Assembly (NCBI RefSeq): GCF_964213995.1
Contig: NW_027591003.1
Coordinates: 1 to 64,000, forward strand
DNA: 64,000 nucleotides
DNA from: Mustelus asterias
Taxonomy: Eukaryota
Direction of reading: 5' to 3'
Both the position numbers and the translations under genes were made by a program. Positions 1 to 64,000 of the stretch are shown here, piece by piece. The notes under the pieces are model-generated. The model had not been told where the DNA came from. It searched no databases and saw only the letters and a list, made by a program, of their open reading frames with translations. Numbering within the stretch: position 1 is the stretch's first letter; each line of letters opens with the position of its first letter.

Positions 1-12682: not shown

Positions 12683-15059
12683 ATGTTCTGCCTGAGTCAG
12701 AGGTGGGAGAAGATTCCATCAAGAGGAAATTGAATGGGAAGCTGAAGGGAAAATATTGACAGGGTTACGGGGAGAGGGTGGAGGATTGGGAATAGTGAAA
12801 CTGCTCTTGCAGTGTGTCGATCCAGGCTTGACGGGCTGAATGGCCTCCTGTGCTGTCACCATTCTATGATTCACACACAAGTTAACTTCTCAGTGTCTAT
12901 TAGGCCCCACTCGTTCCTCCATGATCAGTTCCAGCATTTCAAGTTCAGATCCCAGTACTTTTTAGTTGGGGGATTGAGGAATAAAACAGAAATAGGAATG
13001 AGAGTGTCAGTGCGCTTATGTTTTTGTATTTCTGTGTGCGTGTGTGGGTGTGTGAGAGAGAGAGAGACAGTTTCTAAGTGTGTGCAAGTGTCTATTTCAA
13101 TGTGTGTTTCTGTGTGTGTGATTGTGTTTCTCTGCGTGTGTCTGTGAGTGAGTGTCTCTGTGTCTGTGTGTGTGTCTCTGTGCATGTGTGTCTGTGAGTG
13201 TGTGTNNNNNNNNNNNNNNNNNNNNNNNNNNNNNNNNNNNNNNNNNNNNNNNNNNNNNNNNNNNNNNNNNNNNNNNNNNNNNNNNNNNNNNNNNNNNNNN
13301 NNNNNNNNNNNNNNNNNNNNNNNNNNNNNNNNNNNNNNNNNNNNNNNNNNNNNNNNNNNNNNNNNNNNNNNNNNNNNNNNNNNNNNNNNNNNNNNNNNNN
13401 NNNNNNNNNNNNNNNNNNNNNNNNNNNNNNNNNNNNNNNNNNNNNNNNNNNNNNNNNNNNNNNNNNNNNNNNNNNNNNNNNNNNNNNNNNNNNNNNNNNN
13501 NNNNNNNNNNNGTGGGGGAGCAGGCTCGATGGGTCAAATGGCCTCCAACTGCACATATTTGAGATTCAAATACATNNNNNNNNNNNNNNNNNNNNNNNNN
13601 NNNNNNNNNNNNNNNNNNNNNNNNNNNNNNNNNNNNNNNNNNNNNNNNNNNNNNNNNNNNNNNNNNNNNNNNNNNNNNNNNNNNNNNNNNNNNNNNNNNN
13701 NNNGACATATTTATTGACCATTTAATGTGACTGAATGCTACACATCCTGGTTTGCCGATGACACAAAACATTAGACAGCATTGTAAGCAGCGTAGCTGGA
13801 AACATCACATTGCAAAGAGTTATTCATATTTTGTACATGGACAAAACTGGTGGAGAGGTTTCAGTGCAGGGAAATGTAAACTGACACAACTTAGATTTAA
13901 AAGGGATAGAACAACGTACTTTAATAAATGATGAAATGACAGAAACAGTGGAAGCTCCAAATGTCCAGATATTTCACAGCTGAATTCGCACAATACACAC
14001 AGCAATGGATCTGATATTGTGGAATTGTTGTAAATGTGGTTAATCTCAGTACGGAGGCTGTCTTCATGTTACAATGTTAATCTGATCACTCTCATCAAAA
14101 CAGACTCAACATTTCTGTACAATGTGAGTGAATCATCAACTCAAATAGTTCAGGTTCAATGTTTAAAATAACCAGTCACTTTTCTGTGGCTGCTTTGGGA
14201 ATGTCAGTGGAATGTAGTTTACAGTCAAGTGTGAACAATTGTATTGGGGAATAATTGGAAGCAGTTTCCATTGAGAGCTTCCTGCATTCTGGAAATGTGT
14301 GTGATCCATTCAGAGATAGGAAATGGACGGATGAATAAAGATGCAGTTTGTTGTTAATTACATGAGATTGTCTGCCTTGAAGATTCACAAGTTCCATGTG
14401 CTGAGAGAAAGGAATGATTAAACAATGTCTATAATTCAAATCCTTCAGACAAGTGAAAAAGCAGGAGAACAACTGAATCCACAAACGCTGCCACAGACAG
14501 TATTCGAAGCTTCAACTTCATGTTTGAATGTGAAGGGCTGATTGAAATAAACAGGAGGCCACACTGGGATGCTGAGCAATTTGATTCCTGTTTTTCCTAA
14601 ACTTCAAAATAAAAATCTGTGCTGAAACATTCCTTGGACAGAGCAGAGGGAATTTTACTCTGTATTTAGCCCATTCCAGTATTTGCGTTGGGAACATTTG
14701 ATGAACAGTGCAGATTAAACATTATTCTTAACCGCTAGAATTTAAGTTGGGGGCTGATTTAATCAAACATTGAAAATAATGAGGGAAAGGGAGAGGCTGA
14801 TAAAGAACAAGTTTTTCTGCTGGCTGGGAACTCCAGGATTTGGGAATATTTGAATGTTAGCCTCAGTTTAGAATTTTAGAATTGTAGAAATGGAAACATT
14901 GCCAGATGTGGTGTGGAGTTAGTTTGAAACAATCTTCTGCAAATGGCTATTGATGCTCAGTCACTTGTTATTATTTTAAATCTGGGGTTGATAGATTTTC
15001 CTTAGTCCAAGGGGTTAAGAGACAGAGAGTTAGATCACAGATCAGCCAGGATCTTATTG

Positions 15060-18000
15060 AATATTGGAACAGGCTTTCAGGAAGATTGTTCCAGATTCCA
15101 AACACCCTCTTGATGAAGTGCTTTTCCTCACTTCACTTCTGATCCATTTCCCCATCATTTAGAATCTGTGCCCTCTAGTTCATGACCATCTCTTGAGAGG
15201 GAAGAGTTTCTCACTCTTTAACCTGTGGATACCCCTTAGGATCTTGAATCTCTCTTTCAAGTCTCACCTCAGCCTTCTTTCCTCCAAGGAAACCAGTCCC
15301 AACCTCTCCAATCTACCCTCGTAGCTACGGATCTTATTCCCTGGAATCATTCTTGTGAATCTCCTCTGCACTCTCTCCAATGTCTTCACATCCCTCCTCA
15401 AATACGGTGCCCAGAACTGGGCGCAGTCTCCAGATGAGGCCTAACAAGTGTCTTATACAAGTTCAATATGAACTCCTTACTCTTGTCCTCAAACCCTCCA
15501 TTAATAAAAGCTGGGATACCATATACTTCATTTACTGCTCTCTCAAAGTGCCCTGCCACCTTCACTGACGTATGTACATATTAGAATCATGGAATCCCTA
15601 CAGTGCAGAAGGAGGCCATACAGCCCATCGAGCCTGCGCTGACAACATTCCCACCCAGGCCCCATCCCCGTGATGCAACGTATTTACCCTGATAATACTG
15701 GCATGAATTGAGAAATGGTTAACGGACAGAAAACAGAGCTTAGGTACAAATGGGTCATTTTCAGGGTGGCAGGCTGTGACCAGCGGCTTATCACAAGGAT
15801 CAGTACTCGGGAGCCCAGCTATTCACAATCCATATCATTGATTTGGACGTTTGGGATCAAATGTAATATTTCCGAGTTTGCAGATGACATGAAAGCAGGT
15901 GGAAGTGTGAGTTGTGAGGAGGATGTAGACTCTTCAAGGGGATGTGGGAGAGGCTGAATTAGTGGTGAAACCACACACGGAGTATTGTGTACAGTTTTAT
16001 CCTCTTACCTAAGGAAAGACATTCTTGTCCGAGAGGGACTTCAATGACATTTCACTGCATTAATTCCTGGGATGGAGGGATTGTCCTCTGAGGAAAGAAA
16101 ATGGACTTTTACTTTATGCACTTGAGAAGCATGAGAGGTGACCTCATTCAAACTTGGACAATTCTTACAGGGCTCAGCAGGGTCGAGTCATAGAGGTTTA
16201 CAGCATGGAAACGCGCTTTGGCTCAACTTGTCCATGCCGCCCAGTTTTTACCATTAAGCTAATCACAATTGCCTGTGTTTCGCCCATATCCCTCTATACC
16301 AATCTTACCCATGTAACTGTCTAAATGCTTTTTAAAACATAAAATTGTACCCGCCCCTACTACTGCCCCTGGCAGCTCATTCCAGACACTCACCACCCTC
16401 TGTGTGAAAAGAATTGCCCTCTGGACCCTTTTGTATCTCTCCCCTCTCACCTTAAACCTATGCCCTCTAGTTTTAGACTCCTCTACCTTTGGGAGAAGAT
16501 ATTGACTATCTAGCTGATCTGTGCCCCTCATTATTTTATAGACCTCTATAAAATCACCCCTCAGTCTTCTACGCTACAGGGAAAAGAGTCCCAGTCTGTA
16601 CAACCTCTCCTTAAAACCCAAACCATCAAGTCCCGGTAGCATCCTAGTAAATCTTTTTTGCACTCTTTCTAGTTTAATAATATCCATTCTAAAATAGGGT
16701 GACCAGAACTGTACACAGTATTCCAAGCGTGGCACGGTAGCACAGTGGTTAGCACTGCTGCTTCACAGCTCCAGGGACCTGGGTTCGATTCCTGGCTTGG
16801 GTCACTGTCTGTGTGGAGTTTGCACTTTCTCCTCGTGTCTGCGTGGGTTTCCTCCGGGTGCTCCGGTTTCCTCCCACAGTCCAAAGATGTGCGGGTTAGG
16901 TTGATTGGCCATGCTAAAAAATTGCCCCTTAGTGTCCTGATATGTGTAGGTTAGAGGGATTAGTGGGTAAAATATGTAGGGATATGGGGGTAGGGCCTGG
17001 GTGGGATTGTGGTCGGTGCAGACTCGATGGGCCGAATGGCCTCTTTCTGTACTGTCGGGTTTCTATGATTTCTATGAATGTCTTGTACAACTTCAACAAG
17101 ACGTCCCAACTCCTGTATTCAATGTTCTGACCAATGAAACCAAGCATGCCGAATGCCTTCTTCACCACTCTGTCCACCTGTGACTCCACTGTCAAGAAGC
17201 TATGAACCTGTACCCCGAGATCTCTTTGTTCTATAACTCTCCCCAACCCCCAAACGTTAGCTGAGTAGATACAGAAAGGATGTTTCCCCCGGCTGGGGCG
17301 GTGGGGGGGGGGAGCGGGGGTGGGGGTGTCTAGAACCATGGCATAGTCGCAGAGTAAGGGGGCAGGACATTTAGGACTGAGATAAGAACATAAGAAATAG
17401 GAGCAGGAGTAGGCCATCTCGCCCCTCGAGCCTGCCCCGCCATTCAATAAGATCATGGCTGATCTGAAGTGGATCAGTTCCACTTACCCGCCTGATCCCC
17501 ATAACCCCTAATTCCCTTACCGATCAGGAATCCATCTCTCCGTGATGTAAACATATTCAACGAGGTAGCCTCCACCACTTCAGTGGGCAGAGAATTCCAG
17601 AGATTCACCACCCTCTGAGAGAAGAAGTTCCTCCTCAACTCTGTCCTAAACTGACCCCCCTTTATTTTGAGGCTGTGCCCTCTAGTTCTAGCTTCCTTTC
17701 TAAGTGGAAAGAATCTCTCCACCTCTACCCTATCCAGCCCCTTCATTATCTTATAGGTCTCCATAAGATCCCCCCCTCAGCCTTCTAAATTCCAACGAGT
17801 TCAAACCCAATCTGCTCAGTCTCTCCTGATAATCAACACCCCTCATCTCTGGTATCAACCTGGTGAACCTTCTCTGCACTCCCTCCAAGGCTAATATATC
17901 CTTCCGCAAATAAGGGGACCAATACTGCACACAGTATTCCAGCTGCGGCCTCACCAATACCCTGTACAGATGCAGCAAGACATCTCTGCTTTTATATTCT

Positions 18001-18938
18001 ATCCCCCTTGCGATATAGGCCAACATCCCATTTGCCTTCCTGATCACCTGTTGCACCTGCAGACTGGGTTTTTGCGTCTCATGCACAAGGACCCCCAGGT
18101 CCCTTTGCACAGTAGCATGTTGTAATTTCTTTCCATTTAGATAATAATCCAATTTGCTATTATTTTCTCCAAAGTGAATAAACTCGCATTTGTCAACGTT
18201 ATACTCCATCTGCCAGTTCCTCGCCCACTCACTCAGCCTGTCCAAATCTCTCTGCAGACCTTCTACGCCCTCCGCACGATTCACTTTTCCACTTATCTTT
18301 GTGACATCTGCAAACTTTGTTACCCTACACTCAGTCCCCTCCTCCAGATCGTCTATATAAAAGGTAAATAGCTGAGGCCTCAGTACCGATCCCTGCAGCA
18401 CGCCACTAGTTACCATCCGCCAACCAGACAAGCACCCATTTATTCCGACTCTCTGCTTCCTGTGAGGAGGAATTTCTTCCCTCAGAGTCATAGAGTGGTA
18501 CAGTGAAGAAAAGGCCCTTCGACCCATTGAGTCTGCACCAACAGTAACTACCACTAAAGTTGTGCTAATCCAATTTTCCATCTCTTGTACCATATCTTTG
18601 AATGTTGTGATGTTTCAAGTGCTCATCCAAATGCTTTTGAAAGGTTGTAAGGTTTCCGACCTCCACTGCCTTCCCAGGCAGTACATTCCTGATTCCCATC
18701 ACCCTCTGAGTGAATGTTTTTCTCAACTCTCTTCTGAATCTCCTGCCCTTTGCCCTAAAACTATGTCCCCTCATGATTGACCCCTCAACCAAGGGGAACA
18801 GCTGTTTCCTATTCACCCTGTCCATACCCCTCATAATCTTATACACCTCAATCAGCCTTCTCTGCTCTAAAGAAAACAATCCAAACCTTTCCAGTCTCTC
18901 CTTATAGCTCAAATACTCCATCCCAGGCAACTTGCTGC
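15060..18938. mobile_element. Nest of CR1 LINE fragments (mostly minus; one plus at ~15700-16185)
   Basis: ORF 17751-18593 is an RT (VTSGVLQGSVL, KFADVTKI, LYRVLVRPQLEYCVQYWSP); also ORFs 16259-16531, 17474-17764 and 18565-19029. Confidence 0.9.
16731..17076 (+). mobile_element. Near full-length HE1 SINE, present in copy A only
   Basis: Head, V-domain and TTCTATGA tail are present. The empty site GCGTGGC-CTTAAC-AATGTC is at ~29326-29344 in copy B. Confidence 0.9.
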
Positions 18939-19818
18939 TCCATATGCGACTGTGAGAATTGTCACAGATCAATCCCAATATCAGTGAGTAATCTCCAATG
19001 CAATAGTTTGTGACCAGGTTGTGCAACATGCATTGAAATGTGGCAATATGGAAGTTGGTTCACTCAGTTGGCTGGACAGCTGGTTTGAGATGCACAAAGT
19101 CTCCAACACGTCATGAAAGCCCAACCCTTTCAACCTTTCCCCTGGCCTGAGGTGTGGTAAATCACCGCCAGTGAGTTCTCCCCCTCAAAGGGGAGAGCAG
19201 CAGATCGTCATCTGGGACTGTGGTCACTTTCCCTTTACCGATGTTCAACTTTATTTCCCTTCCTCAATTTCTGCTCATCTGCAAGAGACTCGAGCGAAAT
19301 TCACCCAATCTTTCAACACCAATATTACACACACAATACTGGAGCAATTGGATATTTCACACAACACCCAATAGCTGGTAACAAGACCAAACAAAAACTG
19401 TTCCAAACAAGAGTGGTGGCACCAGCTGACCCACACAAATATATAACTTGAAAGGAATGTTTGTCTATCCATCCAGCTGACTCTCTTTCTCTGTCTACCT
19501 AACAGAGAGATTTTTCAGTGCAGTAACAACTGAAACAGGGTAAAATGTAGGAATAAGAAAGACAGGAACTTGTGTAAAATAAAACTGAGACACAGGTGAG
19601 TTGAGTAATGAATGAAACAAGGCCGAACACAGCAGTATCTCCGATGATGCTGAATGTAAGAGAAACAGATCAAATCTATTCCTGGGGAAGTGCAGCAACA
19701 GCTTAGAAATTGTCGGGTGTGGTGTAGATAGAGGCATGGCTGCGTGCGTCAATAACTGTGACTTCACTGAGTGCATTGGAAACAGTGACATAGTTGAGTG
19801 AAGCAATAACTAAGTAAA

Positions 19819-20680
19819 CAAAGAACAAAGAACAATACAGCACAGGAACAGGCCCTTCGGCCCTCCAAGCCCGCGCCGCTCCCCGGTCCAGGATTGAATC
19901 CTGAATCCAGGACCCCCGCCCATTTTTCCAGCCTATCTACATACCAATATCCTATCCACCGAGCTGTCCCTCACAGCTACGATGCTTTGTTCATTACAAC
20001 CTATTAACTCACCCCCACCCCCCCATTCCAGACCATGTGATCTCCAGGGAGAGGCGAAAACCCAGAGTGAAAAACCCCAGGGCCAATATGGGGAAAAAGA
20101 ATCTGGGAAATTCCTCTCCGACCCCCTGAGGCGATCGAAACGAGTCCAGGAGATCACAATGGCCCCGATCGGAAAATGCTTCCCAACCCTAGTCATTTCC
20201 ACTTCCACGAACACCATATGAATTGAAACGAGAAACAAGGAACAATTAGCCCGTGCTGCTCCCTGGTCCAAACTAGACCACTCTTTTGTATCCCTCCATT
20301 CCCACTCCGTTCATATAGCTGTCGAGATAAGTCTTAAACGTTCCCAGTGTGTCCGCCTCCACCACCTTGCCCGGCAACACATTCCAGGCCCCCACGACCC
20401 TCTGTGTGAAATATGTCCTTCTGATATCTGTGTTAAACCTCCCCCCCTTCACCTTGAACCTATGACCCCTCGTGAACGTCACCACCGACCCGGGGAAAAG
20501 CTTCCCACCGTTCACCCTATCTATGCCTTTCATAATTTTATACACCTCTATTAAGTCTCCCCTCATCCTCCGTCTTTCCAAGGAGAACAACCCCAGTTTC
20601 CCCAATCTCTCCTCATAACCAAGCCCCTCCATACCAGGCAACATCCTGGTAAACCTCAGGCAACATCCTGGTAAACCTGG
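19819..20680 (-). mobile_element. Young 5'-truncated CR1 insertion, copy A only
   Basis: ORF 20273-20719 is an open ORF2 C-terminus; (CAAAGAA)n tail; GTAAA on both sides; empty site TAAGTAAAGACC at ~36199-36210. Confidence 0.9.
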
Positions 20681-20751
20681 TAAAGACCAATTGTAGTATA
20701 TACAGAGGGATAGCCCCATGCATTAAGAAGAGAAACTGTATCTAGTTTGTA

Positions 20752-21040
20752 GGGGTGGCACAGTGGTTAGCACTGCAGCCTCTCAGCGCCAGGGACCCGG
20801 GTTCGATTCCCGACTTGCGTCACTGTCTGTGTGGAGTCTGCATGTTCTCCCCGTGTCTGGGTTTCCTCCGAGTGCTCCGGTTTCCTCCCACAGTCTGAAA
20901 GACATGCTGTTCGGTGGATTGGCCATGCTAAATTCTCCCTCAGTGAAGCCAAACAGTGCCGGAGTGTGGCAACTAGGGGATTTTCACAGCAACTTCATTG
21001 CAGTGTTAATGTAAGCCTACTTGTGACACTAATAAATAAC
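20752..21040 (+). mobile_element. V-SINE with non-CR1 tail (paralog 36274-36560)
   Basis: tRNA head, V-domain and ...GCCTACTTGTGACACTAATAAATAA tail. Confidence 0.85.
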
Positions 21041-21530
21041 ATTGAAACTGTATGAAGTGTTATATACACAGATACAGTGCTGAGGCAAAGAGAAATGGAG
21101 ACATGCTCCACGTTCATTACCCAGACATGGTCTAGTTTATTTTTTATAAAGAGTGACATGGTTAAATGCAGTGATAATTTAAGCAGGTCCCCTCCCTAAC
21201 AGCACTGTGGGTGTACCTACACCACATAGACAGCAGCGGGTTCAAGACGGCAGCTCACCACCACCTTCTCCAGGGCAACTAGGAATGGGCAATAAATGCT
21301 GACCTAGCCAGTGACACCCACATCACAAGAATCAATAAATATTCATCTAACCCAGCACATTGTCCAATGAAATATCAATCCATACATGGTATTAATACAG
21401 TGAGAACTCAAAAAGGGTTGATTGTAGTGTCCACAGCAGCATGGTGTAATGTAGTATTCACTGAGACAACTGAGCGTATAAACAGCGACTGGGTTGAGTG
21501 CAGTGATAACTGGGAAAGGAGCGAATGTCC

Positions 21531-21721
21531 GGGATTCTCCGGCTGTTCACTCGTGGGGAATTCTCTGCTCTCGTACCCCTGCCTCTGGTTTCCTGCTAGC
21601 GTGAGGTGACTTCAATGGGAAATCCCATTGACAGCGACAGGACCAAAAACTCCCTCTGCTAGTGAACGGTGTGTCACCTCTCACTGCCCAGAAAGCTGCT
21701 GAGGGGAGACTGGAGGATCCC
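21531..21721. mobile_element. MITE-like element (paralog ~37051-37241)
   Basis: Ends GGGATTCTCC / GGAGGATCCC (9/10 inverted match); central hairpin TCAATGGGA-AA-TCCCATTGA. Confidence 0.5.
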
Positions 21722-21817
21722 AGAAACTATGTTAAAAATAGCCACATTGGCAACAGCAGGAAAATATTACATCCCAAACTCAGTAATATTCACAATGATA
21801 TTCTCCAATCAGCTGAA

Positions 21818-22302
21818 GGGCAGCATTTACTGATACAAGACCCAGATTGTAATAACTGAGGGAGGTTTCGGGCAGAGATTACTGATACAAGGCCCAGATT
21901 GTAATAACTGAGGGAGGTTTCGGGCAGAGATTACTGATACAAAGCCCAGATTGTAATAACTGAGGGAGGTTTCGGGCAGAGATTACTAATAACAGGCCCA
22001 GATTGTAATAACTGAGAGGTTTCGGGCAGAGTTTACTGATACCAGGCCCAGATTGTAATAACTGAGAGAGGTTTCGGGCAGAGATTACTGATACAAGGCC
22101 CAGATTGTAATAACTGAGAGAGGTTTCGGGCAGAGATTACTGATACAAGGCCCATATTGTAATAACTGAGAGAGGTTTCGGGCAGAGATTACTGATACAA
22201 GGCCCAGATTGTAATAACTGAGAGAGGTTTCGGGCAGAGATTACTGATACAAGGCCCATATTGTAATAACTGAGAGAGGTTTCGGGCAGAGTTTACTGAT
22301 AC
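21818..22302. repeat. 52-bp minisatellite, ~9 units
   Basis: Unit GGGCAGAGATTACTGATACAAGGCCCAGATTGTAATAACTGAGAGAGGTTTC. Confidence 0.95.
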
Positions 22303-23179
22303 ATGATCCGGCAGGATTTACTGTTTGATAATCCAGCTGTTTGGCCCCGTTATGAGCACACCTTCCATGGCCATCAAGTCCGGAAGTCGGCCTTGAACCC
22401 TTGAAGAATGAGAGGCGATCCCATTGAAACAGACTTAAAATTCTTACAGGGAGTGACAGGGTGGATGTAGATTGGATGTTTCCCCTGGCTGGTGAGACTA
22501 GAACCAGGGGACACAATCTCAGAATCAGGGGCAGACCATTGAAGACTGAGATAACANNNNNNNNNNNNNNNNNNNNNNNNNNNNNNNNNNNNNNNNNNNN
22601 NNNNNNNNNNNNNNNNNNNNNNNNNNNNNNNNNNNNNNNNNNNNNNNNNNNNNNNNNNNNNNNNNNNNNNNNNNNNNNNNNNNNNNNNNNNNNNNNNNNN
22701 NNNNNNNNNNNNNNNNNNNNNNNNNNNNNNNNNNNNNNNNNNNNNNNNNNNNNNNNNNNNNNNNNNNNNNNNNNNNNNNNNNNNNNNNNNNNNNNNNNNN
22801 NNNNNNNNNNNNNNNNNNNNNNNNNNNNNNNNNNNNNNNNNNNNNNNNNNNNNNNNNNNNNNNNNNNNNNNNNNNNNNGTGTGCGTGTTTTGTGTGTGTG
22901 CGTGTTTTGTGTGTGTTGGTGTGTGCGTGTTTTGTGTGCGTACGTGCCCCATGATCTGTTTGGATGCTGGCGCAGGATCGATGGGCCAAATGGCCTACAC
23001 CTGCTCCTATTTTCCTTTGAGTTTTAAATACATTGACACACACACCGGAGTGTGGGCGACTAGGGGATTCTCACAGTAACTTCATTGTAGTGTTAATGTA
23101 AGCCTACTTCTGAGACTAATAAATAAACTGAAACTGAAGGTCAAGGTGCTGCTGTGACAATGCACTCTTGTTTAAACAC

Positions 23180-23560
23180 TCTGCAATGCTGAGACTGGGA
23201 GAAGTGACCAACAGGGGGCAGCATTGCAGCTTCTGTCCCCCTATTGAAACTGGGATTGTTGCTCCATCTGCTGCACAATCCCAACCCCATCCACTGGGGG
23301 CAACCTGGACAATGGCTGCAGACAGACCTCACTGCGCATGCGAGGCAATGACACCCACCGCCGGCGGCCATTTTGCGTTGCCAAGGGAGACGGCCAGCGG
23401 CCATATTCCGTTGCCAACGGAGATGGCGGCGACCATCTTGCGTTGCCAGGGGAGACGGCATCGATGCGGCGGCGTCCCGCGCGCTGACCTCTGGGTGCAT
23501 TCCCGTCCCGCACATGCGCACAGGCAGCCCCCGGCAGCGTCACAGCGACGCCTGGTGGCC
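23180..23560. promoter_or_regulatory. CpG-rich promoter-like island with CTCF, NRF1 and three YY1+RFX modules
   Basis: CCAACAGGGGGCAG (23208), TGCGCATGCG (23333), three ~32-bp units GCGGCCATTTTG-CGTTGCCAAGGGAGAC (23364-23460), GCACATGCGCA. Motif matches only. Confidence 0.6.
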
Positions 23561-24356
23561 AGGAAGGGCAATAGCAGCAGCACAGTCTCTGCCCAAAGGC
23601 TTCCCCAGTTCAGCTGCTCAGAGACACTGGGAATGTCTTCAAGTGGAAACTTCAGCTTCTCACATTCACCCCCTGTGTTCAGTCATTGTTTCCTAGACAA
23701 CCTCTGTAGTCACATCACAAACAACTTGTTCACACTGAAGGCCATGGCAATCTGGACCATTCGGCTTCAAAGCCATTGAGCTTTGAAACTTCAATTGAAA
23801 TGTTGGAGATGAGAGTTTATCGATGCAAGTCATGTTGCATGTGGAACGCTCATGATGCCACAATTAGAGCGGTGCAGACATCTCACAGGGTTGTGTGACT
23901 GGAGGAGATGTCAGAGACGGGCTGGTTAAATATAGAGGGACAGGGTCTGAAGCTAAGTTTTGGGTAAAAGATGGCAGTAATGTTGTGACATTAATTTAGC
24001 TTCAGATAGTTGCTGGGGAGGGGGATAGAGAGGTTGGGGAGTGATGTTTGTATTGGGGCAATCTCTCTCTCTCTCTCATCATGTATAGATATGAATCCAT
24101 CTCTCACTCTCTATCTCTCTTTACCCATTGTGTCCAGAGTCTTGTGAAGGCGCAGGCCGGTGGCAGGTTCTGTTTCCTGAAGGACATTACCGAACCTGTC
24201 AGATTATTGTGACAATCCAGTAGTTTTCATGATCACTTTTTCCGAGTGGCGGCCCCACAAATGATCAGATTCATTCAGCTCAATTTCACAATCTGCCTTT
24301 GTGTTTTTGTGGGTTCTCTCTCACTTCCTTTTTTCTGTTCGAACTCAATTTCCCAG

Positions 24357-25055
24357 GGTTTTAGAAGAGGAGGATTTGCAGTTTGGAAACTGAAACCAAA
24401 TATGATATCGAAACCTGCTGGAGTTAGCCAATTTATTGTAACCTGAATATCATTGTGTTTTGAACGTGGACGGAAAAAGCACCGTTTTTAGGGGAGAGAA
24501 CCTGTACACATGGTCTGTGTGTGGACAAGACTTCAGCCAATCATCCAGCCTTTCAGAACATAATTGCAGTCACAACAGGGAGAAGCTGTGGAAATGTGGG
24601 GACTGTGGGAAGGGATTCGATTACCCACCCCAGCTGGAGATTCATCGGGGCAGTCACAGTGGGGAGAGACCATTCACCTGCTCCCAGTGTGGGAAGGGAT
24701 TCACTCAGTCCAACAGCTTACATATACACCAGAGAACTCACACTGAGGAGAGGTCATTCACCTGCTCCCAGTGTGGGAGGGGATTCACTCAGTCAAACAG
24801 CTTACATATACACCAGAGAACTCACACTGAGGAGAGGTCATTCACCTGCTCCCAGTGTGGGAGGGGATTCACTCAGTCAAACAGCTTACATATACACCAG
24901 AGAACTCACACTGAGGAGAGGTCATTCACCTGCTCCCAGTGTGGAAAGGGATTCATTACCTCATCCCATCTGCTGAAACATGGGCGAATCCACACTGGAG
25001 AGAGGCCGTTCACTTGCTGTGTGTGTGTGAAGAGATTCACTCAGTCTTCAAACCT
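24357..25055 (+). pseudogene. C2H2 (Kruppel-type) zinc-finger gene, terminal exon, truncated probable pseudogene
   Basis: Acceptor ...AATTTCCCAG at 24356. ORF 24460-25260 has one degenerate finger (Cys to Trp), five complete fingers and a seventh cut after FTQSSNL. No in-frame ATG (GTG at 24466); eroded TEERSF linkers. Confidence 0.85.
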
Positions 25056-25114
25056 CTTTATATGCCCTGTTTGCCCTGTCTTTATATGCCCTGTTTGTGA
25101 ACAGAATTCTCACT

Positions 25115-25151
25115 CACCTGAAGAAGGGGCTTGGAGCTCCGAAAGCTTGTG
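25115..25151 (+). ncRNA. Minimal hammerhead ribozyme, second copy, in a 5'-clipped Penelope end (25077-25247)
   Basis: Same sequence as 12550-12586. Confidence 0.7.
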
Positions 25152-27659
25152 TGGCTTTTGCTACCAAATAAAGCTGTTGGACTTTAAGCTGGTGTTGTTA
25201 AACTTCTTACTGTGTTTACCCCAGTCCAACGCCGGCATCTCCACATCATGTTCTGCCTGAGTCGGAGGTGGGAGAAGATTCCATCAAGAGGAAATTGAAT
25301 GGGAAGCTGAAGGGAAAATATTGACAGGGTTACGGGGAGAGGGTGGTGGATTGGGAATAGTGAAACTGCTCTTGCAGTGTGTCGATCCAGGCTTGACGGG
25401 CTGAATGGCCTCCTGTGCTGTCACCGTTCTATGATTCACACACAAGTTAACTTCTCAGTGTCTATTAGGCCCCACTCGTTCCTCCATGATCAGTTCCAGC
25501 ATTTCAAGTTCAGATCCCAGTACTTTTTAGTTGGGGCATTGAGGAGTAAAACAGAAATAGGAATGAGAGTGTCGGTGCGCTTATGGTTTTGTATTTCTTT
25601 GTGTGTGTGTGTGTGAGAGAGAGAGACAGTTTCTAAGTGTGTGCAAGTGTCTATTTCATTGTGTGTTTCTGTGTGTGTGATTGTGTTTCTCTGCGTGTGT
25701 CTGTGAGTGAGTGTGTGTCTGTGTCTGTGTGTGTGTCTGTCTCTGTGTCTTTGTGCATGTGTGTCTGTGAGTGTGTGTGTCTCTCTGCGTGTGTGTTTGT
25801 GAGTGTCTGTGTGTCTCTCTCTTTGTGTGTGTGTGTCTATGAGTGTGTGTGTGTGTGTCTGTATCTCTGTGAGTGCGTCTGTGTGTGTGTCTATGAGTGT
25901 GTGTGTGTGTGTGTTTGTCATGAACTGTTTGAGTGGGGGAGCAGGCTCGATGGGTCAAATGGCCTCCAACTGCACATATTTGAGATTCAAATACATTGAN
26001 NNNNNNNNNNNNNNNNNNNNNNNNNNNNNNNNNNNNNNNNNNNNNNNNNNNNNNNNNNNNNNNNNNNNNNNNNNNNNNNNNNNNNNNNNNNNNNNNNNNN
26101 NNNNNNNNNNNNNNNNNNNNNNNNNNNNNNNNNNNNNNNNNNNNNNNNNNNNNNNNNNNNNNNNNNNNNNNNNNNNNNNNNNNNNNNNNNNNNNNNNNNN
26201 NNNNNNNNNNNNNNNNNNNNNNNNNNNNNNNNNNNNNNNNNNNNNNNNNNNNNNNNNNNNNNNNNNNNNNNNNNNNNNNNNNNNNNNNNNNNNNNNNNNN
26301 NNNNNATATTTATTGACCATTTAATGTGACTGAATGCTACACATCCTGGTTTGCCGATGACACAAAACATTAGACAGCATTGTAAGCAGCGTAGCTGGAA
26401 ACATTACATTGCAAAGAGTTATTCATATTTTGTACATGGACAAAGCTGGTGGAGAGGTTTCAGTGCAGGGAAATGTAAACTGACACAACTTAGATTTAAA
26501 AGGGATAGAACAACGTACTTTAATAAATGATGAAATGACAGAAACAGTGGAAGCTCCAAATGTCCAGATATTTCACAGCTGAATTCGCACAAAACACACA
26601 GCAATGGATCTGATATTGTGGAATTGTTGTAAATGTGGTTAATCTCAGTACGGAGGCTGTCTTCATGTTACAATGTTAATCTGATCACTCTCATCAAAAC
26701 AGGGTCAACATTTCTGTACAATGTGAGTGAATCATCAGCTCAAATAGTTCAGGTTCAATGTTTAAAATAACCAGTCACTTTTCTGTGGCTGCTTTGGGAA
26801 TGTCAGTGGAATGTAGTTTACAGTCAAGTGTGAACAATTGTATTGGGGAATAATTGGAAGCAGTTTCCATTGAGAGCTTCCTGCATTCTGGAAATGTGTG
26901 TGATCCATTCAGAGATAGGAAATGGACGGATGAATAAAGATGCAGTTTGTTGTTAATTACATGAGATTGTCTGCCTTGAAGATTCACAAGTTCCATGTGC
27001 TGAGAGAAAGGAATGATTAAACAATGTCTATAATTCAAATCCTTCAGACAAGTGAAAAAGCAGGAGAACAACTGAATCCACAAACGCTGCCACAGACAGT
27101 ATTCGAAGCTTCAACTTCATGTTTGAATGTGAAGGGCTGATTGAAATAAACAGGAGGCCACACTGGGATGCTGAGCAATTTGATTCCTGTTTTTCCTAAA
27201 CTTCAAAATAAAAATCTGTGATGAAACATTCCTTGGACAGAGCAGAGGGAATTTTACTCTGTATTTCGCCCATTCCAGTATTTGCGTTGGGAACATTTGA
27301 TGAACAGTGCAGATTAAACATTATTCTTAACCGCTGGAATTTAAGTTGGGGGCTGATTTAATCAAACATTGAAAATAATGAGGGAAAGGGAGAGGCTGAT
27401 AAAGAACAAGTTTTTCTGCTGGCTGGGAAGTCCAGGATTTGGGAATATTTGAATGTTAGCCTCAGTTTAGAATTTTAGAATTGTAGAAATGGAAACATTG
27501 CCAGATGTGGTGTGGAGTTAGTTTGAAACAATCTTCTGCAAATGGCTATTGATGCTCAGTCACTTGTTATTATTTTAAATCTGGGGTTGATAGATTTTCC
27601 TTCGTCCAAGGGGTTAAGAGACAGAGAGTTAGATCACAGATCAGCCAAGATCTTATTGA

Positions 27660-30600
27660 ATATTGGAACAGGCTTTCAGGAAGATTGTTCCAGATTCCAA
27701 ACACCCTCTTGATGAAGTGCTTTTCCTCACTTCACTTCTGATCCATTTCCCCATCATTTAGAATCTGTGCCCTCCAGTTCATGACCATCTCTTGAGAGGG
27801 AAGAGTTTCTCACTCTTTAACCTGTTGATACCCCTTAGGATCTTGAATCTCTCTCTCAAGTCTCACCTCAGCCTTCTTTCCTCCAAGGAAAACAGTCCCA
27901 ACCTCTCCAATCTACCCTCGTAGCTACGGATCTTATTCCCTGGAATCATTCTTGTGAATCTCCTCTGCACTCTCTCCAATGTCTTCACATCCCTCCTCAA
28001 GTATGGTGCCCAGAACTGGGCACAGTCTCCAGATGAGGCCTAACAAGTGTCTTATACAAGTTCAATATGAACTCCTTACTCTTGTCCTCAATCCCTCCAT
28101 TAATAAAAGCTGGGATACCATATACTTCATTTACTGCTCTCTCAAAGTGCCCTGCCACCTTCACTGACGTATGTACATATTAGAATCATAGAATCCCTAC
28201 AGTGCAGAAGGAGGCCATACAGCCCATCGAGCCTGCGCTGACAACATTCCCACCCAGGCCCTATCCCCGTGATGCAACGTATTTACCCTGATAATACTGG
28301 CATGAATTGAGAAATGGTTAACGGACAGAAAACAGAGCTTAGGTACAAATGGGTCATTTTCAGGGTGGCAGGCTGTGACCAGCGGCTTATCACAAGGATC
28401 AGTACTCGGGAGCCCAGCTATTCACAATCCATATAATTGATTTGGACGTTTGGGATCAAATGTAATATTTCCGAGTTTGCAGATGACATGAAAGCATTTG
28501 GAAGTGTGAGTTGTGAGGAGGATGTAGACTCTTCAAGGGGATGTGGGAGAGGCCGAATTAGTGGTGAAACCACACACGGAGTGTTGTGCACAGTTTTATC
28601 CTCTAACCTAAGGAAAGATATTCTTGTCCGAGAGGGACTTCAATGACATTTCACTGCATTAATTCCTGGGATGGAGGGATTGTCCTCTGAGGAAAGAAAA
28701 TGGACTTTTACTTTCTGCACTTGAGAAGCATGAGAGGTGACCTCATTCAAACTTGGACAATTCTTACAGGGCTCAGCAGGGTCGAGTCATAGAGGTTTAC
28801 AGCATGGAAACACGCTTTGGCCCAACTTGTCCATGCCGCCCAGTTTTTACCATTAAGCTAATCACAATTGCCTGTGTTTCGCCCATATCCCTCTATACCA
28901 ATCTTACCCATGTAACTGTCTAAATGCTTTTTAAAACATAAAATTGTACCCGCCCCTACTACTGCCCCTGGCAGCTCATTCCAGACACTCACCACCCTCT
29001 GTGTGAAAAGAATTGCCCTCTGGACCCTTTTGTATCTCTCCCCTCTCACCTTAAACCTATGCCCTCTAGTTTTAGACTCCCCTACCTTTGGGAGAAGATA
29101 TTGACTATCTCGCTGATCTATGCCCCTCATTATTTTACAGACCTCTATAAAATCACCCCTCAGTCTTCTACGCTACAGGGAAAAAAGTCCCAGTCTGTAC
29201 AACCTCTCCTTAAAACCCAAACCATCATGTCCCGGTAGCATCCTAGTAAATCTTTTTTGCACTCTTTCTAGTTTAATAATATCCATTCTAAAATAGGGTG
29301 ACCAGAACTGTACACAGTATTCCAAGCGTGGCCTTAACAATGTCTTGTACAACTTCAACAAGACGTCCCAACTCCTGTATTCAATGTTCTGACCAATGAA
29401 ACCAAGCATGCTGAATGGCTTCTTCACCACTCTGTCCACCTGTGACTCCACTGTCAAGAAGCTATGAACCTGTACCCCGAGATCTCTTTGTTCTATAACT
29501 CTCCCCAACCCCCAAACGTTAGCTGAGTAGATACAGGAAGGATGTTTCCCCCGGCTGGGGGCGGTGGAGGGGGGAGGGGGGGGCTGTCTAGAACCATGGC
29601 ATAGTCGCAGAGTAAGGGGGCAGGACATTTAGGACTGAAATAAGAACATAAGAAATAGGAGCAGGAGTAGGCCATCTAGCCCCTCGAGCCTGCCCCACCA
29701 TTCAATAAGATCATGGCTGATCTGAAGTGGATCAGTTCCACTTACCCGCCTGATCCCCATAACCTCTAATTCCCTTACTGATCAGGAATCCATCTCTCCG
29801 TGATTTAAACATATTCAACTAGGTAGCCTCCACCACTTCAGTGGGCAGAGAATTCCAGAGATTCACCACCCTCTGAGAGAAGAAGTTCCTCCTCAACTCT
29901 GTCCTAAACTGACCCCCCTTTATTTTGAGGCTGTGCCCTCTAGTTCTAGCTTCCTTTCTAAGTGGAAAGAATCTCTCCACCTCTACCCTATCCAGCCCCT
30001 TCATTATCTGAGAGGTCTCCATAAGATCCCCCCCTCAGCCTTCTAAATTCCAACCAGTACAAACCCAATCTGCTCAGTCTCTCCTGATCATCAACACCCC
30101 TCATCTCTGGTATCAACCTGGTGAACCTTCTCTGCACTCCCTCCAAGGCCAATATATCCTTCCGCAAATAAGGGGACCAATACTGCACACAGTATTCCAG
30201 CTGCGGCCTCACCAATGCCCTATACAGATGCAGCAAGACATCTCTGCTTTTATATTCTATCCCCCTTGCGATATCGGCCAACATCCCATTTGCCTTCTTG
30301 ATCACCTGTTGCACCTGCAGACTGGGTTTTTGCGTCTCATGCACAAGAACCCCCAGGTCCCTTTGCACAGTAGCATGTTGTAATTTCTTTCCATTTAGAT
30401 AATAATCCAATTTGCTATTATTTTCTCCAAAGTGAATAAACTCACATTTGTCAACATTATACTCCATCTGCCAGATCCTCGCCCACTCACTCAGCCTGTC
30501 CAAATCTCTCTGCAGACCTTCTACGCCCTCCGCACGATTCACTTTTCCACTTATCTTTGTGACATCTGCAAACTTTGTTACCCTACACTCAGTCCCCTCC

Positions 30601-33405
30601 TCCAGATCGTCTATATAAATGGTAAATAGTTGAGGCCCCAGTACCGATCCCTGCGGCACGCCACTAGTTACCATCCGCCAACCAGAAAAGCACCCATTTA
30701 TTCCGACTCTCTGCTTCCTGTGAGGAGGAATTTCTTCCCTCAGAGTCATCGAGTGGTACAGTGAAGAAAAGGCCCTTCGACCCATTGAGTCTGCACCAAC
30801 AGTAACTTCCACTAAAGTTGTGCTAATCCAATTTTCCATCTCTTGTACCATATCTTTGAATGTTGTGATGTTTCAAGTGCTCATCCAAATGCTTTTGAAA
30901 GGTTGTAAGGTTTCCGACCTCCACTGCTTCCCAGGCAGTACTTTCCTGATTCCCATCACCCTCTGAGTGAATGTTTTTCTCAACTCTCCTCTGAATCTCC
31001 TGCCCTTTCCCCTAAAACTACGTCCCCTCATGATTGACCCCTCAACCAAGGGGAACAGCTGTTTCCTATTCACCCTGTCCATACCCCTCATAATCTTATA
31101 CACCTCAATCAGCCTTCTCTGCTCTAAAGAAAACAATCCAAACCTTTCCAGTCTCTCCTTATAGCTCAAATACTCCATCCCAGGCAACTTGCTGCTGAGC
31201 CTCCTCTGTACCCCCTCTAGTGCTATCATATCCTTCCTCTGGTGTGGTGACCAGATCTGCACACGGTACTCCAGCTGTGGCCTAACCAACGCTCTGTACA
31301 ACTCCAACATTAACTCTTTGCTCTTCTACTCTGCGCCATGACTGATAAAAGCAAGTGTCTCATCTGCCTTCTTTACCACTTGATTCACCTGCTCTGCTGC
31401 CTTCAGGGATCTGTGAATAATTGCCCAAGATCCATATGTTCCTCTGAGCTTCCCAGTGTCCTGCAACTCATTAAATACTCCCTTGCCTTGTTACTGCTTC
31501 CAAAGTGCATCACCTCGCACCTATCAGGGTCAAATACCATCTGCCACTGCTCTGCCTATCTGACCAACCCAGCGATATCTTCCTGTAACCTACAACCTTC
31601 TTCACTATTAACCATCCTACCAATCTTGGTGTCATCTGGAACCTTGCTTATCATTGCCCCCGCATTATCATCTGTCTCATTTATGTATAACAACAATGAG
31701 CCCCCCAGCATGGAGCCTTGTGGTGCACCACTGGACACCGGCCTCCAGCCACTCAAACAGCCTTCCAACACCACCCTTTGTGTCCAATTACTAAACCAGT
31801 TTCGGATCCATCTCGCCAAGTTTTCCTGAATTCCATGTGCTTCTAGGATGGTAAATCTTTGGAATTCCCTATCCCAGAGGGCTGTGGAGGCTCAGTCATC
31901 GTTCACAGACTGAGATGGATAGGTTTCTACAGATTAAACATATTGCAAAGTTTCACCATCTGTGACCCCTTGTTCCAGCCTCTCTCCCCCCCCCCCCCCC
32001 CCGCCCCTCTCCCCACCCCTCTCCCCACCCCCTCAGCCCCTCAGCTGGAGGAAACAACATCCCTGTATTCAGTCAGTCCAACCCGGTCAGAATTTATACA
32101 TTTCAATTCGATCCCCTCTCATTCTTCGGAACTCCAGTGAATACAGGCCCAGTCGACTCAATCTCTCCTCATACGACAATCCTGCCATCCCAGGAATCAG
32201 TCTGGTGTGCCTCCGCTGCTCTCCCTCTATGGTAAGTGCAGCATTTCATAGTTACAGAGACAAAAACTGTACACAATATTCCAGGTGTGGTCTCACCGAG
32301 GGCCTGTACAGCTGCAGTAAGACATCCTTGCTCCTTTCCTCAAATTCTCTTGCAATGAAGGCCAACATATCATTTGCCTTCCTAACTGTTTGCTGTAGCT
32401 GCATGCTTGCTTTCAGTCTCTGGTGTACTGGGACACCCAGGTCCCTTTGTATATCAACATTTCCCAATCTATCACCATTTAAATAATTCTCTGCCATTCT
32501 GCTTCTCTATCCGAAGTAGTTAAATTCACGTTTGTCCACGTTATGCAGCATCTGCCACGCATTTACCCATTCACTCAATTTGCTGAAGTCACTGTGAAAC
32601 ATTTTAACATCCTTCTCACTACTCACATTCCCAACAAGTTTCATGGCATCAGCAAACTTGGAAATATTCTTTTTGGTTCCCTCATCCAAATCATTGGTGT
32701 ACATCTTGTGTGTGTCTCAATGTCAGCTCGGAAACATGTACAGCACAATCCCATCCTGTTTCTGTCTTTCTATGGCTCGGTATCTGTATGTCTCTCTCTC
32801 TGAAATTAGAATAAAGAAAATTACAGCACATGAACAGGCCCTTCGGCCCTCCAAGCCTGCACCAACCATGTGTGAACTAAAACCCCCTCCCCTTCCAGGG
32901 ACCATATCCCTCTATTCCCATCCTATTCTTGTATTTCTCCAGACGCCCCTTAAAACGCATTATTGTATCTGCTTCCACTACCTCTCCCAGCAGCGAGTTC
33001 CAGGCACCCACCACCCTCTGTGTAAAAAACTTGCCTTGTACATCTCCTTTAAACCTTGCCCCTCACACCTTAAACCTGTGCACCCTAGTAATTGACTCTT
33101 CAACCCTGGGAAAAAGCTCCTGACTATCCACTCTGTCCATGCCTCTTATAATCTTGTAGACTTCTATCATGTCACCCCCCCTTGCCTCCGTCATTCCAGT
33201 GAGAACAAACCAAGTTTCTCCAAACTCTCCTCATAGCTAATGCCCTCCATACCAGGCAACATCCTGGTAAATCTTTTCTGTACCCTCTCCAAAGCCTCCA
33301 CATCCTTCTAGTAGTGTGGCGACCAGAATTGAACACTATATTCCAAGTGCGGCCTAACAATGGTTCTATAAAGCTGCAACATGGCTTGCCAATTTTTAAA
33401 CTCAA
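27660..33405. mobile_element. Nest of CR1 LINE fragments (mostly minus)
   Basis: RT-like ORFs 29173-29628, 29988-30851, 30873-31310, 31556-31819, 32252-32497 and 32507-32704. Confidence 0.9.
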
Positions 33406-35299
33406 TGCATGTGGCGTCAAAAGTTTGCTTATTTCCTAAATAACACTGACAACATTTCAAAAGCGCTCCATTGTGGGTGAAACACTTTTGGAAACCCTAA
33501 AGCCATGAATAGTACTTTAGAAATGTCCATCCCCCAAGTTGCTGTGAGGACATTCAGAGTCAGTGTGTGACTTGGGTCAAAGATAGACCAGCGAGGTCTC
33601 TCCCTTAATGACATTGAGTGACTCTTTAGCTTTTTATGATGAGCAGAAACCTTTCATCTCTCTTGTGTCTAATTCATTCCAATTCTGTCCCTGACATTAA
33701 TCAGTTGTGACTTTCTGAAGGAGCTGGAATGTTCTCTCTGGCGACAGCGAATCCATTGAGAGGAGGATCAGGTGTGACCTTTCTCTCCTGGAATCCATGT
33801 TTCCTGTTTGTGTCTTGTAGATTGTGTGTGGAGAGAGCAGAGGGAAAAGGCTGAGTGGATTTGTAATGAACAGGGGTTTGCTTTCATTCACAAACTGGAG
33901 CTGAAGCCAACGTGTGCAGATGTGAAGAATGGAGATCAGAAAAGGACCATGGGTAGAATTGGAGACTATTCTGCCCATCCAGATGTGCTGTCTTTTTGGA
34001 AGAGTAATCGAGTTAATCTCTATTTACAGAGGGAGAAGGGATTCCTCCTCCATTATATATCTGTTTAGTTTTAGGCTGTCTGTGTGAGTGTTAGTGTGTG
34101 CATATTTTTCTCAATCTGCCTGTCTCTCAGTCCCCCTGGTCCCAGAATCTGTTTCTCTCTCCACAGATGCTGCCTGACCTGTTTGGTTTGTTCTTATTTT
34201 CTGTTTCAGTACCTGAGGAGTTGCGTATGGTGCTGAACATTGTGCAATCATCAGCGAACATCCCCACTTCAGACCTTGTGATGGAGGGAAGGCCAGTAAT
34301 GGAGCGGCTGAAGATGGTTGGGGCCTCGGACACTCACCCTGAGGAACTCCTGCAGGGACGTCCCGGGACTGAGAGGATCGGCTTTGAGATAATCGGCACC
34401 TTGGGGGAAAGGTTGAAAACCAGAGGATGCTGAATTCAGGTAAATGGCGACAGCGGCAACATGAGGAAATGTTTCTAACGTAGTGAGTGTCCAGTATCTG
34501 GAATGTACTGTCTGAGGGTGAGGTGGAAGCAGATTCCATCAAGGACTTCCAGGAGAAGTTGAATGGGAAGCTGAAGGGGAAATATTTACAGGGTCACGGG
34601 GAAAGGGTGGAGGAGTGGGAATAGTGACATTGCTCTTGCAGAGTGTCGCACTGGCTTGATGGGGCTGAATGGCCTCCTGTGCTGTCACCGTTCTATGATT
34701 CAGATGCAAGTTATCTTCTCAGTGTCTATTAGACCCCACCCTTTCCTCCATGATCAGTTACAGCATTTTAAGTTCAGATCCCAGACCGTTTTATTTGGGG
34801 ATTTGAGGAGTGATTTGTTTTCCAGCCTGGCCGAGAATTTGATGCTGTAACTGAAGCCACAATGGAATGATTCTGAGGTCAGATTATGATCCACTGAGAC
34901 ACAGCTGGCTCCGAGCTTCCCTGAAAAATGTCGCTGTTGTGTTCCCGGCCAGATGATTTCTCCGTCTTGTGTCGGCCGGCTGTGCCACAAGGATCTGGAC
35001 TTTGTTCCCAGATGTTCACAATGTTCATCAATGATTTGGATGTGGGGACCTAATGTAATATTTCCAAGTTTGCGGATGACACGAAGCTCGGTGGGAATGT
35101 GAGTTGTGAGGAAAATGCAAAGTGGCTTCAAGAGGATTTGGACAGACATTGTCTCTCAGTGCCTCTCTCAATCTGGCTCTCTCTTTCTCTCACTCTCCTT
35201 GACCCTGTCATCTGTTGGTCTCTGCATCTCTCGCTCTCTCTCACTCTGGAAATCTGTAAAAGCATATCCACTAATATGCACACAGACAGAAACATACAT

Positions 35300-35330
<31 letters not shown>

Positions 35331-37337
35331 TACGCGACTGTGAGAATTGTCACAGATCAATCCCAATATCAGTGAGTAATCTCCAATGCAATCGTTTGTG
35401 ACCAGGTTGTGCAACATGCATTGAAATGTGGCAATATGGAAGTTGGTTCACTCAGTTGGCTGGACAGTGGGTTTGAGATGCACAAAGTCTCCAACACGTC
35501 ATGAAAGCCCAACCCTTTCAACCTTTCCCCTGGCCTGAGGTGTGGTAAATCACCGCCAGTGAGTTCTCCCCCTCAAAGGGGAGAGCAGCAGATCGTCATC
35601 TGGGACTGTGGTCACTTTCCCTTTACGGATGTTCAACTTTATTTCCCTTCCTCAATTTCTGCTCATCTCCAAGAGACTCGAGTGAAATTCACCCAATCTT
35701 TCAACACCAATATTACACACACAATACTGGAGCAATTGGACATTTCACACAACACCCAATAGCTGGTAACAAGACCAAACAAAAACTGTTCCAAACAAGA
35801 GTGGTGGCACCAGCTGACCCACACAAATATATAACTTTAAAGGAATATTCGTCTATCCATCCAGCTGACTCTCTTTCTCTGTCTACCTAACAGAGAGATT
35901 TTTCAGTGCAGTAACAACTGAAACAGGGTAAAATGTAGGAATAAGAAAGACAGGAACTTGTGTAAAATAAAACTGAGACACAGGTGAGTTGAGTAATGAA
36001 TGAAACAAGGCCGAACACAGCAGTATCTCCGATGATGCTGAATGTAAGAGAAACAGATCAAATCTATTCCTGGGGAAGTGCAGCAACAGCTTAGAAATTG
36101 TCGGGTGTGGTGTAGATAGAGGCATGGCTGCGTGCGTCAATAACTGTGACTTCACTGAGTGCATTGGAAACAGTGACATAGTTGAGTGAAGCAATAACTA
36201 AGTAAAGACCAATTGTAGTATATACAGAGGGTTGGCCCCATGCATTAAGAAGAGAAACTGTATCTAGTTTCTAGGGGTGGCACAGTGGTTAGCACTGCAG
36301 CCTCTCAGCGCCAGGGACCCGGGTTCGATTCCCGACTTGCGTCACTGTCTGTGTGGAGTCTGCATGTTCTCCCCGTGTCTGGGTTTCCTCCGAGTGCTCC
36401 GGTTTCCTCCCACAGTCTGAAAGACATGCTGTTCGGTGGATTGGCCATGCTAAATTCTCCCTCAGTGAAGCCGAACAGCGCCGGAGTGTGGCAACTAGGG
36501 GATTTTCACAGCAACTTCATTGCAGTGTTAATGTAAGCCTACTTGTGACACTAATAAATAACATTGAAACTGTATAAAGTGTTATATACACAGATACAGT
36601 GCTGAGGTAAAGAGAAATGGAGACATGCTCCACATTCATTACCCAGACATGGTCTATTATTTTTTATAAAGAGTGACATGGTTAAATGCAGTGATAATTT
36701 AAGCAGGTCCCCTCCCTAACAGCACTGTGGGTGTACCTACACCACATAGACAGCAGCGGGTTCAAGACGGCAGCTCACCACCACCTTCTCCAGGGCAACT
36801 AGGAATGGGCAATAAATGCTGACCTAGCCAGTGACACCCACATCACAAGAATCAATAAATATTCATCTAACCCAGCACATTGTCCAATGAAATATCAATC
36901 CATACATGGTATTAATACAGTGAGAACTCAAAAAGGGTTGATTGTAGTGTCCACAGCAGCATGGTGTAATGTAGTATTCACTGAGACAACTGAGCGTATA
37001 AACAGCGACTGGGTTGAGTGCAGTGATAACTGGGAAAGGAGCGAATGTCCGGGATTCTCCGGCTGTTCACTCGTGGGGAATTCTCTGCTCTCGTTCCCCT
37101 GCCTCTGGTTTCCTGCTAGCGTGAGGTGACTTCAATGGGAAATCCCATTGACAGCGACAGGACCAAAAACTCCCCCTGCTAGTGAACGGTGTGTCACCTC
37201 TCACTGCCCAGAAAGCTGCTGAGGGGAGACTGGAGGATCCCAGAAACTATGTTAAAAATAGCCATATTGGCAACAGCAGGAAAATATTACATCCCAAACT
37301 CAGTAATATTCACAATGATATTCTCCAATCAGCTGAA

Positions 37338-38497
37338 GGGCAGAGATTATTGATACAAGGCCCAGATTGTAATAACTGAGAGAGGTTTCGGGCAGAGATT
37401 ACTGATACAAGGCCCAGATTGTAATTGCTGAGAGAGGTTTAGGGCAGAGATTACTGATACAAGGCCCAGATTGTAATAACAGAGAGAGGTTTCGGGCAGA
37501 GTTTACTGATACAAGGCCCAGATTGTAATAACTGAGAGAGGTTTAGGGCAGAGATTACTGATACAAGGCCCAGATTGTAATAACTGAGAGAGGTTTCAGG
37601 CAGAGATTACTGATACAAAGGCCAGATTGTAATAATTGAGAAAGGTTTATGGCAGAGATTACTGATACAAAGCCCAGATTGTAATAACTGAGAGAGGTTT
37701 AGGGCAGAGATTACTGATACAAGTCCCAGATTGTAATAACTGAGAGAGGTTTAGGGCAGAGATTACTGATACAAAGCCCAGATTGTAATAACAGATAGGT
37801 TTAGGGCAGAGATTACTGATACAAGTCCCAGATTGTAATAACTGAGAGAGGTTTCGGGCATAGTTTACTGATAGAAGGCCCAGATTGTAATAACAGAGAG
37901 AGGTTTCGGGCAGAGTTTACTGATACAAGGCCCAGATTGTAATAACTGAGAGAAGTTTCGGGCAGAGTTTACTGATACAAGGCCCAGATTGTAATAACTG
38001 AGAGAGGTTTAGGGCAGAGATTACTGATACAAGGCCCAAATTGTAATAACTGAGAGAGGTTTCGGGCAGAGATTACTGATACAAGGCCCAAATTGTAATA
38101 ACTGAGAGGTTTAGGGCAGAGATTACTGATACAAGTCCCAGATTGTAATAACTGAGAGAGGTTTCGGGCAGAGTTTACTGATACAGTGCCCAGATTGTAA
38201 TAACTGAGAGAGGTTTCGGGCAGAGTTTACTGATACAGTGCCCAGATTGTAATAACTGAGAGAGGTTTCGGGCAGAGATTACTGATACAAGGCCCATATT
38301 GTAATAACTGAGAGAGGTTTCGGGCAGAGATTACTGATACAAGGCCCAGATTGTAATAACTGAGAGAGGTTTAGGGCAGAGATTACTGATACAAGGCCCA
38401 GATTGTAATAACTGAGAGAGGTTTAGGGCAGAGATTACTGATACAAGGCCCAGATTGTAATAACTGAGAGAGGTTTCGGGCAGAGTTTACTGATACA
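37338..38497. repeat. 52-bp minisatellite, ~22 units
   Basis: Same unit as 21818-22302, expanded. Confidence 0.95.
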
Positions 38498-39031
38498 TGA
38501 TCCGGCAGGATTTACTGTTTGATAATCCAGCTGTTTGGCCCCGTTATGAGCACACCTTCCATGGCCATCAAGTCCGGAAGTCGGCCTTGAACCCTTGAAG
38601 AATGAGAGGCGATCCCATTGAAACAGACTTAAAATTCTTCCAGGGTGTGACAGGGTGGATGTAGATTGGATGTTTCCCCTGGCTGGTGAGACTAGAACCA
38701 GGGGACACAATCTCAGAATCAGGGGCAGACCATTGAAGACTGAGATGAGGAGGAATTTCTTCACTCAGAGGGTGGTGAATCTTTGGAATTTTCTATTCCA
38801 GGGGGATGTGGAAGCCCAATCATTCAGCATGTTCAAGAGGCAAATCGATTGTGTGAAATAAAATAGGAACCTGTGTGTGTGTGTTTGTGTGTGTGTTTGT
38901 GTGTGTGTATGTTTGTGTGTGTGTGTGTGTGCATGCGTGTTTGTGTGTGTGCGTGGACATGTTTCCGTGTGTGTTTATTACTGTGTGCGTCTGAGTGTTA
39001 CTGGGTGAGAATATCTGTTTCTGTGTGTTTT

Positions 39032-39345
39032 CATAGAATCCTAGACTCCTACAGTGCAGAAGGAGGCCATTTGGCCCATTGAGTCTGTACCGACCACAAT
39101 CCCACTCAGGCCCTATCCCCATTACCCCATGCATTTACCCAAGCTCGTCTCCCTGACGCGGAGGGACAATTTAGCACGGCCAATGCACCCGAACCAGAAC
39201 GTCTTTCAGACTGTGGGAGGAAACCGGAGCACCCGGAGGAAACCCACGCAGACACGGGGAGAACGTGCAAACTCCGCACAGACAGTGACCCAAGGTGGGA
39301 ACGGAACCCGAGTCCCTGGCACTGTGAGGCAGCAGTGCTAACTGT
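39032..39345 (-). mobile_element. HE1-type SINE within GT-rich simple repeats
   Basis: CATAGAATCC tail and V-domain on the minus strand. Confidence 0.8.
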
Positions 39346-42300
39346 GTGTTTGGTGTGTGTGTGTTTATTGTGTTTGTGTGTGTGATTTGTGTGTGTTTTA
39401 TGTGTGTTTGTTGTGTGTGCGTGTTTTGTGTGTGTGCGTGTTTTGTGTGTGTGCGTGTTTTATGTGTGTTTGTGTGTGCGTGCTTTGTGTGTGTGCGTGT
39501 TTTGTGTGTGTTTGTGTGTGCGTGCTTTGTGTGTGTGCGTGTTTTGTGTGTGTTGGTGTGTGCGTGTTTTGTGTGCGTACGTGCACCATGATCTGTTTGA
39601 ATGCTGGCGCAGTATCGATGGGTCAAATGGCCTACACCTGCTCCTATTTTCCTTTGAGATTTAAATACATTGACACACATGCACGCTGACACACACACAC
39701 AGAAAGATATACACAGTGTTGACGTATTTATTGACCACTTAATGTGACTGAATGCTACACATCCCAGTTTACCAAAGACACACAATATTCAGCAGCATTG
39801 TAAACAGCGCAGCTGGAAACATCAAATTGGGGATTTGGTTTGAAAAAGGGTCAAAGCCTCTCTTGCTGAAGGCTGTTTGTCTATATTGTGCTGACAGTGA
39901 TACACTGCCATCCTCTGCTGCCTGCTGGGCATTGCTCCAGCCGCAGAGAGAGTGAAGTAGATCAGAAACTCACTGGGAGAGAATGCAGCTTCACACAGTA
40001 TCCATCCAAAATGACAGGAGCATCAGCACACACACAAGCTCCGTGTGGAGACTGAGAGGGGCTCAGTGTGGAACACAAACCTTCACACTAAACCTGGAAG
40101 GACATTGATAAAGAGTTTAAAACAAAACTTCAGCAAATGTTTTGAAACATTTTGGTCCGTGGAAAAGTGCAGTGTGTAAAAAGCTGAAGATGTTTCCATT
40201 TCACATCTTCCTGCTTTGGGGAAATGGGAGTTATCTTTGCATTTACAGGGATATGGGGAGGGAGGTGTTTGAATGGACATTCAGCTTTTTGGGTGATTAA
40301 AGTGTTAATTTGTTTCCAGAAGCTGTTTACAGTGATTGTCCCGAGAGATTGTATTGTTTCAGTGATGTCGACGTCTCCAATACTTCAGACAGAGGAAGGA
40401 AACAATATACAAAAGGAAAGATTGGGGGAATCACTACATTGAAGGTGTGAGGCCTCATCACTCTCTGTCTGGTTTTGTTCTGAAATCTTTACATTGCTCT
40501 TGTCCTTGTTGGGAATATCACTGCGGTTTGAGAAAAGCAAACACTGATCCCACACTAAACACCCCCCCAACACAGGACTGAGCAGAGAGTGTGAAATGTG
40601 ACTGGTGTCAGAGTGGATTGTCAAACTGACAGAAGGGATTTGAAAAATCTCTAAATGATTCATTGATTAAAAACTCTAACATTAATGTCCCGCATCATAA
40701 ACATCTGCTTCTTTATTGTATCTTTCTTTTACAGATCAAGTGATGGGTTGAATTTTGGACGGTGTAGATTTCCCTCAGCTGATTATTAAGCTTTCTGATT
40801 GACACAAATACAATATCTGCTGTCGGTGACTCCAACAGTGAAATTCTCTCAGTTTATCATTCTGAATCTGTCACTGAGACAATTGTGGGCGGTAGTTCAG
40901 TTTTCAGTGTGAAATGTAGAAGGTAACTTTTGTTGTAATGTAATTGTAGTTAATAGTTTTCCTGTAGTTTAAATCTCAGGTATAAATTAATAACTTTTCT
41001 CGTTCCTTATTCACAATTGTTCATTTCCCGTGATGTTGAGCTCTGGTTTTCTCTTTCTGGTGTCTGGTACAGCTGTACAGATATTGGGCAGCTCAGAGCG
41101 GGTGGGGTCTGATCTCATTGTGAAGCTCAAAGGTCAGATTCACTTTTGTTAACTTTAAAATCAATTTTCCTGTCAAATATTCTCTGAATTTTTAAATAAA
41201 TATTGAATGGAAAATTAAATCTGACTTTGCCAAACTCTCTTTCTGTATTTCTCTGTTAGTGTGTTTATGTGTGTGTGTCTCTCTGTCTCTATCTCTCTGT
41301 GTATCTGTGTGTCTCTCTGTCTCTGTACTTCTCTGGATCTGTGTCTCTCTCTCTGCCTCTGTGTGTATATCTCTCTATGTATCTGTGTGTGTCTCTCTGT
41401 CTCTGCATTTCTCTGTATCTGTCTCTGTCTCTGTGTTTCTCTGTCTCTGTGTGTCTCGATGCTAAGGGCCTAGTATTTCAGGCTCTGACCTGAACCCACA
41501 ATCTCTCTGACTCTGAGCGAAGATGACTCCATTGAAGGTGTGAGGCCTCATCACTTTCTGTTTGGTTTAGTTTTGTAATGTTTACATGTTTAAACACTGA
41601 AACCTCTTGCCCTTGATAAGTTGGGAATATCACTGCGGTTTGAGAAAAGCAAACACTGATCCCGCACTAAACACCCCCCAACACAGGACTGAGCAGAGTG
41701 TGTGAAATGTGACTGGTGCGAATGTGGATTGTCTTTTAAAAGTGGGTGAGAAACACTTCATTTTCAAATCTTTACCCTGCTTCTGTAGCGTCTCAGATTC
41801 CACCTAATCTGCACATCTTTGGACTGTGGAAGGAAACCGGGGCACCCGGAGGAAACCCATGCAGACACAGGGAGAATGTGCAAACTCAACTCCCAACCGA
41901 GAATTGAATCCTGGTGCTGTGAGGCAGCAGTGCTAAACACTGTCCACCATGTCGCCCTATCCCATGTATTGGGACACGGTGAAAAGTATTGTTTCTTGCA
42001 CGCTACACAGACAAAACATACCGTTCATAGAGTTCATTCGGGAGAAGGAGAGGAGAGCAGTTACCGATAGGGTATAGAGAAAGATCAGCTTAATGTATGG
42101 TAGGTCCACTCAAAAATTAACATTCTGACCAAACACTAAAGCTTTCCACAAAACAAGGCTCACAAATTCAACACCACTTTCCTTTGTCCGCTCTCCCATC
42201 ATGCTGTGCGCGGAGTCTCTGATCGATGCTAAGGGCCTAGTATTTGAGGCTCTGAGCTGAACCCACAATCTGTCTGATTCTGAGGGAAGATTACTGCCAC

Positions 42301-42469
42301 TCAGATACAGCTGGCTGCAATATCCCCTTGAAATATATCTGTTGTGTACAGAGTCACATGTTTTTTTTCCCTGTGTCTGCTGTCCTTAAAGAACTATTGA
42401 ATAATCTAAACATCCGCATTTATTATCACAGAACAAGGCCAACATGGGGGAATCGAGTATCAGGTTTAA

Positions 42470-43173
42470 AAGTTTGTTTATTAGTGTCACAAGTAGGGTT
42501 ACATTAACACTGCAATGAAGTTACTGTGGAAAATCCGTAGTCGCCATGCTCTGGCGCCTGTTTGGGCAACTTGGGGAGAATTTAGCATGGCTGATACACC
42601 TAACCAGCGCGTCTTTCGAACTGTGAGAGGAAACCGCAGCACCCGGTGGAAACCCATGCAGACACGGGGAGAATGTACAAACTCCACACAGACAGTGACC
42701 CAAGCCAGGAATCAAACCCGGGTCCCTGGCGCTGTGAGGCAGCAGTGTTAACCACTGTGCCGCCCCTCATTGAAACATTGTGCAGTTGTGGAATGCACAG
42801 GATAGGAGGGATGTGATAGCACTGGAAAAGGTGCAGAGGAGATTCACCAGGATGTTGCCTGGCCTGGAGAGTTTTAGTGCATAGAATCATAGAATCCCTA
42901 CAGTCCAGAATGAGGCCATTCGACCCATCAAATCTGCACGGACTCTTACCCAGGCTTACCCCGTAACCCCACGTGTTTTCCCGCTAATCCCCCTAACCTA
43001 TACATCGTGGGACCCTAAGGGCAATTTTGCATGGACAATGCACCCGGAGGAAACCCACGCAGACACGGGGAGAATGTGCAAACTCCACACAGACAGTAAA
43101 CCGAGGCCGGAATTCAACCTGGGTCCCTGGCGCTGTGAGGCAGCAGTGCTAACCATTGTGCTACCGTGCCGCC
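42470..43173 (-). mobile_element. Two V-SINEs: non-CR1 tail (42470-42767) and HE1/CR1 tail (42880-43173)
   Basis: Shared head and V-domain, different 3' ends. Confidence 0.8.
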
Positions 43174-43204
43174 ACTCGAACTGAGGAGAGATTTTATAGA
43201 CTGA

Positions 43205-43339
43205 GGGTGTGATCTTACCACCTGTTGACGCCACACTCCCGCTCAGCGAGGTCGGAGAATCTGGTGTCCAGCCAAACCTCCTTTCACTGCAGTGGGGTGG
43301 GAAAATCCTGCCGGCCTGAACGGTGATAAGATTCCACCC
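43205..43339. mobile_element. Short MITE-like element inserted in a plus-strand CR1 fragment (CR1 continues 43340-43720)
   Basis: Imperfect terminal inverted repeats GGGTGTGATCTTACCACC / GGTGATAAGATTCCACCC; CR1 ORF 43345-43824 follows. Confidence 0.5.
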
Positions 43340-44384
43340 TGGGGTTGTTTTCCGTGGAGCAGAGGAGGCTGAGGGGGAACATGATGGAGGTGGATAAGAT
43401 TATGAGGGACATCGATAGAGTAGATGGGAAGAAAGCTTTCCCCTTGGTGGTGGGATCAATGACCAGGGGGTATAGATTTAGGGTAAGTGGCAGGAGGTTT
43501 ACAGGGGATGTGAGGAAAACCTTTTTCACCCAGAGGGTGGTGGGAGTCTGGAACTCTCTGCCTGAAAGGGTGGTGGAGGCAGAGACCCTCAGAACATTTA
43601 GGAAGTGCTTAGCTATGCATTTGCAATGCCAAGGCTTACCAGGCCGTGAGCCAAGTTGGGTGATTTGTCTTTGGCCGGCACAGATGCAATGGGCCGAAGG
43701 GCCTTTTCTGTTCTCTAGACCTCCATTGCTAAAACACAACCTCACTGACCCAGCTTCTGGTCATCCATCCAAATCTCTCCCTCCACAGCTCGGGGACAAA
43801 TCCTGCCGCGCAATCTTCCTTTGAAGTGGCTTTGGACATTTCATTCTCCGTGAGGACTTGTCCGGACAGTGGTTGCTGTTGTTGTGTTTGTCTCAGTGTC
43901 AGCTCAGAAACATGGACAACATGTTAGAAATGGCCGTCTCCCAGTGAGTGTGAGGACAGGGCAGGCTTTGAGCGAGGCCTGGGCCGCTCCCTGAAGGACA
44001 CAGGGCCACCATTGTGCTTTTTGCTGACAAACAGAAAGCTTTCACCCCTCTCTCTCTCTCGTGTCTCATCTCACTCACATTCTGCCCCTTCCATTCACTC
44101 TGTGCTGCTTTCTGGAGGAGGCTGCCAGCTTTATCCGCCACAGAGCATCTGCCAACAAGAACATCAGATGAAACTTTCCATTCCCCAAGTCCCTCTTTCC
44201 TCTCTGCTCCTCGCTGTCTTTCCGGAGGAAATGGGATGGGAAGCTGATGGGAAAAGATTTGCAGGGCTCCAGGGACAAGGTGGAGCAGTGGGACTGGCTC
44301 GATTGCTCTAGCAGAGAGTCGACACCAGCTGAATGGGCTGAATGGCCTCCTTCATTCTGTGGCTATTCTATGGTTGACACACAA

Positions 44385-45425
44385 TAGATAGTCAATATCT
44401 TTTCCCAAAGGTAGGGGAGTCTAAAACTCGAGGGCATGGGTTTAAGGTGAGCGGGGAGAGATACAAAAGTGTCCAGAGGGGCAATCTTTTCACACAGAGA
44501 GTGATGAGCGTCTGGAACAAGCTGCCAGAGGTAGTAGTAGAGATGGACACAATTTTATCTTTTAAAAAGCATTTAGACAGTTACATGGGTAAGATAGATG
44601 TAGAGGGATATGGGCCAAATGTGGGGAATTGGGACCAGCTGAGGGGTTAAAAGAAAAAGGGCAGCATGACAAGTTGGGCCAAAGGGCCTGTTTCCATGCT
44701 GTAAACATCTATGACACTATGACAACTTGTCATTCAAAGGGCCTGTTTCCATGCTGTAAACATCTATGACACTATGACAACTTGTCATTCAAGTTTCTAG
44801 GTGTCCAGATCACCAACAACTTGTCCTGGTCCCCCCCATGCCGACACTATAATTGAGAAAGCCCACCAACACGTCTACTTTCTCAGGAGGCTAAGGAAAT
44901 TTGGCATGTCAGCTACGACTCTCACCAACTTCTACAGATGCACCATAGAAAGCATCCTTTCTGTATCACGGCTTGGTATGGTTTCTGCTCTGTCCAAGAC
45001 TGCAAGAAATTACAAAAGGTCGTGAATGTAGCCCCGTCCATCACGCAGACTAGCCTCCCATTCATTGACTCTGTCTACACTTCCCGCGGCCTTAGAAAAG
45101 CAGCCAGCATAATTAAGGACCTCATGCACACATTCTCTCTTCCACCTTCTTCCGTCAGGAAAAAGATACAAAGTCTGAGATCACGTACCAACCGACTCAA
45201 GAACTTTCCTGCTGCCCTCAGACTTTTGAATGGACCTGCTACATATTAGATTTATCTCTCTCTACACCCTACCTATGACTGCAACACTACATTCTGCACC
45301 CTCTCTTTTACTTCTCCCCGATGTACTCTATGAACGGTATGTTTTGTCTGTACAGCATACAAGAAACAATACTTTTCACTGTATCCCAATACATGCGACA
45401 GTAATAAATCAAATCAAATCAAAAT
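44385..45425 (+). mobile_element. CR1 3' end followed by a Rex1-clade LINE 3' fragment (~44790-45425)
   Basis: FTQRVMSVWNKLP, then YFLRRLRKFGMSATTLTNFYRCTIESIL and an AATAAATCAAATCAAATC tail; ~55-bp tandem duplication at the junction. Confidence 0.85.
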
Positions 45426-45897
45426 CCTCCCAATTCTTTCCTCCACGATAGGTCGCAGCATTTAAAGAACACGCCCAGGGCCCAGTGCTGAGTCTGAGGG
45501 TATGTGACTACAGTAAGGTGAGTGATACAGGAGGGTCTCACTGTCTGAGGGAGGTGAGTCTTAGCCGGGGGGTGCGTGAGTGACCCAGGTTAATCTGACA
45601 CTCCAGGGACAGTTGGAATGGAGCTTTCCCCCGGGCTGTCCCCTCCCCGTGTCTGCGTGGGTTTCCTCCGGGTGCTCCGGTTTCCTCCCACAGTCTGAAA
45701 GATGTGCTGGTTAGGGTGCATTGGCCATGCTAAATTCTCCCTCAGTGTAACCCGAACAGGCGCCGGAGTGTGGGCGACTAGGGGATTCTCACAGTAACTT
45801 CATTGTAGTGTTAATGTAAGCCTACTTCTGAGACTAATAAATAAACTGAAACTGAAGGTCAAGGTGCTGCTGTGACAATGCACTCTTGTTTAAACAC

Positions 45898-46250
45898 TCT
45901 GCAATGCTGAGACTGGGAGAAGTGACCAACAGGGGGCAGCATTGCAGCTTCTGTCCCCCTATTGAAACTGGGATTGTTGCTCCATCTGCTGCACAATCCC
46001 AACCCCATCCACTGGGGGCAACCTGGACAATGGCTGCAGAGAGACCTCACTGCGCATGCGCAGCAATGACACCCACCGCCGGCGGCCATTTTGCGTTGCC
46101 AAGGGAGGCGGCCAGCGGCCATATTGCGTTGCCAGGGGAGACGGCATCAATGCGGCGGCGTCCCGCGCGCTGACCTCTGGGAGCATTCCCGTCCCGCACA
46201 TGCGCACAGGCAGCCCCCGGCAGCGTCACAGCGACGCCTGGTGGCCAGGA
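45898..46250. promoter_or_regulatory. Second copy of the CTCF/NRF1/YY1/RFX promoter-like island (two modules)
   Basis: Paralog of 23180-23560; perfect NRF1 palindrome TGCGCATGCGCA at 46051-46062. Confidence 0.6.
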
Positions 46251-46840
46251 AGGGCAATAGCAGCAGCACAGTCTCTGCCCAAAGGCTTCCCCAGTTCAGC
46301 TGCTCAGAGACACTGGGAATGTCTTCAAGTGGAAACTTCAGCTTCTCACATTCAGCCCCTGTGTTCAGTCATTGTTTCCGAGACAACCTCTGTAGTCACA
46401 TCACAAACAACTTGTTCACATTGAAGGCCATGGCAATCTGGACCATTCGGCTTCAAAGCCATTGAGCTTTGAAATTTCAATTGAAATGTTGGAGATGAGA
46501 GTTTATCGATGCAAGTCATGTTGCATGTGGAACGCTCACGATGCCACAATTAGAGCGGTGCAGACATCTCACAGGGTTGTGTGACTGGAGGAGATGTCAG
46601 AGACGGGTTGGTTAAATATAGAGGGACACGGTCTGAAGCTAAGTTTTGGGTAAAAGATGGCAGTAATGTTGTGACATTAATTTAGCTTCAGATCGTTGCT
46701 GGGGAGGGGGATAGAGAGGTTGGGGAGCGATGTTTGTATTGGGGCAATCTCTCTCTCTCTCATCATGTATAGATATGAATCCATCTCTCACTCTCTATCT
46801 CTCTTTACCCATTGTCTCCAGAGTCTTGTGAAGGCGCAGA

Positions 46841-47680
46841 CCGGCGGAGAGGGGGGCTGTGGACGCCGGGGTGACCAGAATCGGGGACGTGCTCGATGGC
46901 GGAGGAGCGGGCTGGATGAGTCCCCCCGTGCTGGCTGAGCGCGCAGGGACGTCCGTATGGCGCGCGGCCAAAGCCATCCTAGACCTTAGGACGGTCGCGC
47001 TCGGCCCCGAAACTGCACGCAAACTTGAGACGGCGCAGGCGTGCGGTGGGATCCCGCCCGAGCGTTCCCCTGTTCGGGCGGAATTCCACATTGGCCCAAA
47101 GCCTCAGCCCCCTCCCCTGGGTGAGGAGCCCCACAGCCTGAGCCGCCTCGCGGAAATGCCCTCCGTGCCTTTTTCTACCGCGCGGAGGCGTTTCCTGTGC
47201 GGGCTGCTGCTGCACACCCTCCACTACCGCCTCCTCGCCTGTCGCCCGGATACACCTTGGCGGGCCTTGTTGCCGCCGGGCGGCGGAGGTCCCCGCTGGA
47301 GGTCCCTCTACGGAGGGATCTCCCCCAATTACGTCGGGGACCTGGAGTGGAGGGTGATGCATGCAGCAGTTCCGCACAACCGTAGGGTTCACTGGTTCAC
47401 GGGCTCCGAAGACTGCCCTTTCTGTGGCCTTGTGGAGTCCGTGGACCATGTCTATGTTGAGTGTCTTAGGCTGCACTCCCTTTATGTTTTTCTAAAGATC
47501 CTTTTATTGATGTTTTGTTTGCACTTCAGTCCCACGCTCCTGATCTACGGACACCCGGTGCGGAGAGGGGAGGGTCGGGATGGCGACCTCCTCGTGAACC
47601 TGCTCCTGGGCCTGGCGAAACGCGCCATTTACCGGTCCAGGCAGCGGGCGATCGAGGGGGCCGTCCATCCTGACTGTGTT
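46841..47680 (+). mobile_element. Tx1/L1-clade retrotransposon ORF2 C-terminal fragment (zf-RVT-like)
   Basis: ORF 46859-47725: DLEWRVMHAAV...CPFCGLVESVDHVYVECLRL...LLLGLAKRAIYRSR; CpG-rich; truncated at both ends. Confidence 0.9.
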
Positions 47681-48380
47681 CGTATGAGTGAGAGAGAGCA
47701 TGGGAATGTGTGTGAGACGAAGTGAGAGTGTACGGAAGAGGGAATGTGAGAGGGATAGTGCATGTGTGTGTGTGAGAGAGAGAATGTGTGCGCGAGACTG
47801 TGCTTATGTGAGAGACTGTGTCTGTGTGTAAGAATGTGTGTTAGAGTGTGTGCATGTTCTATGTTTGTGAGAGAGTGATTGTGAGAGAGCCAGTGTGTGA
47901 GAACAAGAATGTAGAGGTGTGAGATAGTGTGCGCAAGAAAAATAGAAATATGTGCGTGTGTGTGAGAGCGAGAGATGCGTGTGCAAGAGGAATTGTGAGA
48001 GAGCATGTGAAGAAATGTGAGACAGCTTGAGCGTGTGTGACAGAGAGTGGAAGAGAGAGAGTGCATGTGAGAGTGCGTGCGCGAGAGTGTGAGACTGTGC
48101 TTATGTGAGAGTGTGTGTCTGTGTATAAGAGAGAATGGGTGTGTGTGTGGGGATGTGAGCGCTTTTGTGTATGGGGATGTGAGAGATTGATGGAGAGAGC
48201 GAGACGATGTATGTATTTGTATTGAGAGAGTGTATGAGTAACGTGAGAGAGAGAATGTGTATGGGTGTGTAAGAGAGACCGTATGAGAGAGAAAGTAAGT
48301 GTGAGTATGTATGTGTGTGTGTGTGCATGTGTGAGAGAATATGAGAGTATTTATGTGTGTGAGAGTGTGTGATGTGTATA
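47681..48380. repeat. Degenerate GA/GT simple-sequence tract
   Basis: Directly visible. Confidence 0.9.
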
Positions 48381-51300
48381 AGTTTCTATTTGGCTGATTC
48401 AGTCTGGAAAACACACTCACTCCACACATACTCACCCATTCACACAGTAAGTGGGAGTGACAAGTGAGCACAATACGGAGCGCGGGCCAAGGGTTGGAAA
48501 AACATTTAAATCTTTCGCAATTCGTCGCAATTGAATAATTTCCTCTTTCCTCAATGAGGGAAACCTGTAAAAACTCAAGAAATTTGACACAATCCAGGGC
48601 AAAGCCACCCACAGGATTATCCGCCCCCTCATTCACCCTATTCTCTCTCTCCATCACTAACAAGCAGTGACAGTAGTGTGTATTATATACAAGACGCACT
48701 GCAGCAACTCACCAAGGCTCCATAGTAAACACTGTCCAAACCCGTTGCCTTTATATCCTAACAGGATAAGGGCAGCAGCCACATATGAACACTACCACCT
48801 GCAAGCTCCCCTCCAAGACACACACCATCCTGACTTGAAACAATACCTCAGTTCCTTCTGGGTCAAAATCCTGGAACTTCCGCCTAACAGCACGGCGGAT
48901 GCCTGCAGCATATTGATTGCAGTTATTCAAGGATGCTTCATATCAACACTTTCTCAAGGAACAATTATTGATGATTAAAGCTTCTGGCCGAGCAAATGAC
49001 TCTAAAATAGCTTTAGAAGATTAAAAATAAGATGCAAATGAATTTGAACCTTCAACTGTCATACCAAACAGGTCATGGACTGCTTTACTACGGAGCATAA
49101 TATAGTAAATCTCACTTTGTATTTGCTCATCGAACATTCCCAAGGCCGGTACATGACTGGTTAAAAATCATCCAAATCTCCCTCTACAATCTGACGTTTC
49201 TGCTCTCTCTGATGGTCACAATATGCTTTAGGGATCTCATTTCTGAGACGCCGAGCCAAACATCAAGTCAAACTGTCACATTTCTCACAGATACCAGTTT
49301 ATTGAAGAAATAAATCAAATTTCACTCCCTGAAATACAGCAGAAGGAACCAGCAGTTTTACAACCAGTCAGGCAGTTTCCTGGCCCCAACACGGTGACCA
49401 CGCGCGCAGAAACAGAACAGACACAAACGGTGCAACAATCGATTTTCCAGCGGGTAGGGATGATCAATCAGTCAATTTAATTCAAACTGTTTGATTCTAA
49501 TTGATCAATGATCAATTTACAACAGAAAATCAATAACCTCTTTTAAATAAAACTGATATTCATTTCAAAACTCCTGTCGATTTTTAATTATGTCTCTCTG
49601 CCTGTCTCACTTCTCGAAAACTATGTAAAAATGTAATTTCGCTGAAAATTAGGAATCAAAAATAACAGATTCAGGACAGTTCAATGTCCCCGACAGAGAT
49701 ACAGTGACACAGTAAGGATTAAATAAACCAAGAAACATTTACATTGAAAATCATTACCTGATTCGATCTAATTTCTTAATTAAATGTAATCAACAAAATA
49801 TTCGAGGTAAAACACCTTATCGAGCTAAGCATAGCTGATGAAAGAAAGGTTTTGTTTCTGAATTCATTTTCGATACAATTAAACATTCTCTGAAACGGAT
49901 GATACTTTGCACGCCCGTGCATTATTCAAGGTATTTTGTTTTGAATTAATTAGCACCAATATTATATTTTGTTTTGTTAATTGCCGGTTACTTTTCCTGT
50001 TAGCTGATTTGTACTCCCTAATAAAATCAGTTTTCAATCATTCAAAACTTTCCCTGCCTCGAACATTGTGAAGTAATTAGGTTCCAATTAAATATTAAAC
50101 GATAAACTTCAAATTACTGAATGGAAAGATTCAGACATCTGTAATTCATTTGCTTCAATCGAATAACATTGTCATGTTTTTTCATTTCCACTTTTACTCC
50201 AAATGCCTTATTATAACCTGCAAACGTGTTAAGAATGCATGTTTCTGACTTTGTATATACTGTAACGGCCTGGCAGTTTGAGGTCAATGAAGCTGCTTCC
50301 GAGATTTAATAATTTGGACCATCCATATAATTTAATTACTGAACATATTGTTTAAATTAAGAAGTTCTGAATTAAACAATGAAAAACACAATGAGGACAA
50401 TTGATTCAAATCCTCTGCAACACTGAAACATGATGCACAAAATAAGTCGAGACTTTCTCTTCAGTATAATATTTAATACTAATTAAACACAATGCTCAAA
50501 TAGAATCAATTCTTCCATTCTGTCATTTATTCATCCAATAATTCTATTCTATGTTCAGCAGTAATGGGAGACAGGATGTTATTATTAAATGCAGCGCAAA
50601 TATTACTCATATAAAAATATGATAATATTATAAAAAATTAATTAATTGAATTTCAAGTCTTAAATTGTAAATCTCGAGCCAGTTTCTGTTGACACCTTAC
50701 GACAATTCAAACACCATTATATGAACAATTGTTTAGTGTTAGCGAATTCCACCTGTCAGAAAACTGTGTTCACTCTGTCAAATTTATTTAAACTGTGAGA
50801 TTCTAATTGATCAATTTTCCAACTACAACAACAAAAATCAATAACTTCTTTTAAATTAAACTGATATTCATTTCAAAATTCCCTTCGAATTTTAACTATT
50901 TCTCCCTGTCTATCTCAAATCTCGAAAACTAGGCAAAAAATATTTTTTTTTCTGAAAATGTGCACATCAGATATAACCGATCCAGGGTAGTGTAATGTCC
51001 CTAACAGAGATACAGTGACGCAGTAAGAATTGTAATTCATGATTTACTTTAATCTGCAAGCATCAGTTAACATGAATAAAATGCTCAAATATATATTTGT
51101 TTTATTTTTTCCGATACCAGTTTGTTTTATCCTGACAAGGATGTTTAAACGCAGTTTGTTTTTTTCATTTAGCGGGAAAAAGTGTAACCGCTCAGGATCA
51201 CCGAGTTGAAACAATACAGAAACAATTGAGAAACACCAAACCATTTCACAAATTTTGAGATGAGATTAGTGATTAATTATCTCTGCATCCAACTACAAAT

Positions 51301-53251
51301 TACTTGGAAGGAATGCTGCGCCTGCACAGAAACAATGTAATAATCGGGCACAAAAATTGCCAAATAGCGTTTTATTGCCAATTATTCACCAAAACTCATA
51401 TTTAAGTGAATGCGAACTTCATCGGGGATATAACAATTAATGCAAAGTATCTTGTTGAACTGAGCGCTGCTGTGGAAACAGCATGTTATCAGTGAAATAG
51501 TTTCTGGAATTATCACAAAATATTTCCAGCCGAGAAACTTTTTTGGTCATGTTAATTGTATGCAAAGCACAGCAGAACTATTAAAGCCGATTAATGCGAA
51601 ATGATATGAATAGAAAATAATCTTTTGTGAATATGTAGTTATGTTACCGATTAATAACAGTTTGATTTATATTAATTTTACTGTCAAACTTGTTAATGAG
51701 AAGTTTGTTTTTGCAGCAACTACTTAGTGTCCGATTGAACGTTGTAAGACATGATTTATTTTAATTTCTAAGAGTTAGTTAAAATTTATAAAAATGCTGT
51801 AATACCTTTATTTTATTTCTTTCACAACCTGCTTATTTTCTTCCTACAAGGATTTTCAAACTCATAGATTATTTGCATTTAACCAGAAAACGTGTAACCG
51901 CTCAGTGCCACCGAGTTTAAACAATGCAGAAACACCAAAACATTTCACACATTTTAAACATTCTTAGTGACCTAACAACAGAACCTCCTCAACAGAAACA
52001 CACCAAAACACATCAATGAGGGAATGAATCCGTTTCACGGGGACGCAACTCAATTATCCATTCAACAAAATCAAAAATATGATTGCAAGGAAATCTCAAT
52101 ATTCAATCCGGTAAACCAGCTCGTCACCAAATATATGAATGATTGAACTAAACAGAAATTTGGAATAAGAGCAATAGCATTGCGAGGAGGTGGAATATGT
52201 CCAACAAATTAATATTGAAATTTTACCACATTCTATTCATATTGGGTCATATTTCAAACAGATTTCAAACATATTTAAATATTGGGTGGGTAAAAGCTGC
52301 AGCCGTCAGATGCCACCGAGGTTAAACATGGCATGTATCCCAAATTGTGAATGCAGTGGCAAACTATGTTTTGGACGAGTGGCATAAACCGTGGTTTGGT
52401 TTAACCTGCACTTATCAGCTCCGATTTAAAAAAAATACAAATACAATAAAGCCTGCCTGATTTCTGTCTGCAGGCACACGTCAAGTAGTTTAAAACCCGC
52501 AGACTGTTTGTATTCAATCACAAAATGTGTAACAGCTCAGTGTCACCGAGTGTAAACAATGCAGAATCTCCGAACCATTTCACAAATTTTACTTATTCAA
52601 AGTCACCCAGACAGACAACCTCCTCACCAGAAACACGCAGCACTGAGGGACTGAACCCCGGTTCATGCAGAAGCAGCTCAATTCTACAAACAGTTGCAAC
52701 AGAATCAAATTTCACATTGGCAGAAAATCTCAATTTAAAATCCAGCCAACCTGACCATCACCAAAGCAACTAATGATTAAAATGAGCACAACAATGACAT
52801 AACAAAACCAGATTGTGATTAAGCGGAACATGTTCGCAACATTAAAGCAGAAACTTTAACACATTTTGTTAATATTGGGTTAGATTTTAAACACTTGTGC
52901 AGTAGATGGTGCAACTCGCAGCCACTAGATGTCACCGAGATTAAACATTGAAGAAACGCCGAACTGTTTAACAAAAGGAAGGCATTTATAGTAACCCAGC
53001 CACACAATGTCCTCAGCAGATAAACACCAAATCACAACAAGAGACTGAATCACTCAGTATCATCTTTTGTCAATTAACAGTAGAATTCTATAACCCCCAT
53101 TTTAAGCAGGATCACATGAAACATTGAAAAGATTTTCAGCACAGAATCCACCAAACCACATTACATTGAACGAATGAATTAATAAAATCGAGAAAAAGTA
53201 TAAAACAAAAACTCAAATAAAACACTGACTATTTAAAGGCATGGTTCTTAC

Positions 53252-53301
53252 CTGCAGTCACCGTCACCATGGTCCCTTGTCCCCAGTAGCCCCCCAGTTA
53301 T
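53252..53301 (-). CDS. IGHJ: Germline-joined D2-JH segment of an Ig heavy-chain cluster
   Basis: ATAACTGGGGGG-C TAC TGG GGA CAA GGG ACC ATG GTG ACG GTG ACT GCA G|GTAAG = YWGQGTMVTVTA with a phase-1 donor; preceded by a 12-RSS. Confidence 0.9.
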
Positions 53302-53329
53302 CACAGTGAGACACAGCATGACAAATACT
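53302..53329 (-). other. 12-RSS 5' of D2-J
   Basis: Plus strand CACAGTG (53302-53308), 12-bp spacer, ACAAATACT (53321-53329). Confidence 0.92.
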
Positions 53330-53629
53330 GTGCCCGACTGCTAACTGTTTAATTTCACTGCTGTCTCAAAAATCTGATTCTGCCTCATCCACGAGCGAAT
53401 GAGTGAGATATTTCAGCTTGTCCTGGTCATTGTATTTATAAAGGGGATCGGAATGCTTTTAAACTCTCTGTGTAGATTTAGCATATCGGTAAATATAGAT
53501 TTTATGGGAAGATTTTTATACCTTTTCACAAACTAATATTACTTCCACACATTATTTCACTGAAGCCGCGTTTACTTTGAAAATCCTGCCGTGATACTGA
53601 TTACCAATTTGAGCAATCTCTTTCCATGA

Positions 53630-53712
53630 GGTTTTTGTATGAGGATGTCGCTGTGCTCAGCACTGTGACCCCCCACTGCTGTATCACAGTGACAGACACT
53701 CGCACAAAAACT
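53630..53712 (-). other. IGHD: IgH D1 segment (coding 53668-53684, ATACAGCAGTGGGGGGT) with 5' 12-RSS and 3' 22-RSS
   Basis: Plus strand GGTTTTTGT-22-CACTGTG-[17 nt]-CACAGTG-12-ACAAAAACT; open in all three frames. Confidence 0.95.
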
Positions 53713-54083
53713 GCACTCACTCTCTGTTCAGTACTGCCGCTCAATATGTACTTCAAATAGACCATTATTTCGATGTAATTTACAATTTATGCAGCAGTTT
53801 ACAAAACACAATCTAGAAACACCTCCTCCAAGTCTCAGAAATAATAAAGCGAGAGTTATATCCAGGTGTGTAATTGCAGAAACTGTTAACACTAAATATA
53901 AACAGAGTGAAAAGCTCAGCCCGTTATGTCTGTGTGTTTTCTTGGTTTAATGTTTAATTTTCACTAAGTTAGGTTTGTCAGAAGCAGTTTGTGTTTTGGT
54001 TCTGGTCACTGTCGTTAATACTACATTTAAAACAAGCACTGACCTTCAGGTTATGATGGAAGTTGTTGAATTCCCTCTCGAGC

Positions 54084-54122
54084 TGTTCTTGTCCGGGTCC
54101 AACCCTGGTTCCTCTCGCTGTG
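54084..54122 (-). other. 23-RSS of VH
   Basis: Minus strand CACAGCG, 23-bp spacer (54093-54115), ACAAGAACA. Confidence 0.92.
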
Positions 54123-54427
54123 GTCTCTTGCACAGTAATAGATGGCGGTGTCTTCGGTCTTCAGCCTCGTCATTTCCAAAGAGAAGATGTTGCTTGAAGT
54201 GTCTTTGGACGCACTAAATCGATCCTTAATTGCTGGGACGTAGTTGTTGCTAGATGAAGAGTAGTAGTAAAGCAACCACTCCAGCCCCTGTCCGGGAACC
54301 TGTCGGATCCAGTGCATGGAGTAGCTGCCAAGATCGAAGCCGCTGGTTTTACAGGTCAGTGTCAGGGAGCCTCCGGGACGCCCGGTCTCTGCCTCTGGCT
54401 GAGTCAACACAACCTCCGACTGGACAC
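54123..54427 (-). CDS. IGHV: Ig heavy-chain variable segment, shark IgM-type VH exon
   Basis: Acceptor TTTTTACAG|GT; (G)[51 protein letters not shown]...[11 protein letters not shown]; conserved Cys/Trp/YYC; no stops. Confidence 0.97.
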
Positions 54428-54551
54428 CTGTAAAAATAGATCAAAGGATTAATTTTGGTGACATGATTGCTGACTCTGGAACATTCCAGAGACAGACTAA
54501 CATTTTGATACAGTGACAATGAGGAATTGGACAATAAAAAATACGACTTAC

Positions 54552-54597
54552 CGGATAAGAAACTCAACAACAAACTGAGAGAAATCGCCGACCTCAT
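54552..54597 (-). CDS. IGHV: VH leader (signal peptide) exon
   Basis: MRSAISLSLLLSFLS+G, 46 nt, donor G|GTAAGT; 124-bp intron; phase matches the V exon. Confidence 0.95.
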
Positions 54598-54679
54598 CTT
54601 TCTGGTGATTTGGGGGAAATGGTTGTGTCAGGAACTCAGTGAACAAACCAGCTCCCGGACTGTTGGATTCCGGTCCCAG

Positions 54680-54730
54680 TGAGCGGCATTTAAATACCCG
54701 GCAGAAGGGGGCGGCTTTCCAGGCGCCGCC
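54680..54730 (-). promoter_or_regulatory. Probable VH core promoter (TATA-like plus GC box, no octamer nearby)
   Basis: TATTTAAAT ~90 bp upstream of the ATG (54688-54696), with GGGGGCGG immediately upstream. Confidence 0.5.
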
Positions 54731-55998
54731 TGTTGATTCCCTGCTGGAGGCGGCGACTGGATCCAGGTCCCACCTTCCACACCCCAACAGAATGGACTCC
54801 CAGATTTACAATAGGTTAATATTAAAATGGACATTTTATCAGCGTCGGGATATTTGTTTGGCTGAATATGTTCAATGTATTGTCTCCATAATTGCTGATG
54901 GTGATATTGCAGTTCATCATTTCTTTATTTAAAAATCTAATTCCATTGTAAATATGGTGTTTTTATTACCACGCCCCCAAGAAGAACACAAATCTAAAAA
55001 TGATTAAATAACATTTTGGGAAAATAAAGAGACCGTCAGTCTGTGTTGCAACAATTCCGGGTCTCTGTCACATTACAAAAATAAAGCATCATTTATCAGA
55101 AGAATTGTTGTCGATTTCTGTAACTGAATGCGGAGTATGAACAAAGTGATTCTATTTACAGTGCGGATGGCTATCACTGGACATTTTGGGTTTGGAGATG
55201 AGAAGAAACTCTCACACAATACAATGTTTCTCCTTATATTTGTCAAACTGCCCCAATCTCGAAGACAGCCCTTTGAAAATACTGAGAATCCCGCCCTCCT
55301 GATAATTAAATAGTGAGTTGACAGAGAATCATAAATTTAACATCGACTTTTGACAGAGAAGTTAATGAATGAACGGACACGGAGATCATTAAAGTTCTCC
55401 TTCAGCATCCAAATCATTGCAGCTCACTCTATTGGCCACCGGCTGTCGAACATTCTCTGGTATTGGGAACACAAGATATCAGGTCTTTGCTGCACATTGC
55501 ACAATATCACAAGAATAAATGTTTTATCTTCCATTGAATCAGGTTATGACCTGATCATTTCTCCGCTCATTGGCAGCTATGATTGGAACTCTTCAATAAT
55601 GGATATCTGATTATACTGTACAATAGAACACGGTGTAAATCAGGTACAAGAGACGCTGCTGTTTAAATAGGGTGCAAAACTTTCAGAATATTCCAGGAAT
55701 CCCTGTTGTTCATGTCAGTTTGATGATGTTCTTTTAATATTATTTCGATGCATTTTTGCCATTGCTCTGATCTCAATTGACTGGGGAATTGGAACCATCA
55801 ACATCTCTCTCGCATTTCATGAAGTGGTTAATAAACAGACTTTAATTATTGGAATGACATTTACTTGGAAGTTATACAAATGAAAAAACATCTGGTCACT
55901 TTACTGTTTTGCGATGCTATTTACTCACATAATGAACCGGACATTGAATGAAAATATTTGATTAGAATGATTACTATTTAAAATGTGTCTTTCTTGTG

Positions 55999-56652
55999 GG
56001 AATGACTTGGCGTTTATTGGTAGGAATGTCTTGGCGTTTATTGGTAGGGGGATTGAATTTAGGAGTCGTAGCGTTATGTTGCAACTGTACACAACTCTGG
56101 TGCGGCCGCACTTGGAGTACTGTGTGCAGTTCTGGTCCCCACATTACAGGAAGGATGTGGAGGCTTTGGAGAGGGTGCAGAGGAGGTTTACCAGGATGTT
56201 GCCTGGTATGGAGGGGAGATCCTATGAGGAGAGGCTGAGGGATTTGGGATTGTTTTCGCTGGAAAGGCGGCGGCTAAGAGGGGATCTTATTGAAACATAT
56301 AAGATGATTAGAGGTTTAGATAGGGTGGATAGTGATAGCCTTTTTCCTCTGATGGAGAAATCCAGCACGAGGGGGCATGGCTTTAAATTGAGGGGGGGTA
56401 GTTATAGAACCGATGTCAGGGGTAGGTTCTTTACCCAGAGGGTGGTGAGGGATTGGAATGCCCTGCCAGCATCAGTAGTAAATGCGCCTAGTTTGGGGGC
56501 GTTTAAGAGATCCGTAGATAGGTTCATGGACGAAAAGAAATTGGTTTAGGTTGGAGGGTCACAGTTTTTTTTTTTAACTGGTCGGTGCAACATCGTGGGC
56601 CGAAGGGCCTGTTCTGCGCTGTAATGTTCTATGTTCTATGTTCTATGTTCTA
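55999..56652 (+). mobile_element. Young 5'-truncated CR1 LINE
   Basis: Uninterrupted ORF2 C-terminus to 56549 (LYTTLVRPHLEYCVQFWSP...FFTQRVVRDWNALP); (TGTTCTA)n tail; ~24-bp tandem duplication at the 5' end. Confidence 0.92.
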
Positions 56653-58374
56653 TTTACTGTTCAAATGGCTGAATCCCATTTTGTCCATTCAGGTTCACGC
56701 TAATCTGTCCCACACAGTATTTGGCAGCAATCCAGCCTGCTGTCAAATGCTCAAAGTTATTGACAGGAAGCATCTGGGGGTGTTTGTGCAGTAGATCTGC
56801 TTCCTCAGTACTGACCGCTTGGCTGCAAGCCAACTTCAAACCCTTCACATTGTCAATGAGCCCTATTTATAAAGAAATCTACCCAGCAACAGTACTGGAG
56901 GCAATTTAATGTTTTAAGTTGTAAGTCTATATGGATTTTACCCATCTCTCAAGAAAGACAATTTATGCAGCTTCTCTGACACCCTGTTAGCAACAATGAT
57001 GATTTTTCCAGCACATCAGGATATTGTCATGGATGGATCGAAAGAATTACAGGCAGACTGAGAGATGACTCAGGGAGACGATACATGTTGTAATACATGA
57101 ACATGTATGTTTGTGTATTCTTTCCCTATCTCGTTCCATGAGATGTTTGAGTTGGTGGAACGACGAGCACATTATGCCTGTCCCAAATGCCCTTGAACTG
57201 AATGGTTTTCTATGCCACTTCTGAAGAGTCAGCCATTTTGTGTCCGTCTGGAGTCACATTCTTGTGAGTCCAGGTAGCGATGGCAGATTTCCCTCATTGG
57301 GGGATCAGAGAGGGTTCTATGGTCGCCATTAGAATGTATTCCATATTTATTAATTGAATTCAAATTCCACCAGCTGCAATGCTCCGATTTAAATCCCTGT
57401 CCCTGTCCCATCATTGTCCTGGGCCTCTGGGTCACTGGGCCAATTAAATTAATATTACGTCACCATCTGCGCAAACAATAAATGAATGACTGTCTTGATG
57501 CAGGAATTAATGACAGTTGAATGAATGATAGTTGGATGAATCGCAGTTGGATGCCTGAATATTTTGATTGAGGAATCAGTGAATGGATTGATGGATGTGT
57601 TGCGAGATGGCATTGAAAAATGCTGTTCTACATTCCCATATTTGTGCTTGATTATTTCATAAATTGAATCAGCTCCTTTATTCCATTTGTGTCAGTCTAA
57701 TACCTTCAACTCTTCCAGAGTCTCTGGGTGAAATCCATCCCGAGTTTATCGGGAGTTAGCAAGCTAATCCTCACGAAGAGAAGGACGAGATATTCCTGCC
57801 GCTCGGATGGTTCATTTCTCTGCTGATGCTGAATCTTCATATCCAAGATAAAAAGAGTGAACATGATTAGGTTGAGGAGGGAGGATTGTAATATTTGAAA
57901 CATGTGGTTCTTTGACGTACAGCAAATCACTCAACATGCCCTCACCTAAATTAGTGAAGGTAACAGGGTGAAAAGTAAATAAGGTACCAACAGAAATATT
58001 GTGAGACTCACTGGACAATAACAATTGTTACATTACTTCCCAAAACAGTGTAATACTGAATCGGGATTTAAAGATTCAGTAACTTCACATGAGGTACAGG
58101 TAGTTTCATTTATATCATCACTTTGAAAATCATCACACACTCTAGCTATGTATCAGGACATTCTGTGTGATGATGAGGTGATTACTTGTCAATGAAGAAC
58201 AGAGGCTGCTGGGTCGCTGTTCATTATGCACGGTCTGAATTAATTTCATTCCCCACTGAATTCTGGGACAGATTATATTCCTTGGTGACAAAAAGGCCAA
58301 CATGATGCCAATAAATGTTAATATCAATACATCCTACGAAGCAAATTACAATTGTATGTTGTATAGAATGAAAT

Positions 58375-58905
58375 ACTGAAAACAAACAGAAAATGCTGGA
58401 AAATCGCAGCAGGTCTGACAGCTTCTGTGGAGACAGAATGGAGCCAACGTTTCGTGTCTGGATGGCGCTTCGACAGAGTATTCCTGATGCGTTGGAGAGA
58501 TCATCATTGTTTCTAACAAGGTGTCAGAGAAGCTGCATCACTTTCCTGTGAGATGGGAATAGTTTAAGTAGTTACTGTTTAATGATATACACTATGTCGA
58601 CCCGCACACAAGTTACACCAATTCAGATATCGATCCCAAATATCATATTCAACTTCTCCATCCTAACTAACCTAATCAACGCCTCAATCACTAACTATAT
58701 TCTAAAAAAAACTTCCTAATCCCTATCCAACCGTATCATTTCCCAATTTCATCATCCACTTCAATTTCCTCCAAATAAAAATTGGTCATCCTGACTCAAA
58801 ATGTTGGCTCTATTCTCTCTCCCCAGATGCTGTCAGACCTGTTGAGATTTTCCAGAATTTATTGTTTTTGTTTCAGTTTCCAGAATCCGTAGTAGTTTGC
58901 TTTTA
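58375..58905. mobile_element. Two oppositely oriented Penelope-like end fragments (58375-58480 minus; 58785-58905 plus)
   Basis: Both read ...GTTGGCTC.ATTCT...CCAGA.GCTGTCAGACCTG.TG.GATTTTCCAG; the minus copy has a decayed hammerhead core (CTGTCGA...GAAACGTT). Confidence 0.6.
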
Positions 58906-59377
58906 TCAAAATGCTGAATATAATTGGTGAAATAATTGTTTATCTGTATGACTTGATGATAATTGATGAAGTGGAATAACCCCGCCTGGAAATACCGCCC
59001 CCCCCCCTCCCCAAGACACTCATCAACCCCACTTGAACATATATTACCATTCCTATACTGTCGCTGGGTCGGAATCCATGAGCACCCTCCCGAACAGCAC
59101 TATGGGAGTACCTACTCTGCAGGTTTTGCAGCGGTTCAACAAGGCAGGTCACCACCACTTTACTGAATGCAATTAGCAATGGGGAACAAATGCTGGCCAA
59201 GAAAGTGTCGCCCACCTCCCATAAAGGAATGTTAAATATACTAATCTTTATGAATGAATGAGAACTGGTGAATGCATTTTTAAAAATTGTGAATGGATGG
59301 TCGTTGGTGAAAATAATTACTATTCTTCTGAACATTTATGACATTCTCCTTATCTGCTGGAAGATTTAAGGTTTGAC

Positions 59378-59675
59378 GTTTATTTATTAATGTCACAAGT
59401 AGGCTTACATTAACACTTCAATGAAGTTACTGCGAAAATCCCCGAGTCGCCACGTTGCGGCGTCTGTTCGGGTACACCGAGGGAGAATTTAGCCTGGCCA
59501 GTGCACCCTACCTGCATGCATTTTCGGACTGTGGGAGGAGCACCCAGAGGAAATCCACGCATACACGGGAAGAATGTGCAGATACCGCACAGACACCGAC
59601 CCAAGCCGGGAACCAAACCTGTGGCCCTGGCACTGTGAGGCAACAGAGCTAACCACTGTGCCATCCTGGCACCCA
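59378..59675 (-). mobile_element. Diverged V-SINE with non-CR1 tail
   Basis: GTCACAAGTAGGCTTACATTAACAC tail; head AACCACTGTGCCA. Confidence 0.75.
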
Positions 59676-60239
59676 CCATTCCACAAGAGATGCATGATTC
59701 AAATTCATCACACTTTTTGCAAAGTAAGCCAATGGAAGAGACTGCTCCAGCTACAGACATATCTCAGTCATGGCATCACGGGAAAGATCTTTGCTAGGGT
59801 CACACTTGAAATACATCATCTACTTGCAGACCGGGTGTTCCTGATGTGCAGTGTAGTGATTGTGTTGGAAGATTTACTCCAGCCAACAACTTCTCCATGT
59901 TCCATATGTCCATATCTTTAACGTACTTTGGTCAATCTCGCTAAGACATTCAACACCGTCAGCACGGCAAGGACTATAGGATTTTGGTGATAACTGGCTC
60001 TACACCAAAATATCCATTCATGATACAAAAACGATAACAAACTATGACAAATGGTAGCTTAATGGGCAGCACTTGTGGCAGAACTCACCTTTCAAAAATT
60101 GTCCTCTTCAATCATCAGAAAAGGTGACATATGTAAAAGAAGCCAATCTGAATTGGATGTATTGTAAATGGAAGGATGCAAGTGATCATTTTGAAATTAA
60201 TTTCTGTCAAACATGATATATTTCACAAAACACACGCAA

Positions 60240-61210
60240 ACCAAGATGCCCAATTTTTGTTCCGCCAGGATCACTCGATTCCAGAAATGATTTAAAATGA
60301 GTCCAAATATAGACACAAATTTTAAATTAAAAGGTGAAGAGAGGTTGCGTGCCCTTGACATCGACGCAACATTTGACCGTTTGTCGCATCAAGGAGCCCG
60401 AGCGAAACTGCAGTTAATGGGAATCAGGGGGAAACAGTCCACTGGCTGGAACACAAAGGAAGATGGTTGTGGTTCTTAATGGTCAGTCCTCTCAGTCACA
60501 CGGCTTTGCAGGAACTCTTCAGGTTAGTGACAAAGCCCCAAGCTTCAGCCATCATCAAAGTTCATATGTGGGATGTTCACTGATGATTGAACAAAGTTCA
60601 GCACCAGTTCCGACTCCTCAGGTACTGACACAGTCTGTGTCCATATGAAGCAAGACTTAGAAAACATTCAGTCTTGGGCTATTGAGTGACAAGTAACATT
60701 AATGCCACACAAGTGGCAGGCAATGACCCTCTCCAGTAAGGGAGATTCCAACCATCTCCCCTTGACACTAAGTAGCATTACTAGCGCAGAATCCCTCACT
60801 ATCAACATCCTGGGCATTATACTTCGTGAAAATCTGAACTGGAACAGGCATTTAAATCATGTGGCTACAAGAGCAGGTCAGATGCCAGGAGTTCTTCGGC
60901 GAACAGCTCACCTCCTGAATTTCCAAACCCTATCCATCATCTACCAGGCAAAAGGCAGGAATATGAACAAAGAACAGTACAGCACATGAACAGGCCCTTC
61001 TGCCCACCAAGTCTGTTCCAACATAAATGATTGAATATTCTCTACTTGCCTAACTTGTGCCACTCAAAAAGCTCAATGCCATTCTGGAGAAAGTAGCTGT
61101 CTCGAAGAACACCCCACCCACCAGCTTCCCAAAGCTTGCCAACATATTCTCAAAGGAAATTATGATTTGGCAACAAATGTTGACTGTCAGTGACGTCAGA
61201 ATCCCATGAA
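60240..61210 (+). mobile_element. Old CR1/L2-group LINE RT remnant
   Basis: ALDIDATFDRLSHQG...KLQLMGIRGK and INILGII..NLNWNRH in broken frames. Confidence 0.7.
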
Positions 61211-62984
61211 GTAATGTTAAAAATCTCATATCTCTGCTTATATTCAACTCACCTCTGACTCTGTCCGGGTTACACTAGGTTCTGCCTGGATCACATTCCA
61301 GGAGGTCCTATCTACGTTTTTTTGCTGCACTCGGCTCAATATCAGCTGTTCATGTACAGGCCCTGTTAATATTATAATTTCTAAGTTACGGTTGCACTTA
61401 GCCATGTCTCTGCTAATCTGACAAGAGGCCGTGTCTTAATTCTTACTGCCTCAGAACATTTATCTCTGTGTACTAAACTGGAAATACTGTCTTCATGCAT
61501 TACCCATGGTTCTGTCACAGTTATTTTGCTAGTCGTTCATTAGATTTTAATAATCCAAGTCCTTTTTAAGTTAATGCTGCACCAGTCCATGTATTTGGTT
61601 ATTTAAGACTATGTCTTGTCTCAGTTTTATTGTACTTTGCAATACCTCCTAATTGCTGCATTGTCCGAATCTCAGTGTGCATCAGTCTAGTTCCTTTATC
61701 AACAACTACTACGAATGAAGTGGGCTCTGTCTAAGTTTATATCAGTCAAGGTACTATATCAGTAATTATCACTAACACACTGGACTTTGTTTCAGTTTAA
61801 ACCTGTCTCAGTCCTGTATCATAAATTATTACTAATGCACTTGGCTCCATCGCAGTTCATATAAATCTCGGTCCAGTATCATTAATTACTCGGCGCTGTC
61901 TCAGTTCATGTCGCATCAGCTCCTATATCAGTAAAACTGCGCTAGACACTGTCTCAGTTTTCTTTTCCTTGGCAATGTCATTTTTTAAAATGTTTCTTTC
62001 ATGCGATGTGGCTGTCATTGGAATTTGGCATTTGACCATCCCCACATGGCACTCGGCACTAACTCATTTCTATTTTGTTGGATCTGGCCCCTGTTTATAT
62101 TAAAACACAGTCTGGTTCTGTTAATACTCTGCTAGATCGAAATTCAGTTTATATTGCACGAGACATTCTCTCTGGATACGTAATATTTGATACCGACCCT
62201 GTATACATTTCACTCGACTGTGTCAGTGTTATTCCTGCACTTAACTATAGCTGTTTGAATTATGTCTGTATTACTACATGGTTCTGCGAGAAGAAGAGAT
62301 AATATGTTGGGATAAAAACATTGTTATCAGGCAGGATCCAGAAACGGGCAGTATTGGATCGACAGCATTTGGTTGGTGCAGTCTTGGAGGGCCGATAGGC
62401 CTTTCCCTGTGCGGTGATTTTCTTTGTTTTTTTGTTCTTTATTGACAACGCATGCTACACCGGGCTTGGTATCCATTTTCAATGCAGTCAGCAGAAGTAC
62501 ATTTCAGATATCGCTTCTTCTTTTCCCGTGCCCAAAAACTCATAAAGTTTGCAGAGAATTGTATTCCCCCAACCACTTCCCTCATTACTGGCATTGCCCA
62601 GTGCAGTTAAAAACTGAGACCATGTCCAATACAATATAAACGTGGACAGGGTCAATTGCAGAAATAAGACTGCATCTAGTTTAATGCAAATAGAGATAGG
62701 TCTATATTAATATAAACAGAGACAACGTCTCGCTTAATATGAACAGAAACATGGTAACGTATAATATAACGTATAACAGCGTCTAATTTAGTATAAACAG
62801 ATACAACATCCAGTTTCATATGAGTAGAGACAGGCAATATAATATTGTACGTGCAATATAAAAATAGTTAGGGTCCAGTGAAAAATCAACAAAGGCATGG
62901 CTTCATAATATAAGCTGACAGAGGGTAAATTTACTGTAATATAAAGAGACTGGTTCAACCCCATGAAATTTGTAGAGACGGCCG

Positions 62985-63560
62985 ACTATCCCATCAAAAG
63001 CTTACAGGACAGGAGTAACGTGGTTTTAGCTGAAGAATGCAAAGTTCCCTCTGCATTGCCATATTAAACCCTCCCAAGGCAGGAATAGCATGAGTTACAT
63101 ACAAAGTGAATCTCGCTCTATACTATCCAAATCAAACATTCCCAGAACAGTATACTGTCTAGAAAGAGAGTGAAACTCCCTCTACAAAGTCTGCTCAAAC
63201 AAAATGAAGGCAGAAAGAGCAGTAACTCTCTTCTACGTAAAACCTCTTCTGCACTCTTCCTTCAGAGATTCGGGAGGCAGATTTAAATTAGTGTTAGGTA
63301 CAGGAAAAGAGCTGTCTACACAGTGCCATAAAACACACCCAGGTCAGGTACAGCAGAGATGAGATACGGATTAAATCTTCCTTGACAAAGTCATATCAAA
63401 CATTCAAAAGGAAGGTACAGTGAGTTTAGATGCAGAGTAAATATTCCAAAGACAGGGACAGCAGCGGTTAAATATGGGGACAGATCCTTTGGTACTGCCA
63501 CATTGAATCCTTATCACCAGGTACAGCCGAGGTTAGATACAGAGGAAAATGTATCAAATA
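62985..63560 (+). repeat. Degenerate ~65-70 bp tandem repeat
   Basis: Recurring ATCAAACA.TCCCAGG.CAGGTACAGCA..GGTTAGATACAGAGTAAA.CTCCCTCTACA; a lone related unit lies near 49100-49170. Confidence 0.7.
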
Positions 63561-64000
63561 TACCAAGATCAAAGAATGCTCAAGAGATCTTTTAGAGTCA
63601 AGCTCTTTCACAGATTCCAATTCATTGAATTAAATTCTTTTAGAAGTCTATAACTTTGGCTGAGAGAACACATTGGGTAGACATTGACTTCATGTTGTGG
63701 AGTGAAGGTGACGAACCATTGTGGGGAGATCAGACACTGAAACAGACAGGAGAAAGACAGAGAGATGAAACAGGAAATTTCAATGAATACATTTGCCGTG
63801 TCATTATATTTCGGGATCAGAGGGATGTTTTCCTAATTCTGGACATAGATATCATCATGACGTTTTTCCTCATGTAATTTAAAATCATAGCTTTCAATAA
63901 TATTGAAAAACAATCGTTACTGGAATCCGTTGATTGATTTGCATGTTTGTCTCTATTTCTGTGCTGTGTTGGTGGGGAAATATTTGTTGTGTTTTTGTCA

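What the first reader, a model, noticed from the sequence alone, without database searches (positions are those of the whole stretch)
46841..53251. Orphan Ig cluster: no constant exons, J-C intron cut by a rearrangement
I find no C1-set Ig exon downstream (minus strand) in 53 kb. About 5.6 kb after J the sequence becomes GA/GT repeat, then a Tx1 piece with neither end, then the ZNF-type duplication. V, leader, promoter and all RSSs nonetheless look intact. Options: a recent truncation, or a donor of VDJ exons for use with another C region. Use of VDJ with another cluster's C, and IgHV-TCR delta chimeras, are described in sharks.
Basis: partly seen in the sequence, partly recalled or inferred. 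Interest (0 to 1): 0.7.

Follow-up and report, generated by a model that had tools for sequence, protein, structure and literature searches.

The report
Shark IgM gene missing constant exons
This shark antibody gene has an intact-looking front half, but its intron ends in a retrotransposon fragment and a broken zinc-finger gene with no constant exons in the 53 kb that follow, so it is most likely a dead copy left by an inherited deletion rather than a working donor of antibody parts.

Summary
The observation largely holds. A shark IgM leader-V-D-J unit lies on the minus strand and no constant exon follows in 53 kb. Two corrections: the GA/GT repeat is native J-C intron, and the cut lies at its far end, 47,676-47,677, 5,575 nt after J. 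Also, D2 is already fused to J (V-D1-D2J), so only 4 of the usual 6 RSSs exist; this scan noted that layout before on other DNA. An 835-nt Tx1 piece, cut at both ends with 2-nt overlaps, joins the intron to a zinc-finger gene that lacks its coding exon. The two genes converge and both lost their 3' ends, so one germline deletion is the simplest reading (0.7). The intact V is weak evidence of function: a neutral simulation keeps it intact 18-50% of the time at 1-2% drift, and it carries three unusual residues. No listed contig bridged either junction, so misassembly stays open (0.12). Use as a VDJ donor is possible but unsupported (0.1). Ordinary decay of a shark Ig minilocus; low interest.

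The parts
54689..54696 (-). TATA-like box of the VH promoter (no octamer within 200 nt of the ATG)
   Evidence: motif scan
54552..54597 (-). Leader exon
   Evidence: the 124-nt leader intron is spliced out at these places in a contig of run X20 (table 5)
54123..54427 (-). IgM-type VH exon, open frame, both Cys and Trp present; rare residues T22, V63, S71
   Evidence: Pfam V-set E=1e-19; 73-78% to shark mu chains, 95% over 63 aa to a Mustelus asterias model
54084..54122 (-). V 23-RSS (heptamer 1 mismatch, nonamer 2 mismatches)
53685..53712 (-). D1 5' 12-RSS
53668..53684 (-). D1 segment (one frame reads TAVGG)
   Evidence: TAVG recurs in CDR3 of P0046 and P0058
53630..53667 (-). D1 3' 22-RSS, perfect consensus
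53302..53329 (-). 12-RSS ahead of the D2-J fusion (inferred to be the 5' RSS of D2)
   Evidence: 366 nt from D1, like a D1-D2 interval
53252..53301 (-). Fused D2-JH (J trimmed to GYWGQGTMVTVTA), followed by an intact GT donor
   Evidence: no J 23-RSS in the RSS scan
47678..53251 (-). Retained J-C intron, about 5.6 kb, with three internal duplications and a multi-copy counterpart in related datasets
48660..48980 (.). High-copy interspersed repeat piece inside the intron, shared with paralogous introns (LINE-like by recall, no Pfam hit)
   Evidence: depth and pieces
47678..48380 (.). Degenerate GA/GT repeat (CA/CT on the sense strand); native intron
   Evidence: contigs of depth 199-288 in X1; X5 record 21 goes on past the break in the same kind of repeat
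47676..47677 (.). Right junction: intron to Tx1, 2-nt overlap (possibly up to 4 nt with a Tx1 variant)
   Evidence: loose ends at 47,676, 47,677 and 47,681
46843..47677 (+). Tx1 ORF2 C-terminal fragment, cut at both ends, lacks the last 48 codons and any tail
   Evidence: zf-RVT E=0.0046, below Pfam cut-off
46843..46844 (.). Left junction: ZNF segment to Tx1, 2-nt overlap
   Evidence: loose ends; side-by-side print
45763..46844 (+). ZNF-family promoter and (inferred) intron, without the finger exon
   Evidence: 95.4% to 23,045-24,163; only one finger exon in the window
24442..25060 (+). C2H2 finger exon of the complete ZNF copy, used as reference
   Evidence: zf-C2H2 E=6.7e-31

Best explanation
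This is a shark IgM minilocus (leader, V, D1, fused D2-J) whose J-C intron stops 5,575 nt after J at a Tx1 fragment joined to an exon-less zinc-finger gene, likely because one germline deletion removed the Cmu exons and left a pseudogene. Shown: the anatomy, both junctions to the base, 2-nt overlaps at each, and the native origin of the GA/GT repeat. Inferred: the Ig gene (minus) and the ZNF gene (plus) pointed towards each other and lost their 3' ends together by end-joining repair. The Tx1 was either already sitting in the ZNF intron as a 5'-truncated insertion and was then cut by the deletion, or was captured as a patch at the break. Also inferred: the D2-J join is an earlier RAG event in a germ cell. 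V and D1 could still rearrange onto D2J, but the transcript would have no constant exon and make no heavy chain.
For: No C, secretory or TM exon in six frames. Tx1 family contigs leave the window at 47,677 and go on in Tx1 frame (11, 17, 3 and 9 contigs in X1, X4, X5, X6), while X5 record 21 matches 47,676-47,975 with 9 differences and 2 gap letters and goes on in GA/GT repeat. ZNF contigs leave at 46,844, Tx1 contigs enter at 46,843. Nurse shark J-to-Cmu1 is 6.3-6.8 kb (PMC2435157, Introduction read), so the cut falls shortly before the expected Cmu1. A near-identical J is spliced to Cmu1 (ATPSPPTLYS) in one X20 contig, so this family normally has Cmu. Neutral simulation: 43-50% intact at 1% drift, 18-25% at 2%. 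V has T22 (0 of 18 shark VH), V63 (1 of 19), S71 (0 of 19); the two V-exon rows among the 40 listed are these V63 and S71 changes, against nearly all contigs laid there.
Against: None of the 32 listed pieces (of 5,615) bridged either junction, and no genome was held, so neither the junction nor the fate of the C exons was seen independently; an inversion or translocation would look the same from this side. No stop, frameshift or splice defect in leader, V, D1 or J. The 1.8% figure comes from 20 hand-picked pieces under about 5% difference (more diverged pieces left out, one contig counted twice) from what is probably another species, so the drift since the break is not measured. The three rare residues are few and one lies next to CDR2.
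Confidence: 0.7

Rival explanations
1. The junction is an assembly artefact: two different Tx1-flanked loci were joined inside the 835-nt Tx1 piece, or a chimeric or single-lymphocyte molecule was assembled, and the real cluster has its Cmu.
For: No listed contig bridges either junction (32 of 5,615 pieces shown). Tx1 and the ZNF segment are both high-copy (depth in the thousands or more). V-D-DJ is a known somatic intermediate in shark lymphocytes (PMC2435157 passages).
Against: Both junctions are base-precise fusions of unrelated sequences with 2-nt overlaps, which repair makes and repeat collapse does not (inference). There is no N gap nearby. The window resolves 97-99% identical multi-kb duplications, so an 835-nt repeat should be spanned. 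The laid runs hold at most 0.58 of the words and differ at fixed sites, so they are probably not the same animal or species.
Confidence: 0.12
2. The unit is a functional C-less donor: it rearranges, and AID-driven recombination in the retained 5.6-kb intron moves its VDJ onto another cluster's C region, or its V joins TCR delta D-J in T cells.
For: Promoter box, leader, V, four RSSs and J donor are intact and 12/23-compatible. Nurse shark V regions are expressed with C regions of clusters over 120 kb away (review PMC4279169, passages). [quoted passage not shown] An unchecked scan note places another IgM J-Cmu intron 60,460 nt beyond this window.
Against: Intactness is expected without selection and the V has three rare residues. 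No TCR segment in the window. Switching is described as concurrent with hypermutation after immunisation, so it would act in cells already selected on another cluster's receptor (inference). Any complete cluster can donate as well, so loss of C gives no advantage.
Confidence: 0.1
3. The break is an inversion or translocation end rather than a deletion, and the Cmu exons survive elsewhere without their V-D-J.
For: The window shows one side only; L1-type patches accompany translocations as well as deletions (PMC1920257, abstract and two sections).
Against: The convergent orientation and the loss of both 3' ends need only one deletion. No other Tx1 piece and no reciprocal intron piece lies in the window.
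Confidence: 0.08

Closest known systems
Elasmobranch IgM minilocus VH-D1-D2-JH-Cmu (nurse shark, PMC2435157, Introduction and passages read; horn shark, PMC2191167, abstract read)
   Same: Leader-V, about 400-nt spacing of segments (438 and 366 nt), V 23-RSS, mu-type V and J sequence, multi-kb J-C intron.
   Different: D2 is fused to J, and no C exon follows.
Partly germline-joined IgH clusters (VD-J, VD-DJ, VDJ; review PMC5192425, passages and section 6.1; mechanism PMC2193156, passages)
   Same: A coding join with both inner RSSs removed and the J 5' end trimmed.
   Different: The layout is V-D-DJ, which the passages I read list as a somatic intermediate and not among germline forms. Germline status is inferred, not tested.
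Non-classical (endonuclease-independent) L1 insertions (Sen et al. 2007, PMC1920257, abstract and two Results sections read)
   Same: A retroelement piece with short overlaps at both junctions, no tail, associated with loss of flanking DNA.
   Different: Tx1 clade in a shark; the pre-insertion state is unknown, and insertion followed by deletion fits equally well.
Shark inter-cluster switching and IgHV-TCR delta chimeras, TAILV (seen only through PMC4279169, PMC12227049, PMC5931798; Zhu et al. 2012 was not held)
   Same: A rearrangement-competent VH with homologous intron could in principle be a substrate.
   Different: The passages I saw describe no donor cluster that has lost its own C region, and there is no transcript or TCR linkage evidence here.

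Membership tests
Elasmobranch IgM minilocus | mu-type VH with leader and 23-RSS | tested here: met
Elasmobranch IgM minilocus | Two free D segments and a JH with its own 23-RSS | tested here: not met
   one free D (12/22); J carries a 12-RSS and a D2-like head
Elasmobranch IgM minilocus | Cmu exons about 6-7 kb after J | tested here: not met
   so filed as a truncated derivative, not a complete locus
Partly germline-joined IgH cluster | Coding join with inner RSSs removed | tested here: met
Partly germline-joined IgH cluster | Join present in non-lymphoid DNA or shared between animals | tested here: inconclusive
   one search listed no DNA-run piece across 53,290-53,302; X20 record 11 has a D2-J join with 15 gap letters in another organism
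Tx1-clade non-LTR retrotransposon fragment | ORF2 similarity to Tx1-type EN-RT proteins | tested here: met
   (71% to P0075; 28% to a protein named YTX2)
Non-classical L1-type insertion (break patch) | No 3' tail, short overlaps at both junctions | tested here: met
Non-classical L1-type insertion (break patch) | Pre-insertion allele without the element shows insertion and deletion were one event | not testable with these tools
   no genome or orthologous locus held
Switch or trans-rearrangement donor | Transcripts joining this VDJ or V to another C region | not testable with these tools
   no RNA holder listed for this stretch
TCR delta-associated IgH V (TAILV-like) | Location inside the TCR alpha/delta locus | tested here: inconclusive
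   no second V and no C domain in 64 kb; wider linkage unseen

The most novel reading that the evidence does not exclude
A shark IgM cluster that lost its constant region in the germline still rearranges and supplies VDJ exons to a neighbouring cluster's Cmu (or V exons to TCR delta). It would be an obligate switch donor and a natural intermediate between the cluster layout and a shared-C translocon, and its private V changes would let every use be traced.
Probability: 0.1. Interest if true: 0.75.

Novelty: new member of a known kind. Interest (0 to 1): 0.27.

Why it matters
As a pseudogene it is a well-resolved example of how shark Ig miniloci die among zinc-finger arrays and Tx1 elements, and it carries a V-D-DJ join. 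It has one practical use. Because it has no C region of its own, any transcript joining its marked V (V63, S71) to a C exon must come from inter-cluster recombination, trans-rearrangement or trans-splicing, which makes it a clean natural reporter for shark isotype switching.

Tried and rejected
No whole genome was held, so flanking scaffold and sibling clusters could not be read. Run search: no RNA holder listed; this says nothing about expression. C exons hidden in N runs: rejected on size, place and flanks. GA/GT repeat as the breakpoint or as part of the ZNF unit: rejected. A switch-like region in the retained intron: AGCT counts were 0-4 per 500 nt, no array. A cryptic RSS at the break: the native flank has a CAC at the cut but, read by eye, only 4 of 9 nonamer matches at 12-nt spacing, and V and D1 RSSs are unused; rejected. 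A cryptic replacement exon: the two acceptor-like sites found within 9 kb of J open frames of 19 and 3 codons (strict pattern). Reciprocal Tx1 or intron pieces in the window: none. TCR C domains were not available as queries; they were covered only by the general C-domain HMM. Literature: one search for C-less shark IgH clusters returned 0 papers at 5 of 6 terms; two word searches of earlier scan notes returned 0. The library lacks most subscription papers, and no supplements were read, so this is not proof of absence from print. Zhu et al. 2012 was not held, so the position of real switch junctions in the intron could not be checked.

Full report
Anatomy. The minus strand carries a shark IgM heavy-chain front end: TATA-like box at 54,696, leader 54,597-54,552, a 124-nt intron, and a V exon 54,427-54,123 with an open frame. 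The V is mu-type: 73-78% identical to shark mu chains and 95% over 63 residues to a Mustelus asterias gene model. The RSS scan found four good signals in the cluster: V 23, D1 12 and 22, and a 12-RSS directly ahead of J. A normal shark cluster is VH-D1-D2-JH with a 23-RSS on J (PMC2435157, Introduction). Here the 12-RSS lies 366 nt from D1, is followed by about ten D-like bases and then a J trimmed to GYWGQGTMVTVTA. I read this as a D2-J join, giving V-D1-D2J. D1 reads TAVGG in one frame, and TAVG appears in the CDR3 of 2 of the 10 shark chains printed. One X20 contig from another organism also runs from the D2 upstream flank into J, with 15 gap letters (record 11). Whether the join is germline was not shown. 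V-D-DJ is a known somatic intermediate; the review passages list VD-J, VD-DJ and VDJ as germline forms. Earlier scan notes report V-D-DJ in another genome and a D2-J join on another piece of this one (unchecked).

No constant region. tblastn with 23 heavy-chain proteins hit V and J only; the best other hit was E=0.007 in low-complexity sequence. An HMM of 69 C domains gave only the V at E=0.013, and a version built from 13 non-shark domains recovered 42 of 56 shark C domains, so the search has reasonable but not full sensitivity. Secretory and transmembrane tails gave nothing better than E=0.042. The 11 N runs are 128-462 nt and none lies above 26,305; their flanks are mostly simple repeat. 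One X20 contig joins a near-identical J to the start of Cmu1, so this V-J family normally has Cmu.

Where the intron ends. Contigs from related shark datasets cover the retained intron at multi-copy depth down to 48,400 and through the GA/GT repeat (depth 199-288 for listed X1 pieces). X5 record 21 (641 nt) matches 47,676-47,975 with 9 differences and 2 gap letters and continues in more GA/GT repeat instead of Tx1. Tx1 family contigs match up to 47,677 and continue in the Tx1 frame (11, 17, 3 and 9 contigs in the four runs). The break is therefore at 47,676-47,677 with a 2-nt overlap, 5,575 nt after the J donor. In nurse shark Cmu1 lies 6.3-6.8 kb from the segments, so the cut is likely just short of it.

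The other side. The Tx1 piece (46,843-47,677, plus strand) matches residues 295-574 of a 622-aa homologue at 71% and lacks its last 48 residues; against a 1304-aa relative it starts at residue 977. ZNF-family contigs match to 46,844 and Tx1 contigs start at 46,843, again a 2-nt overlap. The segment 45,763-46,847 is 95.4% identical to 23,045-24,163, which leads into the window's only finger exon. So a plus-strand ZNF gene without its coding exon faces a minus-strand Ig gene without its C exons.

Mechanism. The simplest account is one germline deletion between two convergent genes, repaired by end-joining (inferred). Horn shark clusters span about 18-20 kb (PMC2191167, abstract), so roughly 10 kb or more of Ig sequence would be gone. 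Two routes fit the Tx1: a 5'-truncated insertion in the ZNF intron later cut by the deletion, or capture at the break as in non-classical L1 insertions, which show short overlaps at both ends and accompany deletions and translocations (PMC1920257). I cannot separate them. Earlier notes describe a Tx1 that targets ZNF exon 1 in this genome (unchecked); here the left junction corresponds to about 200 nt upstream of what I read by eye as the finger-exon acceptor, so it is not that site.

Is the intact front end meaningful? Twenty hand-picked contig pieces under about 5% difference gave 115 substitutions in 6,508 nt (1.8%); more diverged pieces were left out and one contig was counted twice. That is a rough upper bound on drift since the break. 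Under neutral drift the leader, V, J frame, splice sites and RSS cores survive in 65-71% of trials at 0.5%, 43-50% at 1%, 18-25% at 2% and 3-6% at 4%. The V also has T22 (0 of 18 shark VH), V63 (1 of 19) and S71 (0 of 19); the last two differ from nearly all contigs laid there. This leans weakly towards relaxed selection.

Against my reading. No listed piece bridged either junction (32 shown of 5,615). The runs are probably from other animals or species (best share 0.58), so this neither confirms nor refutes the assembly. No hard inactivating change exists in V-D-J. Inter-cluster switching over more than 120 kb (review PMC4279169) and IgHV-TCR delta chimeras are documented, and an unchecked note places another IgM J-Cmu intron 60,460 nt beyond this window. 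The donor reading thus stays possible at about 0.1, misassembly or a somatic molecule at 0.12, and an inversion or translocation end at 0.08.

Novelty. Pseudogene clusters and partly joined clusters are known in sharks. I found no paper on a C-less shark IgM cluster (eight searches returned results), but the library lacks most of the primary shark Ig papers, the switching paper included, and no supplements were read. Verdict: a real, precisely broken IgM minilocus, most likely a pseudogene; new member of a known kind; interest 0.27, with value as a reporter of inter-cluster recombination.

Noticed in passing
window:53252-53329: D2-J fusion giving a V-D-DJ cluster; the J frame begins with a TAA inside the D2 part, so a productive join would need trimming.
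   Followed up: partly
window:12512-24163 and 25077-46847: Large tandem duplication (blocks 95-99% identical) around a single ZNF finger exon; the first copy has no finger exon ahead of 12,512 either, and the second has three extra stretches (31.2-35.3, 38.7-39.5, 39.7-45.8 kb).
   Followed up: partly
window:21818-22303 and 37338-38497: 52-nt minisatellite with 9.2 and 22.4 copies in the two duplicated units.
   Followed up: no
window:24604-25046: ZNF exon with three near-identical 84-nt finger repeats (96% match) whose last finger runs into unrelated sequence.
   Followed up: no
window:49461-52893: Three internal duplications in the J-C intron (70-79% identical, 230-420 nt), with one octamer at 51,878 and another in reverse at 49,039.
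   Followed up: no
window:1-4111: About 4 kb of TC-rich 16-nt minisatellite and microsatellite with masked stretches at the window start.
   Followed up: no
P0046 (Mustelus asterias gene model): A genome-derived model whose CDR3 reads as D1 (TAVG), a D2-like piece and J in frame with Cmu1; possibly a fully germline-joined relative of this cluster.
   Followed up: no

What the first reader, a model, noticed from the sequence alone, without database searches (positions are those of the whole stretch)
53252..54597. Partly pre-joined IgH cluster: V - D1 - germline-fused D2J
Seen: the JH core is preceded directly by a D-like 12-mer (ATAACTGGGGGG) and a 12-RSS, about 300 bp from D1. There is no separate D2 3' RSS, D2-J interval or J 22/23-RSS. 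Known: elasmobranch IgM clusters are V(23)-(12)D1(22)-(12)D2(12)-(22/23)J, and germline-joined variants exist. Inference: a RAG coding joint was fixed in the germline. The 12/23 rule still allows V-D1-D2J or direct V-D2J joining.
Basis: partly seen in the sequence, partly recalled or inferred. Interest (0 to 1): 0.8.

Follow-up and report, generated by a model that had tools for sequence, protein, structure and literature searches.

The report
Shark antibody gene with pre-joined D2-J
In this shark-type antibody heavy-chain gene the last two gene pieces (D2 and J) are already fused, most likely by an inherited cut-and-join event in germ cells, which is a known habit of shark antibody genes; this copy has lost its constant region, but an identical, complete copy lies elsewhere in the same genome.

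Summary
Observation confirmed: minus-strand IgM cluster L-VH(23)-(12)D1(22)-(12)D2J. Against the closest unjoined sister cluster, 404 nt are gone (both RSS and the D2-J interval); D2 lost 3 nt, J lost 7, and no N or P base is needed. The '12-mer' is 9-10 nt of D2 plus J's own Gs. The same joint lies on contig C143 with intact Cmu1-4 and TM exons; the window copy lacks Cmu and is a mosaic of C143 and C1012 types (real recombinant or mis-join, unresolved). Germline origin is likely (0.85): two SNV-distinct contigs carry it, no unjoined copy of the locus exists in the assembly, no hypermutation signature, and the genome holds 13 distinct joints, one shared by diverged paralogs and seen in a public run. 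It is not proven: no run bridges this joint, and V-D-DJ is a known somatic intermediate. Partly joined shark IgH clusters (VD-J, VDD-J, VD1-D2J, VDJ) are long known; a D2J-only germline form was not found in 9 searches. The scan noted this joint on another piece of this genome and D-J fusions in another genome. Minor variant.

The parts
54552..54597 (-). Leader exon (MRSAISLSLLLSFLS), GT donor at 54551-54550
54123..54427 (-). VH exon (end of leader + V), open frame, ends YYCARD; elasmobranch IgM VH
54084..54122 (-). VH 3' RSS, 23-nt spacer; heptamer and nonamer as in unjoined clusters
53685..53712 (+). D1 5' RSS, 12-nt spacer
53668..53684 (-). D1, 17 nt, identical to D1 of the unjoined sisters L003 and L004
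53630..53667 (-). D1 3' RSS, 22-nt spacer, perfect consensus
53302..53329 (+). D2 5' RSS, 12-nt spacer, now the only RSS in front of J
53293..53301 (-). D2 remnant (9 nt; 3 nt trimmed from the 3' end); holds the in-frame TAA at 53300-53298
53252..53292 (-). JH remnant (41 nt; 7 nt trimmed from the 5' end), reads GYWGQGTMVTVTA; GT donor at 53251-53250
49841..51841 (.). 2-kb zone of the J-C intron identical in C971, C143 and C1012: the switch from C143-type to C1012-type sequence lies here
47676..47689 (.). End of similarity to complete IgM clusters: the J-C intron breaks off 5.6 kb after J; no Cmu follows in the remaining 47 kb (shared with C1012)
56006..56651 (.). About 647-nt young repeat insertion upstream of the leader; its junction marks this locus (only C143 and C971)

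Best explanation
This is an elasmobranch IgM heavy-chain cluster in which D2 and J are fused by a clean coding-type joint that was likely made by RAG in a germ cell or very early embryo and then inherited. Inferred steps: RAG paired the D2 3' 12-RSS with the J 23-RSS, 404 nt were excised, the ends were trimmed by 3 and 7 nt and ligated without visible TdT addition. Shown: V, D1 and the four remaining RSS are intact, so by the 12/23 rule a B cell could finish the gene in two steps (V-D1, D1-D2J) or one (V-D2J); this is predicted, not observed. The D2 frame is locked: at least 2 nt must be trimmed to remove the TAA, and products would end in (L)GGYWGQG. The productive gene would be the twin on C143 (Cmu1-4, secretory tail, TM1 open); the window copy lost Cmu through an exchange in the J-C intron or is an assembly mis-join, and cannot make an IgM chain from its own cluster.
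For: Joint geometry: both breaks next to heptamers, both RSS removed, 0 N, 0 mismatch against L004-type D2 and J. Two contigs carry it that differ by 2 single-base substitutions in 81.2 kb and have different 3' flanks. The locus-specific insertion junction occurs at 2 places only, both fused, so the assembly has no unjoined allele of this locus. No hypermutation signature: 2 private substitutions in 1,489 nt and 0 in 976 nt. The genome holds 16 joined loci with 13 distinct joints, all at RSS borders; 12 of 13 parse without N bases (6 exactly, 5 with one mismatch, 1 with three), matching the 'little evidence of TdT activity' of germline joints in Lee 2000 (PMC2193156). One VD1D2 joint is shared by C1007 and C1179, only 93.4% alike over 8.4 kb, and stands letter for letter in run X4 at depth 16: joints in this assembly can be inherited. 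Reviews list partly joined germline clusters including D2J joints.
Against: No laid run shows this joint: 0 of 4 runs on L004 and 0 of 4 on the window (five different runs in all), though these contigs also drop L004's own private alleles, so the test is weak. V-D-DJ is a real somatic intermediate in nurse shark lymphoid cells (PMC2435157). The two contigs may not be independent: C971 is a mosaic and may reuse C143's reads. The joint lies in a run of six Gs, so G additions by TdT cannot be excluded; in a toy simulation 9-32% of junctions with a mean of 2-4 N bases still parse as zero-N against their own ends. One of 13 joints (C105/C597) does not parse without added bases. Expression of the cluster was not shown.
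Confidence: 0.85

Rival explanations
1. The joint is somatic: a V-D-DJ intermediate from a lymphocyte or thymocyte whose DNA ended up as the consensus of this locus.
For: [quoted passage not shown] No public run confirms the joint. C971 could be built from the same molecules as C143.
Against: It would need one clone to dominate the locus in a 941-kb contig; no unjoined allele of the locus exists in the assembly; two SNV-distinct copies; no N bases and no hypermutation; V-D-DJ is among the rarer somatic forms.
Confidence: 0.08
2. The deletion is inherited but not made by RAG: an ordinary deletion through short G-rich homology between the D2 and J ends.
For: D2 and J share TGGG, the break lies in a G run, no P nucleotides are seen at this joint, and these clusters recombine often.
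Against: A TGGG-microhomology deletion would leave three Gs, not six; both ends fall within 3-8 nt of heptamers; all 13 joints in the genome end at RSS borders, and two (C242, C166) parse with P nucleotides.
Confidence: 0.04
3. The fusion is an assembly or consensus artefact in a collapsed multi-copy region.
For: About 55 near-identical clusters; C971 is a mosaic contig in a segmental-duplication zone.
Against: An artefact would not place both ends at RSS borders with typical trimming; the joint is identical in a long contig; a second, different D2J joint exists on C124.
Confidence: 0.03

Closest known systems
Partially germline-joined IgM clusters of horn shark and little skate (VD-J, VDD-J, VD1-D2J / VD-DJ, VDJ); passages read in PMC5192425, PMC2193153, PMC3308330, PMC4279169; original report (Kokubu et al. 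1988) recalled, not read
   Same: IgM minicluster with RSS and interval cleanly removed between two segments in genomic DNA; D2J joints are listed within VD1-D2J.
   Different: Here only D2-J is joined; V and D1 stay free with all their RSS. This V-D1-D2J form is not among the germline forms in the passages read (the spelling 'V D1-D2J' in PMC2193153 is ambiguous but parallels 'V DD-J', so it most likely means VD1-D2J).
Germline-joined nurse shark NS4 (kappa) light-chain genes, Lee et al. 2000 (PMC2193156; abstract and sections 3, 17, 20 part 1 read)
   Same: Recent joint with a nearly identical split sister, RSS fully excised, J trimmed, little sign of TdT.
   Different: Heavy chain, partial join, two somatic steps still open; no P nucleotides at this joint; germline status there was shown by Southern blots and other animals, here only inferred.
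Somatic V-D-DJ (1R) intermediate of nurse shark IgM, Malecek et al. 2008 (PMC2435157; passages and section 10 read, supplements unreadable)
   Same: Identical configuration; shows that D2-J can be the first join because shark IgH joining has no strict order.
   Different: There it is confined to lymphoid cells and junctions show trimming plus N/P addition; here it is the assembly consensus of a locus and needs no N.
IgM1gj of nurse shark (passages in PMC5192425, PMC4279169)
   Same: Germline-joined IgM heavy chain.
   Different: IgM1gj is fully joined and lacks Cmu2; the C143 twin is partly joined and has four Cmu domains.

Membership tests
Elasmobranch IgM minicluster | One VH, D1, D2, JH in one orientation within about 2 kb, RSS 23-12/22-12/12-23 | tested here: met
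   (D2 3' RSS and J RSS present in sisters, deleted here)
Elasmobranch IgM minicluster | Cmu1-4, secretory tail and TM exons downstream of J | tested here: not met
   Not in the window copy (no C exon between J and the contig start); met in the twin on C143
Partially germline-joined IgH cluster | Two segments fused with both RSS and the interval removed, ends trimmed as in V(D)J joints | tested here: met
   404 nt removed; D2 minus 3, J minus 7
Partially germline-joined IgH cluster | Remaining RSS intact and 12/23-compatible | tested here: met
Partially germline-joined IgH cluster | Joint present in non-lymphoid or germ-cell DNA, or in several animals | tested here: inconclusive
   Assembly evidence favours it; five public runs laid show no bridging contig but drop minority alleles
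Partially germline-joined IgH cluster | Little or no N addition | tested here: met
   0 N needed; G additions inside the G run cannot be excluded
Somatic V-D-DJ intermediate | An unjoined allele of the same locus dominates the animal's DNA | tested here: not met
   Locus marker found only on the two fused contigs; raw reads of the animal not available
Functional (expressed) partly joined IgM | Transcripts with this V and the fixed (L)GGYW CDR3 end | not testable with these tools
   No RNA holder listed; protein search gave no sequence above 83% identity

The most novel reading that the evidence does not exclude
The D2J joint is very young, perhaps still segregating in the species, and the complete C143 cluster is expressed: germ-cell RAG acts on IgH without order and without TdT often enough that one genome carries 13 separate heavy-chain joints of four kinds beside near-identical unjoined sisters. 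The locked frame with a leading stop would then shape a distinct short-CDR3 IgM repertoire, and the window contig would be a real Cmu-less allele made by unequal exchange in the J-C intron.
Probability: 0.25. Interest if true: 0.55.

Novelty: new variant of a known kind. Interest (0 to 1): 0.33.

Why it matters
Germline joining of shark Ig genes has been known for decades, so the class is not surprising. What is useful: Lee et al. 2000 wrote that heavy-chain joints were too diverged to dissect; here the joint can be read base by base against a sister cluster differing at 14 of 1,489 and 2 of 976 positions, and the genome supplies 13 joints, 12 of which need no N bases. That makes two old questions testable with simple PCR: whether RAG still edits IgH in shark germ cells (and without TdT), and whether partly joined heavy-chain clusters are used. 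It also completes the list of one-step germline forms with D2-J first.

Tried and rejected
Inter-cluster joining (D2 of one cluster to J of another): suggested because the 5' half is closest to C140 and the 3' half to C71:7.06 Mb; rejected because L004 (C71) is close on both sides (14/1,489 and 2/976) and 5'/3' discordance is common among unjoined clusters. Somatic hypermutation in V: of 10 positions where the window differs from both sisters, 8 are alleles found in other clusters; only 2 are private. Window contig wholly redundant: rejected, its first 41 kb is not identical to C969 or C1012 and 30.6-32.4 kb has no identical copy among 40 scored candidates; 41.5-43.6 kb is identical to C969. 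Whether C971 is a true allele/paralog or a mis-join through the 2-kb identical zone stays open (about even). Public runs: 23 listed, best share 0.52, no RNA holder listed; 5 runs laid (X1-X4, X17), none bridges the joint; all 40 displayed 'other letters' (of 128; 88 not shown) are alleles of this genome's clusters and 33 are the majority allele, so these contigs collapse variants and the blank is uninformative. Protein search for expressed products: 23 hits of 25 candidates, none from this cluster (only lengths 53-172 searched). D1D2J (V-DDJ) germline joints: 0 by exact pattern. Literature: nine searches found no germline V-D-DJ; two key reviews (Hsu 2016, Matz 2021) were not held, Kokubu 1988 and Harding 1990 were not seen, and the junction supplement of PMC2435157 could not be read, so the somatic N-length distribution used is an assumption. 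The ORF at 46832-47698 gave no Pfam hit.

Full report
Observation. The minus strand carries a leader (54597-54552), an open VH exon (54427-54123), a 23-RSS, 12-RSS/D1/22-RSS (D1 53684-53668), 300 nt between the RSS, a 12-RSS (53329-53302) and then 50 nt that run from a D2-like start into JH and a GT donor. V is an Ig V-set domain whose best relatives are shark IgH V segments at 83-74% identity. The window is G000:C971:1-64000 of a 3.68-Gb assembly.

What the normal cluster looks like. A DNA search (40 of 92 candidates scored) returned 40 loci; 37 have about 400 nt between D2 and J and three do not. Germline D2 is mostly ATAACTGGG(G)TGG followed by a 12-RSS; J has a 23-RSS and starts ACGCCAT or ACTACTT. 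Exact patterns over the whole genome find a free D2 at 45 places and D2 running into J at 3: C971, C143 and C124 (lower bounds, since diverged loci such as L015 and L036 escape the pattern).

The joint. The nearest unjoined cluster on both sides is L004 (C71:7.06 Mb), at 14 differences in 1,489 nt upstream and 2 in 976 nt downstream. Against it, 404 nt are missing (454 versus 50 nt from D2 start to J end; one search printed 405 through an off-by-one). The joint parses as D2 minus 3 nt plus J minus 7 nt with no N, no P and no mismatch; with the four-G type of D2 it has one base of overlap. Because the break lies in a G run, added Gs cannot be excluded; in a simulation with assumed trimming, 32%, 17% and 9% of junctions with a mean of 2, 3 and 4 N bases still parse as N-free.

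The window copy and its twin. C143 carries the same cluster followed by open Cmu1-4, secretory tail and TM1 exons with normal splice sites. The window copy follows C143 exactly from 49,841 to the contig end at 131,072, with 2 substitutions in 81.2 kb, but from about 44 kb to 51,841 it equals C1012, an unjoined cluster, and like C1012 it breaks off at 47,676-47,689. No C exon lies downstream of J in C971 or in the 80 kb of C1012 examined; the only Cmu set in C971 is upstream (110-122 kb) and belongs to the neighbouring cluster. The first 41 kb are the contig's own sequence, 96-99.6% like other members of a duplication family. C971 is thus either a real allele or paralog made by exchange within the 2-kb identical zone, or a mis-join there; I cannot tell. 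Intron mosaics are common among these clusters.

Germline or somatic. The genome holds 16 joined loci: 3 D2J, 6 VD1, 6 VD1D2, 1 VDJ, 0 D1D2J, with 13 distinct joints; 12 parse without N (6 exactly, 5 with one mismatch, 1 with three), 1 does not. The lenient parser is weak for single joints (55% false N-free at mean N 3 with one mismatch) but 12 of 13 is hard to reach under that assumption. One VD1D2 joint is shared by two contigs only 93.4% alike and appears letter for letter in run X4 at depth 16, which shows inheritance for that joint. Against: no contig of five runs laid bridges this joint. Those contigs show only alleles of this genome's clusters (40 of 40 displayed sites, 33 the majority allele) and lack L004's own private alleles, so they collapse minority variants and the blank carries little weight. 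In nurse shark V-D-DJ is a somatic product of lymphoid tissue, absent from red cells and among the rarer forms (PMC2435157, passages and section 10).

How it likely works. Inferred: RAG cut at the D2 3' 12-RSS and J 23-RSS in a germ cell or early embryo, with trimming and no evident TdT, as Lee et al. described for light chains (PMC2193156, sections 3, 17, 20 part 1). Shown: the four remaining RSS equal those of unjoined clusters. Predicted: V-D1 and D1-D2J, or V-D2J directly, complete the exon. The frame is fixed and starts with TAA, so at least 2 nt must be trimmed. In a toy model with assumed trimming and N, productive joins fall from 0.24-0.25 (unjoined) to 0.13-0.19 (via D1) or 0.14-0.20 (direct), and CDR3 shortens by about 3 residues via D1. 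Only the C143 copy could give an IgM chain; expression is untested.

Comparison with what is known. Reviews list VD-J, VD-DJ and VDJ (PMC5192425, passages), 'V DD-J, VDJ, V D1-D2J' (PMC2193153, passages), and about 50% joined loci (PMC3308330, passages; PMC4279169, passages). Germline D2J joints are thus known; a cluster with D2J as the only joint was not found in nine searches, but the primary horn shark and skate papers and two reviews were not available and a supplement was unreadable. PMC12227049 (passages) and PMC2191167 (abstract passages) added nothing on this form. Earlier AI notes of this scan describe this joint on another piece of the genome and a D-J fusion in another genome.

Verdict. 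Real feature; RAG-type D2-J joint, likely germline (0.85); a small new variant of a long-known class; the window copy is Cmu-less and of uncertain assembly status, while a complete twin exists. Interest 0.33.

Noticed in passing
G000:C124:526757-526811 (L026, L103): Second, independent V-D1-D2J cluster, about 88% identical to the window, with open Cmu1-4 and TM1. Its joint parses as a D1-like D2 plus J with one mismatch, but also contains CACAGCA, the D2 3' heptamer sequence, so a deletion through GCA homology is an alternative.
   Followed up: partly
G000:C166:443077-443138 (L106): Fully joined, in-frame VDJ (CARHVQQWGMGYW) with an untrimmed V end plus P-like bases and four open Cmu exons: candidate expressed germline-joined IgM.
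   Followed up: partly
G000:C1007:3279-3327 and C1179:56303-56351 (L129, L130): Same VD1D2 joint in two paralogs 93.4% alike and in public run X4: a clearly inherited VDD-J cluster.
   Followed up: yes
G000:C667:195399-195439 (L132): V joined to a single short D followed by the D2-type 3' RSS; may be a direct V-D2 join that skipped D1.
   Followed up: partly
G000:C105:81136-81194 and C597:55889-55947 (L127, L128): VD1D2 joint with apparent non-templated bases, the one exception among 13; the two contigs are 100% identical over 10 kb, so probably one locus assembled twice.
   Followed up: partly
L004:1588-2377, run X4: A D1-D2-J joint (V-DDJ) at depth 3.6 in one run, absent from the assembly: somatic or private to that sample.
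   Followed up: no
window 56006-56651: Young repeat insertion with a GTTCTAT tandem tail; at least 38 copies at 98-100% identity elsewhere in the genome, so recently active (LINE-like label recalled, not tested).
   Followed up: partly
window 46832-47698 (+): 289-codon open frame at the break where Cmu is lost, cut off by a GA/TG-rich repeat; resembles the C-terminus of a Tx1-type retrotransposon ORF2 from recall, no Pfam hit.
   Followed up: partly
window 49460-53030: Degenerate direct repeats of about 635-710 nt and 1,308 nt spacing in the J-C intron; they overlap the zone where cluster types switch and may promote exchanges.
   Followed up: no
G000:C971:110208-122269: Constant region of the upstream neighbour cluster, a diverged IgM subclass (Cmu1 73% identical to C143's); its J lies just beyond the contig end (C143 about 704.1 kb).
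   Followed up: partly
window 24442-25257 (+): C2H2 zinc-finger array open frame inside the segmental-duplication zone downstream of the cluster.
   Followed up: no
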